A stretch of 64,000 nucleotides of DNA from Alistipes sp. (GTDB taxonomy: Bacteria > Bacteroidota > Bacteroidia > Bacteroidales > Rikenellaceae), in the NCBI GenBank assembly GCA_017421945.1, contig JAFOHD010000088.1:31526-95525 (forward strand), given 5' to 3'. The notes beneath the pieces are model-generated. The model saw only the letters and a program-made list of their open reading frames with translations, did no database searches and had not been told where the DNA came from. Numbering within the stretch: the stretch's first letter is position 1; each line of letters begins with the position of its first letter. Both the position numbers and the translations under genes were made by a program. Positions 1 to 64,000 of this stretch are shown here, one piece after another.

Positions 1-1123
1 TTTCGGTCAGGAGAGCCTTATAGCCTGCCATAATCTTACCGTCCTGAGTCATCACCTGACCGGCAACGATATCCAAAGTAGGGCAGATGCCGAAACCACC
101 ACCTGGCTGGAAACCTGCCTGGATAAATGGGGAATCTGGCTTGCGTGCGATGTCGCTCAAACGCTCGTTAATCATCACGCTGATGTATGACTGCATGATA
201 TTAACAAGCTCTGCCATAACCAAGCTCTTATACTGCTTTGGCATAGCCTGACCCTTGTATATAATCTGCAAGCTTGACTGCTGCATCTCGGGGTCGGTGA
301 ATACGCTCACGATAGGAGTGTCGTTGTCAGGTATGACGATGACATCCTTCTTGGCTGCGTCGGCTGCTGGCGCGGGGATGTCGGCCATCAGGGTCTTAAT
401 CTTCTGCTCAACCTTATCCACGTCTATATCACCCACTACAACAACTGCCTGATAGTCGGGACGATACCACTTGTCGTAGAATGTGCGGATGTCGTCATAG
501 GTAAAGCCCTCCAAACCCTCAAGATAACCGATGAGGTTGCGCTCGGCGTAGAGTGTACCCTTACCCACAGCCTTCAACATCTCGATTGTAGAGCGCCATG
601 ATGCGCCATCACGTGTGCGCAACTCCTCCTTGATAACGCCGCGCTCCGAGTCAATCTCCTTCTCGTCGAGGGTGATGAAGTGTGACCAGTCGTGCAGAAT
701 CATAAGTGTAGAGTCCACCACGCTCTCGCGTGCCACAGGAACGTCGGTCATGTAGTACTGTGTGAGATCCCAAGATGTGAAGGCGTTGAGGTTTGCACCG
801 AACTTAACACCAATCTTCTCAAGGTACTCAATCATCGACTTGCCAGGGTAGCTCTTTGTACCGTTGAAGGCCATATGCTCAAGAAAGTGAGCAAGTCCCT
901 GCTGGTTGTCGTCCTCCTGAATGGCACCCACATCATGTACGATGTAGAAGTTAGCCATACCCTTTGGCTTTTCGTTGTGACGAATGTAATAAGTAAGACC
1001 ATTCTCGAGCTTGCCCATGCGAATCTCCTTGTCAGTTGGAATGGGCTGCGAAGGATCTATCTGAGCATTCGCTGTTGCTGCCAATGTGAACAGTGCTACA
1101 ATGGCAAAAATCATTCTCTTCAT
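1..1123 (-). CDS. M16 family (insulinase/pitrilysin-like) zinc peptidase; C-terminal part runs off the window
   Basis: Missing from the ORF track because it is truncated. Manual translation from the ATG at 1123 gives MKRMIFAIVALFTLAATANAQ (signal peptide)...GKLENGLTYYIRHN...QGLAHFLEHMAFNGT, containing the inverted zinc motif HxxEH. Confidence 0.9.
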   Translation of the reverse strand, partial: MKRMIFAIVALFTLAATANAQIDPSQPIPTDKEIRMGKLENGLTYYIRHNEKPKGMANFYIVHDVGAIQEDDNQQGLAHFLEHMAFNGTKSYPGKSMIEYLEKIGVKFGANLNAFTSWDLTQYYMTDVPVARESVVDSTLMILHDWSHFITLDEKEIDSERGVIKEELRTRDGASWRSTIEMLKAVGKGTLYAERNLIGYLEGLEGFTYDDIRTFYDKWYRPDYQAVVVVGDIDVDKVEQKIKTLMADIPAPAADAAKKDVIVIPDNDTPIVSVFTDPEMQQSSLQIIYKGQAMPKQYKSLVMAELVNIMQSYISVMINERLSDIARKPDSPFIQAGFQPGGGFGICPTLDIVAGQVMTQDGKIMAGYKALLTE

Positions 1124-1190
1124 ATACTTTTAATTTAGATGTTTATGTTTCTAACCTAACAAACCCCACTTTTTGAGGTTTTATTATACG

Positions 1191-1198
1191 CAAAGATA
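1191..1198 (-). promoter_or_regulatory. Bacteroidetes -7 promoter box (TATCTTTG) for the M16 peptidase
   Basis: Matches the TAnnTTTG consensus about 70 nt upstream of the ATG. Confidence 0.55.
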
Positions 1199-1283
1199 CA
1201 CACTTTTCAGAAAAATTGCTCTCCCACGTCAAAAAACTACCCTGTGGCTACTATATTAGTCGCACAAACCACAGAAAAACTAC

Positions 1284-1316
1284 AAAAAATGGATGTCCAA
1301 TGATTTTGGACATCCA
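1284..1316 (-). terminator. Intrinsic terminator after murA
   Basis: Stem tggatgtccaa/ttggacatcca, followed by a U-tract on the minus strand. Confidence 0.75.
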
Positions 1317-1339
1317 ATCTTATTGAAAATGTTGGTGAT

Positions 1340-2650
1340 TTACTCCTCCAATCGGGTGATTTTTGCGCCCAAAGCGTTTAGTCGGGTGTCGATGTCGCGG
1401 TAGCCGCGGTCAATCTGCTCGATATTTTGGATTGTGGATGTACCTTCGGCACTCATGGCGGCGATGAGCAACGCCACACCGGCGCGGATGTCGGGTGAGG
1501 TCATCTTTGTGGCGCGCAGACGTATACGGTGGTCATGACCGATGACTGTGGCGCGGTGAGGGTCGCAGAGGATAATCTGTGCGCCCATGTCGATGAGCTT
1601 ATCAACAAAGAAGAGGCGACTCTCGAACATCTTCTGGTGAATCAGTACCGAGCCCTTGGCCTGTGTCGCCACAACCAGGAAGATTGATAGCAGGTCGGGC
1701 GTGAGGCCTGGCCATGGTGCATCGGCAATGTTCATGATTGAGCCATCGATGAAACTCTCAATGGAGTAGTGGTCCTGCTGTGGGATGTAGATATCGTCAC
1801 CTCGCTGCTCAAACCTTATACCCATGCGGGCGAACTGTGCGGGTATGATACCCAGATTTTCGTACGACACATCCTTGATTGTGAGTTCCGACTGCGTCAT
1901 GGCAGCCATGCCTATAAAACTACCCACCTCAATCATATCGGGCAGCATGGTATGCTCTGTTCCTCCCAGCTCCTTCACTCCCTCAATAGTCAGAAGGTTT
2001 GATGCGATGCCCGAAATCTTGGCTCCCATGCGGTTGAGCATGCGGCAGAGCTGCTGGATATATGGCTCGCAGGCGGCGTTGTAGATGGTGGTCTTGCCCT
2101 CGGCAAAGACGGCAGCCATGATGATGTTGGCAGTACCCGTAACCGACGCCTCGTCAAGAAGCATATAGCAACCCTTCAGGTGCTTGCCCTCAACCGAGTA
2201 GAACTCCTCGGCCTGGTCGAAATTGAATGTTGCACCCAACTTCTGGAATCCCAAAAAGTGGGTATCCAGTCGGCGGCGGCCAATCTTGTCACCTCCGGGC
2301 TTGGGAATGTAACCCACACCAAAGCGCGCCAGCAACGGCCCAATCATCATCACCGAGCCACGCAGGCGGCGACAGCGACGGTGATAGTCGTCACTGCGCA
2401 GGTAGTCGAGGTTGATGTCCGAGGCTGTGAAGGCGTAACTGTCACCCGCAAGCTTCTCTACTTTTACGCCCATTCGCTCCAGCAGTTCGATAAGCTGGAT
2501 TATATCGAGAATTTGTGGCACATTATGCACCACCATACGCTCCTTGGTCAGAAGCGTAGCACACAGTATTTGTAAAGCCTCGTTTTTCGCACCCTGGGGA
2601 GTGACGCTGCCATGCAGACGAGTTCCTCCCTCCACCTTAAAAATTGCCAT
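1340..2650 (-). CDS. murA: UDP-N-acetylglucosamine 1-carboxyvinyltransferase
   Basis: Motifs GAKNEAL, PGGDKIGRR, EASVTGTAN, FESR and DIRAG. The likely start is MAIFKVEGG at 2650, downstream of a TACCTTTG box at 2668-2675. Confidence 0.95.
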   Translation of the reverse strand: MAIFKVEGGTRLHGSVTPQGAKNEALQILCATLLTKERMVVHNVPQILDIIQLIELLERMGVKVEKLAGDSYAFTASDINLDYLRSDDYHRRCRRLRGSVMMIGPLLARFGVGYIPKPGGDKIGRRRLDTHFLGFQKLGATFNFDQAEEFYSVEGKHLKGCYMLLDEASVTGTANIIMAAVFAEGKTTIYNAACEPYIQQLCRMLNRMGAKISGIASNLLTIEGVKELGGTEHTMLPDMIEVGSFIGMAAMTQSELTIKDVSYENLGIIPAQFARMGIRFEQRGDDIYIPQQDHYSIESFIDGSIMNIADAPWPGLTPDLLSIFLVVATQAKGSVLIHQKMFESRLFFVDKLIDMGAQIILCDPHRATVIGHDHRIRLRATKMTSPDIRAGVALLIAAMSAEGTSTIQNIEQIDRGYRDIDTRLNALGAKITRLEE

Positions 2651-2667
2651 AATAAATATATTTTTAC

Positions 2668-2745
2668 CAAAGGTAGTGAAATATCGCAAAAGGGCAAAAT
2701 ACTTTATCAAAATATTTTATTTTTCATCGAGTGTCCGTATCTTTG
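2668..2745. promoter_or_regulatory. Divergent TAnnTTTG promoter pair (murA on -, DUF1080 gene on +)
   Basis: TACCTTTG on the minus strand at 2668-2675 and TATCTTTG on the plus strand at 2738-2745. Confidence 0.6.
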
Positions 2746-2791
2746 TAGAGTGCAAAAATAGTCGCAATATTAACTTTAACCATTAGATAAG

Positions 2792-3562
2792 ATGAAGCGA
2801 GTGATTATGTTGTTGCTGGCATTGACAGTTGTGTCTGCGGTGTCGGCACAAGAGAAGAAAGAGTACCCCAAGCCCGAGGCTATGCGTCCTGCGATGACCG
2901 AGTTTTGGACCCCTCAGCCCAAGGTGGTGACTCCGGGTGATATCAAGACCAATTCGGCCCCTTCCGATGCCATTGTGCTCTTCGATGGTACCGACCTCAG
3001 TGCATGGCGCAATGCCAAGGGTGGCGAGGCCGACTGGAAGGTGCATAACGGTGTCTTTACAGTTGATAAATCGAAGGGAGACATCCTCACCAAGCAGAAC
3101 TTCGGCAGCTTCCAGCTTCATATTGAGTGGTGTGTGCCAAAGAACATCACAGGTGCAAGTCAGAGCAGAGGCAACAGCGGAGTGTTTTTGCAGGATAAGT
3201 ACGAGGTGCAGATTCTTGACAACTACAATAACGAGACCTATGCCAATGGTCAGGCAGGCAGCATCTATAAGCAGGTGATACCTTTGGCAAATGCCATGCG
3301 CAAGCCTGGCGAGTGGAATGTTTACGACATCATCTACAACGCTCCCGTGTTCAACGATAACGGTACCTACAAGGTGCATCCTACTGTTACCGTAATACAG
3401 AATGGTGTGGTGCTGATTAATAATTTTGTAATCAGGGGTACAACCGAGTATATCGGTCATCCACGTGTCGTGCCTCATGGTGACGGGCCCATCCGCTTGC
3501 AGATGCACGGCGACCCAAGTGAGCCCATCAGCTTCCGTAACATCTGGTTGAGAGAGTTGTAA
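2792..3562 (+). CDS. DUF1080 (3-keto-disaccharide hydrolase family) secreted protein
   Basis: Signal peptide, and motifs LFDG.DL..W, FQLHIEW, GNSGVF, YEVQILD, GEWN.YDI and GPIRLQ.HG...ISFRNIW typical of DUF1080. Confidence 0.85.
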   Translation: MKRVIMLLLALTVVSAVSAQEKKEYPKPEAMRPAMTEFWTPQPKVVTPGDIKTNSAPSDAIVLFDGTDLSAWRNAKGGEADWKVHNGVFTVDKSKGDILTKQNFGSFQLHIEWCVPKNITGASQSRGNSGVFLQDKYEVQILDNYNNETYANGQAGSIYKQVIPLANAMRKPGEWNVYDIIYNAPVFNDNGTYKVHPTVTVIQNGVVLINNFVIRGTTEYIGHPRVVPHGDGPIRLQMHGDPSEPISFRNIWLREL

Positions 3563-3571
3563 CAACTAAAG

Positions 3572-3600
3572 AAAAAGCCTGTCGCTGACAGGCTTTTTTT
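3572..3600. terminator. Bidirectional intrinsic terminator
   Basis: aaaaagcctgtc-gct-gacaggctttttt between convergent genes. Confidence 0.85.
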
Positions 3601-3603
3601 AAT

Positions 3604-5844
3604 CTATCTTTGTGGGGTGGAGATGGTGTGTTTCTCAAATCCGTCAATGCTGTAATCTATGGCGTAGCCATCTGGGACACTGATTGTTGCCTTCACATGT
3701 CCATCCTCGGCGTTCCACTCCACATCAACGCTATCTTCGCCTACGGGTATTGAGCCCTTGCAGTGGGTTAGGCCGCAGTTGCTAAAGCGTAGGGTGACTT
3801 TTTTCTCGGTCGGTGAAATCTCATAAACACCCAATATGTCACGATAGAGTACGCGTGCTATATGGGCAGCAAAGCCGTGGTTGCAACTTGCATGTGCGGT
3901 CATGTTCTCCCACAGGGTACCTGTCTTTTCAACCATCGGCAGATAGTAGGATTTGTTCTCGTCAAGGATTTGCCTTGAGCGGCCTGCCTGCGACAAAAGT
4001 TCCATGCGCAGGTAGTTGCCGATGAAGGCGTTGGACGGATGTATCTCCACGAATTCATTGTTGGTCTGGCGTATGGGGCCAAACTTGTCAAGCATCTTTA
4101 TCCACAACTCGGGATGGCTTTCGGGCGAAGCTGTGCCGAGGTAGAATGCGTAGTATTGACATGTCTCGGTACGGTTGCGTGTGAGTTCAAGTTTGCCACC
4201 CTTGCCACGCACGGCATTGTCAATGAAAAATTCTCCGTCGAATGCCTGCTCGTTGATGACTTTGCGAATCTGCGTAGCCTGATTCATTAGCGAGGTATCG
4301 CCGTATAGGCGGCCTGCAACCTCCAGCATCTTGGCATATAGCATGTTGGATGGGTAGTTCACATCCTGCACAAAGCTGTTAGCTGCCGACCACTCGACAA
4401 ACACCCAGCGGGTGAGTTTCTCAAGCAGGCCGTCGTCGTTGAGAAATGGTTTGAAGTAATCTATCAACTCATATACTCGCTGTTTTGCGCGGTCAATCAG
4501 TTCACGGTCGCCACTGCGGTGCAGATACTCCTCAAGTTCCAGCACAAACCACATGGCCCAGTTTGGAATGTGGTTGTGGTTGGGGTGGTCGCTGGGGTAG
4601 CACATTGGCAGCATGCCCTTGTCCAAGTGTTTGAACTCCTTGGGTAGGAGGAAATTTTCAAGAAAATTCTTTTCAATGCGGGTGTGGCCAGCGAAGTCAA
4701 ACGCTACGCGCGCAGAGAAATAGCTGTCGCAGAGCCATCCGGCACGCTCGCGCGAGGGGCAGTCCATAAATATGTCAAGGGCATTCTGACGATGAGTTTC
4801 ACGCGCAGCTTCAAACAAACGGTTCATTTCGGCATCGTTGCACTCAAATACGGCTCGCCTAACATCTGAACCGCAGTAGTCTCGCATATAGATGCGCTCA
4901 ACCTCGCAACCTCCTTTTGTTGCCATCACCTCGACATACTGCATGGTGTAGGGCTCGAACGACTCAAGGTGGTATGTGCCGGGCTCCAACTCATAGGTAA
5001 GATAAGCATAACAGCTTAATCTCGTGCCGTTTATGTGCCCATCATCGTTGAGGATTTCGTCAAAGGCAAATTGCAGGTGTGAAGGTTCGTCCACGCGAAT
5101 TGTCATGCCCAGAAAACCTGTGCTGTTGCACTTGAATTTGTATAATCCCTGCTCCATCTTCTCAGCTTCGTGAATGGTGTAGTCGGGGTAGGGTACGTGG
5201 CGTGCGAGCAGGGTCTTGGCGGGTTGCTCGGCAAGTGTTACAAGTTCCTCCGATTGCCAATCTTTGTCGGTTGTCCATGCTTCGAAGTCGGGTTTCAGAG
5301 TGTAGTGCTCGATGTGTGGACGCTGGAAACTGAACTCCCTCACATCCTGCTTACGTTGTTTGAAGTCGTAGGCCTTGAAATCGCTGCCCGTAGCTGCTAT
5401 CACTTCATTGTTCAGCTCAATTTCGGCTTGCAGGAATGAGGGCTGGTTGAGCAGGTAGTAGTTGTCGTCGTTGTATCCGGCAACCTCTATTGCGATGATG
5501 TTTTTGCCCCATCTGAGGTGTGGCTTAATGTCGTAACAGTCAATGCGGTAGTGGTCGTGTGCCGCCACACTTGGGCCATGTGCCACAAACTCGCCGTTGA
5601 TTTTCAGACGGTAGTCGCACGATGCGGTCAGACGTATGTATGCGCTGCGGGTGAAATGGCTCTTGATAGTTTCTCGAAATGAGAGTGTTAGATTGCGTTC
5701 GGTTTCGCGTCCCTCTGCCCATACGGGTTTTGCTTTTATGAAATTGTCAACTTGTGTGGTGTCAATATCTATGTTTGAACACCCGATGTTAATGAGCAGG
5801 CATGCGAGAGTTGTTGTCAGAATAGCGTAAAGGTTATGTCTCAT
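3604..5844 (-). CDS. GH78 alpha-L-rhamnosidase-like lipoprotein
   Basis: Motifs DCPSRERAGWLCD, FVEWS, GTLWE and SCNHGF, plus a Cys after the hydrophobic leader. The ATG at 5844 is preferred because a TAACTTTG box overlaps the upstream GTG. Confidence 0.75.
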   Translation of the reverse strand: MRHNLYAILTTTLACLLINIGCSNIDIDTTQVDNFIKAKPVWAEGRETERNLTLSFRETIKSHFTRSAYIRLTASCDYRLKINGEFVAHGPSVAAHDHYRIDCYDIKPHLRWGKNIIAIEVAGYNDDNYYLLNQPSFLQAEIELNNEVIAATGSDFKAYDFKQRKQDVREFSFQRPHIEHYTLKPDFEAWTTDKDWQSEELVTLAEQPAKTLLARHVPYPDYTIHEAEKMEQGLYKFKCNSTGFLGMTIRVDEPSHLQFAFDEILNDDGHINGTRLSCYAYLTYELEPGTYHLESFEPYTMQYVEVMATKGGCEVERIYMRDYCGSDVRRAVFECNDAEMNRLFEAARETHRQNALDIFMDCPSRERAGWLCDSYFSARVAFDFAGHTRIEKNFLENFLLPKEFKHLDKGMLPMCYPSDHPNHNHIPNWAMWFVLELEEYLHRSGDRELIDRAKQRVYELIDYFKPFLNDDGLLEKLTRWVFVEWSAANSFVQDVNYPSNMLYAKMLEVAGRLYGDTSLMNQATQIRKVINEQAFDGEFFIDNAVRGKGGKLELTRNRTETCQYYAFYLGTASPESHPELWIKMLDKFGPIRQTNNEFVEIHPSNAFIGNYLRMELLSQAGRSRQILDENKSYYLPMVEKTGTLWENMTAHASCNHGFAAHIARVLYRDILGVYEISPTEKKVTLRFSNCGLTHCKGSIPVGEDSVDVEWNAEDGHVKATISVPDGYAIDYSIDGFEKHTISTPQR

Positions 5845-6051
5845 GCTGTTTTGAATTAGTTGTTTCACAAAGTTAATAAATTTGACACAATATGGTGTCT
5901 CGAAAAGGGAAATATTCTGGATTATCGTTCGGTTAGAGTAAAATAGGGACTCTCGTGTGTAAAAATACCTAATGTAAGATAGGAGAAACCGACTATTTTA
6001 TGTATCTTTGTACGATTGTTATTTGCAGAGGAGCCGTTGTGCGCAAACATA

Positions 6052-6975
6052 ATGAGAAAGTTGAACGATAAGGTAGCAGGATACATTAGTGGAATGGTGT
6101 CGGGTGCCACATATGGCATGATACCGCTCTTCTCGTTGCCGGTGCTCAGCGAGGGGCTCGGTTTTGATTCTCTGCTGTTTTATCGTTATCTGCTGGCGGC
6201 CGTGGTGATGGCCATGATTCAGCTGGTGCGCCGCCGCTCACTTACGATTTCTATGCGTGATGTACCACTGGTGTTGCTGCTTGGCGGGCTGTTTGCCTTC
6301 TCGTCAGTCTTTATGTTCATGGCCTTTGACTACATGCCTACGGGTCTGGTCTCAACCATGTACTTTGTCTATCCTGTCATTACGGCAGTCATGATGTCGT
6401 TGCTTTTCAGGGAGCGGATGACGTGGGGACGAGTGTTGTCACTTGTGATGTCGCTTGTGGGTATAGGCATGCTGTATGTTTCAGATGGCAAGGAGCGTAT
6501 GAGTTTTTATGGTGTGCTATTGACCTTTGCGGCAGCGTTGGTTTATGCCCTCTATATTGTCATAACCAACAACTCAAGGATACGTACCATGCCAAGTTCA
6601 AAGCTCGCCTTCTGGTCGCTTGCCATTGGCGCGGTGATATTTTTTGTGAGGGCCGATTGTGGCATGGCATTGCAGGCGGTGCCATCGGCTCGGGCGTGGG
6701 GACTCATTCTGCTGCTGGCAATTGTGCCTACGGTGGTGTCGTGTACGGCGTTGGTTATGTCAATCAGATATGTGGGCTCCACCATCACTTCAATACTTGG
6801 TGCGAGTGAGCCTGTCACGGCGGTGCTGTGCGGAACGCTTGTCTTTGGCGAGCCTATGTCGTGGCGCATACTGATGGGCATAGTGGTGATTATTGTGGCT
6901 GTGGTAGTGCTGGTTGCAGGTGATGGATTCGTAGCGAAGATGAGAAGCAAATCAAGAACGAGAGCAATAAATTAA
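6052..6975 (+). CDS. DMT/EamA family transporter
   Basis: About 10 TM segments in two EamA repeats, with EPVTAVL.G..VFGE in the second half. TATCTTTG box at 6003-6010. Confidence 0.85.
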   Translation: MRKLNDKVAGYISGMVSGATYGMIPLFSLPVLSEGLGFDSLLFYRYLLAAVVMAMIQLVRRRSLTISMRDVPLVLLLGGLFAFSSVFMFMAFDYMPTGLVSTMYFVYPVITAVMMSLLFRERMTWGRVLSLVMSLVGIGMLYVSDGKERMSFYGVLLTFAAALVYALYIVITNNSRIRTMPSSKLAFWSLAIGAVIFFVRADCGMALQAVPSARAWGLILLLAIVPTVVSCTALVMSIRYVGSTITSILGASEPVTAVLCGTLVFGEPMSWRILMGIVVIIVAVVVLVAGDGFVAKMRSKSRTRAIN

Positions 6976-6981
6976 GATTAT

Positions 6982-8391
6982 ATGGCAAGAAAAAGACAAA
7001 ATTATCCACTCATTGAGGCTCTGGAGATTACCACTCTGGCGGCCGAAGGGAAGGCTATGGGACGCTATAACGAACAGGTGGTCTTTGTTCCTATGACCGT
7101 TCCTGGGGATGTGGTGGATGTTCAGATACGTAATAAACGCCGCCGCTTTATGGAGGGCGTGGTGGTAAACTATGTGAAGCGTTCCCCACTGCGTGAGGAG
7201 CCTTTTTGCGAGCACTTCGGTGTGTGCGGCGGTTGTAAGTGGCAGAACCTGCCCTATGCCGAGCAGTTGCGTTTCAAGACCGAGCAGGTGCGCGACCAGC
7301 TCACACGCATCGGCAAGATTGAATTGCCCGAGGTGAAACCTTGTCTTGGCTCGAAGAAGCAGCAGTTCTATCGCAATAAGTTGGAGTTTACCTTTGCCGA
7401 CAAGCGTTGGCTGACATACGAGGAGATTGCCGCAGGCGGTGATATAGAGCGTGAGCCAGCTCTGGGATTTCACATTCCCAACTGCTTCGACAAGGTGCTT
7501 AATATCGACAAATGTTATTTGCAGGCCGAGCCTTCGAACTCTATTCGTGACAGGGTGAAGCAGTTCTGTATCGAGAACGGATATTCGTTCCATAACTGCC
7601 GCGAGCATCAGGGCTTGATGCGCAATATCATCATTCGCACAGCCTCTACGGGAGAGGTTATGGTTATCGTAGTCTTTAATGAGAACGACAAGGAGCGTAT
7701 CGTGGCACTTATGGAGATGCTCAAAACCGAGTTTGAGCAGATTACGTCGCTCTTCTATGTGGTCAATACCAAGTGGAATGACTCGGTGGGTGACCTTGAG
7801 CATGTATGCTACGCTGGCAAGGACCACATCATCGAGCAGATGGAGGGTTTGCAGTTCAAGGTTGGGCCAAAGTCGTTCTATCAGACCAACTCCGAGCAGG
7901 CGTATGAGCTCTACAAGGTGGCACGCGAGGCTGCCGACTTGAAGGGTGGTGAGGTACTCTACGACCTATACACCGGCACGGGTACCATTGCCAACTTCTG
8001 CGCACGCCGCGCAAGGAAGGTGGTGGGCGTGGAGTATGTTCCCGAGGCTATTGAGGATGCCAAGGTGAACTCGGCACTCAATGGCATCGACAACACCTCG
8101 TTCTATGCGGGCGATATGAAGGATGTGCTCTCGGATGAGTTTGTCGAGCGCAATGGCCGCCCCGATGTGATAATTCTCGACCCACCACGCGCAGGCGTTG
8201 ATGAGAGGGTTATCGAGGTTATCCTGCGAGCTGCGCCCGAGCGTATAGTCTATGTGAGTTGTAACCCTGCTACGCAGGCGCGCGACCTGCAACTCATGGA
8301 TGGGCAGTATAAGGTTGTGGCAGTGCAGCCTGTCGATATGTTCCCTCACACGCACCATGTTGAGAATGTTGTGAAACTTGTTCGCCGATGA
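6982..8391 (+). CDS. rlmD: 23S rRNA (uracil-C5)-methyltransferase RlmD
   Basis: N-terminal TRAM domain, CEHFGVCGGC Fe-S motif, SFYQTN, DLYTGTGTI, DPPRAG, YVSCNPATQARD and DMFPHTHHVE. Confidence 0.93.
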   Translation: MARKRQNYPLIEALEITTLAAEGKAMGRYNEQVVFVPMTVPGDVVDVQIRNKRRRFMEGVVVNYVKRSPLREEPFCEHFGVCGGCKWQNLPYAEQLRFKTEQVRDQLTRIGKIELPEVKPCLGSKKQQFYRNKLEFTFADKRWLTYEEIAAGGDIEREPALGFHIPNCFDKVLNIDKCYLQAEPSNSIRDRVKQFCIENGYSFHNCREHQGLMRNIIIRTASTGEVMVIVVFNENDKERIVALMEMLKTEFEQITSLFYVVNTKWNDSVGDLEHVCYAGKDHIIEQMEGLQFKVGPKSFYQTNSEQAYELYKVAREAADLKGGEVLYDLYTGTGTIANFCARRARKVVGVEYVPEAIEDAKVNSALNGIDNTSFYAGDMKDVLSDEFVERNGRPDVIILDPPRAGVDERVIEVILRAAPERIVYVSCNPATQARDLQLMDGQYKVVAVQPVDMFPHTHHVENVVKLVRR

Positions 8392-8447
8392 TGCACGATT
8401 TTGGCATCTGTGACGTTTTATTATTGTAAAACTAAAACAGAGAAGAT

Positions 8448-9161
8448 ATGAAAAGGTTATTTATTGCTATGGCGACAGTCGCCATGATGGTTCTTGCATC
8501 GGTAGATGCTTCGGCTCAATATCGTGATATGATACCTACGGTGTCGGTAAATGGTTCGGCGCAGATTAAGGTTACGCCTGATGTCATTTACCTTGCCATA
8601 AAGCTTGATGAGAGCGACAGCAAGGGCAAGGTGAGTGTCGAGCAGCAGCGCAAGGATATGTTCTCGGCACTTCGGAAGTGCGGCATTGATATCGAGAAGC
8701 AACTCTCGGTGCAGGGCATGTCGAGTGAGTTCTATCGTAAGCGTGGCTCGCTGGCGGCTACACAGTATGAGTTGAAGGTGGGCTCGGCAGATGAGGCTCG
8801 AAGGGTGTTTGAGGCTCTGGATAAGGTGGGTGTGGTGAATGTAAACATCACACGTGCCACATCTTCAAAGCTCGATGAATATCGTGCCCAGGCGCGTCAG
8901 CAGGCCATGCGTGATGCACAAATGCGTGCTGCGCAGCTTGCCGAGGCTGTGGGGCAGACCATAGGAGCTTGCTATGAGATTAACGACTACACCACCAATA
9001 TCGAGGTCTCAACACGTGGCCGTCTGTTGATGAAAAATGCGGTTATGACGGATGGCGCGGCATCGGTTGAGGAGGCAGAGCCTGAAGTGGACTTTGAGCA
9101 GATAACCATCAACTACAACATCTCGACAAAATTTTATTTGAATACCGAAGTAAAGAAGTAA
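8448..9161 (+). CDS. SIMPL (DUF541/YggE) domain protein
   Basis: Signal peptide, VSVNGSAQIKVTPD, and A...A...A..LA..VG..IG helix pattern. Confidence 0.8.
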   Translation: MKRLFIAMATVAMMVLASVDASAQYRDMIPTVSVNGSAQIKVTPDVIYLAIKLDESDSKGKVSVEQQRKDMFSALRKCGIDIEKQLSVQGMSSEFYRKRGSLAATQYELKVGSADEARRVFEALDKVGVVNVNITRATSSKLDEYRAQARQQAMRDAQMRAAQLAEAVGQTIGACYEINDYTTNIEVSTRGRLLMKNAVMTDGAASVEEAEPEVDFEQITINYNISTKFYLNTEVKK

Positions 9162-9164
9162 GAT

Positions 9165-9836
9165 ATGAAGATTGCACGTTTGATATTTAATCCCATTCAG
9201 GAGAACACCTATGTTGTGTGGGATGATACTTTGCAGGCTGCCATTATAGATGCCGGTAACGCCGGTGAGAGGGAGAATGAAGTGTTGGAGAAGTTTCTCT
9301 CCGACAACGGCCTAAGGCCTGTGCTGGCTCTCAATACGCATGGCCATTTCGACCATCTGCTGGGTGTGAATTTTTTGCAGGATAGGTATGGCGTTAAGCT
9401 GGCAATGTCGTCAAAGGATGAGTTTCTGCTCAAAAACGCATCGGTGAGTGCTGAACTCTTTGGTGTGAGGGCGGGAGATATGCCCGAGGGTATAGATGTC
9501 GACCTTGAGCAGATGGAGGAGATTACGTTTGGCTCAACAACGCTGAAGGTTATCCCCGTGCCTGGTCATACGCCAGGTCATGTGGCATTCTATGAGCCAG
9601 AGTCTAAGGTGCTGTTTACGGGTGACACGCTTTTCCGTGAGAGTATTGGTCGCACAGACCTTCCGGGAGGTGACTACTCGTGGATTATGCGCTCGATAAT
9701 TGATAATTTGCTGCCTCTGGGTGACGATGTGAAGATTTATCCGGGCCATGGCGACGTGAGCGATTTGGGTCACGAGGCGATGTATAATCCTTTTGTGGTT
9801 GAGGTGCTCAACAATGAAGTGAATTATAAGAATTAA
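9165..9836 (+). CDS. MBL-fold metallo-hydrolase (glyoxalase II/YcbL-like)
   Basis: Motifs THGHFDH, PGHTPG, FTGDTLF, GRTDLPGG and PGHG. Confidence 0.88.
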   Translation: MKIARLIFNPIQENTYVVWDDTLQAAIIDAGNAGERENEVLEKFLSDNGLRPVLALNTHGHFDHLLGVNFLQDRYGVKLAMSSKDEFLLKNASVSAELFGVRAGDMPEGIDVDLEQMEEITFGSTTLKVIPVPGHTPGHVAFYEPESKVLFTGDTLFRESIGRTDLPGGDYSWIMRSIIDNLLPLGDDVKIYPGHGDVSDLGHEAMYNPFVVEVLNNEVNYKN

Positions 9837-9840
9837 ACCT

Positions 9841-11127
9841 ATGAAGAGAGTATTGCTAACCCTTGCGATGATTCTCTGCACCATGAGCATGTGGGCGCAG
9901 CAGAAGATTGAACTTACGGCCCAGCAGGCTAACGATAGGGTGAATGGGTATGTCGGTGCGGGAGATTATGTGTCGTTGAGTCGCGAGTTGCCGGCCCTGC
10001 GTGAGGCTATTGTCCCTCATCTGCTTAAGCTGGCCGATGCGCTTGTCGCATATCATGAGGGACGCCATGCTGAGAGCAATCAATATATTGCCGAACTTGA
10101 GCAGTATCGCAAAGAGTTGGGTGATGGGGTGATAGTCACAATGCAGAATATCGCCTACTACAATGCGCTTGCTATGGAGGACTATGCTTCCGCTTCGCAA
10201 TATTTGAAACTACTCATGGAGGCTGCTCCCGAGCAGCAGGCTACGCTTGCGAAGTTCGGGCAGTGGATGGACGCCATGCCAAAGCGCAAGGGCGTGAGAA
10301 TCAAGCGCTCAAAGCGTGATAGGGTTATTCCCGTAGAGTGTCGCACGGTGGGTGAGGGCGCACACATAATGCTCAAGGCGATGGCTGGTCGCAAGAGAGT
10401 GGACATGATTTTTGATACGGGATGTTGCACTGCCAACTGCATCACCGAGGAGGCTGCCAAGCGTTTGGGTGTGAAGGTGCTGGCTGACAGCCTGCCGCTG
10501 GGCGGTGTCGGAGGCTCAACCTATGCTAAGGTGGGTGTACTGCCCAAGCTAAAACTTGGCGATGTGGTTGTGAAGAATCTCTCATTCTTTATTGTTGAGA
10601 GCATAGTGGAGGAGGAGTCGGTAGGGAAGATTGAGGCAGTGCTCGGCACCCACGTCATCAGGGCTATGGGTGAGATTCAGATTGACCTTGACAACTCGTG
10701 CATCACACTCCCCGCCAAACAGTGTGAGGCTCCAGTTCATCGAAACCTTACCTTTGACGCGGGTAATTACGGCATAGAATTTAGTTGCGAGCGCGATGTA
10801 CTGCTTGCACATTTTGATACGGGACGCACCAAGAGCGACCTCTCGCAACGATTCTATGGTGAGTATCGCGATGTGGTGGAGAGCAGTGCCGGCCATCGTG
10901 TTCGGAGCCGTCGCTCGGGTGTGGGTGGCAGCCGCGAGATAGACGTGTATCGTATGCCCGCCATTTCGCTCAATATAGCCGACAGGCTGGTTGTGTTTTC
11001 CAATATTGACGTTATTATCAGTGGGCAGCCAACGCAGTGGTATGGTATTATGGGTGTCGATTTTCTGCAAGGAGCAGGACGCGTGACACTTGATTTGCAG
11101 AGGATGTTTTTAAGAATAGACAAGTAA
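9841..11127 (+). CDS. Secreted retropepsin-like aspartic protease with two catalytic lobes
   Basis: Signal peptide, helical N-terminal region, two DTG motifs (MIFDTG, AHFDTG), each followed by a hydrophobic-G segment (AVLG, GIMG). Confidence 0.7.
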   Translation: MKRVLLTLAMILCTMSMWAQQKIELTAQQANDRVNGYVGAGDYVSLSRELPALREAIVPHLLKLADALVAYHEGRHAESNQYIAELEQYRKELGDGVIVTMQNIAYYNALAMEDYASASQYLKLLMEAAPEQQATLAKFGQWMDAMPKRKGVRIKRSKRDRVIPVECRTVGEGAHIMLKAMAGRKRVDMIFDTGCCTANCITEEAAKRLGVKVLADSLPLGGVGGSTYAKVGVLPKLKLGDVVVKNLSFFIVESIVEEESVGKIEAVLGTHVIRAMGEIQIDLDNSCITLPAKQCEAPVHRNLTFDAGNYGIEFSCERDVLLAHFDTGRTKSDLSQRFYGEYRDVVESSAGHRVRSRRSGVGGSREIDVYRMPAISLNIADRLVVFSNIDVIISGQPTQWYGIMGVDFLQGAGRVTLDLQRMFLRIDK

Positions 11128-11861
11128 TGGGGAAGTTGTTTCATCGTATGCTTTACAAGTTGCTCTCGCTGGAGAATTACCTGAGGGTTGTGAGCCGAAT
11201 CTATTTCATCTATCGAGCTTTGGGGCTTGGTCGTGGAGGGCGTGCATTGGAGTATGCGTATCATCTTTCGCAGTTGGTTAAGAGTGGCGACATAGTCATA
11301 GACATAGGAGCTAATCTGGGCTACTACACCTGCCCGCTTGCCGATTTGGTAGGCGCAAAGGGCAAGGTTTATGCCGTGGAGCCCGTCCCCGTAATCTTCT
11401 CTGTGCTTAAGCGCAATGTGGGTGGCAGGAAAAATGTCGAGCTGCTCAATTATGCTCTGGGTGATAAGGAGTGTGCCGTAGAGATGGCTAATGACTCGGT
11501 GGCCTCGGTAGGTTACTTCGGCACAGGGCGCAATTTTGTCAGCGAGGGAGCATTGTCGAAGGATGCGGTACGTTTTACAGCACAGATGCGCCGAGGCAGC
11601 GAGCTATTTAAGGATTTGGGACGACTTGATTTTGTAAAGTGCGATATTGAGGGTTATGAGCGTGTGGTTTTGCCCGAGATGCGCCCTCTGCTTGAGAAGT
11701 ATCACCCTACGGTACTTGTTGAGACAGATGGAGACAGCCGCCGCCAGATGGTTGAAATGTTTGGCGAGATGGGTTACCGGGCTTTCATGCTTGAGGCGGG
11801 GCGCGAGGTGGAACTTGATGTTGAGAGTGATAAGGATATAATTTTCAGATATATTAACTAA
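11127..11861 (+). CDS. FkbM family methyltransferase
   Basis: Motifs IDIGANLGYY, YAVEP and DFVKCDIEGYE. Start overlaps the upstream stop (TAATG). Confidence 0.88.
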   Translation: MGKLFHRMLYKLLSLENYLRVVSRIYFIYRALGLGRGGRALEYAYHLSQLVKSGDIVIDIGANLGYYTCPLADLVGAKGKVYAVEPVPVIFSVLKRNVGGRKNVELLNYALGDKECAVEMANDSVASVGYFGTGRNFVSEGALSKDAVRFTAQMRRGSELFKDLGRLDFVKCDIEGYERVVLPEMRPLLEKYHPTVLVETDGDSRRQMVEMFGEMGYRAFMLEAGREVELDVESDKDIIFRYIN

Positions 11862-11956
11862 ACGACCTAAATAAATGACTGTGGCACTGTTGAATACATT
11901 TCAGACCACTATCCAATATATGCCATTATAAAAGTACAATAAGATTAAATAGTCTA

Positions 11957-12640
11957 ATGAGAATAGATATTATTTCCGTTGTGCCAGAGTTGCTCACCTC
12001 GCCCATGAATGAGTCAATTCTGAAACGCGCGCAAGAGAAGGGGTTGGTGGAGATTGTTGTGCATAATCTCCACGACTACACCCACGACAATCGCAAAACA
12101 ACCGATGATTACCCCTTTGGAGGCGAGGCGGGTATGGTGATGAAGTGTGAGCCCGTGTTTGAACTTATTGAGAAGTTGCAGTCGGAGCGACATTACGACG
12201 AGATTATCTACACCTCGCCCGATGGTATAACCTACAACCAGCATGAGGCCAACCGCTTGTCGATGTGTGAGAATATCATCATCCTCTGTGGGCACTACAA
12301 AGGTATTGATTATCGTATCCGTGAGCATCTCATCACGCGTGAAATATCTATTGGTGACTATGTCCTGACGGGAGGCGAGTTGGCGGCATGTATTATTGCC
12401 GACTCGGTTGTGCGCCTGTTGCCCGGTGCGATTGGAGATGAGGCGTCGGCCTTGACCGATTGTTTCCAGGATGATTTGCTGGCACCACCCGTATATACGC
12501 GACCTGCTGAGTTCCGTGGCTGGCGTGTGCCCGATGTGTTGCTGTCGGGAAATTTTGCCGAGATTGAGAAGTGGAAGGAGGAGCAGGCGTACGAGCGCAC
12601 GGAACGCCTACGTCCCGACCTGTTGGAAAGAATGAAATAA
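11957..12640 (+). CDS. trmD: tRNA (guanine37-N1)-methyltransferase
   Basis: Motifs [36 protein letters not shown] and VPDVLLSGN. Confidence 0.96.
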
Positions 12641-12645
12641 AAGGT

Positions 12646-13773
12646 ATGAAATATTACATTATTGCGGGTGAGCCTTCGGGTGATTTGCATGGCTCCAACT
12701 TGATGAAAGGAATCAAAAAGGCTGATGCCGAGGCGCAGTTTCGTTTCTGTGGCGGCGATATGATGGCGGCTGTGGGTGGCAGGGAGAATCTGCTGAAGCA
12801 CTACCGCGACATGTCGTTCTTCGGCTTTTTGCAAGTGGCTTTGAACATCCGTACTATCGTGGGGCAGATGAAGGCCTGCTGTGATGATATTGTGGCATTC
12901 AACCCCGATGTGGTGATTTTGATTGACTATCCGGGTTTTAACCTGAAAATTGCCAAGTTCGCCCATGAAAGGGGAATCCCTGTTCATTACTACATTGCTC
13001 CCAAGGTGTGGGCGTGGAAGGAGCGCAGGGTGAAGTCTTTAAGAAAGTGGGTTGACAGGCTCTATACAATCTTCCCCTTTGAGACTCCTTATTTCAGGAG
13101 TAAGGGCATTGAGCCTCATTTTTGTGGCAATCCTCTGGTTGATGCCATCACAGAGCGTTGTGCGGCTGCTCCTGTGGAGGAGCTGTTTCGCGCCGAGAAT
13201 GGCCTGGATGAAAGGCCTGTCATCGCCTTGTTGGCGGGAAGTCGCGTAAGTGAAATCAAGGCTAATCTGCGATTTATGGCACGCCTTGCCGAGCGTCTGC
13301 CCTCGCATCAGTTTGTTGTTGCGGGCGTGGGATGGATAGCGCATGAGCAGTATGAGGTCTTTACAAAGGATATGCCCGTGAAGATAGTCTGTGATAAGAC
13401 CTATGAACTGTTGCAGATATCCGAGGCGGCAGTCGTGACGTCGGGTACCGCGACGTTGGAAACGGCCCTTATAGGTGTGCCCGAGGTGGTGGTGTATGGT
13501 ATTCCATGGCTTTATGAGAAGGTTAAGCCCTATCTGCTCACCATCCCCTATGTGTCGCTTGTGAACATCAATATGGGGCGTGAGGTGGTGCGCGAGATGG
13601 TTGTCTATAATCCCTCGGTGGATGAGGCCGAGCAGGAGTTACGCTCGATAATGAAGGGTGGTGCAAAGCGCGAAAAGATGTTAAAGGAGTTTGACGAGCT
13701 GCGCACAATCATAGGCGGAGCAGGAGCAAGTGACAGGTTTGCCGAGGATATAGTAAGGACGATTCAAAAATAA
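12646..13773 (+). CDS. lpxB: Lipid-A-disaccharide synthase
   Basis: MKYYIIAGEPSGDLHG start, and motifs IDYPGFN, PKVWAW, AGSR and SGTATLE. Confidence 0.95.
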   Translation: MKYYIIAGEPSGDLHGSNLMKGIKKADAEAQFRFCGGDMMAAVGGRENLLKHYRDMSFFGFLQVALNIRTIVGQMKACCDDIVAFNPDVVILIDYPGFNLKIAKFAHERGIPVHYYIAPKVWAWKERRVKSLRKWVDRLYTIFPFETPYFRSKGIEPHFCGNPLVDAITERCAAAPVEELFRAENGLDERPVIALLAGSRVSEIKANLRFMARLAERLPSHQFVVAGVGWIAHEQYEVFTKDMPVKIVCDKTYELLQISEAAVVTSGTATLETALIGVPEVVVYGIPWLYEKVKPYLLTIPYVSLVNINMGREVVREMVVYNPSVDEAEQELRSIMKGGAKREKMLKEFDELRTIIGGAGASDRFAEDIVRTIQK

Positions 13774-13892
13774 AATTGTCTAACGAGGTGATTTTTGCGT
13801 TGCGCTCGGTCTTGAAATCCTCACATGCGCCGTGTATGCTGCGGTTTCTCGACCTTCGCAAGCCTGAAAACACCTCTCGTTATAGCAATTTT
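13772..13892 (+). repeat. ~110-120 bp palindromic intergenic element, copy 1
   Basis: Nested inverted repeats (aacgaggtg/cacctctcgtt, ggtc/gacc, catgc/gtatg). Clear similarity to 33125-33232. Confidence 0.8.
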
Positions 13893-14014
13893 TAGCAGGA
13901 AATTTATAAAAATTAGAATTGATGTTTTTCGGTGCTGTTGTGTTTGATTCCCTGCGGAATGTTGCTAGTGACGGCGATATATGTAAATGTAAGAAAAGAA
14001 AAATTCAATAAACG

Positions 14015-14638
14015 ATGAAACTAATCTGCATTGGAAGAAACTATGCAGCACATGCTGCTGAGCTAAATGATGGGGCAGAGTTGCCAAAAGAACCACTCTT
14101 TTTTCTCAAGCCCGACACAGCGTTGCTGCGTAATAACGATCCCTTCTATATACCCTCATTCTCAAGTGAGGTGCATTATGAGTGCGAGCTTGTGGTGCGC
14201 ATCACCCGCCTGGCGAAGTGTATGGATGTGAAGTTCGCATCGCGCTGCTATGAGGAGGTGGGCCTGGGTATAGATTTTACGGCCCGAGACCTTCAGCGTG
14301 AAGCTATTGCAAAGGGTTTGCCTTGGGAGTTGTGCAAAGGTTTTGATCACTCGGCAGCACTCTCAAATCAGTTTATCCCCCTGTCGGAGCTGGGAGGTGA
14401 TGTGCAAAACCTGACGTTCGAGATGGAGCTCAACGGTGAGCTGCGGCAGCGGGGTTTTACTCGTGATATGCTTTTTAGTGTCGATGAGATTATTGCCCAC
14501 GTTTCAAAATACATGACCTTGCGCATAGGTGACCTTATATATACAGGTACGCCCGTAGGTGTAGGCGCAGTTAAGGCGGGAGATAACATCAAGGCGCGGC
14601 TCGGAGGGCATACGTTGCTTGATTTCGATATCATGTAA
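14015..14638 (+). CDS. Fumarylacetoacetate hydrolase family protein (YcgM/FAHD-like)
   Basis: Motifs CIGRNY, FFLKP, HYECEL, DFTARDLQ, KGFD and GDLIYTGTP.GVG. Confidence 0.9.
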   Translation: MKLICIGRNYAAHAAELNDGAELPKEPLFFLKPDTALLRNNDPFYIPSFSSEVHYECELVVRITRLAKCMDVKFASRCYEEVGLGIDFTARDLQREAIAKGLPWELCKGFDHSAALSNQFIPLSELGGDVQNLTFEMELNGELRQRGFTRDMLFSVDEIIAHVSKYMTLRIGDLIYTGTPVGVGAVKAGDNIKARLGGHTLLDFDIM

Positions 14639-14681
14639 AAATAAAAGTTGTATAACCCGAAAGTTATACAACTTTTATTTT
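14638..14681. terminator. Bidirectional intrinsic terminator
   Basis: Long inverted repeat aaaataaaagttgtataac/gttatacaacttttatttt between convergent genes. Confidence 0.8.
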
Positions 14682-14698
14682 GTCTGTAAGCCAAATGT

Positions 14699-15748
14699 CT
14701 ATTGCTTGCGGAAGTTTGCCATCGGAATTTTTGCCAGATATATGCACGGATTTTTGGTTGCATGCCCCGAGTAGTAGCTTATCCATACCTCGTCGCCAGA
14801 GGTTATGATGCCAGGGTAGCTGTTGTCACCGCCCGAAGGCAATACCAGTGCTTCCTCAAAGAAGCCGTTGTTGTTGCCTAAATATACACATGTCTTGGCT
14901 GCTCCCGGAACGGCCAGGTTACGGGTACACAGCAATATGCGGTTGTCGTCCAGTACGATAAAGTCGGGTCCACCGAGTTTTAAGCCCATTTTCTTCCATT
15001 CCCACTTGGTATAGGGTGCCTCGCTCACGCCCCACATGCCACGTCCGTCACCAGCCTCGCGGCGTACAATTATGGCCATGCGACCGTCGGGCAGGAATCG
15101 TACAGTTGATTCGTTGGGGTAACCATCCATCTCAAGTTTTGTGATTGCCTCGTAGTGCTTGCCGTCGGTGGTCTTTACCAGCCACAGCTCGTTGCCGTTG
15201 TTGTCATCCTCGGGGGCTTTATTGTAGCTCACGCCATAACCCACGCCGTCATGCCAAGTGATGCGCCACACCCAGTCTCGCTTTGATGTCATCTTCTTGT
15301 CCAATATGGCAGGCTCGGGTGCCGTGAAAGTTTTGCCGTCGGAAGAGAACATCACGTGAGGCTCGCACGCCACTAACTCACGGTTTTGGTATATTGAACC
15401 GCCAACGTTCACCAGGATTCTACCATCGGGCATAACCGAGAGTTTGGGGTCACGCAAGTCAATTCCCTCCTTGCCTACGAAGGCCACCGACTCCCATGAC
15501 TGGCCATCGGTTGATGAGAGGATTCTCACCTTACCCTCGGCTTTGCCATCCTTGTCAAAGATGTGAGATACTCCCTCGCGGAACGAGCAGTAGTAACGTC
15601 CCTGATGATAGATGAGCGATGAGAATGCGCAATGCATTGTGCTGTCGCCCCAAATTCGCTTGACATTGTAGCTGAATTGTTGAGCCGATAATGTCGAGAT
15701 GGCAAAAAACATTGCCACCCAAATCATAATTATACGAAGCAATTTCAT
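14699..15748 (-). CDS. Secreted BNR/Asp-box beta-propeller protein (sialidase-like fold)
   Basis: Signal peptide, Asp-box-like repeats SSTDGQSW, SSDGKTF and TTDGKHY, plus DLRDPKL and GDNSYPG. Confidence 0.65.
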   Translation of the reverse strand: MKLLRIIMIWVAMFFAISTLSAQQFSYNVKRIWGDSTMHCAFSSLIYHQGRYYCSFREGVSHIFDKDGKAEGKVRILSSTDGQSWESVAFVGKEGIDLRDPKLSVMPDGRILVNVGGSIYQNRELVACEPHVMFSSDGKTFTAPEPAILDKKMTSKRDWVWRITWHDGVGYGVSYNKAPEDDNNGNELWLVKTTDGKHYEAITKLEMDGYPNESTVRFLPDGRMAIIVRREAGDGRGMWGVSEAPYTKWEWKKMGLKLGGPDFIVLDDNRILLCTRNLAVPGAAKTCVYLGNNNGFFEEALVLPSGGDNSYPGIITSGDEVWISYYSGHATKNPCIYLAKIPMANFRKQ

Positions 15749-16013
15749 AGTTATAAATTGTAAGTTATTAATGCTATTTTGTATAAAATTTGCAACATTG
15801 CAATCAAATATTCAGACAAAGTTATATATAAAATGCGAGAATTGCAATAAAAATATAAGCAAATAAATATGCATAACTATTTCCAAAGTAGGGTGGCATA
15901 TCTACATATTTATGCATAAATGTTTGATTTTTATGGGTCAAATCTTTGTGTTTTTAATATTTTTTATTAAATTTGCACAAAATTTAATTAGAAATCATAT
16001 AAAATTTTCAAAT

Positions 16014-17369
16014 ATGAACACGGCGGTAAAGGAGTATATCGAGCAGTTTATGGCAGATATAGTAGCAAAGAATCCCGGTGAGTTAGAGTTTCATCAGGCG
16101 GTGCGAGAAGTAGTAGAGAGTGTGGCTCCTTATGTTTTAGAGAATCCTCAGTTGATGAAGATGAAAGTTCTGGAGCGTATTGCTGAGCCCGAGCGAGTAG
16201 TGATGTTCCGTGTACCTTGGGTTAATGACAAGGGCGAGGTGATGATTAACAAGGGTTATCGTGTTCAGATGAATAGCGCAATAGGTCCATATAAGGGCGG
16301 TATCCGTTTCCACTCGAGTGTAAACCTCAGCATTTTGAAGTTCCTTGCTTTTGAGCAGACATTCAAGAACAGCCTTACAACTCTGCCAATGGGAGGCGGA
16401 AAGGGTGGCTCGGATTTTAACCCCAAGGGCAAGTCAGAGATGGAGATTATGCGCTTCTGTCAGAGCTTTATGACCGAGCTTACACGTCATATCGGCAGCG
16501 ATACCGATGTGCCTGCGGGTGATATCGGTGTAGGAGGCCGTGAGGTAGGCTATATGTTTGGTCAGTACAAGCGTCTGGCAAATGAGTTTACAGGAACTTT
16601 CACCGGCAAGGGCTTAAGTTTTGGTGGTTCGCTGATGCGCCCCGAGGCTACGGGTTACGGAGCATGCTATTTCGGTCAGGCCATGTTGGCGACACGTGGT
16701 GATTCGTATGAGGGCAAGACTGTAGCGATATCGGGCAGTGGTAATGTGGCACAGTTTGCAGCCGAGAAGGCGCTTGCTTTGGGCGCAAAGGTTGTTACCA
16801 TGTCGGATTCAAACGGTTTTATATATGATCCCGACGGCATTGATGAGGATAAGTTGCACTACATCTTTGAACTGAAGAATATGTTGCGCGGTCGCATCCG
16901 TGAGTATGTGAATAAGTATCCTACGGCGCAGTATTTCGAGGGCGAGCGTCCTTGGAGCGTGAAGTGCGACATCGCTATGCCTTGTGCTACGCAGAACGAG
17001 CTCAACGGCGAGCAGGCGGCTATGTTGGTGGCTAACGGATGCAAGTGCGTGGTTGAGGGAGCAAATATGCCTACAACGCCCGAGGCTATCGAGATTTTCC
17101 AGAAGGCCAAGTTGTTGTATTCGCCAGGTAAGGCTTCAAACGCCGGAGGTGTTGCTACTTCAGGTCTTGAGATGACACAGAACTCAATGCGTATCAAGTG
17201 GAGCGCAGAGGAAGTTGATGCTAAATTGCACGAGATAATGAATAAAATTCACGCTGTATGCGTAGAGTACGGTACTGAGCCCGATGGTTATGTGAATTAT
17301 GTAAAGGGCGCCAATATCGCAGGCTTTATGACAGTTGCAGATGCTATGTTAGCCCAAGGCATAGTTTAG
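16014..17369 (+). CDS. gdhA: Glutamate dehydrogenase (probably NADP-specific)
   Basis: Motifs GPYKGGIRF, MGGGKGG, DVPAGDIGVG, RPEATGYG, SGSGNVA, EGANMP and NAGGVA. TAAATTTG box at 15968-15975. Confidence 0.95.
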   Translation: MNTAVKEYIEQFMADIVAKNPGELEFHQAVREVVESVAPYVLENPQLMKMKVLERIAEPERVVMFRVPWVNDKGEVMINKGYRVQMNSAIGPYKGGIRFHSSVNLSILKFLAFEQTFKNSLTTLPMGGGKGGSDFNPKGKSEMEIMRFCQSFMTELTRHIGSDTDVPAGDIGVGGREVGYMFGQYKRLANEFTGTFTGKGLSFGGSLMRPEATGYGACYFGQAMLATRGDSYEGKTVAISGSGNVAQFAAEKALALGAKVVTMSDSNGFIYDPDGIDEDKLHYIFELKNMLRGRIREYVNKYPTAQYFEGERPWSVKCDIAMPCATQNELNGEQAAMLVANGCKCVVEGANMPTTPEAIEIFQKAKLLYSPGKASNAGGVATSGLEMTQNSMRIKWSAEEVDAKLHEIMNKIHAVCVEYGTEPDGYVNYVKGANIAGFMTVADAMLAQGIV

Positions 17370-17410
17370 TGAATTTGATTTAGGTTGGTTAATGAGAATT
17401 TTTTTTTGCT

Positions 17411-17453
17411 GTGTTGCGGCACCTTATTGGGAGGGTGCCGCAATATTTTTTTT
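17411..17453 (+). terminator. Intrinsic terminator after gdhA
   Basis: Stem ttgcggcacc/ggtgccgcaa followed by a T-run. Confidence 0.8.
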
Positions 17454-17508
17454 GTTGTAGAGTCAAAAAAGAGTATATTATTTGTATATTTGAGACAAAT
17501 ATGTTGTT

Positions 17509-18099
17509 ATGAAGCAGAGCTGGAAACCCGGAACGATGATATATCCGCTGCCTGCGGTGCTGGTGAGCGTGGGCGAAACAGAGCAGGAGTATAACCTCTT
17601 TACAGTAGCGTGGACTGGTACGGTGTGTACCAATCCCCCGATGTGTTACATATCGGTGCGCCCCGAGCGTCACTCCTATGATATAATAAAGCGTACGGGT
17701 GAGTTTGTTATAAACATCACAACCGAAGAGCTGGCACGTGCGACAGATTGGTGCGGAGTCAGGTCGGGCAGGGACTATAATAAATTTGCCGAGATGGGGC
17801 TCACGCCCGTGGCTGCTGCGCAGGTGAAGGCTCCCGTCGTTGAGCAGTCTCCCGTGTCGATTGAGTGTCGGGTGCGTCAGGTTGTGCCTTTGGGCTCTCA
17901 CGATATGTTTATCGCCGATGTGGTGAACGTGCTTGTCGATGAGGAGTATATCGATACAGAGAGCGGTAAGTTGGATCTTCAGCGTGCGGGGCTCATCACA
18001 TATTCGCATGGCGAGTATTATCGTTTGGGTGAGGTTATAGGCCATTTTGGCTGGTCGGTAAAGAAGAAGGGTAAAAAGAAAAAGCGTAATAATCAGTAA
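17509..18099 (+). CDS. Flavin reductase family protein
   Basis: Motifs YPLPAVLV, ISVRPERHS, GEFVINI, IECRV and GSHDMFIADV. Confidence 0.88.
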   Translation: MKQSWKPGTMIYPLPAVLVSVGETEQEYNLFTVAWTGTVCTNPPMCYISVRPERHSYDIIKRTGEFVINITTEELARATDWCGVRSGRDYNKFAEMGLTPVAAAQVKAPVVEQSPVSIECRVRQVVPLGSHDMFIADVVNVLVDEEYIDTESGKLDLQRAGLITYSHGEYYRLGEVIGHFGWSVKKKGKKKKRNNQ

Positions 18100-18120
18100 A
18101 TTGGGTAAAAGATAATCATG

Positions 18121-18155
18121 GGACCGTAAATGTTATATTTGCGGTCCTCTTTTTT
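18121..18155 (+). terminator. Intrinsic terminator
   Basis: Stem ggaccgtaaat/atttgcggtcc followed by a T-run. Confidence 0.75.
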
Positions 18156-18230
18156 GCATAGTTGTCTGAAAATTGAAGTTTTCACTCACTCTTTTGAGTT
18201 GTATTGTGAATGGATAATTAAAGACAAAAT

Positions 18231-20582
18231 ATGAAGAGATTACTTTTATCTGTATGTATTGCTATGGTTCTTGGAGCTTCGGCGCAGAATCCGCAGGAAC
18301 TGATAAAAACCTTTCGCCAAGGAGAACTTGCGCAAACACAGCTCGAGGCCTTACAAGGGAGCTACCAGCAACAACATGTAAAACGAGTCAGGACAGCAAG
18401 TAATAAAAAGAGCTATGCATCGCCCATCCCAGCTGATGCCAAGCATTCAGCAATGGAGGGCGAAAATCGCGTCGTGAATACTCTGCACGATAGCTCGGGA
18501 CATGACATCTTTGGCCATGCGCTGTTCTCTAATAGCCGCCTTACGTTTGAACCCGATTTGAGTATTGCTACCCCTAAAAACTATCTTTTAGGGGCTGGAG
18601 ACGAGATTGTGATTGATATTTGGGGCGATGCCCAACTCTCCATAAGTGAAGTAATCTCTCCCGAGGGGAATGTTAATCTTAGGGGCATAGGTTTGGTGTC
18701 GTTGGCGGGGTTAACCATTGAGCAGGCTGCGCAGCGATTGAAAAGTAGATTAACCTCGATATACGAAGGCTTGCGTGACGGAAGTGTTCAGATGACCATC
18801 TCGCTTGGTAGGATTCGCAGTATTCAGGTCAATGTCATGGGCGAGGTAGGCATGGCGGGGACATACACACTTCCTTCACTTGCCACTTTGTATCATGCTA
18901 TGTATGTGGCGGGAGGGGTAAGTGACTTGGGAACGATGCGTGCTATACAATTATATAGAGATGGAGAGCTACACTCCGAGATAGATATATATAATTATAT
19001 TCTCAAAGGCGATGCCAAACGAAATATTGTTCTGCGAGAGGGGGATTTGGTTGTTGTGCCCACGTATGAGAAGATTGTGAGCATATCGGGCGAGGTAAAA
19101 CGACCGATGCGTTATGAGATGAGGGATACAGAGACTCTTGCCGACCTTATCGCATTTGCAGGGGGCTTCAGCGGCGACGCCAATCGCAGTTGGCTGAACA
19201 TCACACGCCATCAGGGCGGAAAGTATATATCCTTTACGGTTGAGGAACCTGATTTCGATGGTTTTGAGTTGCAGGATGGTGATGAGGTGAAGGTTGGTGG
19301 GGGCATTAATCGTCACGAAAACAGGGTACGCATCACAGGTGCAGTTTATAGAGAGGGATACTATGCGATAGATGACAAGGTCACAACTCTTAAGCAACTT
19401 ATCTCTCGTGCCGATGGTCTGCGTGAGGATGCCTTCCTGTCGCGAGCCATACTCTATCGCGAAAAACCCGATTGGACCACGGAACTTATGCCGATTGATT
19501 TGGCGCGTCTTATGGCTGGCGAGATTGAAGATGTTGAACTGCAAGCCAACGATTGGTTGGTAGTGTCTTCGGTCGGGGATATGCGTGAGGAGTATAAAGT
19601 AACAATCTTTGGTGAGGTGAGACATCCTGGGACATACCCCTATGTCGATAATATGACCGTCGAGGATTTGATTGTCGCAGCAAGCGGTCTGCGCGAGGCG
19701 GCATCGACGGTGAATGTCACCATTACACGTCGCATAAAACAGCCTACTAAACTACATGTCAATGAAAAACTATTCGATATTTTCACCATTGAGCTAAAAG
19801 ATGGTCTGGTTGTTGATGATTCTGGTGAAGGATTCTATCTTCAGCCTTTCGACCAAGTGTATATACGTCGTTCTCCCGTATATGTTGCGCAAAACTCTAT
19901 CTCGGTGCGTGGTGAGGTTGCTTTTGAGGGTAATTATCCCCTTTCGCACCGCAATATGCGGCTTTCCGAAGCTGTGAAAGCTGCGGGGGGAGTAAATCCA
20001 GGAGCGTATCTTGGGGGTGCTTATCTGTTAAGGAAGCTCACCGATGAGGAGCGGTTGCAGAGACAGCGATTGCAACAGATGATAGATGCCCAGGCACGTA
20101 AAACCAACAAAATGGAGGACGGTGAAGTGCCCAATGTGGTGATTGACAGCGTGGTGCTGCAGGATGTCTATCCTATTGGCATAGATTTAAGTGCAGCCAT
20201 AAACCGGCCTCTGTCAGATGCTGATGTGGTGTTGCGTGACGGGGATGTTATATACATCCCAGAATATAATGGCACGGTGCGTATCATGGGGACTGTGCTT
20301 TATCCCAATACAGTCACCTATGCCGAGGGTAAGAGCGTGAAGTACTACATCAAGTCGGCGGGAGGCTTTGACAATAATGCCCGCAAGCGCAGGGTGTTTG
20401 TCATTCATATGAATGGTATGGTGGAGTCTGGCCCACATGCAAAGGTGCGCCCCGGCTCTATAATCATTGTGCCGAGCAGAATGAATCGTGGCACGTTTAG
20501 GTGGGGAGATGTTGTGCAGAGTGTTTCAAGTGCAGCTTCGATGGCTGCCGTTGTGGCTTCGGCAATAAGTTTGGCAAGGTAA
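18231..20582 (+). CDS. Polysaccharide export protein with multiple SLBB domains (Wza/KpsD-like)
   Basis: Poly_export motif YLLGAGDEIVIDIWG, repeated V.I.GEV..PG.Y.....L..LI..AGG SLBB units, and a C-terminal amphipathic helix. Confidence 0.88.
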   Translation: MKRLLLSVCIAMVLGASAQNPQELIKTFRQGELAQTQLEALQGSYQQQHVKRVRTASNKKSYASPIPADAKHSAMEGENRVVNTLHDSSGHDIFGHALFSNSRLTFEPDLSIATPKNYLLGAGDEIVIDIWGDAQLSISEVISPEGNVNLRGIGLVSLAGLTIEQAAQRLKSRLTSIYEGLRDGSVQMTISLGRIRSIQVNVMGEVGMAGTYTLPSLATLYHAMYVAGGVSDLGTMRAIQLYRDGELHSEIDIYNYILKGDAKRNIVLREGDLVVVPTYEKIVSISGEVKRPMRYEMRDTETLADLIAFAGGFSGDANRSWLNITRHQGGKYISFTVEEPDFDGFELQDGDEVKVGGGINRHENRVRITGAVYREGYYAIDDKVTTLKQLISRADGLREDAFLSRAILYREKPDWTTELMPIDLARLMAGEIEDVELQANDWLVVSSVGDMREEYKVTIFGEVRHPGTYPYVDNMTVEDLIVAASGLREAASTVNVTITRRIKQPTKLHVNEKLFDIFTIELKDGLVVDDSGEGFYLQPFDQVYIRRSPVYVAQNSISVRGEVAFEGNYPLSHRNMRLSEAVKAAGGVNPGAYLGGAYLLRKLTDEERLQRQRLQQMIDAQARKTNKMEDGEVPNVVIDSVVLQDVYPIGIDLSAAINRPLSDADVVLRDGDVIYIPEYNGTVRIMGTVLYPNTVTYAEGKSVKYYIKSAGGFDNNARKRRVFVIHMNGMVESGPHAKVRPGSIIIVPSRMNRGTFRWGDVVQSVSSAASMAAVVASAISLAR

Positions 20583-20594
20583 AGAGTTGCAAGT

Positions 20595-21680
20595 ATGGAG
20601 CAGTTGAAAAATCAAAGATCCTTAACGGTGGAGGATGCCGATATAGATGTTGTAGAGCTGATGCAGCGTCTGTGGCGTAATAAAGGCTTTATATTAAAGG
20701 TTACGTTTGTGTGCGTGGTCCTTGGCCTTGGTGTCGCACTCTTGATTCCTAAGCGGTTTACAGCCTCGTGTGATTTTGTGCCCCAGGTCACTGCCGGTTT
20801 GGGACAATCTCGTATATCGTCAATTGTACGATTGGCAGGGGTTGATTTAAGTCAAAATCAGGATGTTGAAATGTTATCTCCCTGTGTGTATGAGAATATC
20901 TTGACAAGTACAAGGTTTCGTAAGGAGCTTATGCATACAAAAATCAATGTCGAGGATGTAGCGTATCCTATCAGTATATATGAGTATTATTCTCTTCACA
21001 GAGATATGCTCTCCAGGCCCGAGGCGGCTCCTCTGCCAGGTGTGGCTCCCAATATCGAGACCTTGACGCAGGATGAATATTGTGCCATTAAGCAGCTGGC
21101 AGAGCAGCTACGCCTGACGCTTGATAACAAGAACGGTTATGTGACCATATCTGCCACAATGCCGGAGCCTTTGGCGGCGGCTCAACTTGCTCAAGCCGCT
21201 GTTGAACTTTTACAAAAGTATATCACTGAATTTAAGATTGCCACTGTGAAGTCGAATCTGGATTTTGTGCAGCAGCGTCACGACGAGCTGAAGCTTAGTT
21301 TGGAGAGTGTGCAGGCACGCAGGGCGCGTTATCGTGACGCTAATCAGAATATGGTTCGAAATTCGGCACGCATGGAGCTGGAACGACTTGAGGCGGAGTA
21401 TCAATTGGCGATGAATATGTATGGAGAGATGGCTATGCAGTTGCAGCAGGCAAAAATAAGGGTGAAGGAGACCATGCCAATGCTTACGATAATAAATCCT
21501 GTCACAGTGCCTACACATAGGAGCAGCCCGCAGCGGATGAAAATATTGCTGGCGTCGTTGTTTGTGGGGCTGGTTATGGGAGGGTGTGGAGTTGTGGTGA
21601 TTCCTACGATTGCCGATGTGGTAGGGTCTAGCCGTTTACGAGCTTTAATAAATGTCGAGGCTGTAAAAAGTAACACTTAA
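20595..21680 (+). CDS. Wzz/GumC-like chain length determinant
   Basis: DIDVVEL..RLW N-terminus, two terminal TMs, a periplasmic coiled coil and a PVTVP..RSSPQR motif. Confidence 0.82.
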   Translation: MEQLKNQRSLTVEDADIDVVELMQRLWRNKGFILKVTFVCVVLGLGVALLIPKRFTASCDFVPQVTAGLGQSRISSIVRLAGVDLSQNQDVEMLSPCVYENILTSTRFRKELMHTKINVEDVAYPISIYEYYSLHRDMLSRPEAAPLPGVAPNIETLTQDEYCAIKQLAEQLRLTLDNKNGYVTISATMPEPLAAAQLAQAAVELLQKYITEFKIATVKSNLDFVQQRHDELKLSLESVQARRARYRDANQNMVRNSARMELERLEAEYQLAMNMYGEMAMQLQQAKIRVKETMPMLTIINPVTVPTHRSSPQRMKILLASLFVGLVMGGCGVVVIPTIADVVGSSRLRALINVEAVKSNT

Positions 21681-21691
21681 ACTATTGCGAT

Positions 21692-22843
21692 ATGGTCGAA
21701 TTGTTCTCATTATTGCTACCGTTTGTGGTTGCAATGATGGTTGTGGTTGTCACGCAGCCATCTTTGGTGAAGATTGCTCAGATGAAGCAGATTGTGGATA
21801 ATCCCTCGGCACGCAAACTCAACAAGAAGCCTGTGCCAGTATTGGGCGGTGTGGCGATATTCTTTGGTGTGATATTCAGCGTAGGTGTTGCGGGATACTA
21901 TGTCGAGGGACTTGACATTGAGTTTGAGATTATAATAGCCATGCTTGTCATGTTATATACGGGTGTGGGAGACGATATATTGCAACTCTCACCCAGCCTG
22001 CGCTTTGCGTTGCAGATATTTACCGTAGGGCTCATGATGTTTCTGGGCGGTATCTACATAGATAATTTTCATGGCCTATGGGGAATCTATCGTCTGCCGT
22101 GGTATGTGGCAGTTGGGTTGACCACCTTTTCGTGCGTGGGAATCATCAATGCGATAAACCTAATTGATGGCGTCGATGGCTTGTGCTCGGGCTTTGGAGT
22201 CTTTGCGTCGCTGCTCTTTGCAGTCTGTTTCAGGCGTATGGGCGATATCTCATATGTGGTGTTGTCGCTTGCGGTGGCGGGGGCGCTCATCCCATTCATG
22301 TTGCATAATATTTTTGGCAAAAGATATAAGATGTTCCTCGGTGATGGCGGCTCGCTGGTGTTGGGCTTTATCTGTTCGTTGTATGTCATGCGCATTATTC
22401 AGTCGGGTGATGAGGTCGTGACTGGTTCTACGATAAGTTTTACGCTGGCCGTCCTTGCTGTTCCCGTATTTGATACGGTCAGAGTTATGGCGGCACGTAT
22501 CATCAATCGCCGCTCACCCTTTAGTGCAGATAAAACACACCTGCACCACATGTTCATAGATTTGGGTTTTAGTCATGTAGCTACTTCGGTGGTAATCATA
22601 TTACTCGATGCTTTGGTGGTTATGGTGTGGCATATGTGCAATGTGTGGAATCTTAGCCCCGAGTATCAGCTATATGTGACTATTACAACTGGGGTGTGGG
22701 TGACAAGTGGGCTCTATTATGGCATTGACTATATAAAGCGACAGCATGAGGTGTTGTATGACGAATTGCAAAAAAATGTAAAGCGTTATAAGTTGCAAAA
22801 TACAGGATTTCTGATTAAATTGCGGGATGTATTGGATAAATAA
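21692..22843 (+). CDS. MraY/WecA-family undecaprenyl-phosphate GlcNAc-1-P transferase
   Basis: Motifs DNPSARK, P.LGG, GDD, INAINLIDGVDG, FLGDGGS and ADKTHLHH. Confidence 0.9.
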   Translation: MVELFSLLLPFVVAMMVVVVTQPSLVKIAQMKQIVDNPSARKLNKKPVPVLGGVAIFFGVIFSVGVAGYYVEGLDIEFEIIIAMLVMLYTGVGDDILQLSPSLRFALQIFTVGLMMFLGGIYIDNFHGLWGIYRLPWYVAVGLTTFSCVGIINAINLIDGVDGLCSGFGVFASLLFAVCFRRMGDISYVVLSLAVAGALIPFMLHNIFGKRYKMFLGDGGSLVLGFICSLYVMRIIQSGDEVVTGSTISFTLAVLAVPVFDTVRVMAARIINRRSPFSADKTHLHHMFIDLGFSHVATSVVIILLDALVVMVWHMCNVWNLSPEYQLYVTITTGVWVTSGLYYGIDYIKRQHEVLYDELQKNVKRYKLQNTGFLIKLRDVLDK

Positions 22844-22906
22844 CATAATTAGAGGAAGCGTAAGTATAGGCTAACCTCTTAATTATGAGATATTAAGAGT
22901 AAAATT

Positions 22907-24109
22907 ATGCCAAAAATTTCAGAACGTGCCGTCAAGATGCCGGCATCCCCTATCCGCAAGTTGGGACCTTTGGCAGATGCTGCAAAGAGCCGTGGGGTGA
23001 AAATTTATCACTTAAATATAGGTCAGCCCGATTTGCCTACACCCAAGGAGGGCTTGGAGGCCTTGAAGAAAATTGACCGTGAGTTGCTGGAGTATAGCCC
23101 AAGCGATGGATATCTTTCGTTAAGAGAGAAACTTGTAGCCTATTACGACCAGTATCAGATTAAACTGCAACCCGAGGATATCATCATCACAACGGGAGGT
23201 TCCGAGGCTGTGCTGTTCGCCTTTATGTCGTGCCTGAATCCGGGCGATGAGATTATCATCCCCGAGCCAGCCTATGCCAACTATATGGCATTTGCCATTT
23301 CGGCAGGAGCAGTCATTCGTACCGTATCAACTTCTATTGACGAGGGTTTTGCCTTGCCTAAAGTTGAGCAGTTTGAGGAGCTTATAAACGAACGCACACG
23401 AGGCATCTTGATATGCAATCCCAACAACCCCACGGGTTATCTTTATACCCGCAAGGAGATGAATCGCATCAGGGACTTGGTGAAGAAGTACGACTTGTTC
23501 CTCTTCTCGGATGAGGTGTATCGTGAATATATTTACACAGGCTCACCCTACATATCGGCGTGTCATCTGGAGGGTATTGAGGAGAATGTGGTGTTGATAG
23601 ACTCTGTATCGAAACGCTACTCGGAGTGTGGTATCCGCATTGGCGCATTGATAACGAAGAATCACACTCTGCGTAATGCCGTGATGAAGTTTTGCCAGGC
23701 TCGCCTCAGCCCACCCCTCATAGGTCAGATTGTTGCCGAGGCTTCGATGGATGCCTCGCGCGCCTATATGATTCATACCTACGAGGAGTATATCGAGCGT
23801 CGTAACTGCCTTATTGATGGCTTGAACAAGATTCCGGGGGTGTATTCACCTATCCCCATGGGAGCATTCTATACCGTTGCCCGTCTGCCTATTGACGATT
23901 GTGACAAGTTCTGTGCATGGTGTCTTGAGGAGTTTGAGTATGAGGGCGAAACGGTTATGCTGGCTCCTGCATCGGGATTCTATACCGATTCGAGCAAAGG
24001 CCGTGACGAGGTGCGTATTGCCTATGTCTTGAAGAAGGAGGATTTGCGCCGAGCGTTGTTCATCTTGGGTAAGGCGTTGGAGGCATATCCTGGCAGAGTT
24101 GAGCGTTAA
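22907..24109 (+). CDS. PLP-dependent aminotransferase, class I/II (aspartate aminotransferase-like)
   Basis: Motifs LNIGQPD, NPNNPTG, SDEVY and SVSKRYS..GIRIG. Confidence 0.9.
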   Translation: MPKISERAVKMPASPIRKLGPLADAAKSRGVKIYHLNIGQPDLPTPKEGLEALKKIDRELLEYSPSDGYLSLREKLVAYYDQYQIKLQPEDIIITTGGSEAVLFAFMSCLNPGDEIIIPEPAYANYMAFAISAGAVIRTVSTSIDEGFALPKVEQFEELINERTRGILICNPNNPTGYLYTRKEMNRIRDLVKKYDLFLFSDEVYREYIYTGSPYISACHLEGIEENVVLIDSVSKRYSECGIRIGALITKNHTLRNAVMKFCQARLSPPLIGQIVAEASMDASRAYMIHTYEEYIERRNCLIDGLNKIPGVYSPIPMGAFYTVARLPIDDCDKFCAWCLEEFEYEGETVMLAPASGFYTDSSKGRDEVRIAYVLKKEDLRRALFILGKALEAYPGRVER

Positions 24110-24121
24110 TGATTGAGGAGC

Positions 24122-24715
24122 ATGTTATTACATGATAAACTTAAGTCCTGGAGCTTGATATTGGCATCGCAGTCGCCACGTCGCCGCCAGCTACTTGGTG
24201 AGGCGGGTATTGATTTCCGGTTAGCTCCCAGGTATGAGTGCGATGAGGTATATCCTCCGCAACTGCCTGCTGCTGAAGTGGCGGAGTATCTATCACGCCT
24301 GAAAAGTGATGCCTATCCTCAGTCGCTTGCGCCGAATGATATTCTGCTTACAGCCGACACGGTGGTCGTAGTTGATAATCGCATATTGGGGAAACCTGCT
24401 AATCGTGATAAGGCTATTGCTATGATAGAGAGCCTTTCTGGTCGTGAGCATGAGGTCATAACCGGTGTTACGTTACGCAACACAGTAAAGGCTGTTAGTT
24501 TTTCATCACACTCTGTGGTGCGTTTCCGCCACCTCTCGCGTGAGGAGATAGAGTATTATATTGACACTTATGCACCTATAGACAAGGCCGGGGCATATGG
24601 TATCCAGGAGTGGATAGGTTATGTCGGAATCGAGGGTATTGAAGGTTCTTTCTTCAATGTCATGGGGCTTCCGGTGCAACGTCTTTATTGTGAGCTGGAA
24701 AAGTTTATAGGATAG
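24122..24715 (+). CDS. maf: Maf family nucleoside triphosphate pyrophosphatase
   Basis: Motifs LASQSPRR, TADTVV, GKP, DKAGAYGIQ and NVMGLP. Confidence 0.92.
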   Translation: MLLHDKLKSWSLILASQSPRRRQLLGEAGIDFRLAPRYECDEVYPPQLPAAEVAEYLSRLKSDAYPQSLAPNDILLTADTVVVVDNRILGKPANRDKAIAMIESLSGREHEVITGVTLRNTVKAVSFSSHSVVRFRHLSREEIEYYIDTYAPIDKAGAYGIQEWIGYVGIEGIEGSFFNVMGLPVQRLYCELEKFIG

Positions 24716-24718
24716 AGT

Positions 24719-24751
24719 AAAAAAAGGATGAGAAGTTCTCATCCTTTTTTT
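24719..24751. terminator. Bidirectional intrinsic terminator
   Basis: aaaaaaaggatgaga/tctcatccttttttt between convergent maf and rodA. Confidence 0.85.
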
Positions 24752-26204
24752 ATACTCGCATCAGTCCGTTTCTTGGCGATGCATCAAGGCGTATTGCGAT
24801 GAACACCAGAATGGTAAAGGCTACAAGTGACGAGCCTCCGTAGCTGAGGAATGGCAGCGGGATACCCATCACGGGCATAAGTCCCACATTCATGCCTATG
24901 TTCACCAGCACATGGAACAGCAGAATAGATGCCACACAGTAGCTGTATATGCGGCCGAACGGTTCCTCCTGGCGCTCGCCCATCTTCATCAGGCGCAGAA
25001 TGAGCATACACAGTAGCGTGAGAACGAACACTACACCCACAAATCCCCACTCCTCACCTACGGTGCAGAAAATAAAGTCGGTCTCCTTCTCTGGTACGAA
25101 GTATTTGTTCTGCGTGCCCTCCATGAACCCTTTGCCAAACAAACCACCCGAGCCAATGGCAATCTTCGCCTGGTTTACGTTGTAGTCGGCACCCTTAGGG
25201 TCGCTCATGATACCCAAGAAGCTGAGGATACGTAACTTCTGGTGGGGCTGTAGTACCGATTCGAAAATCTTGTCGGCTGTGGGGACAAAAATCATGGAGC
25301 CGATGAACAATCCCGCCGAGAGAAATATGGCCGATATGTTTTTACGGAAAGCATATATCGCGGCAATGATTATGGCTATGATGACAGTCGTCGCCAGGCA
25401 TGTATATCCACTTAAGGCCTGCTCGCACACAAGTGCTGAGCCTCCATAAAGAGCAAACGAGGATATAGCTATGGTTGCAAGGAATATGATGTGGGCCTTC
25501 CAGTGGCCAATCATCATGGCGTTACAGAATGTGAATATCAGCACCAGCACCATAAGCAGGAATAATGGTGTGAATAGGAATGAGAAGATGAACAGAGCAG
25601 CAACCATAATGGCTGGAATACATAGCCATTTATTCAATCCCTCACGGTAAAGCACAATGATAAACGAGCAGAGGACAACTCCCGAGCCTGTGTCGTTCTG
25701 CATGATGATGATGGCCAGCGGCAGCAAGATTAAGAATCCTACGTGTATCAGGTCGCCCAACTGCTTGATAGAGTAGTTGTAGTTGCTCATCAGGCGTGCC
25801 ACGGCAAGAGCCACAGTAATCTTGGTGAACTCCACGGGCTGAATCACAAAGCTGCCGAATGTGTACCACGCCTTTGCTCCGTTCAGCGGGCGTGCCAGGC
25901 TGTCGGGTAGAATTATAGTACCTAAAATCAGCAATACACCTATGGCATAGGCGTAGTAGGCGTACATGTGATAGTAGCGTGAATCCAGCAGCAGTATGAC
26001 AAGTGCTGCCACCATGGCCACACATGCCCACGCCGCCTGCTTGATGTGGAAGTGCGAGAATGAGAAGAAATCGGTAATGGTAGCATCCTCAAATGAAACT
26101 GAGGTGATGCAGATAAGACCCGACAACACCAACAGCAGGTAGAGAACCACGGTTACGCGATCCACACCCTCAAAAAGTGGTATATTGTTACTTCTTCGTG
26201 ACAT
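24750..26204 (-). CDS. rodA: Rod shape-determining protein RodA (SEDS family)
   Basis: Motifs QPVEFTK, NDTG, AIGSGG.FGKG, PEKETDFIF...GEEWG and GIPLPFLSYGGSS; last gene of the mre operon. Confidence 0.93.
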   Translation of the reverse strand: MSRRSNNIPLFEGVDRVTVVLYLLLVLSGLICITSVSFEDATITDFFSFSHFHIKQAAWACVAMVAALVILLLDSRYYHMYAYYAYAIGVLLILGTIILPDSLARPLNGAKAWYTFGSFVIQPVEFTKITVALAVARLMSNYNYSIKQLGDLIHVGFLILLPLAIIIMQNDTGSGVVLCSFIIVLYREGLNKWLCIPAIMVAALFIFSFLFTPLFLLMVLVLIFTFCNAMMIGHWKAHIIFLATIAISSFALYGGSALVCEQALSGYTCLATTVIIAIIIAAIYAFRKNISAIFLSAGLFIGSMIFVPTADKIFESVLQPHQKLRILSFLGIMSDPKGADYNVNQAKIAIGSGGLFGKGFMEGTQNKYFVPEKETDFIFCTVGEEWGFVGVVFVLTLLCMLILRLMKMGERQEEPFGRIYSYCVASILLFHVLVNIGMNVGLMPVMGIPLPFLSYGGSSLVAFTILVFIAIRLDASPRNGLMRV

Positions 26205-28038
26205 TTTGATAACGCTTCGGTAGATAATAAGGTAAGTTTTTCACCTGCTCGACAAGTTGTGGGCGGGTGATGGTATCTGTCAGGTACATCTCCTCGATAA
26301 GGCTGGCGATAGGCAAGGCTGCCGAGGCGCCGAAGCCTCCATGCTCGACATATACCGAGATTGCAATCTTGGGATTGTCTTTTGGCGCAAACGACAAGAA
26401 TGTCGAGTGGTCACGACCATTGGGGTTCTGTGCCGTACCGGTCTTACCGCACACATCTAACCCTGGGAGGTATGCTCGGTATGATGTACCTGCACCCGGA
26501 ATGTTGGCGCCCTTCCACATGCCCTCAACAATAGGCTCGAAGTGCTTGGCATCGACACCCGAATATTGTTTCTCGTAGAAACGTCTATCAAGCGAATCCT
26601 GACCTTCGATGGCCTTCACGATGTGGGGAATGTAGTAATATCCTCGGTTAGCCACTATGGCTGCAAGGTTAGCCATCTGCAAAGGCGTACATCCCAACTC
26701 TCCCTGGCCGATAGAGAGCGAGAGTACGGTGTAGCTGTTCCATGAGCCGCGATATACGCGGTTGTAGTATGCTGCATCGGGAACATAACCACGTTGCTCG
26801 TCAAGGAAGTCGCTGTCGAGCTTGCGGCCGTAGCCAAAGCTATTCACATACTCAACCCACTTGTCAAGCCCCTCCTTAACATCCTTGTATTTGCGGTTCT
26901 CGATTATGTCGCGGAACACATAGCAGAAGTAGGCGTTGCACGATTGCGCCACGGCATTTCTTAAGTCAAGCGGAGATGCGTGAGGGTGGCAGCCCATCTT
27001 CTTCTTACCATAGCTGTAACCTCCATGGCATGGATATGCGTTGGCGGGTGTCAGCACTCCCTCTTGCAAGCCAATAAGACCCTGTACCAACTTGAATGTT
27101 GAGCCCGGAGGGTATTTGGCCTGCACGGCGCGGTTGAACATTGGCTTCTGCACGTCGCCCAGCATGCGCATGTAATTGTTGCCACGGTCGCTTCCCACCA
27201 TATCGTCAGGGTCGAATGTAGGAGATGATGCCATCACCAGAATCTCTCCCGAAGAGGGCTCAATTGCCACTACGGCACCAATCTTCCCCTTCATAAGTTC
27301 CTCGGCAAAGGCCTGTAATTTAACATCTATGGTTGATGTAATCTTCTTGCCCGGTATGGGCAGCGTGTCGTACATGCCGTCCATGTATGAGGCCTTGATG
27401 GCTCCGTGAGCATCGCGTTCAAGAATCTTAACTCCATCCTTGCCTCGCAGATACTTCTCGTAGGCACGCTCCAAACCACTTCGGCCTATATAGTCACCCA
27501 TCTTGTATTCGCCGCCACCATTTTTGATATCCTTGTCGTTTACCTCGCCAAGGTTACCCAGCAGATTACCTCCAATTTTGCGGGGATATTGGCGCACGGT
27601 ACGTTTTATGGTGTAGAAGCCGGGGTAGTTATGCTCCTCAAAACGCAACTTTGCCTCTTGTGAGACGTAGTTTTTTATTAGATAGGGGGCTCGGGGGGTC
27701 ATGCGGGCGTTCTTAAGACCTCGAATCATCTTCTCTTTCGATATCTCAATCACGTTGCATAGACGCATTGTGTCGAAGCCGGCCTTATCCATATCGCGCC
27801 ACACAACCATCAGGTCATAGCACTCTTTGCTCTGGACTATAAACTCGCCATTGCGATCTACGACCTCACCTCGTGGGGCATACTGCACCTCATAGCGCAA
27901 TACGTTATTTGCTGCCATGCGCTTGTATTGGGTGTCGATGATTTGAAGATACCCCGTGCGGCAAGCAATAATGATGAAGATGGAGATTACAATCCACCTC
28001 AGAATAGTTTGTCGTATGTATGCGTCGTTGTTAGACAT
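26188..28038 (-). CDS. mrdA: Penicillin-binding protein 2
   Basis: APRGE..DRNG, and the three PBP motifs PGSTFK (SxxK), SCN (SxN) and KTGTAQ. Confidence 0.93.
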   Translation of the reverse strand: MSNNDAYIRQTILRWIVISIFIIIACRTGYLQIIDTQYKRMAANNVLRYEVQYAPRGEVVDRNGEFIVQSKECYDLMVVWRDMDKAGFDTMRLCNVIEISKEKMIRGLKNARMTPRAPYLIKNYVSQEAKLRFEEHNYPGFYTIKRTVRQYPRKIGGNLLGNLGEVNDKDIKNGGGEYKMGDYIGRSGLERAYEKYLRGKDGVKILERDAHGAIKASYMDGMYDTLPIPGKKITSTIDVKLQAFAEELMKGKIGAVVAIEPSSGEILVMASSPTFDPDDMVGSDRGNNYMRMLGDVQKPMFNRAVQAKYPPGSTFKLVQGLIGLQEGVLTPANAYPCHGGYSYGKKKMGCHPHASPLDLRNAVAQSCNAYFCYVFRDIIENRKYKDVKEGLDKWVEYVNSFGYGRKLDSDFLDEQRGYVPDAAYYNRVYRGSWNSYTVLSLSIGQGELGCTPLQMANLAAIVANRGYYYIPHIVKAIEGQDSLDRRFYEKQYSGVDAKHFEPIVEGMWKGANIPGAGTSYRAYLPGLDVCGKTGTAQNPNGRDHSTFLSFAPKDNPKIAISVYVEHGGFGASAALPIASLIEEMYLTDTITRPQLVEQVKNLPYYLPKRYQNVTKK

Positions 28039-28041
28039 GAA

Positions 28042-28557
28042 TTATCTATTCAAAATCTTTTCAATAAATAGTTTTACAAAATAGTAGATAAACATCACCG
28101 TGGCAATGTCGCTCACAATCAGACGCAGCAGCGTGTGAAGGATGTGCATAAGCGATAGCGACTCCATCATGAAGTATATGCCGCTATGTAGTACCACCAT
28201 TGCTATTATGTACCATTGGAAGTTCTTTTCTGGCAGACGGTGAAGCGATGTGTCGGAGGCATCGGTACCCATGGCATGGCCTGTGACCATCTTTAGTACA
28301 AATGGCCGCAGGAATCCTGTCGCTGTAGTGGCAATAATGTTAAGACCTCCCATGCCTGTCATAACGTCAATGGTAAGGCCCAACAAAGCCGACAACAGCA
28401 CCATCCAAATGGGCTTGGTGTCGAGTGGTAGGAGTATGATAAATGCCACATATATCAGTGGATGAAAATAGACACTGAGTGAGATGTTGTCAATAAGGAA
28501 TATCTGCAACAACACCAGCGTTAGGAAAGCACCAGCGTATAAAATATTCTTTTGCAT
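28042..28557 (-). CDS. mreD: Rod shape-determining protein MreD
   Basis: Small polytopic membrane protein (P.IYV.FI.LLP, GL.ID) located between mreC and mrdA. Confidence 0.85.
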   Translation of the reverse strand: MQKNILYAGAFLTLVLLQIFLIDNISLSVYFHPLIYVAFIILLPLDTKPIWMVLLSALLGLTIDVMTGMGGLNIIATTATGFLRPFVLKMVTGHAMGTDASDTSLHRLPEKNFQWYIIAMVVLHSGIYFMMESLSLMHILHTLLRLIVSDIATVMFIYYFVKLFIEKILNR

Positions 28558-28561
28558 AGGT

Positions 28562-29422
28562 TTAGTTTTCGTGTTGAGGGTTATTCTCCAACTCATTAAT
28601 CTCGCCGTAATCGACATTCTCAATGAGGATTACGTTATTGAGCTTAGTCATGTCGGCGGCTAGGCGTACTGTAACATGATACGAGGTTTGTGTATCGTTT
28701 ATGGCATAGCTCTCGACATAGCCAATCTTGATACCTTCGGGGAAAAAGTGCGACAAACCTGTAGCTACCACCTCGTCGCCAACCTCAATATCAGCATGTT
28801 TCGAGAGATCGCTCATCTCCACCTTGTAGGGGCTGTTACCTGACCAATAAATTGAGCCGAAATGCTCATCTCCGGCAATCTTGCCACTGGTGCGGAAATC
28901 AACGTTGAGCAAAGGCAGCACAACGGAATAACGCTCCGAGCAACCCACCACATAGCCAATCATCATTCCCGAAGGTGATATCACCGCCATATCCTCCATT
29001 ACGCCATGCATGAGTCCACGGTTCAGGGTTATGAAGTTACGACTGCGGCTTATGCTGTTTGATATGATGCGCGCTGTGGTGTAGCGGTATTGTGACAACG
29101 ATTCGAGCATGAGCGGGTCTATACCATTCATGGTGAGCGAATCGGTTTGTGCATCAATCTCCTTTTCGCGGTAGTAGGCTAGGGCGCTCTCCAGTTCGGC
29201 AACACGTTGTGACAGAATCTCATTCTCGCCACGCAGCGTGAAGTAGTGTTTTACGCCAAATATAGAGCTCTGAAGTCCTCCTGCGATGCTGTGGGCGCGC
29301 GAGAGAATCTTTGCTTGTGTGTAGTATGACGAGTGAGCATAATAATTGAGTGCTATCGCTTCAATGGCTATGAAGAGCAGCACTACATATATGCGGCGCA
29401 GAAATTCTATCAGCTTGTACAT
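28562..29422 (-). CDS. mreC: Rod shape-determining protein MreC
   Basis: N-terminal TM, coiled coil LRGENE.L, motifs TLNRG..HGV and GDEVVATG....FP.GI; synteny with mreB. Confidence 0.9.
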   Translation of the reverse strand: MYKLIEFLRRIYVVLLFIAIEAIALNYYAHSSYYTQAKILSRAHSIAGGLQSSIFGVKHYFTLRGENEILSQRVAELESALAYYREKEIDAQTDSLTMNGIDPLMLESLSQYRYTTARIISNSISRSRNFITLNRGLMHGVMEDMAVISPSGMMIGYVVGCSERYSVVLPLLNVDFRTSGKIAGDEHFGSIYWSGNSPYKVEMSDLSKHADIEVGDEVVATGLSHFFPEGIKIGYVESYAINDTQTSYHVTVRLAADMTKLNNVILIENVDYGEINELENNPQHEN

Positions 29423-29549
29423 TATCTAACAGTGTTGTGCAAGAGTGGTCTCAAATCGTGAAACTTCTCTAACAAAATGGGGTGTCTGTAGTTAGACACC
29501 CTCATTTTGGAACGTTATCGATCCTTGTCACGGTATGTGACACAAGGGA

Positions 29550-30569
29550 TTACTTCATTAAGAATGAGAATTTGTCAATATTCTTCATTGCGATACCCGT
29601 ACCGCGGGCGATGGCGCGCAGAGGATCTTCGGCAATGTGGAATGGCAAACCAGACTTATTTGACAAACGCTTATCCAAGCCCTTAATCAAGGCTCCACCA
29701 CCTGCCAAATATACACCCTTCTTTACGATGTCGGCATAAAGCTCTGGTGGCATGGTCTCCAACACCTTCATCAGTGCTGCATCCAGCTTAACGAGTGATT
29801 TCTCCAATGCGTAAGCAATCTCATTATATGAAAGAGTTACGGTCTGGGGCAACGATGTGAGAATATTTGGGCCTGTGATTACGAAATCCTCTGGCTCATC
29901 CTCCAACTCTGGCACCGCAGCTCCGATAGCACACTTGATAGCCTCGGCTGTACGTTCACCGATGCGGATGTTGTGCTGCTGACGAACGTAATTCTTGATA
30001 TCTTCGGTAAATACATCACCGGCAACATTGATAGACTCCGAGCAAACGATACCACCCAACGATATACAAGCAATTTCAGATGTTCCACCGCCTATATCGA
30101 TAATCATGTTACCTTCGGGGGCCTCTACGTCCAAACCTGCACCCAGTGCAGCTGCCATAGGCTCGAAAATCATATATACGTCACGACCTCCGGCATGCTC
30201 GGCAGAGTCACGTACGGCGCGAATCTCGACGTTGGTAGAACCTGAAGGGATACAGATAACCATGCGCAATGAAGGCGAGAACATGCTGCTTGTTGTGCGC
30301 ACCTTCTTAATCATGCCACGCAACATAAGCTCCGTAGCGTTGAAGTCGGCGATAACACCTGCCTTTAATGGGCGAATCGTCTTGATGTTGGGGTTGGTCT
30401 TCTCGTACATCTGACGAGCCTGCTGACCAATGGCCATTACTTTACCCGTGTGGGCATCCAATGCAACGATTGATGGCTCATCCACCACCACCTTGCCGTT
30501 GTAAATAATCAGTGTATTGGCAGTACCCAAGTCGATAGCCAATTCCTGCGTTAAAGAAAAAAATCCCAT
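29550..30569 (-). CDS. mreB: Rod shape-determining protein MreB
   Basis: Motifs IDLGTANT, IRPL..GVIADF, EPMAAA.GAG, DIGGGT and LAGGGAL. Confidence 0.97.
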   Translation of the reverse strand: MGFFSLTQELAIDLGTANTLIIYNGKVVVDEPSIVALDAHTGKVMAIGQQARQMYEKTNPNIKTIRPLKAGVIADFNATELMLRGMIKKVRTTSSMFSPSLRMVICIPSGSTNVEIRAVRDSAEHAGGRDVYMIFEPMAAALGAGLDVEAPEGNMIIDIGGGTSEIACISLGGIVCSESINVAGDVFTEDIKNYVRQQHNIRIGERTAEAIKCAIGAAVPELEDEPEDFVITGPNILTSLPQTVTLSYNEIAYALEKSLVKLDAALMKVLETMPPELYADIVKKGVYLAGGGALIKGLDKRLSNKSGLPFHIAEDPLRAIARGTGIAMKNIDKFSFLMK

Positions 30570-30757
30570 ATCTGTATTTAATTATTATTCAATCATTTAT
30601 ATGCTGCAAACAGGCTCATTGTTAGCGTTTTACGGCATAGTCATTGATGAAAAAACTCAACGACAATGCAAAGGTAGTGAAAAGATGAATAAGTTTTCCA
30701 ACTTTTTTGAGGAAATTTTTATTATTTTTGCAATCGTAAACATCCTAAGATAAAAAA

Positions 30758-31756
30758 ATGATAAATTCACAGGATAAATGTGCTATCATCGGATATGGTA
30801 GCTGGGCTACGGCCATTGTGAAGATTCTCACAGAAAACGGGATTAGTGTCAGCTGGCACATTTTGAATCCCGACGTACAGCAGTCGGTTGAAACCGAAGG
30901 TCGCAATTGCAAGTATCTGCGCGATGTAGATTTAGAAGCTTCGCTTATCAGCGTATCGGACGATATCAATGCAGTGGTCGAATGGGCTAAGGTAGTGATA
31001 CTTGCCATGCCATCGGCTTTCATCAAGAAGGTTATGGATCCATTGACAGTATCGCTATCTGATAAATTCGTTATTTCGGCAGTCAAGGGCATTGTTCCCG
31101 ATGATTATATTCCCATCACCGATTACATCATCACTCACTACTCGGTGCCTGAAAATCAGGTTGCCATCATCACGGGTCCTTCTCATGCCGAGGAGGTCGG
31201 ACTCAGTCGCTGGTCATACCTTACGGCTGTGAGCCGCAATGTGGAGGCTCGGGCTACTATGGTCGAGATGTTCTCGCGTCCCTATATCCGTGTCATGGAG
31301 TCGGACGATGTCGAGGGTGTGGAGTATGTTGCCATCATGAAGAACATATACGCCATTGCCGTGGGTATGGCAAACGGCTTGGGTTATGGTGATAACTTCA
31401 TTGCGGTGCTCATTGCCAACTGTGCAGCCGAGATGAGCCGCATGTTTGAATCCTTCGGTGGTGCATCGCACAACGCTCTGGCATCGGCTTGCTTGGGTGA
31501 CTTGCTTGTTACGTGCTACTCTACATACAGTCGTAACCGCCGTTTTGGACTCCTGATAGGTCGTGGATGCACGGTGCGCAGTGCCATGAACGAGATGACG
31601 ATGATTGCCGAGGGTTACTACGCCGCGAAGTGCATACGTCACACTTCGGCGCAGCGCAACGTTGAGATGCCTATCTCCGACATGGTCTATGATGTACTCT
31701 ATCACGGAGCTTCGGCACGCCGCCGCATGCGCGAACTTACCACAAAGTTGAAATAA
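30758..31756 (+). CDS. gpsA: NAD(P)H-dependent glycerol-3-phosphate dehydrogenase
   Basis: Motifs [42 protein letters not shown] and AEGY. Confidence 0.93.
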
Positions 31757-31784
31757 TCTTTTAATGTTAAAAATAATAAAAACG

Positions 31785-33116
31785 ATGAGTTTAATGAAAT
31801 TGGATATTGCCAAGTCGGGCGTTGTAATCTCTGAGCAGATGAAGGCTGCGGCACAGAAGGCTAACGAGTTGCTGCACTCTGGTGAGGGCGCAGGTAATGA
31901 TTTTCTGGGTTGGGTAAATCTCCCATCATCTATCGACGCTGAACAGATTGCAGCTATCGAGGCGCAGGCTGCCAAGTTGCGTGCAAAGGCAGATGTGGTT
32001 ATTTGCATCGGAATCGGTGGTTCTTACCTCGGCGCGAAGGCCGTTATCGAGGCTATGAGCAACTCATTTGAGTTCCTCAACAAGAAGCATGCAAACCCAA
32101 CAGTGGTTTTTGCTGGTCAGAATATCTCTGAGGATTACACCTACGAGCTTTTGGAGGCTACAAAGGAGTACTCTGTGGCTGCTATCGTAATCTCAAAGTC
32201 GGGTACCACAACTGAGCCAGCCATCGCTTTCCGCCTTATCAAGGCCGAGCTTGAGAAGCGTTATGGCAAGGCTGAGGCTTCAGAGCGTATCGTAGCTATC
32301 ACCGATGCTGCACGTGGCGCGCTCAAGACCCTCGCAACACAGGAGGGCTATCCTACATTTGTAATTCCTGACAATGTGGGTGGTCGTTTTTCAGTCCTCA
32401 CTCCCGTAGGTTTGTTGCCATTGGCAGTTGCCGGCATCGACATCAAGGCTTTGGTGGCAGGTGCGCAGGCTATGGAGAAGGCTACTGCGGCTGATGTAGC
32501 TGTTGAGGATAACCTCGCAGCGCAGTACGCTATCGTTCGTAACGAGCTCTACAAGGCGGGCAAGAAGGTTGAGATTTTGGGCTCTTATGAGCCAAAGTTG
32601 CAGTATGTTGCCGAGTGGTGGAAGCAGCTCTACGGCGAGTCAGAGGGTAAGGACGGTCTTGGTATCTTCCCTGCAAGCGTGACTCTCACTGCCGACCTTC
32701 ACTCTATGGGTCAGTACATTCAGGAGGGTGAGCGCACATTGTTTGAGACCATCATCTCGGTTGAGAATGCAAAGCACATGGTTAAGGTTGAGGCTGAGGA
32801 GGCTAACCTCGATGGCTTGAACTTCCTCGCCGGCAAGCGTATCTCGGAGATTAACAAGATGGCGGAGCTTGGTGTTCGCCTGGCGCACATCGACGGTGGT
32901 GTTCCACAACTCTGCATCGAGATTCCTGCAATTGACGAGACCTCTATCGGCGCTCTTATCTACTTCTTCGAGAAGGCGTGTGGTATCAGCGGTTACATCC
33001 TCGGTGTAAACCCATTCAACCAGCCAGGTGTTGAGGCTTACAAGAAGAACATGTTTGCTCTTCTCGACAAACCAGGTTATGAGGAGGAGTCGAAGGCTAT
33101 CAAGGCTCGCCTGTAA
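31785..33116 (+). CDS. pgi: Glucose-6-phosphate isomerase
   Basis: Motifs [38 protein letters not shown] and [12 protein letters not shown]. Confidence 0.96.
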
Positions 33117-33124
33117 GAAAAAGA

Positions 33125-33232
33125 AAATAACGAGGTTATTTCTGCGTTACGCTTGCCCTTGAAATCCTCATTTACACCGAGTAAACTGCGGTTTCTCGGG
33201 CTACGCAGGCCTTGAAATACCTCTCGTTATTT
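33125..33232 (+). repeat. ~110 bp palindromic intergenic element, copy 2
   Basis: Outer stem aaataacgagg/cctctcgttattt, inner pairs gccc/gggc and tttac/gtaaa. Shares cttgaaatcctca...ctgcggtttctcg with copy 1. Confidence 0.8.
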
Positions 33233-33284
33233 CCTTTTGGGGGTGGCGGGTAGTATTAATCTCAATGACTACTCACTTTTTAAG

Positions 33285-33326
33285 ATAACAAAACCGTTTG
33301 GCCAATGGGTCAAACGGTTTTGTTAT
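33285..33326. terminator. Bidirectional terminator between pgi and the WG-repeat gene
   Basis: Inverted repeat ataacaaaaccgtttg/caaacggttttgttat. Confidence 0.75.
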
Positions 33327-33356
33327 TATGGTTGAGTAATAATTATCTCAAATTGG

Positions 33357-34721
33357 TTAGTTAAAATAACGTTCTCCTTTCTCAATGTCAGATCTAGGTT
33401 TCTCAAATACAAAGATATCAGTGATTGGAGTTCCGTAGTGGTAATATGCGCTGAGTGACTTTGTTAAAGTGGAGTGCATCTCTCTAAAGCCGCCTCTCTC
33501 CACTTGTTTCAAGGTTATTGATGCTCCACTTCCATAATCATATTCCCCCACAGGGTTCTGCAATAGTCCTAACTCCTTATCAACGATTGTAAGTTCGCAA
33601 GTAACAATGCCAAACTGCTTTCGTGCAGGATTAAAGTTCACACACAGCATATTGCCATTCTTCAAAACTGGAGGAATTGTGTAGTAGTATGTTGAAATAT
33701 AGTCATAATACTCCTCAGCTTTATAAACCTTAAAGTATTCGACATCCTGTCCTATTACGCAATAATGGTCTCTACCCATGAAGATGGCTCTAGGGTCTGG
33801 AGTCCCTGATTTCCCGCTTATATCTAAGATGACGTTATCAAGGTCTGCAATCAAAGAGTCGTCGTTAGCTTTGCGTCTGAAGTATAAATATTTTCCGTTA
33901 TCACCTTTTTGTATAGTGCGAGTAAGATATTGATCACCATCAGGCTTAATCAAACCTACGTAAGAGTCTAGAAACTCCTCGCCATTCTTGTCTATAAGGT
34001 TGTAACACATTTTGCTATCACTATCCTCGTATTTACTAATGATAGCCTTGTCATTACGGTCAAACATGAACGGATACTCAAATTTACAAGGAATAACAAG
34101 GTTGCCCTCGTAGTCAAGAGCTCCATACATATCAAGTTCTCGGTCCATTACACACAAACGACCTCTGTTGTGGTAAAATCCAGCAAGCTCGTACTTTGAA
34201 TCGCTTACTACAATCTCGCCCTGCTTGTTAATCAAAGCCCAATCGTTACTATAGCCGCCCTTTTGCACTAAAGCAAGGCCCTCATGGAACACAGTAAGCG
34301 GCTCCCAATCGCCGAGTTGGCACAATTCATTGCCACTCTTGTCAATGATATAGTAATATCCACCTTTTGTACAGAATGCTACACCTTCCGAGAATCCACT
34401 TACAGGGGAATATTCTGTATCTGTCAAATCTAAAACGGTTTCCCCTTTTTCATTGATATAGTGCATCTTGACTTGGTTACCACTCCTTACAAGCGCAACT
34501 CCATCAGAGAAGAAATCTGCAAATGAGAACTTGCTGGTAATAGGTTTTTCTCCAGTGATCTGATTTACATATTCGTAGTATGTCTTTTCGTACGATTCCT
34601 CCTTGAGTATTTCAAAAGGCAGCAGCCCATCGTAACATCTCTCTTCCGGTGATAAAGAACCTCCTGAAGAGCATGAGTACAATAAGAAGAGTGTACATGC
34701 AGATATGATAAAGCGTTTCAT
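33357..34721 (-). CDS. WG-repeat (KWG-like) lipoprotein
   Basis: Lipobox LLYSC, repeats F.EG.A.V.....Y..I.K.G (FSDGVALV, FSEGVAF, FHEGLALV, YGALDYEG); AT-rich codon usage. Confidence 0.7.
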   Translation of the reverse strand: MKRFIISACTLFLLYSCSSGGSLSPEERCYDGLLPFEILKEESYEKTYYEYVNQITGEKPITSKFSFADFFSDGVALVRSGNQVKMHYINEKGETVLDLTDTEYSPVSGFSEGVAFCTKGGYYYIIDKSGNELCQLGDWEPLTVFHEGLALVQKGGYSNDWALINKQGEIVVSDSKYELAGFYHNRGRLCVMDRELDMYGALDYEGNLVIPCKFEYPFMFDRNDKAIISKYEDSDSKMCYNLIDKNGEEFLDSYVGLIKPDGDQYLTRTIQKGDNGKYLYFRRKANDDSLIADLDNVILDISGKSGTPDPRAIFMGRDHYCVIGQDVEYFKVYKAEEYYDYISTYYYTIPPVLKNGNMLCVNFNPARKQFGIVTCELTIVDKELGLLQNPVGEYDYGSGASITLKQVERGGFREMHSTLTKSLSAYYHYGTPITDIFVFEKPRSDIEKGERYFN

Positions 34722-34757
34722 GGTTTAGTAATTGATTAATGTGAAAAATGTAAATTT

Positions 34758-35399
34758 TTACTTCTTGTAGAAAGTATCTCCTCCATCATCGGTATCATAA
34801 CTTGTACCCCCTTGACCAGTGTAGTAACTCTCTCCGAGTATGCCTTTTTCTTCCGTAACCACATCTCCATTATCCAACTTCCATCTTCTGCGTTTTGAGC
34901 CACCGCTAGGACCACCTAGTATCATAGTAAATACGACCCATAAAACGGCTAAAGCAATGAGAATATAGAATGCAATAATGCCAAGTAGAATAGTGACTCC
35001 TATTACAAATGATATCGGCAAAATAATTATGCAACCACCAAACAAAAATCCGAGAGTAATCTGTATGACGTACCACCACTTTCTACCTTGAATCAAAGGG
35101 AGACGTTTTCTTACATAGAATGTCACAAATAGAATAAGTGGAAGTAAATACGATATGATGGCTATAAGTACACCCACAGGTTGAGAAAATCTTGTATCTG
35201 TAGCTGCAAATATCCCCATTATAATTGCTAATAATAAACTTGGTGCTACAACATTTACCGCTAAATAGATTAAAGAGTTTTTTGCCAATTTTGAGGTGTA
35301 CCCATCATCGAACTTTCGCATAAAATTCTCTTCACACGCATTGATTTTGGCATAGATTTTCTTTGTTAGTTGCCAAAAGAAGTTGAAAAATTTCTTCAT
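34758..35399 (-). CDS. Hypothetical membrane protein (about 4 TMs, Gly/acidic C-terminal tail)
   Basis: 213-aa ORF with hydrophobic segments and AT-rich composition, co-oriented with the WG-repeat gene. Confidence 0.65.
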   Translation of the reverse strand: MKKFFNFFWQLTKKIYAKINACEENFMRKFDDGYTSKLAKNSLIYLAVNVVAPSLLLAIIMGIFAATDTRFSQPVGVLIAIISYLLPLILFVTFYVRKRLPLIQGRKWWYVIQITLGFLFGGCIIILPISFVIGVTILLGIIAFYILIALAVLWVVFTMILGGPSGGSKRRRWKLDNGDVVTEEKGILGESYYTGQGGTSYDTDDGGDTFYKK

Positions 35400-35697
35400 A
35401 ATAATAAGGTTTAGGTTGTCGTTTGCTCCTTACACGACTAATAATAACAGAAAGTGTGGAGCCGATTTCATTTATTCGTTAGAGGCTCTGACAAAACCTT
35501 GACCAAAATAAACGAAGCAATACCCCACACCTGAATAGATATGGGGATGGATGCAAATAATGCACCGACCATAATCTAAACAAGAAATGAGTGTTGTTCG
35601 CTGTCCTTTGGTCTTGGAAAACTGTCAGATTTTCTAACGAGGACTATGAAAACACTTTCAAAAAATATGTCTGCTCAACAAAAAACGATCAAGCAGT
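35400..35697 (-). ncRNA. Candidate structured 5' leader/ncRNA: two hairpins with mutually complementary loops
   Basis: Hairpins at 35590-35656 and 35454-35530 whose loops are complementary in blocks. G-U pairs favour the minus strand. Lies downstream of a TATATTTG box. Confidence 0.55.
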
Positions 35698-35698
35698 A

Positions 35699-35706
35699 CA
35701 AATATA
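35699..35706 (-). promoter_or_regulatory. Bacteroidetes -7 promoter box TATATTTG
   Basis: Consensus TAnnTTTG just downstream of the terminator of the preceding gene. Confidence 0.6.
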
Positions 35707-35757
35707 AGAAAAATATCTTCAAAAAGAACAACACTCTATGAGAAATTACATCAAAAG

Positions 35758-35786
35758 AAAACCCCAAGCGGTAAATGCTTGGGGTT
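35758..35786 (-). terminator. Intrinsic terminator after GtaA-like copy 1
   Basis: Stem aaccccaagc/gcttggggtt, with a U-tract on the minus strand. Confidence 0.8.
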
Positions 35787-35806
35787 GGGTATAATGAGTA
35801 TTTTTA

Positions 35807-38278
35807 TTATTTGCCATCGCGGTCGGCGAGCATCTTAATCCAGTAACCACCAACCACTGAACGTGCCTTGAATCCAACGTGAGACTTGTTGTCGGTGTTG
35901 ATCCAGTCGCTCATAGGTACGCGGCTTGTTGATTCGTTGTAGAACTTGTGCAGAGGCTTGATGAACTCCTCGAATGTAGCCTTGTCGGGCGACATTGTAG
36001 CTGTCCATACAATCCAGTCTGACTTGGTGTAACCACGACGACAGTCAAGAGGCAAACCATATTCGTTCTGCTTGGTGAGGTAGTAAGCAACCTCGTCAAG
36101 AGCGATAGATGGGTCGAATACGTCGTAGCCGAGCATCTTGTCCCATACAAGGTTGTACTTCTGGCTCCATGTGTCACGGCCTGTGTCGAAAGTCAGGCGG
36201 TAGTGGTCACCCTCCTGAGCCATCTCCTTCCACTTTGCAGCCATATCCTTGGCGATAGCACCATACTTCTGGGCGATATCCTTCTTGCCCGCCATGTCGG
36301 CCATGTCAGCATATGCAGCAACACCCACGATAGCCTTGACAGCGAGGTTGGCGTTGCGTGCCCAGTGACCTGCGAAGTCATCAGTACAGAGCTGGTTAGC
36401 AGGGTCGCCACCATTCTCCACGAGGTAGTCAGTCCATGTTGTCAGGGCGTCCCAATGCTTCAGGGCGTAGTCGGCATTGCCCTCTGCCTGGCATATAGCA
36501 CCAGTGAGGATGAGCATGTTACCACACTCCTCAACAGGCATGTCGCCACCATAAGTCTGGCCATTTGCCTGTGGGTAAGTACCTACGTCGTGAGCAGCGA
36601 AAGGCTTTGTCCACTTGCCGCTCTCGGTGTAGTAGAATATGAAGTTCAAAAGACCCTTTGCAAGCTCTGGGTTATAGTAAAGGAACATAGGAGCTGATGG
36701 ATAAGTTACATCCACAGTACCGATAGAACCGTTTGAGTTGTTCTCCTTTGAGAGCCATGCCAAATCACCGTTAGGAGTCTCGATGAGCTTGTGGGCTGTG
36801 ATAGCCTGACGATATGCCAATGCGCAAAGCTCGGCATACTCCTTGCCACCTGACTTCGCAGCGTCGGCCATGAGCTTAGCATCGAACTTCTCGCAACGCT
36901 TCATCAGCTTCTCATAGTCGGCTGCCGCCAATGCGAACTGCTGCTGGATAGAGCTGTCGCCCTTGCGGTTCCAGTAAGGACGGATGTTCTCGTTGAAGTA
37001 CTGTATAGAGTACAGGTCATCGTAACCAACCATGATGTAGTTGCTAACCTCTGCGGCACCTACCTTGCCGAGCTTCTTTGAGAGGGCCATCTGTGTACCC
37101 TCACCCTTTGATTCTACCTCGCCATTCTCGGCAAAAGCCTTGCGCAAGCCAACAGGGCAACCCACAGCGTTTGCAGTCTGCTTGTCAGCCGCCATGTAGA
37201 AGTAACCCCAGTCGATGCGGATGTCGTCGCCACGGTGAGCCAATACGCGCTGTGACTCGGTGCCTGACTTAACATAGTTGAACTGCTCGTCAGCCTCAAC
37301 AGTGCTGATGCTCTTCTGTGTAGGCATGTTGCGAGCCCAATCAGCCGAAGCCTCGAAGTAAATCTCAACATCGTGCTCTGCGCCGTCGTTTGATTTAACA
37401 GCGTAAGTAACGTAGTTTACAGGGCGAGATACCAGCTCCAAATCCTCCATAAAGAGTGGAGCAGCGAAGGTAAGAGTCAAATCCACTCCACCGCAGGTGA
37501 AGTCGTAGATGGTGCGTGTAGCCTGCACATCAGCCGATGTTTGCACGGCTGTCTGAGACATGATAATCTCATCGATAGACTGCTTGTAAAGACCGAAATC
37601 GACCAATGCCAGACCTGGGCCATTGTAGCAGTGAGCAGCAAATGTGAGCTTGCCGTCGCTGTCCTTGAGCAACTCCTCGGGTACGGCAGCCAGCACGTTC
37701 TCGCGTGCAGCGTTGCCTGTATCAACAATCTTGGTGCCATTGAGGTAGAGCTCGAAGTTGTCGTCGTGAGAGTACATCACGAAGAGCTTGCTGTTCTTCA
37801 AATCCTCGGGGTTGATTTCAACCTCGCGGCGCACCCAGATGTTCTTTGTGTCCCACACGGTCTTGATGTTTGTCGAGTTCAGACCAAAAGCGGCCTCACC
37901 CTTCTTCCATGACTTGTCGTTGAAGCCGGGCTTTGTCCATGCGTCACCACGTGGAGCATCGAATGTGTATGTTCCCCACCATGGAGCCTCAACCGACATA
38001 GGTGCAAGAGCCGAGATTGTAGGCTCCTCCTGACCCATGAAACGGTAGAGCTGACCATCTACACGAAGAGTACCAACGAATGGGAACTTCTTCTCGGTCC
38101 AGTGCATAACCTGGGCATCGTAGAGGTTGTTTGAAGGTGACCACGCTGATGTGTAGGGGTCGATAGTGATGAGTGGGTACGCAGGAGCGCGCATCTCATT
38201 CTTCACTGGAGCTGGTGAGCTGCAGCTGACAGCCAAAGCCGCCACGGCTGCAACAGCCATAAGTAGTTTTTTCATCAT
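35807..38278 (-). CDS. GtaA ('glutaminase A')-like six-hairpin lipoprotein (DUF4964/DUF5127/DUF4965-type), copy 1
   Basis: Lipobox LAVSC, and motifs RAPAYPLITIDPY, SKEN.SNG.I.TVDV.YP, HDVGTYP, MPVEECGN, QLCTDDFAG, WSQKYNLVWD, KSDW and ARSVVGG. Confidence 0.85.
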   Translation of the reverse strand: MMKKLLMAVAAVAALAVSCSSPAPVKNEMRAPAYPLITIDPYTSAWSPSNNLYDAQVMHWTEKKFPFVGTLRVDGQLYRFMGQEEPTISALAPMSVEAPWWGTYTFDAPRGDAWTKPGFNDKSWKKGEAAFGLNSTNIKTVWDTKNIWVRREVEINPEDLKNSKLFVMYSHDDNFELYLNGTKIVDTGNAARENVLAAVPEELLKDSDGKLTFAAHCYNGPGLALVDFGLYKQSIDEIIMSQTAVQTSADVQATRTIYDFTCGGVDLTLTFAAPLFMEDLELVSRPVNYVTYAVKSNDGAEHDVEIYFEASADWARNMPTQKSISTVEADEQFNYVKSGTESQRVLAHRGDDIRIDWGYFYMAADKQTANAVGCPVGLRKAFAENGEVESKGEGTQMALSKKLGKVGAAEVSNYIMVGYDDLYSIQYFNENIRPYWNRKGDSSIQQQFALAAADYEKLMKRCEKFDAKLMADAAKSGGKEYAELCALAYRQAITAHKLIETPNGDLAWLSKENNSNGSIGTVDVTYPSAPMFLYYNPELAKGLLNFIFYYTESGKWTKPFAAHDVGTYPQANGQTYGGDMPVEECGNMLILTGAICQAEGNADYALKHWDALTTWTDYLVENGGDPANQLCTDDFAGHWARNANLAVKAIVGVAAYADMADMAGKKDIAQKYGAIAKDMAAKWKEMAQEGDHYRLTFDTGRDTWSQKYNLVWDKMLGYDVFDPSIALDEVAYYLTKQNEYGLPLDCRRGYTKSDWIVWTATMSPDKATFEEFIKPLHKFYNESTSRVPMSDWINTDNKSHVGFKARSVVGGYWIKMLADRDGK

Positions 38279-38420
38279 AATTTAATGTATTTAAGTGTTT
38301 GGTTATTCAGTTTAAGCAAAGATAGAAAAATATGTGGAATTATGCGAATGAAAAGGAATAATTATACAAAATTATCATAAGTTTTCTCATCAGTCGTTTC
38401 CTTTGCTACAAACCACAAAC

Positions 38421-38457
38421 AAAAAGGGTTGTCGCAACCCGAAAGTTGGACAACCCC
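38421..38457 (-). terminator. Intrinsic terminator after GtaA-like copy 2
   Basis: Stem gggttgtc/gacaaccc with an adjacent A-run (U-tract on the minus strand). Confidence 0.7.
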
Positions 38458-38479
38458 ATATTATATTAGGTATAACCTG

Positions 38480-40945
38480 TTACTGCAACTCGTCAGCGAG
38501 CATCTTAATCCAGTAACCACCCACAACCGAGCGAGCCTGGAAACCTACGTGTGATGGTGAGTCAGTGCTGTACCAGTCACTCATAGGAGCGCGGCCCTTA
38601 GTCTCGTTGTAGAACTTGTGCAGAGGCTTGATGAACTCCTCGAATGTAGCCTTGTCAGGCGACATTGTAGCTGTCCATACAACCCAGTCAGACTTAGAGT
38701 AAGTCTTGCGGCAGTCAAGAGGCAAACCATATACGTTCTGCTTTGTGAGGTAGTAAGCAATCTCGTCAAGAGCGATAGATGAGTCGAATACGTTGTAACC
38801 GAGCATCTTGTCCCATACGAGGTTGTACTTCTGGCTCCATGTGTCCTTGCCTGTGTCGAAAGTCAGGCGGTAGTGGTCACCCTCCTGAGCCATCTCCTTC
38901 CACTTTGCAGCCATCTCCTTGGCGATGGTGTTGTAACGCTCGGCAACATCAGCCTTACCTGCCATCTTTGCAAGGTCTGCGTATGCAGCAACACCCACGA
39001 TAGCCTTAACAGCGAGGTTGGCGTTGCGTGCCCAGTGACCTGCGAAGTCGTCGGTACAGAGCTGGTTAGCTGGGTCGCCACCATTCTCCACGAGGTAGTC
39101 GGTCCATGTTGTAAGAACATCCCAGTGCTTCAGGGCATAGTCAGCCTTACCCTCCATCTTACAGATAGCACCAGTGAGGATAAGCATGTTACCACACTCC
39201 TCAACAGGCATGTCGCCACCGTAGGTCTGGCCGTTAGCCAATGGGTAAGTACCTACGTCGTGAGCTGCGAAAGGCTTTGTCCACTTGCCACTCTCAGAGT
39301 AGTAGAAGATGAAGTTGATGAGAGCCTTAGCGAACTCTGGGTTATAGTAAAGGAACATAGGAGCTGATGGATAAGTTACATCCACAGTACCGATAGAACC
39401 GTTAGAGTAGTTCTCCTTTGAAAGCCATGCAAGCTCTCCGTTAGGAGTCTCGATGAGCTTGTGAGCAGCAATAGCCTGACGATATGCCAATGCACAAAGC
39501 TCGGCATACTCCTTGCCACCTGACTTCGCAGCGTCGGCCATGAGCTGAGCGTCGAACTTCTCGCAACGCTTCATCAGCTTCTCATAGTCGGCAGCCGCCA
39601 ATGCGAACTGCTGCTGGATAGAGCTGTCGCCCTTGCGGTTCCAGTAAGGACGGATGTTCTCCTTGAAGTACTGGATAGAGTAGATATCGTCATAACCAAC
39701 CATGATGTAGTTGCTAACCTCTGCGGCACCAACCTTGCCAAGCTTTGAAGAGAGTGCCATCTGGTTACCGTTGTTTGTAGAAGCCACCTCGCCGTTTGCA
39801 GCAAATGCCTGACGGAGGTCGATAGCATTACCCACAGCGTTTGCAGTCTGCTTGTCGGCAGCCATGTAGAAGTAACCCCAGTCGATACGAACATCGTCGC
39901 CACGACGACCAAGAATCTTCTGAGCCTCGGTACCGGTCTTAACGTAGTTGAACTGCTCGTCAGCCTCAACTGAGCTGATGCTCTTCTGTGCAGGAGTGTT
40001 CTGTGCCCAGTGTGTGTCAGCCTCGAAGTAAACCTCAACGTCGTGCTCTGCACCGTCGTTTGACTTAACAGCGTAAGTAACGTAGTTTACAGGGCGTGCA
40101 ACCAACTCTGGCTCCTCCAGGAACATAGGAGCAGCGAAAGTAAGAGTCAAATCTACAGGACCGCAAGTGAATGTGTAGATTGTACGTGTAGCCTGCACGT
40201 CAGCCGATGTCTGCACAGCTGTCTGATTCATCACAACTGCGTTTGTAGGCTGCTTGTAGATACCGAAATCCACCAGACCACCACCTGTGCGGTTGTGGCA
40301 GTGAGCAGCGATGGTAAACTTGCCGTTAGCCTTTGCAATAAGCTCGGCAGGAATCTGCTTGTACTGGTTCTCCTTCCATGTGTACTCGGTAGCGATAAGC
40401 TTCTCGCCATTTACGAAGAGCTCGAAGATATCGTCATGAGAGTAGAGGATGAAGAGGTTGTTGTCCTTGATATCAGCAGGATTAACCTCCACAGTGCGGC
40501 GCAACCAGATATCAGATGAACCCCACTCGGTGTTTACATCGTAATCGTGTCTTGTGCCAAATGGAGCTGGAGCCTGCTTCCAACCCTTCTCGTTGAAATC
40601 AGCGTCAGTCCACTTCTTGTTGGGCTTGTCAAAAGTGTAAGATGCAGTCCACACCTGCTCAGAAGCAGCAGGAGCGATAGCTGTCATGATAGCCTCCTCC
40701 TGGCCCATGAAACGATAGAGCTGACCGTCAACACGCAATGTACCCATGAATGGGAACTTCTTGCCTGTCCAGTGTGTTACCTGGTGGTCGTAGAGGTTGT
40801 CAGCGGGTGACCATGCCGATGTGTAAGGGTCGATAGTGATAAGAGGATAAGATGGCGCACGCATCTCATTCTTCACCGGAGCTGGTGAGCTGCAGCTAAC
40901 AGCCAAAGCTGCGAAAGCAACAACTGCCAAAAGTAGTTTTTTCAT
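38480..40945 (-). CDS. GtaA-like six-hairpin lipoprotein, copy 2
   Basis: Same motifs as copy 1. The start MKKLLLAVV at 40945 is chosen by comparison with copy 1. Confidence 0.85.
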   Translation of the reverse strand: MKKLLLAVVAFAALAVSCSSPAPVKNEMRAPSYPLITIDPYTSAWSPADNLYDHQVTHWTGKKFPFMGTLRVDGQLYRFMGQEEAIMTAIAPAASEQVWTASYTFDKPNKKWTDADFNEKGWKQAPAPFGTRHDYDVNTEWGSSDIWLRRTVEVNPADIKDNNLFILYSHDDIFELFVNGEKLIATEYTWKENQYKQIPAELIAKANGKFTIAAHCHNRTGGGLVDFGIYKQPTNAVVMNQTAVQTSADVQATRTIYTFTCGPVDLTLTFAAPMFLEEPELVARPVNYVTYAVKSNDGAEHDVEVYFEADTHWAQNTPAQKSISSVEADEQFNYVKTGTEAQKILGRRGDDVRIDWGYFYMAADKQTANAVGNAIDLRQAFAANGEVASTNNGNQMALSSKLGKVGAAEVSNYIMVGYDDIYSIQYFKENIRPYWNRKGDSSIQQQFALAAADYEKLMKRCEKFDAQLMADAAKSGGKEYAELCALAYRQAIAAHKLIETPNGELAWLSKENYSNGSIGTVDVTYPSAPMFLYYNPEFAKALINFIFYYSESGKWTKPFAAHDVGTYPLANGQTYGGDMPVEECGNMLILTGAICKMEGKADYALKHWDVLTTWTDYLVENGGDPANQLCTDDFAGHWARNANLAVKAIVGVAAYADLAKMAGKADVAERYNTIAKEMAAKWKEMAQEGDHYRLTFDTGKDTWSQKYNLVWDKMLGYNVFDSSIALDEIAYYLTKQNVYGLPLDCRKTYSKSDWVVWTATMSPDKATFEEFIKPLHKFYNETKGRAPMSDWYSTDSPSHVGFQARSVVGGYWIKMLADELQ

Positions 40946-41105
40946 AATAAATTTGTATTTGTTTAATAATGTGTTAATTCCAACGGGCAAATATAGCCAT
41001 AATAATTGGTATTTTCTCTATTTTTTCACCAAATTCTTCATATTCAGATGAATGTTTGGTGCGAGTATGAAATTTTCAAGAAGAGTGTTCCCTGGAACGT
41101 GGAAT

Positions 41106-41143
41106 AAAAAAGTTGCAACCGAATATGGTTTTTCGGTTGCAAC
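41106..41143 (-). terminator. Intrinsic terminator after the MBL gene
   Basis: Stem gttgcaaccgaa/ttcggttgcaac with an adjacent A-run. Confidence 0.8.
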
Positions 41144-41166
41144 ATAACAACTATTTCATGCTCCGG

Positions 41167-42033
41167 TTACTCAATCTTCACAAGTCCATCGCAAGATACG
41201 TAATGCTCCTTGATGCCCAGCTCCTGCATCCAGCCACGCACGATGACCGACTCATACTGTCCCGTATTAAAGCCCTTGCCCGTGTCGTTGTTGTAGAGCC
41301 ACGATGGAGTTGGCCATAGTGCAGCACGGAACTTCACCTTCTCGTATAAGTTCTTCTTCACAGCCCAGTTGCCATGGTGCGCTAGTTGCAGGTAGTCGCA
41401 CTCAAGGTCGGCGGCATACTCCGATGCGAGCAGTTTGTCACCACCCGCCACCTCCAGGTCGCCGAGGAAGATTACCGATTTGTGCCTGTCCCACATCTTT
41501 ATCACCATGCTCGAATTGTTATAGACGCTGCTGGTGATTTCAGGGTTCTTCTCTGTCAGAATCTTGAACTTCACGCCATCAATCTCAAACTCGTCACCAC
41601 GATGGCAATCAATGACTTCCGTGTCTTTTGCGTTGTCCAGCAGAGTGTAGAATTCACGATAGTAGGCAGCCCACCTTGCACCTTCGGAGTCAAGCATCTT
41701 GTCGGTGAAGCGTGAATGGTAAATCTTCTCAATCGTCACTCCGTTAGGTTTTTCAAGCAACTCCTTCAGCGCCCCCATGTGGTCGTCGTGAGGGTGTGAT
41801 ACAAACCACGCATCAACCTTGCCGCCCAGGGCAGCAATGAATCCGCACAGAAAAGATTTCTCATCCTTGCAGCCACCATCCATGACTATGATTTTGCCAT
41901 TGTGGGTGCGAATCACATAACTGTTGCCAATGGTGTTTACTTGCGAGGGCAGTTGCCACAGGGTGTAGGTTCTCTTCGCCTCGCAGCATAAGGTAATGCA
42001 CAGTGCAACGCACAGCAGTATAATACGTTTCAT
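41167..42033 (-). CDS. Secreted MBL-fold hydrolase (ComEC/Rec2-like subgroup)
   Basis: Signal peptide, and motifs MDGG, SHPHDDHMG, NNSSMV, FLGD and QLAHHG. Confidence 0.78.
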   Translation of the reverse strand: MKRIILLCVALCITLCCEAKRTYTLWQLPSQVNTIGNSYVIRTHNGKIIVMDGGCKDEKSFLCGFIAALGGKVDAWFVSHPHDDHMGALKELLEKPNGVTIEKIYHSRFTDKMLDSEGARWAAYYREFYTLLDNAKDTEVIDCHRGDEFEIDGVKFKILTEKNPEITSSVYNNSSMVIKMWDRHKSVIFLGDLEVAGGDKLLASEYAADLECDYLQLAHHGNWAVKKNLYEKVKFRAALWPTPSWLYNNDTGKGFNTGQYESVIVRGWMQELGIKEHYVSCDGLVKIE

Positions 42034-42035
42034 AA

Positions 42036-44507
42036 TTATTTAGTTTTTTTGTCCTTAAGCATTTTAATCCAGTAACCTCCCACCACCGAGCGGGCCTGCA
42101 ACCAGCCTGTGCGGTGTTTGAGAGAGTTTGTATGGTAGAGGTCAGGCATTGGGGCACGACCATCGGTGTTGTGGTAGAAGTCATACATTGGAGTGATAAA
42201 CTTCTCAAACGTAGCCTTGTCTGAAGATAGGGTAGCCGACCACATAAGCCAGTCACTCTTGGTCACGTAGCTGCGGAAGTCGAGCGAAAGACCATACTTG
42301 TTGAACTTCGAGAGGTAGTATGTCACCTCGGCGTTGGCTATATCCTTGTCAAAGACGTTGAGTGCGAGAATCTCGTCCCACACCAGGTTGTACTTCTGGC
42401 TCCATGTGTCCTGACCCTTGTCAAATGTGAGGCGGTAGTGGTCGCCCTCGCGAGCCATCAGCTTCCATGTGGCGGCCATCTCCTTTGCTTTTGCCGTGAA
42501 CTGCTCGGCGACATCCTCCTTGCCGGCCATTCGTGCCATGTCGGCATAGGCAGCCACGCCTATGATTGCCTTTATCGAGAGGTTTGTGTTGCGAGCCAGA
42601 TGACCCATGAAGTCGTCAGTACAGAGTTGGTTGCGTGGGTCCTGACCATTCTCAACAAGGTAGTTGGCCCATGTAGTGAGCACCTCCCAATGCTTCAAGG
42701 CATAATCGGCATTTCCATCTGCCTGACATATGGCGTCGGTCATGATGAGCATGTTGCCCGACTCCTCGATTGGCATGCCCTCGCCGCCATAGTCCTCGCC
42801 GCGCACGTGTGGGTAGCGACCTGCGTCGTGTGCTGCATAGGGCTTGTCCCATCTCTCGCTCTCGCACAACTCAAATATAAAGTTCAGGAGTCCCTTTGCG
42901 AGGTCGGGATTGTAGTAGATGTATAGTGGGAACGATGGGAAGGTCACATCCACAGTACCCAGGCATCCGTTTGAGAAATTCTCCTTTGAAATCCACGCCA
43001 GCTCGCCGCTTGGATTCTCAATAAGCTTGTGGGCTGCAATTGATTGGCGGTAAGCCAGGGCGCACAACTCGGCATACTCCTTGCCTCCTGCTTCGCGGGC
43101 GTCGGCCATAAGCTGGGCGTCAAACTTCTCGCACTTTTTCACAAGTGACTTATACTCGTCGGCAGCCGCAGCAAACTGCTTTTCAATGGAACTGTCTCCG
43201 TTGCGGTTCCAATATGGGCGCACCTGCTCGCCGTAGTAAAGAATGGAGTACAGGTCGTCATAACCCACCATGATAAAGTCGCTCACGGGCTTTGTGCCCA
43301 CCTTGCCCAAATGTGAGGCGATAGCCAAGTAATCACCCTCGCAAGAGGAGATTGAGCCTCTCTCCACAAACTCATATCGCATATCAAATGGGTTGCCTTT
43401 GGCGGTGGAGTATCTGGTCTTGTCGCCTGCAAGGTAGAAATATCCCCAGTCAATGCGCACATCATCGCCGAACTTTTGCAGTATGGGCTGCTCCACGGTC
43501 CCCGTCTTGGCATAGACGAAACGCTCGTCGGCGACCACCTCGCTAATGCTTTTCTGTGAGTTGGCGTGGCGTGCCCATTGAGGGCCGGCCTCGAAGTATA
43601 TCTCCACATCGTGCTCAGTACCGTCGTTTGATGTTACCTCATAGGTTACGTAGTTCACAGGACGTGACACAAGGTCGAGGTTGTCAAGCAGCAGGGGAGC
43701 CATGAATGTGAGTCTTAGGTCAATCTCGCCGCATGTGAATGTATATATTGTACGTGTAGCCTGAACGTCGGCAGATGTCTGCTGTGCGGAGGTTGTAAGC
43801 TTCATGGCGGCATTGTCGGAGCGGTAGAGACCGAAGTCCACCAGTGCGCCGCCGAGTGTGTTCTGGCAGTGTGCCGCTATGGTGAGTGTATTGCCCCACT
43901 TGGCAATCTGCTCGCGAGTAATCTCCACGGTCTGGTTCTCCTTCCACGAGTTGTCGGTCGCAATGATTCTGTCACCATTGATGTATAGCTCGAAGATGTC
44001 GTCATGCGAGTAGTTGAGCATATACTTGTCTGCCTGTAAATCCTTGGCCGACAGCTCCACAGTGCGACGCAGCCATATGTCGGGAGTCCTCCACTGGGTT
44101 TTCAGGTCGGTGTAGTTCATGCCAAAGGGAGCAAACGACTTTTCCCATCCTTTGTCATTGTAATTCTGGGCCGTCCAATCGCCAGTAGGCTTGTCGAAGG
44201 TGTAGGTCGCTTCCCACGACTGCTCATGCCCCATGGGAGCAATGGGGATAAGCAGAGCCTGCTCCACACCCATGAAGCGGTAGAGTTCTCCATCCACACG
44301 TAGCACCCCCACAAACGGAAAATCTTTCTCGGTCCAGTGCATGATTTGACGGTCGTAGAGGTTGTCGGCTCCCGACCACGCCGAGGTATAGGGGTCGATG
44401 GTGATAAGCGGATATGCCGGCGCACGCAGTTCGTTTCTGATATGCTCGGGTGTCCCACATCCCACCATGGTCATAAGCGCCATAACGGCAAGCATCAATC
44501 GTTTCAT
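42036..44507 (-). CDS. GtaA-like six-hairpin lipoprotein, copy 3 (divergent)
   Basis: Lipobox MVGC, and motifs RAPAYPLITIDPY, SKENFSNGCLGTVDV, MPIEESGN, LCTDDFMG and WSQKYNLVWD. Confidence 0.85.
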   Translation of the reverse strand: MKRLMLAVMALMTMVGCGTPEHIRNELRAPAYPLITIDPYTSAWSGADNLYDRQIMHWTEKDFPFVGVLRVDGELYRFMGVEQALLIPIAPMGHEQSWEATYTFDKPTGDWTAQNYNDKGWEKSFAPFGMNYTDLKTQWRTPDIWLRRTVELSAKDLQADKYMLNYSHDDIFELYINGDRIIATDNSWKENQTVEITREQIAKWGNTLTIAAHCQNTLGGALVDFGLYRSDNAAMKLTTSAQQTSADVQATRTIYTFTCGEIDLRLTFMAPLLLDNLDLVSRPVNYVTYEVTSNDGTEHDVEIYFEAGPQWARHANSQKSISEVVADERFVYAKTGTVEQPILQKFGDDVRIDWGYFYLAGDKTRYSTAKGNPFDMRYEFVERGSISSCEGDYLAIASHLGKVGTKPVSDFIMVGYDDLYSILYYGEQVRPYWNRNGDSSIEKQFAAAADEYKSLVKKCEKFDAQLMADAREAGGKEYAELCALAYRQSIAAHKLIENPSGELAWISKENFSNGCLGTVDVTFPSFPLYIYYNPDLAKGLLNFIFELCESERWDKPYAAHDAGRYPHVRGEDYGGEGMPIEESGNMLIMTDAICQADGNADYALKHWEVLTTWANYLVENGQDPRNQLCTDDFMGHLARNTNLSIKAIIGVAAYADMARMAGKEDVAEQFTAKAKEMAATWKLMAREGDHYRLTFDKGQDTWSQKYNLVWDEILALNVFDKDIANAEVTYYLSKFNKYGLSLDFRSYVTKSDWLMWSATLSSDKATFEKFITPMYDFYHNTDGRAPMPDLYHTNSLKHRTGWLQARSVVGGYWIKMLKDKKTK

Positions 44508-44711
44508 ATTTTAAGTTTTAAGGTTTTCTCCTACAAAGATAAGAAATGATTTTGTAAATAACGTGCCCGATAAGGTGATTTATGCGTTACGTTTACCTAA
44601 GATATGCAAAATTAAACCTCCTTTTGGAAAAGGGAGGCTTCGGGGCTCTCTCGTTCAAGGTATTGCAAATAAATAATGAAAGGAACAACCTTTCGGCTAT
44701 TCCTTTCTATG

Positions 44712-44783
44712 AGCTGAATTCGAGACTTGAACTCGAGACCCCTTCATTACGAGTGAAGTGCTCTACCACTGAGCTAATTCAGC
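44712..44783 (-). tRNA. tRNA-Thr (CGT)
   Basis: GCTGAATTAGCTCAGTGGTAGAGCA-CTTCA-CTCGTAA-TGAAG-GGGTCTCGAGTTCAAGTCTCGAATTCAGCT folds as a cloverleaf. CCA is not encoded. Confidence 0.95.
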
Positions 44784-44940
44784 CGGTGGGGTTAATGTGT
44801 AACCCGTTTGTGGGTGCAAATATCGTAATTATTTTGTAAGATTATTCTCCAGAATTGAAAAAAAGGTGTGCTTGTGTGATTTTTTTATTAACTTCGCAAT
44901 GATAATTATCCCTGAATTTAATAATTAAAAGATAGTTTAT

Positions 44941-46374
44941 ATGATTACATTTTTAATCTGTCTGACTTTGCTTGTGGCAGCATACTTCTGTTATGGAGCA
45001 TATCTTGACCATGTATGTCAGATAAACGGCAAGGCAGAGGTCCCTTCAAAATCTCATTACGATGGCGTTGATTACATTCCCCTGCCTCGCTGGCGTACGT
45101 TCCTCATCCAGTTGCTGAATATTGCGGGTGTAGGTCCCATCTTCGGTGCGATTATGGGTGCATGCTATGGTCCTGTGGCATTTTTGTGGATAACCTTTGG
45201 TGGTATTTTCCTCGGTGCGATGCACGACTATGTGTCGGCGGTGATATCGCTCCGCCACGGCGGTTTGAGCATACCCGAAATCATTGGCATCTACCTTGGT
45301 GATAAGACCAAGTTCGTGCTTCGAGTATTCTCTATTGTGGTACTCGTTCTTGTGGGTGCCGTATTTATTCGCACCCCTGCCAACCTGCTCGACGGCATGT
45401 TCGAGAGTATAGGCTTGTGGTGGTGGATAGGCCTTATAATAGCCTATTACTTCGTTGCCACGCTGTTGCCTATCGACAAACTCATAGGTAAGATATACCC
45501 CATATTCGGTGCTGCGCTGATATTTATGGCGTTGGGATTGCTTGGTGTCATACTTTTGGGCGACTACACTGTTCCCGAACTTACCGAGATTCGCAACCAG
45601 CATTTTGACGCCGAGAGTCTGCCCCTCATACCTACTCTTTGCATCACCATCGCGTGCGGTGCGATATCGGGCTTCCATGCTACGCAGTCACCTCTGATGG
45701 CTCGCTGCGTAAATAACGAGAAGGAGTGCCGCTCGGTGTTTTATGGCGCGATGATTACCGAGTCGGTCATTGCCCTTATATGGGCTGCCATAGGCATGGC
45801 ATTCTTTGGTGGGGTGGAAGCTTTGCAAGAGGCTCTCGCTGCGCATGGCAACGATGCAGGCTGGGCAGTGAACCTTATAGCCAACACAACTTTGGGCGTT
45901 GCTGGTGGTTTGCTGGCTCTGCTGGGTGTTGTCGCAGCCCCTATCACTTCGGGCGACACCGCCTTCCGCTCGGCACGTCTTATCATTGCCGACATATTCC
46001 ACATTGACCAAAAGAGTATTGTAAAGCGTCTTGCTGTGAGTGCTGTTCTCTTTGCTGTGGGAATATCGCTGCTGTTTGTGAACTTCGATGTGCTGTGGCG
46101 TTACTTCGCATGGTCAAACCAGACGCTCAGCGTCTTTGTGTTGTGGACCATAACCGTGTACCTCTACAAGAAGGGCGGTCAGGTATATTGGCTTTCGCTC
46201 ATCCCTGCGCTCTTTATGACCTACATATGCAGTAGCTATGTCTTTGTCTCCGAGAAGGAGTTTATCGGCATGGAGAATCGTACTCTGGCCTACATCCTTG
46301 GCGGTGTGGCTACTCTTGTAATAGCATTTCTTGCATCACTCAAATGCCGTCGCGATGATAAGAGTAAGGCTTAG
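44941..46374 (+). CDS. cstA: Carbon starvation protein A (CstA-family transporter, short type)
   Basis: Motifs DGVDY.P, IAGVGPIFG, GAMHDY, IACGAISGFHATQS, TSGDTAFR and LWRYFAWSNQ. Confidence 0.9.
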   Translation: MITFLICLTLLVAAYFCYGAYLDHVCQINGKAEVPSKSHYDGVDYIPLPRWRTFLIQLLNIAGVGPIFGAIMGACYGPVAFLWITFGGIFLGAMHDYVSAVISLRHGGLSIPEIIGIYLGDKTKFVLRVFSIVVLVLVGAVFIRTPANLLDGMFESIGLWWWIGLIIAYYFVATLLPIDKLIGKIYPIFGAALIFMALGLLGVILLGDYTVPELTEIRNQHFDAESLPLIPTLCITIACGAISGFHATQSPLMARCVNNEKECRSVFYGAMITESVIALIWAAIGMAFFGGVEALQEALAAHGNDAGWAVNLIANTTLGVAGGLLALLGVVAAPITSGDTAFRSARLIIADIFHIDQKSIVKRLAVSAVLFAVGISLLFVNFDVLWRYFAWSNQTLSVFVLWTITVYLYKKGGQVYWLSLIPALFMTYICSSYVFVSEKEFIGMENRTLAYILGGVATLVIAFLASLKCRRDDKSKA

Positions 46375-47035
46375 ACCCATATCAACCGAGTTGTGGCAGG
46401 TTGAGGATGGTGAGGCGTTCAGTGCCTTGCTGCGCCGCACCTTGCGCATGGAGCAGACAGGCGATTGGGCGAAGGCGTGTGAACTGCGTTTTGATTGCGC
46501 CCAGCAGTTGCTCGATGCCGTAGGTGATGAGCCTGTGCGCCTTGATTGGAACGATGTAGGCTCGCGTGCCACAATGGAGATACTCTACCGCTCGGCAGCC
46601 GATAATATGATGGTTGGTGAGGTGGAGATGGCTGTGGCACTGTGGGAGAGTTTGCTGGATGTTGACCCTGAGGACCACCTTGAGGCGGTCGTGCCGCTGG
46701 CATTTGCCTATGTCGAGATTGAGGATTACGAGTGCCTGGAGAGTGCTATGTTTGACATATCGCCCAAGTGTGCCGAGTATCAGCTGCTCACCCTGTGGGC
46801 GGAGTATCGCCGCTCGGGAGGCATTGACCGTGATGCCTTGCGTCAGTTGCGCACGCGTCATAAATTGTGGTACGAGGAGTTTACGGCCAGTGAACACCCT
46901 GCCGATGAGGAGTATGTGAAGGATTGCCGCAGTGAACGTCCTTCGCCTCGCACCGAGGCGCGTGAGTTCTGGTTTGTGACCGAGCCTATATGGTCAAGGA
47001 ATGAAGATTTTATTGAGGTTTTACAAAAAGCATAG
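46355..47035 (+). CDS. TPR-like hypothetical protein
   Basis: Helical repeats (A.ALWE.LL.VDPEDHLE) with normal codon usage; start overlaps the 3' end of cstA. Confidence 0.65.
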   Translation: MIRVRLRPISTELWQVEDGEAFSALLRRTLRMEQTGDWAKACELRFDCAQQLLDAVGDEPVRLDWNDVGSRATMEILYRSAADNMMVGEVEMAVALWESLLDVDPEDHLEAVVPLAFAYVEIEDYECLESAMFDISPKCAEYQLLTLWAEYRRSGGIDRDALRQLRTRHKLWYEEFTASEHPADEEYVKDCRSERPSPRTEAREFWFVTEPIWSRNEDFIEVLQKA

Positions 47036-47040
47036 ATTCC

Positions 47041-47835
47041 ATGAGAAGATTGTTAATGGTGTTGTTGTTTGCGCTGGCAACACTCGGTGCTATGGCTGCC
47101 AATTACAAGGTTGAGCGAGATATATTGTATCGTGCCGATGATGATTATGCGAGGAAGATGTGCCGTATTGATGTGGCAACATTCAAGGGTGCCAAGGATG
47201 CCCCCGTTGTCGTGTGGTTTCACGGCGGAGGATTGACCGGTGGCGGCAAGCATATCCCTCACGAGATTATGCGTGATGGCGTGGTATGTGTGGGTGTAGG
47301 CTATCGTTTCTCGCCCCATGTGAGTGTCAGTCAGATTATTGACGATGCGGCGTGTGCCATTGCGTGGGTGATGGACAACATCTCAAAATATGGTGGCAGT
47401 CCCGATAAAATCTACCTTTCGGGACACTCCGCCGGTGGTTATCTGGTGAGCATGGTAGGTCTGGAGAAGAGTCGCCTGCAACGCTATGGCAAGGATGTCG
47501 ATTGCGTGAAGGGCATTATTCCCTTCAGCGGTCAGATGATTACCCACTTTGAGGAGCGCAGAGTCAGGGGGATGTCCGACAAGTTGCCTTTGGTGGATGC
47601 AATGGCTCCTCTGTATCATGTGCGTGGTGATGCGGCTCCCATATTGCTGCTGACAGGTGACCGCGAGCGCGAGATGCTCGGCCGATATGAGGAGAATGCC
47701 TACATGTATCGTATGCTGCGCCTTGTGGGGCATAAGGATGTCACACTTTATGAGTTTGATGGCTACGGGCACGATATGTGCTTGCCGGGCTATCCTATGC
47801 TTATGCGCTTTGTGCGAGAACATGAGCAGAGGTAA
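47041..47835 (+). CDS. Alpha/beta hydrolase (esterase/lipase)
   Basis: Signal peptide, HGGG oxyanion motif, GHSAG nucleophile elbow and C-terminal GH. Confidence 0.88.
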   Translation: MRRLLMVLLFALATLGAMAANYKVERDILYRADDDYARKMCRIDVATFKGAKDAPVVVWFHGGGLTGGGKHIPHEIMRDGVVCVGVGYRFSPHVSVSQIIDDAACAIAWVMDNISKYGGSPDKIYLSGHSAGGYLVSMVGLEKSRLQRYGKDVDCVKGIIPFSGQMITHFEERRVRGMSDKLPLVDAMAPLYHVRGDAAPILLLTGDREREMLGRYEENAYMYRMLRLVGHKDVTLYEFDGYGHDMCLPGYPMLMRFVREHEQR

Positions 47836-47855
47836 TCACGTGCTGCAATGAAAAT

Positions 47856-47890
47856 AAAAAACGCGTTAGACGAAAGTCTAACGCGTTTTT
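47856..47890. terminator. Bidirectional terminator between the esterase and tRNA-Leu
   Basis: aaaaacgcgttagac-gaaa-gtctaacgcgttttt. Confidence 0.85.
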
Positions 47891-47977
47891 TGGTGCCCAG
47901 GACAAGACTCGAACTTGCACGAGCTAATGCTCACTACCCCCTCAAAGTAGCGTGTCTACCAATTTCACCACCTGGGC
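47891..47977 (-). tRNA. tRNA-Leu (GAG)
   Basis: GCCCAGGTGGTGAAATTGGTAGACACG-CTACT-TTGAGGG-GGTAG, then a long variable arm and GTTCGAGTC...CTGGGCACCA. Confidence 0.95.
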
Positions 47978-48075
47978 CTCTTCACTTGTGACGGATAATG
48001 CTCCGCCGAAAAGGTGTGCAAATATAGACACTATTTTGTAAATAGCAAAATTTTTCAGCAAAAATGTTAAAAAAT

Positions 48076-49731
48076 CTACATAAATATCATCAAAATCACT
48101 TGCGCAAGCACCACTCTGGCGAACATCGAGAGTGGATATACCGTTGCGTATGCCACCGAGGCATACTCGCCCGGAATGGTGTCGTTGGCATAGTTCAGTG
48201 CCATGGGGTTGGCCATTGAGCCGCACAGCATGCCGCATGTTGTGCCGAAATCCTGCTTTGCCCAGCGCATGGATGCAAATCCCATAAAGAGTACGGGAAG
48301 CAGCGTAATGGCGCAACCTAATCCCACCCACATTAGTCCCGTTGTGCTGAATGCCGTAGAGAAAAAGTCGGCACCCGCATTCAGCCCCAGACAAGCCAGG
48401 TAGAGCGAAAGCCCGAAGGCTCGCAACATGAGGTTGGCACTTTGTGTAGTGTATGTAACAAGGTGAAAACGTGGGCCATAGATACCCATCAGTATGCCCA
48501 CCACGATAGGTCCTCCTGCCAGTCCGAGCTTTACGGGGAGTGATACACCGGGCACGGTGAGCGGAATAGCTCCCAGCACAAGTCCCAGCGCCAAACCTAT
48601 GTATATGGCTACAAGATTGGGCTCGTTGAGCTCGCCCTCGGCATTGCCCAGCACCTTCTCGACCTTCATCACAGCGCGCTCGCCGCCCACAACCACCACG
48701 CAGTCACCCACTTGAAGCATCAGGTCGGGTGTGGCCAGCAGGGCCATGCCACTGCGGTAGATGCGGCTGATGTTTATTCCGTAGCTGTTGCGCAGGTGCA
48801 GCGACCCGAGTTTCTTGCCGTTTATGTCGGAGCGTGTGATGATGATGCGGCGTGATACCAGGCGGCTGTCTACCTTGTTCCAGTCCACGTTGTCGTTGTT
48901 CCAGTCTATGCTCTCACGCATGCCGAGGATGGCCTCCATGGTGTCAATATCCTTGCGTGAGGTGACAATCATCACACGGTCACCCTCTTGCAATGTGGTG
49001 TCGTTTGAGGGCAGGATGACCTCGCCCCCACGCCACAGGCGTGAAATGACAAATGGCACATGGGCATACTCTGCCAGTTTGTGCAGGTCCTTGCCGAATA
49101 CTCCGGGGTTCTGCACGCACAGTGTAGCCACAAATGTATTGTTTTCGTGCTTGGCATGAGGCGCTGCAATGTCACTCTTTCTTACCCACAGGCGGCTCAT
49201 TATCAGAATTGCTATAATCACACCCACAACTCCTAACGGATAGGTCACAGCACAACTAAGGGCTGGGGCTGTCGTAGGCATATCCATCTGTGCAAGCGTT
49301 TGTTGCGATGCTCCAAGTGCGGGGGTGTTGGTTGTTGCGCCACACAGCACTCCCATCATCTCCTCGAGTGGTACATTGAGCGCAAAACTCAACCCCACAG
49401 CCATTGCCGAGCCTATCAATATGACCCCCATGCCCAATGCGTTAAGCTTAACACCTCCGGCACGGAAGGCGCTCAAGAAGCCGGGGCCTACCTGTAATCC
49501 AAGTGCATAGACAAAGAGTGCAAGTCCGAAGTTCTCGGCAAAGAGCAACACTTTCTGGTCGATGGTTATGCCGAAGTGTCCCGCCACGATGCCTGCGAAA
49601 AATACAAACGTCACGCCGAGCGACACTCCCCACAATCGCACCTTGCCAAAGATAAGGCCCACGGCTGATATGAGCGAGATGACAATCACTGCCTGCGAGG
49701 CAGAGTGGGTAAAGAATAGTGTTTCGAACAT
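48076..49731 (-). CDS. AspT/YidE/YbjL family transporter with TrkA-C domains
   Basis: Motifs LGVTFVFFAG, GLQVGPGF, GATTNTPALG, two RCK-C-like domains, KLGLAGGP and YATVYPL. Confidence 0.88.
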   Translation of the reverse strand: MFETLFFTHSASQAVIVISLISAVGLIFGKVRLWGVSLGVTFVFFAGIVAGHFGITIDQKVLLFAENFGLALFVYALGLQVGPGFLSAFRAGGVKLNALGMGVILIGSAMAVGLSFALNVPLEEMMGVLCGATTNTPALGASQQTLAQMDMPTTAPALSCAVTYPLGVVGVIIAILIMSRLWVRKSDIAAPHAKHENNTFVATLCVQNPGVFGKDLHKLAEYAHVPFVISRLWRGGEVILPSNDTTLQEGDRVMIVTSRKDIDTMEAILGMRESIDWNNDNVDWNKVDSRLVSRRIIITRSDINGKKLGSLHLRNSYGINISRIYRSGMALLATPDLMLQVGDCVVVVGGERAVMKVEKVLGNAEGELNEPNLVAIYIGLALGLVLGAIPLTVPGVSLPVKLGLAGGPIVVGILMGIYGPRFHLVTYTTQSANLMLRAFGLSLYLACLGLNAGADFFSTAFSTTGLMWVGLGCAITLLPVLFMGFASMRWAKQDFGTTCGMLCGSMANPMALNYANDTIPGEYASVAYATVYPLSMFARVVLAQVILMIFM

Positions 49732-49739
49732 ATACTATA

Positions 49740-51797
49740 TTATCTTAGGTCCATCTCATCAAGCAGATACGATGCTCCGCCGATGCGGTCCACTACAAAC
49801 AGTACGTAGCGTATGTCCACCGAAATATTGCGGCAGATTGAAGGGTCAAACTCCATGTCGCTCATCGTAGAACGCCATGTGCGGTCGAAGTTGATGCCAA
49901 TGAGTTCTCCCTTGCCGTTGATGACAGGTGAGCCCGAGTTTCCTCCCGAGGTGTGGTTTGTAGCCAGGAAGCAGACGGCAACACTCTCTTTGTCGCCTAT
50001 CTTCGATGCCCAGCGACCATAATCCTTGCGGGCGTAGATGTCGCGCAGCGACTGTGGAATGTTGTAGTCGTAGATGTTTGGGTCGTCCTTGGCGATGATG
50101 CCGTCAATCGATGTCACGGGGTTGTGATACTCTCCATCGGCATACTCATATCCCGCCACCTTGCCGTATGCCACACGCAACGTGAAGTTGGCGTCGGGGT
50201 AGAAGGCGCGCTTCTTGTCCCACTCGCGCAGGGCACGCATGTAGGGGCGATACCACTGCTCCACATCAGGGATGTTGCTCAGGTTGCGATATGCCACCTG
50301 TGCAATCTCGCGACGCATAGGCATCAAGATTGTTGCCAGCTGAACCATTGGGTCACTCTCCAGTGTTGCGGGGTCGAAGTCGGCAGATGTAATACGGGTG
50401 TTGTCGAAGAGGTAATCGACATAAGCCGTTGCGCCACCCTTTGCCTCGATGGCAGAGGTAAGTGCTGCGGGAATCTTCTCTGCTGGCATACGCTTGAGGA
50501 ACTCGCCGAGCATTGCGTGTGCAATCTTGCGGTCAATAGCGGCAGAATAGTTCTTCAAAAATGCCTCTTGATTCATCTTTATATTCATCTTCAAGTCATC
50601 TGCACTCTTGGCACGGTTCTTTATGGAAATCATAAGGTTTGCCAGCGAGAGTGCCTCAATACCGCCCAGCGACTCTGTGAAGAGCTCACGCACATAATAG
50701 GCCTCCTTTGCCTTGTCGTATGATGCGCCCATATCCTGAAGCAGGGTCTTGTACTCTGGCTTGTCGGCAGCCCATGCTGTAAACTCCTTTTCGTATGCCT
50801 GCTTCTTCTCCACGGTCTTCAAGCGGCGCAGGCCCATCACCTCACCCTGCCACTTCTTCCATGCGTTGGCTATTGAGGCGTGCTTCGAGGCGTACTGTAT
50901 GCGTACCTTAGCATCCTCGGCCTGTGCTGCCGAGATGATGTTGAGGCGTTGTGTGCGAAGCTCAATCTTCATAGGGTCGGAAACCTCGGCTACATACTCC
51001 ACAGCGTCTGATGTGACATACTCCTGTGTGTTGCCCGGGAAACCATATATCATAGTGAAGTCACCCTCCTTCACGCCCTTGGTCGATAAGGCAAAGTGAC
51101 GCTTGGGTTGGTAGGGCTTGTTATTTTTTGAATAGTCGGCAGGCTGGTTGTCAGCACCCGCATACACGCGGAAGATTGAGAAATCTCCCGTGTGGCGTGG
51201 CCATATCCAGTTGTCGGTGTCGCCGCCGAACTTGCCAATGGATGAGGGTGGCGCACCCACCAGACGCACGTCACGATAGGTTTGATAGACAAACAAAAAG
51301 TACTGATTGCCGTAATACATTGGCTGCACGCTGGCGCGGTAACCCTCACCCGTCTGTGCTGCCTTGGCAATGTCGGCAACTTTCTCGCCACCCATGATGC
51401 GCTCGGTCACATCCTCCATCCTTACCAGCAGGCTCACCGTCAGGCCCGGAACGGGAAGCTCCTGCTCGCGCGAGAGGGCCCAGAAACCATTTGTCAGGTA
51501 GTCATGCTCTACGGATGAGAGCTGCTGTATGGAACCATATCCGCAGTGGTGGTTTGTGAGCAGCAGGCCCTCGCCCGATACAAACTCACCCGTGCAACCT
51601 CCTCCAAACTGCACTACGGCATCTTTCATTGATGCCTTGTTGATGGAGTATATATCTTCGGCCGAGAGTTTGAAACCCTTGCGCTTCATGTCCTTAATGC
51701 GCTCGCCAATAAGGCTTGGTAACCACATGCCCTCGTCGGCATGGCTTGGCGTAAGGAAGCACACGCAGAGGAGCAATAGAGTAAAAAATTTCTTCAT
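49740..51797 (-). CDS. S46 family dipeptidyl peptidase (DPP11-like)
   Basis: Motifs DEGMWLP, TNHHC, GGDTDNW.WPRHTGDF, PDANFTLR, GGNSGSPV and NFDR. Confidence 0.9.
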   Translation of the reverse strand: MKKFFTLLLLCVCFLTPSHADEGMWLPSLIGERIKDMKRKGFKLSAEDIYSINKASMKDAVVQFGGGCTGEFVSGEGLLLTNHHCGYGSIQQLSSVEHDYLTNGFWALSREQELPVPGLTVSLLVRMEDVTERIMGGEKVADIAKAAQTGEGYRASVQPMYYGNQYFLFVYQTYRDVRLVGAPPSSIGKFGGDTDNWIWPRHTGDFSIFRVYAGADNQPADYSKNNKPYQPKRHFALSTKGVKEGDFTMIYGFPGNTQEYVTSDAVEYVAEVSDPMKIELRTQRLNIISAAQAEDAKVRIQYASKHASIANAWKKWQGEVMGLRRLKTVEKKQAYEKEFTAWAADKPEYKTLLQDMGASYDKAKEAYYVRELFTESLGGIEALSLANLMISIKNRAKSADDLKMNIKMNQEAFLKNYSAAIDRKIAHAMLGEFLKRMPAEKIPAALTSAIEAKGGATAYVDYLFDNTRITSADFDPATLESDPMVQLATILMPMRREIAQVAYRNLSNIPDVEQWYRPYMRALREWDKKRAFYPDANFTLRVAYGKVAGYEYADGEYHNPVTSIDGIIAKDDPNIYDYNIPQSLRDIYARKDYGRWASKIGDKESVAVCFLATNHTSGGNSGSPVINGKGELIGINFDRTWRSTMSDMEFDPSICRNISVDIRYVLFVVDRIGGASYLLDEMDLR

Positions 51798-51812
51798 AGT
51801 ATTCTGTGTTTT

Positions 51813-52379
51813 TTATTTGCGAATGATGTTCACCTCGCCCCTCTCGCCAAAGGCGATGATTGCGCTTGGCTGGCATGTGGGTTTGCCCTGAAAACGTGGA
51901 TTAACCACGAAATCCACTCCGTCAATAATCTCACGGGCAACATCCTTCAGCCCCTTGAGCGGTGTAGGCTCTCCCGAGATATTGGCCGATGTTGAAACTA
52001 TGGGCTTGCCGAAGCGGCGTAGCAACTGCTGGCAGAAGTCATGGTTGGGTACTCTTACGCCCAGCGTGCCCTCCTCGGGGATGAGGTTTGGAGCAACACC
52101 CACAGCACCCTCAAGGATGAGGGTGAGAGGTTTCTCGCTCATCTCCATCACCTCGAAGGCGATGCCCGGAGCTTTGTTTACATACCTGACAATCATGTCG
52201 GCATCGCGACACAACACAATCATCGATGTCTTGTTCTGACTCTGCTTCAAAGTGTAAATCTTCTCCACAGCCTCCTGGTTTGTAGCATCGCATCCGATGC
52301 CCCACACCGTGTCGGTGGGGTAGAGTATCAAACCGCCTGCACGCAGCACCTCTATGGCTGCAAGTATCTCTTTTTCCAT
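51813..52379 (-). CDS. tsaC: L-threonylcarbamoyladenylate synthase (Sua5/YrdC/TsaC)
   Basis: Motifs YPTDTVWGIGCD, GVRVP and STSANISG. Confidence 0.9.
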   Translation of the reverse strand: MEKEILAAIEVLRAGGLILYPTDTVWGIGCDATNQEAVEKIYTLKQSQNKTSMIVLCRDADMIVRYVNKAPGIAFEVMEMSEKPLTLILEGAVGVAPNLIPEEGTLGVRVPNHDFCQQLLRRFGKPIVSTSANISGEPTPLKGLKDVAREIIDGVDFVVNPRFQGKPTCQPSAIIAFGERGEVNIIRK

Positions 52380-52528
52380 GTAAATGACCTTTAATTTAGG
52401 CAAATGTAGTGAAAAAATGTTATACTGAAGATTGTTTCTTGACTTATTTCTCTCAATGGGGTTGTTGATTGGTAAATTTTTACTAATTTTGCCATCACGA
52501 AAAAAATAATAACAAAAAATAACTCACT

Positions 52529-53254
52529 ATGGGAAGAGCTTTTGAGTATCGTAAAGCAAGAAAGATGAAGCGCTGGGGTCACATGGCGCGAGTATTTACC
52601 AAGATTGGTAAGGAGATTGAGATGGCAGTTAAGGCGTCGGGTTCTGATCCTTCGTCAAACACACGTCTGCGTATTCTTATCCAGAATGCCAAGGCCGAGA
52701 ACATGCCAAAGGAGAATATCGAGCGTGCCATCAAGCGTGCGACAGATAAGGATGCAGCCGACTACAAGGAGATGATTTACGAGGGTTATGGCCCTCACGG
52801 TGTTGCGTTCCTGGTTGAGACCGCTACCGACAACACCAACCGTACCGTTGCCAGCGTGCGCATGTACTTCAACAAGTGTGGTGGTACACTCGGCAACTCT
52901 GGCTCTGTGGCATTTATGTTTGAGCATAAGTGTATCTTCAAGTTCAAGCCTGCGGAGGGTGCTGACCTTGAGGAGATGGAGCTTGAGATGATTGACCTGG
53001 GTGTGGATGAGTTCTACGCCGAGGAGGGTGAGGTGACAGTGAGCGCACCTTACGAGTCGTTTGGTGCCATCCAGAAGTGGATTGAGGATATGGGCTACGA
53101 GCTCGTATCGGGTGAGGGCGTACGCATCCCTACCGACACCAAGGAGCTTTCGGCCGAGGAGCGTGAGGCTGTTGAGAAGTTGCAGGAGAAGCTCGAGGAG
53201 GACGATGACGTGGTGAATGTATATACCACCATGGCAGAGGCTGACGAGGAGTAG
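52529..53254 (+). CDS. yebC: YebC/PmpR family protein
   Basis: Motifs MGRAFEYRK, NMPKENIERAI, YEGYGPHG, TDNTNRT and LEEDDDV.NVY. TAATTTTG box at 52484-52491. Confidence 0.93.
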   Translation: MGRAFEYRKARKMKRWGHMARVFTKIGKEIEMAVKASGSDPSSNTRLRILIQNAKAENMPKENIERAIKRATDKDAADYKEMIYEGYGPHGVAFLVETATDNTNRTVASVRMYFNKCGGTLGNSGSVAFMFEHKCIFKFKPAEGADLEEMELEMIDLGVDEFYAEEGEVTVSAPYESFGAIQKWIEDMGYELVSGEGVRIPTDTKELSAEEREAVEKLQEKLEEDDDVVNVYTTMAEADEE

Positions 53255-53370
53255 AATTGTCTGAAAAGGTAATTTGGGTGTCAGGCTTGCTTCCAAAGCA
53301 CTCATATACTTCTAGCAAACTGCGGTTTTTCAAGCATCGCCTTTCTAAAAATTACTTTTTTTATACAATT
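53255..53370 (+). repeat. Palindromic intergenic element, copy 3 (diverged)
   Basis: Outer arms aattgtctgaaaaggtaattt/aaattacttttt...acaatt, inner pair tgctt/aagca, and retained ctca...aaactgcggttt core. Confidence 0.6.
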
Positions 53371-53380
53371 TTCATCAATA

Positions 53381-53414
53381 GGCGTGATTCCCTTTGAGGG
53401 AGTCACGTTTTTTT
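53381..53414 (+). terminator. Intrinsic terminator after yebC and the repeat
   Basis: Stem gcgtgattccct/agggagtcacgt followed by a T-run. Confidence 0.8.
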
Positions 53415-53453
53415 GTTATTTTTGTTTGTTGCTTTTTTTTAATCTTAAATATT

Positions 53454-54233
53454 ATGAAAAAATATTATCTTTTGGTTGCCATGTTGGTAGTTATGATGGC
53501 GTGCCGTTCAAACAAGGATGAGTGGCAGCTGGTTTGGAGTGATGAGTTCGATGGCGAGCAGATTGATGAGACAGTGTGGACACGCGTACCTACCGGTAAA
53601 GACGATTGGGACGACATGATGTCGTTACGCGATGACCTTGTCTATGTCGAGAATGGCGAGTTGGTACTTATGGGAAAGGTCAATGATGGTACAGCCCCCG
53701 ACAATGGCCGACCATTTGTCACCGCAGGTGTCATAAGCAAGGGCAAGAAGGCTTTTAAGATGGCCCGCTTTGAGGTGAGGGCGAAGTTCTCGTCAGCCAA
53801 TGGTTTCTGGCCTGCCGTGTGGCTCTCAGGTCCTTGTCCCGACTATGGTACAGAGGAGTATGCCGAGATAGATATGATGGAACATCTTAACTTTGACGAT
53901 TATGTATTCCATACCGTTCACTCGAAGCATGCAGCCATCATTCATGACAAGCCGCTGCGTGGCACAACAGCACCCATCAATCGTGAGGATTGGAATGTAT
54001 ATGCTGCCGAGGTACATCAGGATAGTGTCTGCTTTTTTGTAAATGGCAATAAGACCTTGACATATCCTCGTGTTGATACTCTGGAGTATCAGTTCCCATA
54101 CTCCGACAAGGAGATGCACATACGCCTTTCAAATCAGCTGGGTGGCGGATGGGTAGGCCCTGTGAGCAATCCCGAGCAGTTGCCAACCGAGTTGCGCATT
54201 GACTATGTGAGAGTGTATCAGAAGGCTCAGTAG
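53454..54233 (+). CDS. Glycoside hydrolase family 16 lipoprotein
   Basis: Lipobox MMAC, motifs LVWSDEFDG and GFWPAVW, catalytic EIDMME, and IDYVRVYQ. Confidence 0.88.
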   Translation: MKKYYLLVAMLVVMMACRSNKDEWQLVWSDEFDGEQIDETVWTRVPTGKDDWDDMMSLRDDLVYVENGELVLMGKVNDGTAPDNGRPFVTAGVISKGKKAFKMARFEVRAKFSSANGFWPAVWLSGPCPDYGTEEYAEIDMMEHLNFDDYVFHTVHSKHAAIIHDKPLRGTTAPINREDWNVYAAEVHQDSVCFFVNGNKTLTYPRVDTLEYQFPYSDKEMHIRLSNQLGGGWVGPVSNPEQLPTELRIDYVRVYQKAQ

Positions 54234-54291
54234 TAATTGTTGAATTGAGCTACGATGGCTCGCTGTCGCACTTTCTGTATATATTTGCATT

Positions 54292-55263
54292 ATGAAAACA
54301 CTATCAAGAATAGTTGTTGCCGTCGTATTTGCTGCCGTTGTTTTACCCTCGTTTGCGCGCGGGCGCAAACATGAAGTGTCTGTTGTCAGCAACCGTGAGC
54401 AGGTGAGGATTTACTCCTCGGCTGTGGAGGACACGTTGCGTATATTTGTTATTGCCGACACCCATCTGTGGCTTTCGGACGAGCGTGAGGAGCCCTACCG
54501 CCAGTATAGCGAGCGTATGGCTGCGGCATATCACGTTACAAATCACTTCCGCACGGGGGCAAAGACCTCACCCGAAGAGGCCTTTCGGCATACTATATCC
54601 CTGGCAAAGCAGCGTGGAGCAGATGCAGTAGCGCTTGTAGGCGATATATTGAGCTACCCCTCGGAGCGGGGTGTGGAGTTTGTGCAGGAGATTATGCGTG
54701 AGTATGCCATGCCTTACTACTATACCTGCGGCAACCACGATTGGCATTACGAAGGTATGAGTGGCACGAGCCACGAGCTGCGCAAGAAGTGGCGTGAGGA
54801 GCGTCTGAAGCCTCTGTTTCAGGGTTACAATCCGGTAGCTTATGGTGTGACGCTGAAGGGTGTGCGGCTGCTTTTTATCGACAGCTCAAACTATGAGATT
54901 GAGCCCGAGCAACTGAAGTTTGTGCAGCGTGAGGTGCATGGCAGGCAACCTTTCATCCTGTTTCAGCATATACCCATGTATGCGCCATCACGCCCCGTGG
55001 GCTACGGCATAGCGCATCCCGATTGGGGTGCAAAGTCGGATGGAGGTCATGAGATTGAACGTCGTGAGCGTTGGGCCGAGAGCCACACCCAGGTTGATTA
55101 TGATTACTATGATACGGTGGTGGGTGCGCCAAATCTTTTGGCAACTTTCGCGGGGCATGTTCACAACTACGGCTGCGACATAATCAAAGGCCGCCCGCAC
55201 TTCACCGTGGGAGCCAACTTCTCGGCAGCATACTATGAGGTGGTGGTTATGCCAATGAAATAA
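54292..55263 (+). CDS. Calcineurin-like metallophosphoesterase (secreted)
   Basis: Motifs ADTH, GD, GNHD, HIP and GHVH. Confidence 0.85.
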   Translation: MKTLSRIVVAVVFAAVVLPSFARGRKHEVSVVSNREQVRIYSSAVEDTLRIFVIADTHLWLSDEREEPYRQYSERMAAAYHVTNHFRTGAKTSPEEAFRHTISLAKQRGADAVALVGDILSYPSERGVEFVQEIMREYAMPYYYTCGNHDWHYEGMSGTSHELRKKWREERLKPLFQGYNPVAYGVTLKGVRLLFIDSSNYEIEPEQLKFVQREVHGRQPFILFQHIPMYAPSRPVGYGIAHPDWGAKSDGGHEIERRERWAESHTQVDYDYYDTVVGAPNLLATFAGHVHNYGCDIIKGRPHFTVGANFSAAYYEVVVMPMK

Positions 55264-55297
55264 AAGAGAGGCAGTCAAACTCTGACTGCCTCTTCTT
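55263..55297. terminator. Bidirectional terminator
   Basis: Stem agaggcagtca/tgactgcctct between convergent genes. Confidence 0.75.
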
Positions 55298-55300
55298 ATG

Positions 55301-56308
55301 CTATCGCTTGTTCTTTATTATCCACTCGGCTATCTGCACCGCATTCAGGGCTGCACCCTTCTTAATCTGGTCGGCTACGCACCAGAACGTCAGTCCATTC
55401 TCGCGGCTTATATCCTTGCGGATGCGACCTACATATACGGGATCCTTGCCGGCAATAAACAGCGGCATAGGGTAGAGCTTTTCTGCGGGCTCATCCATTA
55501 GGATAACACCCTCGGCCTGGGCAAATGCCTTGCGAGCCTCCTCAGGGGTAATCTCTCGCTCGGTTTCCACCCAAATGCTCTCGGAGTGGGCACGCATGAC
55601 GGGTACACGCACACATGTTGCCGATACCCTAATGTCGGAGTGCATGATTTTCTGTGTTTCGTTGTACATCTTCATCTCCTCCTTGGTGTAGTCGTTCTCG
55701 GTGAAGACATCAATATGGGGAATGACATTGTATGCCAGCTGATATGCGAACTTGTTTACCGTAGTCTCCTCGCCTGCGACTATCTGCTCGTGCTGTTTTT
55801 TGAGCTCGGCCATAGCCTGTGCGCCGCCGCCACTTGCCGACTGATAGGTGGCTACGTGTACACGCTTGATGTGTGATACTTTCTCGATGGCATTCAGTGC
55901 CACAACCATCTGTATTGTGGTGCAGTTGGGGTTGGCGATGATGTTTCGTGGTGCATTGAGAGCATCCTCGGGGTTTACCTCGGGCACTACCAGAGGAACA
56001 TCCTTGTCCATGCGGAATGCCGATGAGTTGTCAATCATCAGTGTGCCGTGCTTGGTGATTGTCTCGGCAAACTCCACCGATGTAGAGCCTCCTGCCGAGG
56101 TGAGGGCGATGTCGATGCCCTTGAAATCGTCGTTGTGTTGCAGGAGCTTCACCTCAATCTCCTTGCCACGAAACATATATTTTGAACCAGCACTACGCTC
56201 CGAGCCGAACAACACCAGCTCATCAATAGGGAAATCCACTCTCTCATTAAGGATGGTCAGAAACTCCTGACCCACTGCGCCACTTGCGCCTATGATAGCA
56301 ATTTTCAT
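55301..56308 (-). CDS. asd: Aspartate-semialdehyde dehydrogenase
   Basis: Motifs [42 protein letters not shown] and [12 protein letters not shown]. Confidence 0.96.
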
Positions 56309-56335
56309 CTTTCTGAAATATTATTAACCTAACAT

Positions 56336-58741
56336 TTAATCAAAAAATTCATCTGGGGCACTCTGCTGCTGCGATGCTATGTCACCCTCCAGTACCTTAG
56401 GACAGTCGTATGCCTCCCAACCCTCGGGGCGTGAGAACTTGGCATTGCGACTCAGTCCCAGGCGTGGGTCAGCATAGGCACGCTTGAGGAATTCGCCTAC
56501 GATAGGCAGGGCCATCACACTACCTTCTCCTGCCGAGTTGAGGTGTACCGACTGGTCCTCGCCGCCAACCCATGAGCCGGCAACAAGAGTAGGCGTAACG
56601 CACATAAACCACGCATCGCGGTTCTCGTTTGAAGTACCCGTCTTACCTCCAATATCCATATTCTCCATGCCGAACTGCCATGCCAGACGACCTCCCGTAC
56701 CTGCGGTGATTACGCGCTCCAGCATGGTGAGCATGGTGTATGCAGTGTGCTTGTTCACAGCATCCTGTGACTGCGGGATGAAACTCGATATGAGGTTGCC
56801 CTGACGGTCCTCGATGCGAGTCACGAATATCGGGTCGATGTGTACTCCCTCGTTCACAAACGTAGAATAAGCACTCACCAACTCAAATACGTTAGATTCA
56901 AATGCACCCAGACACAACGCATAGGCGGGGTAGATGTAACTCTTTATACCCATGTTGTGCAGGAAGTCGGCAACGGACTCGGGCTGCTTTGCCTGCTTCA
57001 TAATCCACGCCGAGTAGTTATTGCGTGAGTTTGCAAGTCCCCAGTAGAGTGGGTGCTGCACACCGTCATATTCAACCTTTCCCGCCTCCTTGGGTGACCA
57101 TATGCCCGCAGGGGTCTCAATCGACACGGGTAAGTTTGGCGCATAGGTGCATGGCGTAAGACCGAGCTGGTCGATGGCAAAGGTGTATATGAATGGCTTT
57201 ACCGTAGAGCCAATCTGACGCTTGCCCTGCTTAGCCATATCGTACTTGAAGTAGCGGAAGTTGGGGCCTCCCACATAAGCCTTCACATGGCCCGAGCGAG
57301 GGTCCATGGCAACTATGCTGGCACGCATGATGCGCTTGTGGTGGAGGATGGAGTCGCGTGGTGTCATCACCGTGTCGCGCTCGCCCTTGAATGTAAAGAC
57401 GCGCATCTCGCACTTCTCGCCAAATGCCGCCAGAATCTCCTTCTCGGTGGCTCCCGCCTTTCTCATCTCGCGATAGCGGTCGGAGTTCTTCATCGCACGC
57501 TTGATGATAGCTTCACGCTCCTCTGGGGTGATGTCCTGGAATAGCACTCCCGTGGCCTTCACCTGACGGTCCATGCGTGGCTGGATGACACTCTCCATCT
57601 GCTTCTGCACAGCCTCCTCGGCATAGCGCTGCATGGTGGGGTTTATGGTGGTGTAGATACGCAGACCATCGCGATAGATGTTGTATGGTGTGCCGTCGGC
57701 CTTCTCATTCTTCAGACACCAGCCGTAGAGTGGGTTTTCGTCATACTCCTTTACTGCCTGCTCATAATCCCAGTCGGTGAGGAACTGACGGCGTACGGGA
57801 CGCTTGGCGTTCATCACATTACGCAGCATTTCGCGGAAATAGGTGGCCTCACCCTCGTTGTGCGAAATGGGTTTATAGTTGAGCGTGATAGGCAGGGTAG
57901 TGAGTGAGTCGCACTCCTTGTGCGAGATGGCTCCCACCTTGCGCATGCGGTTGATAACCAGGTTACGGCGTGCCAAGGCATTTTCGGGATTGCGCACGGG
58001 AGAGTAGCGTGTGGGGGCATTCACCACACCCACCAGCATGGCAGCCTCCTGAATATTCAACTCATTTGGAGCCTTGCCAAAGAATGTGCTTGCTGCCGAC
58101 TTTATGCCGTAGGCGTTGGAACCATAGGCAACCGTATTGAGATACATCGCCGCAATCTCCTCCTTGGTGTAGTTGTGCTCCAGCTTTAGGGCTGTAATCC
58201 ACTCCTTGAACTTCGACTGCACCAACTTCATTGTGCGTCCAATCTTGCCTCTGTCGCGCACCGTGTCACGAGGGAAGAGGTTCTTTGCCAGCTGCTGAGT
58301 GATGGTTGAGCCACCACCTTGAGAGTGATCTCTCAAAGCGATAGTCTTGATACCTACACGGAAAAGCGAGGGAATATCAATTCCCGAATGGCTGCGGAAA
58401 CGCTCGTCCTCGGTGGCGATGAGTGCGGCCACAACGGGAGGAACATCTCGGCCATCCAGCATGATGTGCTTAGCCGAGTCCTGAGGAAAGAGCTCCTCAT
58501 ACTGCACATATGAGCGGTTCTGTACGAAGAATGTACCTATGACGTGACCGTTGTCACCATAAATCTCGGTGGCAAGGTTGCTCTTAGGATTCTCAAGTTC
58601 CTCGAACGAGGGCATGCGACCAAATACTCCTGTTGCAGCCAGAAAAAGCATGAGAAAGAGCAGTGCAACGGGAGTCATCGTCACCGCCCACATCAACTTG
58701 ACAACCTTGTGTTTATCTTTGAAAAAAGCCTTTATATCCAT
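56336..58741 (-). CDS. mrcA: Class A penicillin-binding protein (PBP1A-like)
   Basis: Transglycosylase motifs EDERF..H.G and GGSTITQQLAKN; transpeptidase motifs GSTVKP, SRN and KTGT. Confidence 0.9.
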   Translation of the reverse strand: MDIKAFFKDKHKVVKLMWAVTMTPVALLFLMLFLAATGVFGRMPSFEELENPKSNLATEIYGDNGHVIGTFFVQNRSYVQYEELFPQDSAKHIMLDGRDVPPVVAALIATEDERFRSHSGIDIPSLFRVGIKTIALRDHSQGGGSTITQQLAKNLFPRDTVRDRGKIGRTMKLVQSKFKEWITALKLEHNYTKEEIAAMYLNTVAYGSNAYGIKSAASTFFGKAPNELNIQEAAMLVGVVNAPTRYSPVRNPENALARRNLVINRMRKVGAISHKECDSLTTLPITLNYKPISHNEGEATYFREMLRNVMNAKRPVRRQFLTDWDYEQAVKEYDENPLYGWCLKNEKADGTPYNIYRDGLRIYTTINPTMQRYAEEAVQKQMESVIQPRMDRQVKATGVLFQDITPEEREAIIKRAMKNSDRYREMRKAGATEKEILAAFGEKCEMRVFTFKGERDTVMTPRDSILHHKRIMRASIVAMDPRSGHVKAYVGGPNFRYFKYDMAKQGKRQIGSTVKPFIYTFAIDQLGLTPCTYAPNLPVSIETPAGIWSPKEAGKVEYDGVQHPLYWGLANSRNNYSAWIMKQAKQPESVADFLHNMGIKSYIYPAYALCLGAFESNVFELVSAYSTFVNEGVHIDPIFVTRIEDRQGNLISSFIPQSQDAVNKHTAYTMLTMLERVITAGTGGRLAWQFGMENMDIGGKTGTSNENRDAWFMCVTPTLVAGSWVGGEDQSVHLNSAGEGSVMALPIVGEFLKRAYADPRLGLSRNAKFSRPEGWEAYDCPKVLEGDIASQQQSAPDEFFD

Positions 58742-58814
58742 AATTAAACTCTTTACGCTTGCTAATAACGTACAAAGATACTATTTATTAATTCAAAATT
58801 CAAAATTTTAGGCT

Positions 58815-61784
58815 TTAGAACGGTAGCTCCATGCCCATGCCGAAGAATAATCCACCCTCGCTGGGTCGGTAAACCGAGAATTTAAGAGCTGTTGTAGCGG
58901 CTGCGGGCTGACTCAAAAGATTGACATCCAAAATCAGGTCTGCGCCAAAAGAGTTAAGCTTGTGCCAGCGGTGACTGAAGCCTTCCTCGGGATGAAAACT
59001 TGTATGTTGGAACTGTGCAATGTCAAAGCCTGCGTTCAATCTCACTCGTTTGAAGTAGATTATACCATTCCAGCCGCCATCGGGATACCAGACGGGGAGC
59101 TGGTAGTTGAGCGACAATGCCATATAGTTGTGGTTACTAATCTGTGACGAGTCAAATCCTCGGGGCAGGAGTTTGGTGGATTTGAAACTCAGGGCCGAGA
59201 CAGCATCGTCGCTGTGGAATCCTCCGAATGAATTTTGGTACGCCAGTGCCACTGTAAGGCTGTTGTGGGGCATGAATCCCGGAGTGAATAACTTGGCATA
59301 TACCGCAGCTAGGTCGCTAAAACTGCCATTTGCAGGGTTTGTGGCGTATGTGGCCGAGGCAATGACTCCCCAGCGGGGAGCGAAGTCACGATGTGCCATG
59401 CGCACCATGTCCTGATAGGTAAGCGAGAACTGCGTAAGGTGCATTCCCTCCTTGTAACCGATGGTGGCAATATTGCTTATTCCATCTTCAAATTTGAACT
59501 TGCCCGTGTTGGCAACAAGACCATTTGAAAATTCCCAACCTGCTGAAGCAACCAGATAGCGGGTGTGGTAACCTCGCTGAAATATAAGCGGAAGCGATAG
59601 ATTTACTCCCACAGAGTAAAACTTGCCTCGTGCTGGTGGCTCGGGGAACTCAGGCTTGTGCGTGTCGGGATTATGTGTGTAGATAGGATATATGTTTTGA
59701 CGACCTCCATATGAGGCATTAAGGCTGATTATAGGACCCAAGCCATAGTATCGCAGTGCGCCCTTGAATATATGTCCGCTCTTACCGCTATAACCATAGC
59801 TAAGGAATCCCTGCATTGATGAGAGCAGATTCTGGGTCATGGCTGTTGCGCCTGCATTGATACTGATGGTACTGCTTTCGCTGAGCGAGAATGGGTCGTA
59901 CGATAGCGGAGCCCAACTGTGAAAGTTGAAAAGCGTCAAGGCCTTACGATAGCGGCGTGTGCTCTTCGCTGAGCTATCCAACTGTTGCTGCGAAGGTGTA
60001 ATGCTTACCGTGTCGAGGTTCATAATGCCCCACTTTTTGCGTGGTGGATTGACTACATTGAGGGGAAGTTTATGGAACTCGACCTCGCTCTGCACCTTAT
60101 CCATAGATTGCAGGGCAGGATGATAACCTTTCGAATCATAGGTTGTCATCAGCACCTTGTCGCCGGCAGGTGCGGGGTCAAACGAGCCGAAAGTGGACTC
60201 CGAGATTTGATACTCCTTGTTTGTTTGCAAATCGTAGCAATGCACCTCATCCTTACCCGAAGCAATTGAGCCAAAATAGAGTTTGCCGTTTTCGGCTCGC
60301 AACTTGCTCAGTGTGATATATGCCGGGCGGGTTAGAGGTGTGATGTTTAGCTTGTTGTCGATGCGCGCCAGCCACATACCTTCGTCAGAGGTGATGATGC
60401 CGTAATGCTGACGTGTGAGGTTATCCCATGCAAGCGAGTGTACTTCCTGACCAAAAGGCAGTGAGAAGGATTGCTCCTTGCCATCGCATAGTCGGTGATG
60501 GAACGAGTAGATGCCGCTGGTCTGGTACTCAATCCACGCCAGACCGCCCTCATCGTCGGGGGTGGGGTATAGAATATTCCTTCCGTACATGTGCGCTGTG
60601 CGAGGACGTTTGCGCTCAAGGTCTAAATAGCACAGTTTCGACTTTACCTTCTGCTCGAACATTAGGCTGCGGCGATACTCGGTCCACCACAGACGATTAT
60701 TTATCTTGTCGTAGGTGGGGCGTGTCGCAATACTACCCGTGTAGCATAATCTCTGCTCCTTGCCTGTCTGTGGGTCAAGTGATACTATGTGGTCGGCAGT
60801 ATCCAAGCTGCGCTTCTGTGCTATGACTTTGCCATTGACCCATATAGGATTAGAATATGTGGTATAGCTCGACACTTTGGGCGTGGGGAGCATCTGGCTA
60901 CTATTTTCTGCGTGAGGCAGTGATTTCCAGAATGAGTTTAGGTATGAGAATGTTTCACGAAACAGAGTGTTTGTCGAGAACCCGAACAAATGCTTCATGC
61001 GCCAGTTCTCTGAGATGAATGTCCAGGGGTGACGTGCTCCATAAGATGCCATATCGTTTGCTATGACTCTGCCTGCAAGCTCATTGCCGTGTGCCACCAT
61101 CTGGTATCCAAGCTGATAGTGGTCGGGGATGAAGTCGCGATAAGAACCACAGAACATTTTGTCGGGATTGCGGTATTTGTTGGCAATGTCGCCCATGGCG
61201 CGATACTCCAGCGTGAAACGTGGTTGCAGGGCACGACCATACGACGAGGCCTGTGTCTCGCACATCGTAGCATCTCCCTCCATCATCCATAGTGGCATGA
61301 AGATAAGACCTATGGTGGAGCTCTGCTCGCCCAAGAGGTAGTTAAGGAACTTGATGAAACCTACGTTGAGGTTGTTGTATTGTGCGGCGTGGCGATATTC
61401 GTGTGCTACAAGCTGCTTGAGCCAGGGCATCGAGTAACTATCGATGGATGGTGTTGAAAGAAACTCGACACGCTTGGGTAGCCACATCACCAGCCCGTTT
61501 GAACTCATGTTCTCGGGGTGGATGACAAATGGCAGATTTAGTGGAGGTAGGCTAAATCCGTAATCAATGTATGGCCGCATGCGATCGGTGAGGTAGAGTG
61601 TCGTAAGTCCTATTCGTTCAGCTTCTGTCGGGTATATTACCCTTGCTTTTTCAGCTTTGGACTCCAGCCACTTGAAACGCACAGGGTCAGCACCCCAGCT
61701 GTAATATTGAGCATACGATAACGCGACACTCATCGCAAAGACAAGTGTCAATACCAATGTTTTTATCAGCGTGCCCTGTCGCAT
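58815..61784 (-). CDS. Large exported/outer-membrane protein: HExxH gluzincin-like domain, beta-propeller and C-terminal beta-barrel (Omp85-like architecture)
   Basis: Signal peptide, AHEYRH...WMMEGDA, TolB-like propeller repeats, a C-terminal amphipathic beta-strand region with PRGF, and a terminal Phe. Confidence 0.55.
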   Translation of the reverse strand: MRQGTLIKTLVLTLVFAMSVALSYAQYYSWGADPVRFKWLESKAEKARVIYPTEAERIGLTTLYLTDRMRPYIDYGFSLPPLNLPFVIHPENMSSNGLVMWLPKRVEFLSTPSIDSYSMPWLKQLVAHEYRHAAQYNNLNVGFIKFLNYLLGEQSSTIGLIFMPLWMMEGDATMCETQASSYGRALQPRFTLEYRAMGDIANKYRNPDKMFCGSYRDFIPDHYQLGYQMVAHGNELAGRVIANDMASYGARHPWTFISENWRMKHLFGFSTNTLFRETFSYLNSFWKSLPHAENSSQMLPTPKVSSYTTYSNPIWVNGKVIAQKRSLDTADHIVSLDPQTGKEQRLCYTGSIATRPTYDKINNRLWWTEYRRSLMFEQKVKSKLCYLDLERKRPRTAHMYGRNILYPTPDDEGGLAWIEYQTSGIYSFHHRLCDGKEQSFSLPFGQEVHSLAWDNLTRQHYGIITSDEGMWLARIDNKLNITPLTRPAYITLSKLRAENGKLYFGSIASGKDEVHCYDLQTNKEYQISESTFGSFDPAPAGDKVLMTTYDSKGYHPALQSMDKVQSEVEFHKLPLNVVNPPRKKWGIMNLDTVSITPSQQQLDSSAKSTRRYRKALTLFNFHSWAPLSYDPFSLSESSTISINAGATAMTQNLLSSMQGFLSYGYSGKSGHIFKGALRYYGLGPIISLNASYGGRQNIYPIYTHNPDTHKPEFPEPPARGKFYSVGVNLSLPLIFQRGYHTRYLVASAGWEFSNGLVANTGKFKFEDGISNIATIGYKEGMHLTQFSLTYQDMVRMAHRDFAPRWGVIASATYATNPANGSFSDLAAVYAKLFTPGFMPHNSLTVALAYQNSFGGFHSDDAVSALSFKSTKLLPRGFDSSQISNHNYMALSLNYQLPVWYPDGGWNGIIYFKRVRLNAGFDIAQFQHTSFHPEEGFSHRWHKLNSFGADLILDVNLLSQPAAATTALKFSVYRPSEGGLFFGMGMELPF

Positions 61785-62125
61785 CAGCTTCCCGCTTTCT
61801 TACATTTGTAACCCGCAGCGATGAGCAACTCCACCACGCGGTCGCGGTGGTCACCCTGAATGATAATCTCACCCTCTTTCACCGAGCCGCCTACGCCGCA
61901 CTTGCTCTTGAGCATACGTCCCAGCTCGGCCAGGTCATCATCCGTGCCGACAAACCCCTTCACGAGAGTTACGCTCTTGCCCCCGCGTTGCTTGCGGTCG
62001 AGCCATACACGCAGGTTCTGTTGCGAGGGTGCAAGTGTTGTGGCCTCCTGCTCCTGCTGTGTGGAGTATTCAAAGTCGGGATTTGTGGAGTAAACCATTC
62101 CCAGGCGTTGTTTCCAATCGTTCAT
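61784..62125 (-). CDS. yciH: SUI1/YciH translation initiation factor
   Basis: Motifs [24 protein letters not shown] and IQGD. Confidence 0.9.
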
Positions 62126-62254
62126 AATTTCACTTTTTACTGAAACACTTGGGAACAAAGTAGTATAAAATTGCCCCTTTCGTTGGTTTCCTTATATAAA
62201 ACGTGGGTTAATATTTGGTGCAAAATTACAATTTTGTTATATTTACAACAAATT

Positions 62255-63316
62255 ATGAAACGCTCAAAAGTTGAAAAATTTATAAATGAGCCCCAAATGC
62301 GTCAACAATGGACGCAAAATTACATTCCACCCACCGAGGTGGACGATGGGCGCGAGAAGGTGAATGTCTTTGTCGAGGGTTACGAAGATGTCGCTTTTTG
62401 GCGTGCCATATTCGACCACTTTGAGAATCCTTATCTGCGTTTTGAAATATCGGTACCCAATCGAGAGGATTTGCCTAAGGGCAAGAAGGTGCTGATGTCG
62501 ATGATTCCCAAGTCGAGCGAGTATATGCTTCTGTGTGTGGATTCCGACTTCGACTACTTGTTTGGCGACAGGACCGAGCAGGCGCGTGAGATTTGCCAGG
62601 CCGAGTATATGTTCCACACCTACACCTATGCCACCGAGAACTATCTTTGCTATGCACCCTCGCTGCACAATGTGTGTGTGAAGGCTACCAAGAACGACAG
62701 TCATATATTTGATTTTGTGGAGTTTATGGCGGCGTATTCGCGCACTATATATCCGCTGTTCTTGTGGTATGCCTACTCGGCGCAGCTCTCCTACGAATCG
62801 GTATTCCCGCTTGTGGATTTCAAGAACACGGTGCGCCTGGGGTATCTTGAAATTGAGAACAACGGAGCCGACACCATTGCATGGCTTGAGCGTCAGGTGG
62901 CACGTAAGCTCGCACGTCTGGAACAGCATAATCCGCGCATGGCGGCCGAGATGCCCTCGTTTGCCGAGTATCTGCGGCAGAAGGGTGTCGAGCCTGAGAA
63001 TACATATCTTTTCATGCACGGTCACACGCTGATGGATAATGTGGTGATGATAGTGCTGAACACGGTCTGTGACCGTTTGCGCCAGATGTCCATTGCCAAG
63101 ATTAACTCATCAAGCAAGACGGGCCTGCCGCTTAAGAACGAACTGAGCAACTACATCAACACCCTGCGTTCTACGCGCGATGTGTTGCTTGATAATGAGA
63201 ACTACACCTCGTGTCCGCTGTATCAGAAGCTGAAGGCCGACATCGAAAGGTATCTGATGCGTACCATAGCGAAGATAAAGGCGCAGCGCGAGAGTGTGAA
63301 AATAAGCCACAAGTGA
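62255..63316 (+). CDS. DUF4435-domain (TOPRIM-like) protein
   Basis: Motifs VFVEGYEDVAFW, CVDSDFD, TYATENY and HGHTL. Confidence 0.75.
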   Translation: MKRSKVEKFINEPQMRQQWTQNYIPPTEVDDGREKVNVFVEGYEDVAFWRAIFDHFENPYLRFEISVPNREDLPKGKKVLMSMIPKSSEYMLLCVDSDFDYLFGDRTEQAREICQAEYMFHTYTYATENYLCYAPSLHNVCVKATKNDSHIFDFVEFMAAYSRTIYPLFLWYAYSAQLSYESVFPLVDFKNTVRLGYLEIENNGADTIAWLERQVARKLARLEQHNPRMAAEMPSFAEYLRQKGVEPENTYLFMHGHTLMDNVVMIVLNTVCDRLRQMSIAKINSSSKTGLPLKNELSNYINTLRSTRDVLLDNENYTSCPLYQKLKADIERYLMRTIAKIKAQRESVKISHK

Positions 63317-63321
63317 TAGTT

Positions 63322-63795
63322 ATGGCAGAGGAGTTAATCATAGCCCAGGGAGGTAAACATGAGCGTTACTCGTTGCTCTACAAGCAGATTGCAGCGTTGA
63401 TGGAGGGCGAGAGTGACCAGATAGCCAACATGGCCAATGTGGCGGCAATGATACACGTCACATTCGGTTTTTGGTGGACCGGATTCTATCGGGTTCAGGG
63501 CGAAGAACTTGTGCTGGGGCCGTTTCAAGGACCGTTGGCGTGCAGTCGCATAAGGTATGGTCGCGGCGTGTGTGGCACGGCGTGGCGTGAGGCTGTGACA
63601 CAGGTGGTGGAGGATGTGGAACTATTCCCCGGTCATATAGCTTGCAGTAGCCTGTCCCGTAGTGAGATAGTTGTGCCCGTGTGGCAGGGTGGTGAAATAG
63701 TTGCAGTGCTGGATATCGACAGCGAGCATCTCGCCACGTTTGATGATGTGGATAGGCAGTGGTTGGAGCAGATTGTAAAACTGTTTGATAGGTAG
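63322..63795 (+). CDS. msrC: GAF-domain protein, free methionine-(R)-sulfoxide reductase-like
   Basis: Motifs WTGFY, LGPFQG..AC, GRGVCG, FPGHIAC, SEIVVP, VLDIDS and FDD.D. Confidence 0.85.
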   Translation: MAEELIIAQGGKHERYSLLYKQIAALMEGESDQIANMANVAAMIHVTFGFWWTGFYRVQGEELVLGPFQGPLACSRIRYGRGVCGTAWREAVTQVVEDVELFPGHIACSSLSRSEIVVPVWQGGEIVAVLDIDSEHLATFDDVDRQWLEQIVKLFDR

Positions 63796-63813
63796 ATAAG
63801 AATTATAAAAAAT

Positions 63814-63847
63814 ATGAGGGTGCCCCAAAACGGGAGCACCCTCATTT
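63814..63847. terminator. Bidirectional terminator
   Basis: Stem atgagggtgc/gcaccctcat between convergent genes. Confidence 0.75.
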
Positions 63848-63865
63848 AAGTATAATCAACTTCTG

Positions 63866-64000
63866 TTAGATAGCCTTTGTATCGTAAAGAATCTGGTTTA
63901 CCTTGCGCACAGCAGCAGCCGATGCCTCGAACTTCTCCTGCTCCTCCTTTGTGAGGTCAATCTTCACAATCTTCTCGATACCCTTGCGGCCGATAACCAC
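63866..64000 (-). CDS. mdh: Malate dehydrogenase (LDH-like), C-terminal fragment
   Basis: Manual translation VVIGRKGIEKIVKIDLTKEEQEKFEASAAAVRKVNQILYDTKAI* resembles an MDH/LDH C-terminus. Confidence 0.75.
   Translation of the reverse strand: MVIGRKGIEKIVKIDLTKEEQEKFEASAAAVRKVNQILYDTKAI

Follow-up and report, generated by a model that had tools for sequence, protein, structure and literature searches.

A leader RNA with cross-paired hairpins and a switching base in Alistipes, related to the hth-associated ncRNA of flavobacteria: a candidate transcription attenuator

A 307-nt leader on the minus strand (35400-35706) of the window, which is the whole stretch of 64,000 nt of Alistipes sp. DNA that was analyzed, was found to be a form of an RNA already reported but uncharacterized, the hth-associated ncRNA of flavobacterial dCas12f loci. 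We hold, with moderate confidence, that this element is a cis-acting transcription attenuator for the accessory genes behind it. Comparison of its homologues established a promoter-leader-gene layout, cross-pairing between two hairpins, hairpin stems on nucleotides that do not overlap the cross-pairs, mutually exclusive partners for one strand (b), and a U-rich tract directly after one of those partners (b'). An earlier note had proposed a cis-regulatory leader with an A/B conformational switch, and the conserved exclusive pairings described below supported that proposal. All features of the leader and its flanks are given on the minus strand.

Promoter, strand and folding of the leader

The motifs on which the earlier reading was built lay where they had been placed: a promoter box at 35699-35706, an ATG at 35399, hairpin A at 35590-35659 and hairpin B at 35454-35530. 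The box (TATATTTG) is a -7 element of the Bacteroidota type, and its pattern TAnnTTTG stood upstream of the element in 127 of 162 representatives; the controls had it in 21 of 162 on the reverse strand and in 8 of 122 far upstream. An imperfect inverted repeat across the -33 region (35729-35749) was kept in long-form copies, with a consensus of about GCAATAYCC..GAGTGTTG; it has a variable spacer, G-T pairs and a right arm that could also pair with strand a'. Outside the element, a terminator scan placed the intrinsic terminator of the upstream glutaminase-like gene at 35760-35786. Between the box and strand a, folding gave a variable 5' hairpin (35671-35696).

The leader folded at -93.1 kcal/mol (z = -6.25), with 0 of 100 shuffles as good. 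Two hairpins had been proposed, and their stem and loop sequences were indeed present, but the nested minimum-energy fold was one long rod in which the supposed loop blocks were paired; forcing both inner stems of hairpins A and B gave -80.9 rather than -93.1 kcal/mol, a cost of 12 kcal/mol. When growing prefixes of the window copy were folded, hairpin A appeared first and the rod appeared once the kissing partner had been transcribed. At block-1 positions, 91 G-U pairs were counted against 29 A-C pairs, which favored the coding (minus) strand as the RNA, as had been proposed. Frpo is the model for promoters that work as folded single-stranded DNA; a candidate of this kind was rejected, as the G-U bias points to the coding strand and not to the template.

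No uniform leader peptide was found among the start codons in the leader. A scan against Rfam 15 at the gathering threshold matched nothing over the window element, nor at 46 homologue loci (18 + 20 + 8 loci). The description of the RNA as undescribed thus held in that it belongs to no Rfam family, but not for its flavobacterial homologues, which correspond to the hth-associated ncRNA of PMC13472631.

Cross-pairing between the hairpins

Strand a (GAAAGTGT, 35652-35659) pairs either with a' at the base of hairpin A or with b' in a stem that closes the rod. The 5' strand of the hairpin A stem, GTCCT (35640-35644), pairs with 35603-35607 and showed compensatory changes. It is followed by block 1, CGTTAG (35634-35639), which cross-pairs with 35477-35482; by inner hairpin A (35618-35633), in which AAAA and TTTT enclose a 7-nt kissing loop, TCTGACA (35623-35629); and by block 4, GACCAA (35608-35613), which cross-pairs with 35501-35506. 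The 3' strand of the stem, AGGAC, and strand a' (AACACTCAT) complete this half at 35587-35607. Hairpin C (35531-35583) is an insertion of the long forms, and its 3' strand (CCCCATATCT, here c3) can alternatively pair with strand b. The small ggtgca/tgcatcc hairpin described earlier was present, but as the tip of a larger third hairpin. Strand b (GTGTGGGG, 35523-35530) is the switching strand and is homologous to the flavobacterial dCas12f guide target. In hairpin B, the 5' strand of the stem (TCGTTTAT) and block 4' TTGGTC occupy 35501-35515, inner hairpin B (35483-35500) consists of AAGG, the kissing partner TGTCAGA (35487-35493) and GCCT, and block 1' CTAACG runs into the 3' strand of the stem at 35468-35482.

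Selected block-wise pairing between the loops, the central claim of the earlier note, was borne out by covariation. Among 31 aligned copies, two-sided changes affected 6 of 6 pairs of block 1, 4 of 7 pairs of the central 7-bp block and 5 of 5 pairs of block 4. When structure between and within the hairpins was scored together, 95.6% of cells were paired and 22 of 53 pairs had changed on both sides; none of 500 shuffles scored as high over the whole structure, and no slid register came near. For a wider set, 271 profile matches were reduced to 209 unique copies that were parsed, with 20 failures, and then to 162 representatives. Over 160 representatives, block 1 averaged 8.1 bp against 2.4 for mismatched sequences, with block 1 itself used by the parser in choosing the anchor and the kiss fixed in pattern-derived copies; block 4 averaged 8.4 bp against 2.9 for strands taken from different copies. 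A short cc/gg block had also been listed, and this one did not survive: loop A reads CA in most copies, and the GG of loop B is matched by CC inside loop B.

The spacers between the blocks had been taken as non-pairing. They do separate the blocks, but each is complementary inside its own hairpin, with 99.2% (AAAA/TTTT) and 97.5% (AAGG/GCCT) of cells paired and the sequences almost invariant. In 147 representatives with both blocks of at least 5 bp (13 were dropped), the within-hairpin stems extended beyond the cross-pairs by 3.7 and 5.2 bp, compared with 2.5 and 3.5 bp in the respective controls. These stems begin where the cross-pairs end, the two overlapping by -1 to 1 nt in most copies. 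As the hairpin stems lie on nucleotides free of cross-pairs, the predicted fold alternates between helices that join the two hairpins and helices within each of them, and the order along the element is between, within, between, within, kiss. The helical period of 11 nt pointed out earlier was kept in the homologues: block 1 plus the inner A helix measured 11 nt in 62 of the 147 and 10-12 nt in 127.

The within-hairpin helices of 29 flavobacterial copies were 95.3% paired with 12 two-sided cells, a result matched by 0 of 500 shuffles, and 11 of the 12 lay in the A stem. The B stem and both inner helices had no two-sided change in either the 31 long-form or the 29 flavobacterial copies, so that good support for the crossovers is confined to the A stem. 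The mutual information of the second strand with the third was left out as circular, the alignment having been built on that helix.

The predicted fold is thus paranemic-crossover-like, with helices alternating at about one turn and the 7-bp kiss as a cap. As in a paranemic crossover, two internal loops pair through both of their strands, and the flanking within-hairpin helices use non-overlapping nucleotides with a period of about one turn. If this prediction is right, all of the helices would coexist side by side in three dimensions. The earlier note had offered a tertiary loop-loop structure and a conformational switch as alternatives; the two look compatible, as a constant cross-paired core set over a switching base.

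The switching base and evidence for attenuation

At the base of the element, strand b (35523-35530) has mutually exclusive partners: b' before the U-tract, a', or, in long forms, c3. Strand b' (GCTCCACAC, 35454-35462) is predicted to form a terminator stem with b, and its GCTCC can also pair with a downstream loop. The U-rich tract follows directly (TTTCTGTTATTATT, 35440-35453); in the window copy it is interrupted and weaker than in most copies. The b' core was found in 135 of 147 representatives, and 118 of these 135 had at least six T in the 10 nt after it.

Among the 31 long-form copies, the b/b' duplex reached -5 kcal/mol or below in all 31 (mean -13.5), a mean hardly above that of the cross-sequence control (-13.5 vs -13.3), and the rival local hairpin of c3 with b reached the same level in 30. 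In the 29 flavobacterial copies, a'/b was paired in 98.5% and b/b' in 99.0% of cells, with two two-sided changes each; covariation was modest for a'/b (2 of 500 shuffles as high) and not significant for b/b' (34-51 of 500). Terminator and antiterminator pairings that exclude each other were thus conserved, as in an attenuator.

When the 3' half was folded alone, it closed b/b' in 95 of 101 copies. Full-length nested folds of the 101 gave the rod in 73, the terminator in 11 and another structure in 17, and at the decision point the 31 long-form copies had b mainly with a' in 21, with c3 in 8 and with b' in only 2. Nested folding models therefore favor read-through, and such models can represent neither crossovers nor kinetics. 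A terminator scan called no local terminator hairpin at the U-tract, because the b/b' stem closes over about 70 nt.

Proposed mechanism

The attenuator that we propose would work as follows. Hairpin A would fold first during transcription, and synthesis of the 3' half would then let the cross-pairs and the 7-bp kiss lock the hairpins side by side in a paranemic-crossover-like bundle. The bundle would hold four similar strands (a, a', b and b') at a junction able to migrate. Pairing of b with b' would form the terminator and release a short RNA, and capture of b by either a' or c3 would let the polymerase read on. In the Bacteroidales islet subclass, read-through would free b' to pair with a loop near the start codon. 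Our likeliest guess for the trigger would be a protein, a small molecule or a pause of the polymerase that acts on the invariant core surrounding the kiss. In flavobacteria, a dCas12f-sigmaE start inside the element may bypass the block. Termination, migration of the junction and this bypass are the steps that we infer from the pairings and positions.

A broader picture is possible, although we regard it as doubtful when taken as a whole. The element might be a natural PX tile spread through the phylum, in which four homologous strands meet at a Holliday-like mobile junction and allow a toehold-free flip between terminator and antiterminator. Such a tile would gate acquired genes and the master regulators of conjugative elements, and dCas12f-sigmaE would target it because an internal start removes the 5' arm of the terminator.

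Relationship to the hth-associated ncRNA and dCas12f-sigmaE

Hoffmann et al. (Nature 2026; PMC13472631) reported an abundant, discrete ncRNA between hth and rpoE in Flagellimonas, found it beside other hth genes too, and assigned it no function. In their account, rpoE and dcas12f behind the ncRNA are expressed at a low level, the 5' end of the ncRNA overlaps the dCas12f guide seed, and guide-driven transcription starts 46 bp past the TAM (PMC13472631). The ncRNA was dispensable for binding and activation in their E. coli assays, and a role in trans, of the negative-regulator or protein-sponge type, was hypothesized (PMC13472631). The available text of PMC13472631 describes no crossover fold, attenuation model or copies outside dCas12f genomes.

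Homologues of the element were found between hth and rpoE at two loci (L173 and L235), whose dCas12f proteins correspond to rows 418651 and 168319 of Table S1 of PMC13472631, both flagged there as ncRNA-associated; the dCas12f identity was also obtained through PDB 9N9C (E 3e-173). The long-form model matched the L173 and L235 copies at E 1.4e-7 and 8.8e-8, and 33 of 36 tested loci, preselected by the core pattern, at E <= 6.4e-5. The reverse model, built on the hth type, found the window element weakly, as two split halves (E 0.059 and 0.13), and another copy in the same genome at E 1.1e-4. The published guide of Chryseobacterium gleum starts with the strand-b sequence, and this start, as an 11-mer, occurred in 23 of 29 hth-type copies; the homologous strand of the window differs (GGTGTGGGG). 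By position, by sequence and structure homology, and by the match to the guide seed, the element is a relative of the hth-associated ncRNA. The window copy differs in being a long form, whose hairpin C is about 55 nt longer, and in having no divergent hth, its upstream gene being the co-oriented glutaminase-like gene.

With the TAM placed one base before the guide match, so that an error of a few bases is possible, TAM+46 lay between b and b', 5-9 nt inside the last strand, in 28 of 29 hth-type copies. A guide-driven transcript would therefore begin past b, and without b no terminator would be possible. The position of this start, which is independent of folding, would fit attenuation. A search of the genome of the window, and of 61 genomes of the genus with one query, found no dCas12f-type sigmaE; the window copy must therefore be controlled in another way. 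At L235:4653-5093, 3' of dcas12f, tandem dCas12f guide-scaffold repeats were seen, two of which fit the motif and a third of which is visible as a variant.

The genome of the window does contain a 486-aa Cas12f/TnpB-like gene with a zinc finger (L291:3038-4960; G000 contig C2). About 200 nt of non-coding DNA separate this gene from a mini CRISPR-like array behind it, with repeats of about 36 nt and four spacers; cas1 and cas2 are absent from the 5.3-kb contig. As a dCas12f partner this gene was rejected, since its RuvC-type acidic motifs are apparently intact by inspection. Two of the four spacers were parsed and had 3 and 0 ten-mer matches in the 147 elements.

The abundant discrete RNA in Flagellimonas (PMC13472631) raises the alternative that the leader is the precursor of a trans-acting small RNA, made of the 3' half or of the whole fold. 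The ability of the 3' half to fold by itself, together with a highly ordered fold and an invariant core suited to protein binding, would agree with such an RNA. A role in cis is better fitted by the close position of sense copies before unrelated genes, with a sense ORF no more than 170 nt after the element in 107 of 130 representatives with enough sequence, and by the presence of up to 12 matches per genome; the RNA was also dispensable in the E. coli assays (PMC13472631). We consider a trans-acting RNA unlikely. For its part, the attenuator reading, which starts from an intact leader, has to explain the apparent strand-b start of the RNA in PMC13472631 by processing or decay of the 5' half.

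Possible control downstream of the element

The conserved leader is followed by a 3' hairpin (35418-35438) with a GGAGC loop (35425-35429), with which b' is predicted to form a pseudoknot in the islet subclass of Bacteroidales. Many Bacteroidales copies have a GGAG-type loop, 20-45 nt ahead of the start codon, to which b' is complementary. At least six Watson-Crick pairs were possible in 18% of 107 copies, against 3% across sequences and 1% in shuffled sequences.

Two other forms of control in cis were weighed. The HK022 put RNA is a promoter-proximal, two-hairpin cis RNA with a U-rich site after it, like the element, but it is much shorter and has no loop-loop pairing. In a processive antiterminator of this type, the bundle would bind the polymerase and suppress the U-rich pause so that AT-rich operons are read. 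The promoter-proximal position, the U-tract that follows, a cargo GC content below that of core genes, and the preference of the nested model for read-through all agree with this; it leaves unexplained the conserved b/b' stem, the abundant discrete RNA, the poorly expressed downstream genes and the internal guide-driven start, and many islets have only one to four genes. It appeared to us somewhat less probable than the trans-acting RNA. The second form is control of translation or mRNA stability, in which the fold would block nucleases and the start-codon pseudoknot would set ribosome access. The excess of b' complementarity to the GGAG-type loop speaks for it, but the flavobacterial subclass showed no such pseudoknot, and its first long ORF often lies 250-600 nt from the element; we regard this explanation as improbable.

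Cargo genes and genomic context

Cargo gene 1 (34758-35399, starting with the ATG at 35399) encodes a 213-aa membrane protein with no family above the cut-off, and cargo gene 2 (33357-34721) a 454-aa WG-repeat protein with a lipoprotein-like N terminus. Their GC contents, 36.6% and 40.4%, compare with 49.7% for the genome, and no covariance-model match was found between the cargo genes. In a close relative (G355; 90% identical in pgi), the element and cargo unit were absent between pgi and the glutaminase gene, where the gap is 289 bp as compared with about 2.7 kb in the window; this empty site is too diverged to define the junctions of the islet. At 23 congeneric loci, the element was mostly followed by one to four genes of lower GC in its own orientation, the first of which nearly always differed, so that the catalog of downstream genes agreed with the variable cargo suggested earlier.

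Of 96 upstream genes collected, 77 were scanned: 13 encoded XRE-type HTH proteins, 7 excisionase-type HTH proteins, 8 integrase-family proteins, 4 restriction or defense proteins, 3 RteB/RteC and 1 a relaxase, with 8 others and 33 without a match. Two Fibrobacter records (L176 and L183) had the element ahead of DNA-methylase or restriction-type genes, and L233 is a third Fibrobacter record with the element. A tandem pair of elements stood ahead of one gene at L050:1280-1658.

Two features of the surrounding window were also recorded. A long imperfect palindrome (33118-33232) lies directly after the pgi stop codon; it had high summed depth and loose ends in the runs, like a dispersed repeat, and G355 has another palindrome in its place. 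Three near-tandem glutaminase-A-like paralogues of 823, 836 and 823 aa lie at 35807-44507, with a 288-aa ORF before the third, and the array is similar in G355.

A site for recombination or recognition of cassettes had been suggested by the earlier note, and the layout did not bear this out. Integron attC-like cassettes have a site at the 3' end of each gene and a cognate integrase, whereas we found one element at the 5' end of islets of one to four genes; pairwise blastn of oriented flanks found no 3' element shared among the islets, and the islets at the 23 congeneric loci carried no dedicated recombinase. A mobilization signal (attC-like or a retro-transposition handle) that moves promoter-plus-cargo cassettes would account for the shorter gap in G355, for the differing cargo and for the integrase-family genes upstream, but in view of the missing shared 3' element, of four contig sets without an excision joint across the islet, and of copies at fixed regulatory positions before rteC and rpoE, it is the least probable explanation.

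Distribution and significance

The genome of the window had four copies of the element by BLAST and six by profile searches, one of them cut at a contig end; the promoter type and the homologues point to a host within Bacteroidales. Of 36 congeneric genomes, 34 matched the element, some of them as many as 12 times, and the homologue search that had been suggested thus recovered copies within the genus and across Bacteroidota. A covariance model built on 31 long-form copies had matches in at least 25 of 150 other genomes of the order and at least 4 of 150 genomes of the phylum, both lower bounds from 15 scored candidates per genome. The core pattern was found at 52 viral-contig loci and in at least 120 GTDB rows. 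Among the matches listed, 80 rows were titled, 70 of them Bacteroidota by title; the 10 others comprised 4 Fibrobacter, 2 Lentisphaerae, 1 Kiritimatiellae, 1 Melioribacteraceae and 2 that may be misbinned. Most of the distant copies were short forms of about 160 nt. Phage and plasmid collections had one record each with the element.

Our findings offer a testable structure and function for the RNA left unexplained in PMC13472631, and an explanation for the choice of a single conserved target by native dCas12f guides. They extend the range of this RNA beyond the dCas12f loci of flavobacteria to Bacteroidota at large, to the CTnDOT-type rteC region, and to a few Fibrobacter and Lentisphaerae/Kiritimatiellae records. 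Given this wide range, which includes the rteC region, the element may be a missing layer of control in horizontal gene transfer in the gut. If confirmed, a natural crossover fold would be new and of interest to RNA structural biology and RNA nanotechnology.

Comparison with known systems

At one locus (L178), a sensor kinase, an RteB-like regulator, a promoter, the element and a RibD_C-type ORF were followed by an ORF that we take to be RteC-like, judging by its sequence and by the gene order; a Pfam RteC match was obtained only for a neighbor gene in L221. The gene order at L178 is that of the CTnDOT regulatory region as reviewed in PMC3809561, and the available text of that review mentions no structured leader before rteC. 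At another locus, the RteR sRNA lies just 3' of the RibD_C-type gene behind the element (L126:816-889).

In a mostly open-access literature, no natural paranemic RNA was found, nor any description of this leader besides PMC13472631. Term look-up in PMC5737381, PMC11109978, PMC7366714, PMC8457670 and bioRxiv 10.64898/2026.10.21.760802 returned nothing relevant, and in those supplements of PMC8040213 that can be searched none of six core motifs was present.

For the fold itself, the connectivity described for PX RNA and single-stranded RNA origami (PMC10376919) equals that predicted for the element. Those molecules are engineered, whereas the fold of the element is derived from covariation alone, and the element differs further in its linkers of 1-5 nt on one strand and in its sequence-invariant core. 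For the mechanism, the nearest analogue is the zipper-type attenuator cATT of pLS20 in Bacillus subtilis (PMC13401043), to which we liken the element by description. Both are leaders of mobile or accessory genes, cATT being that of a mobile-element operon, and in both a long imperfect stem acts, or in the element would act, as the antiterminator when extended, with an upstream hairpin plus terminator as the alternative (PMC13401043). The terminator of cATT is a local hairpin, whereas the predicted stem of the element closes over about 70 nt, and the long stem of the element, unlike that of cATT, contains internal cross-pairing and is found in a different phylum.
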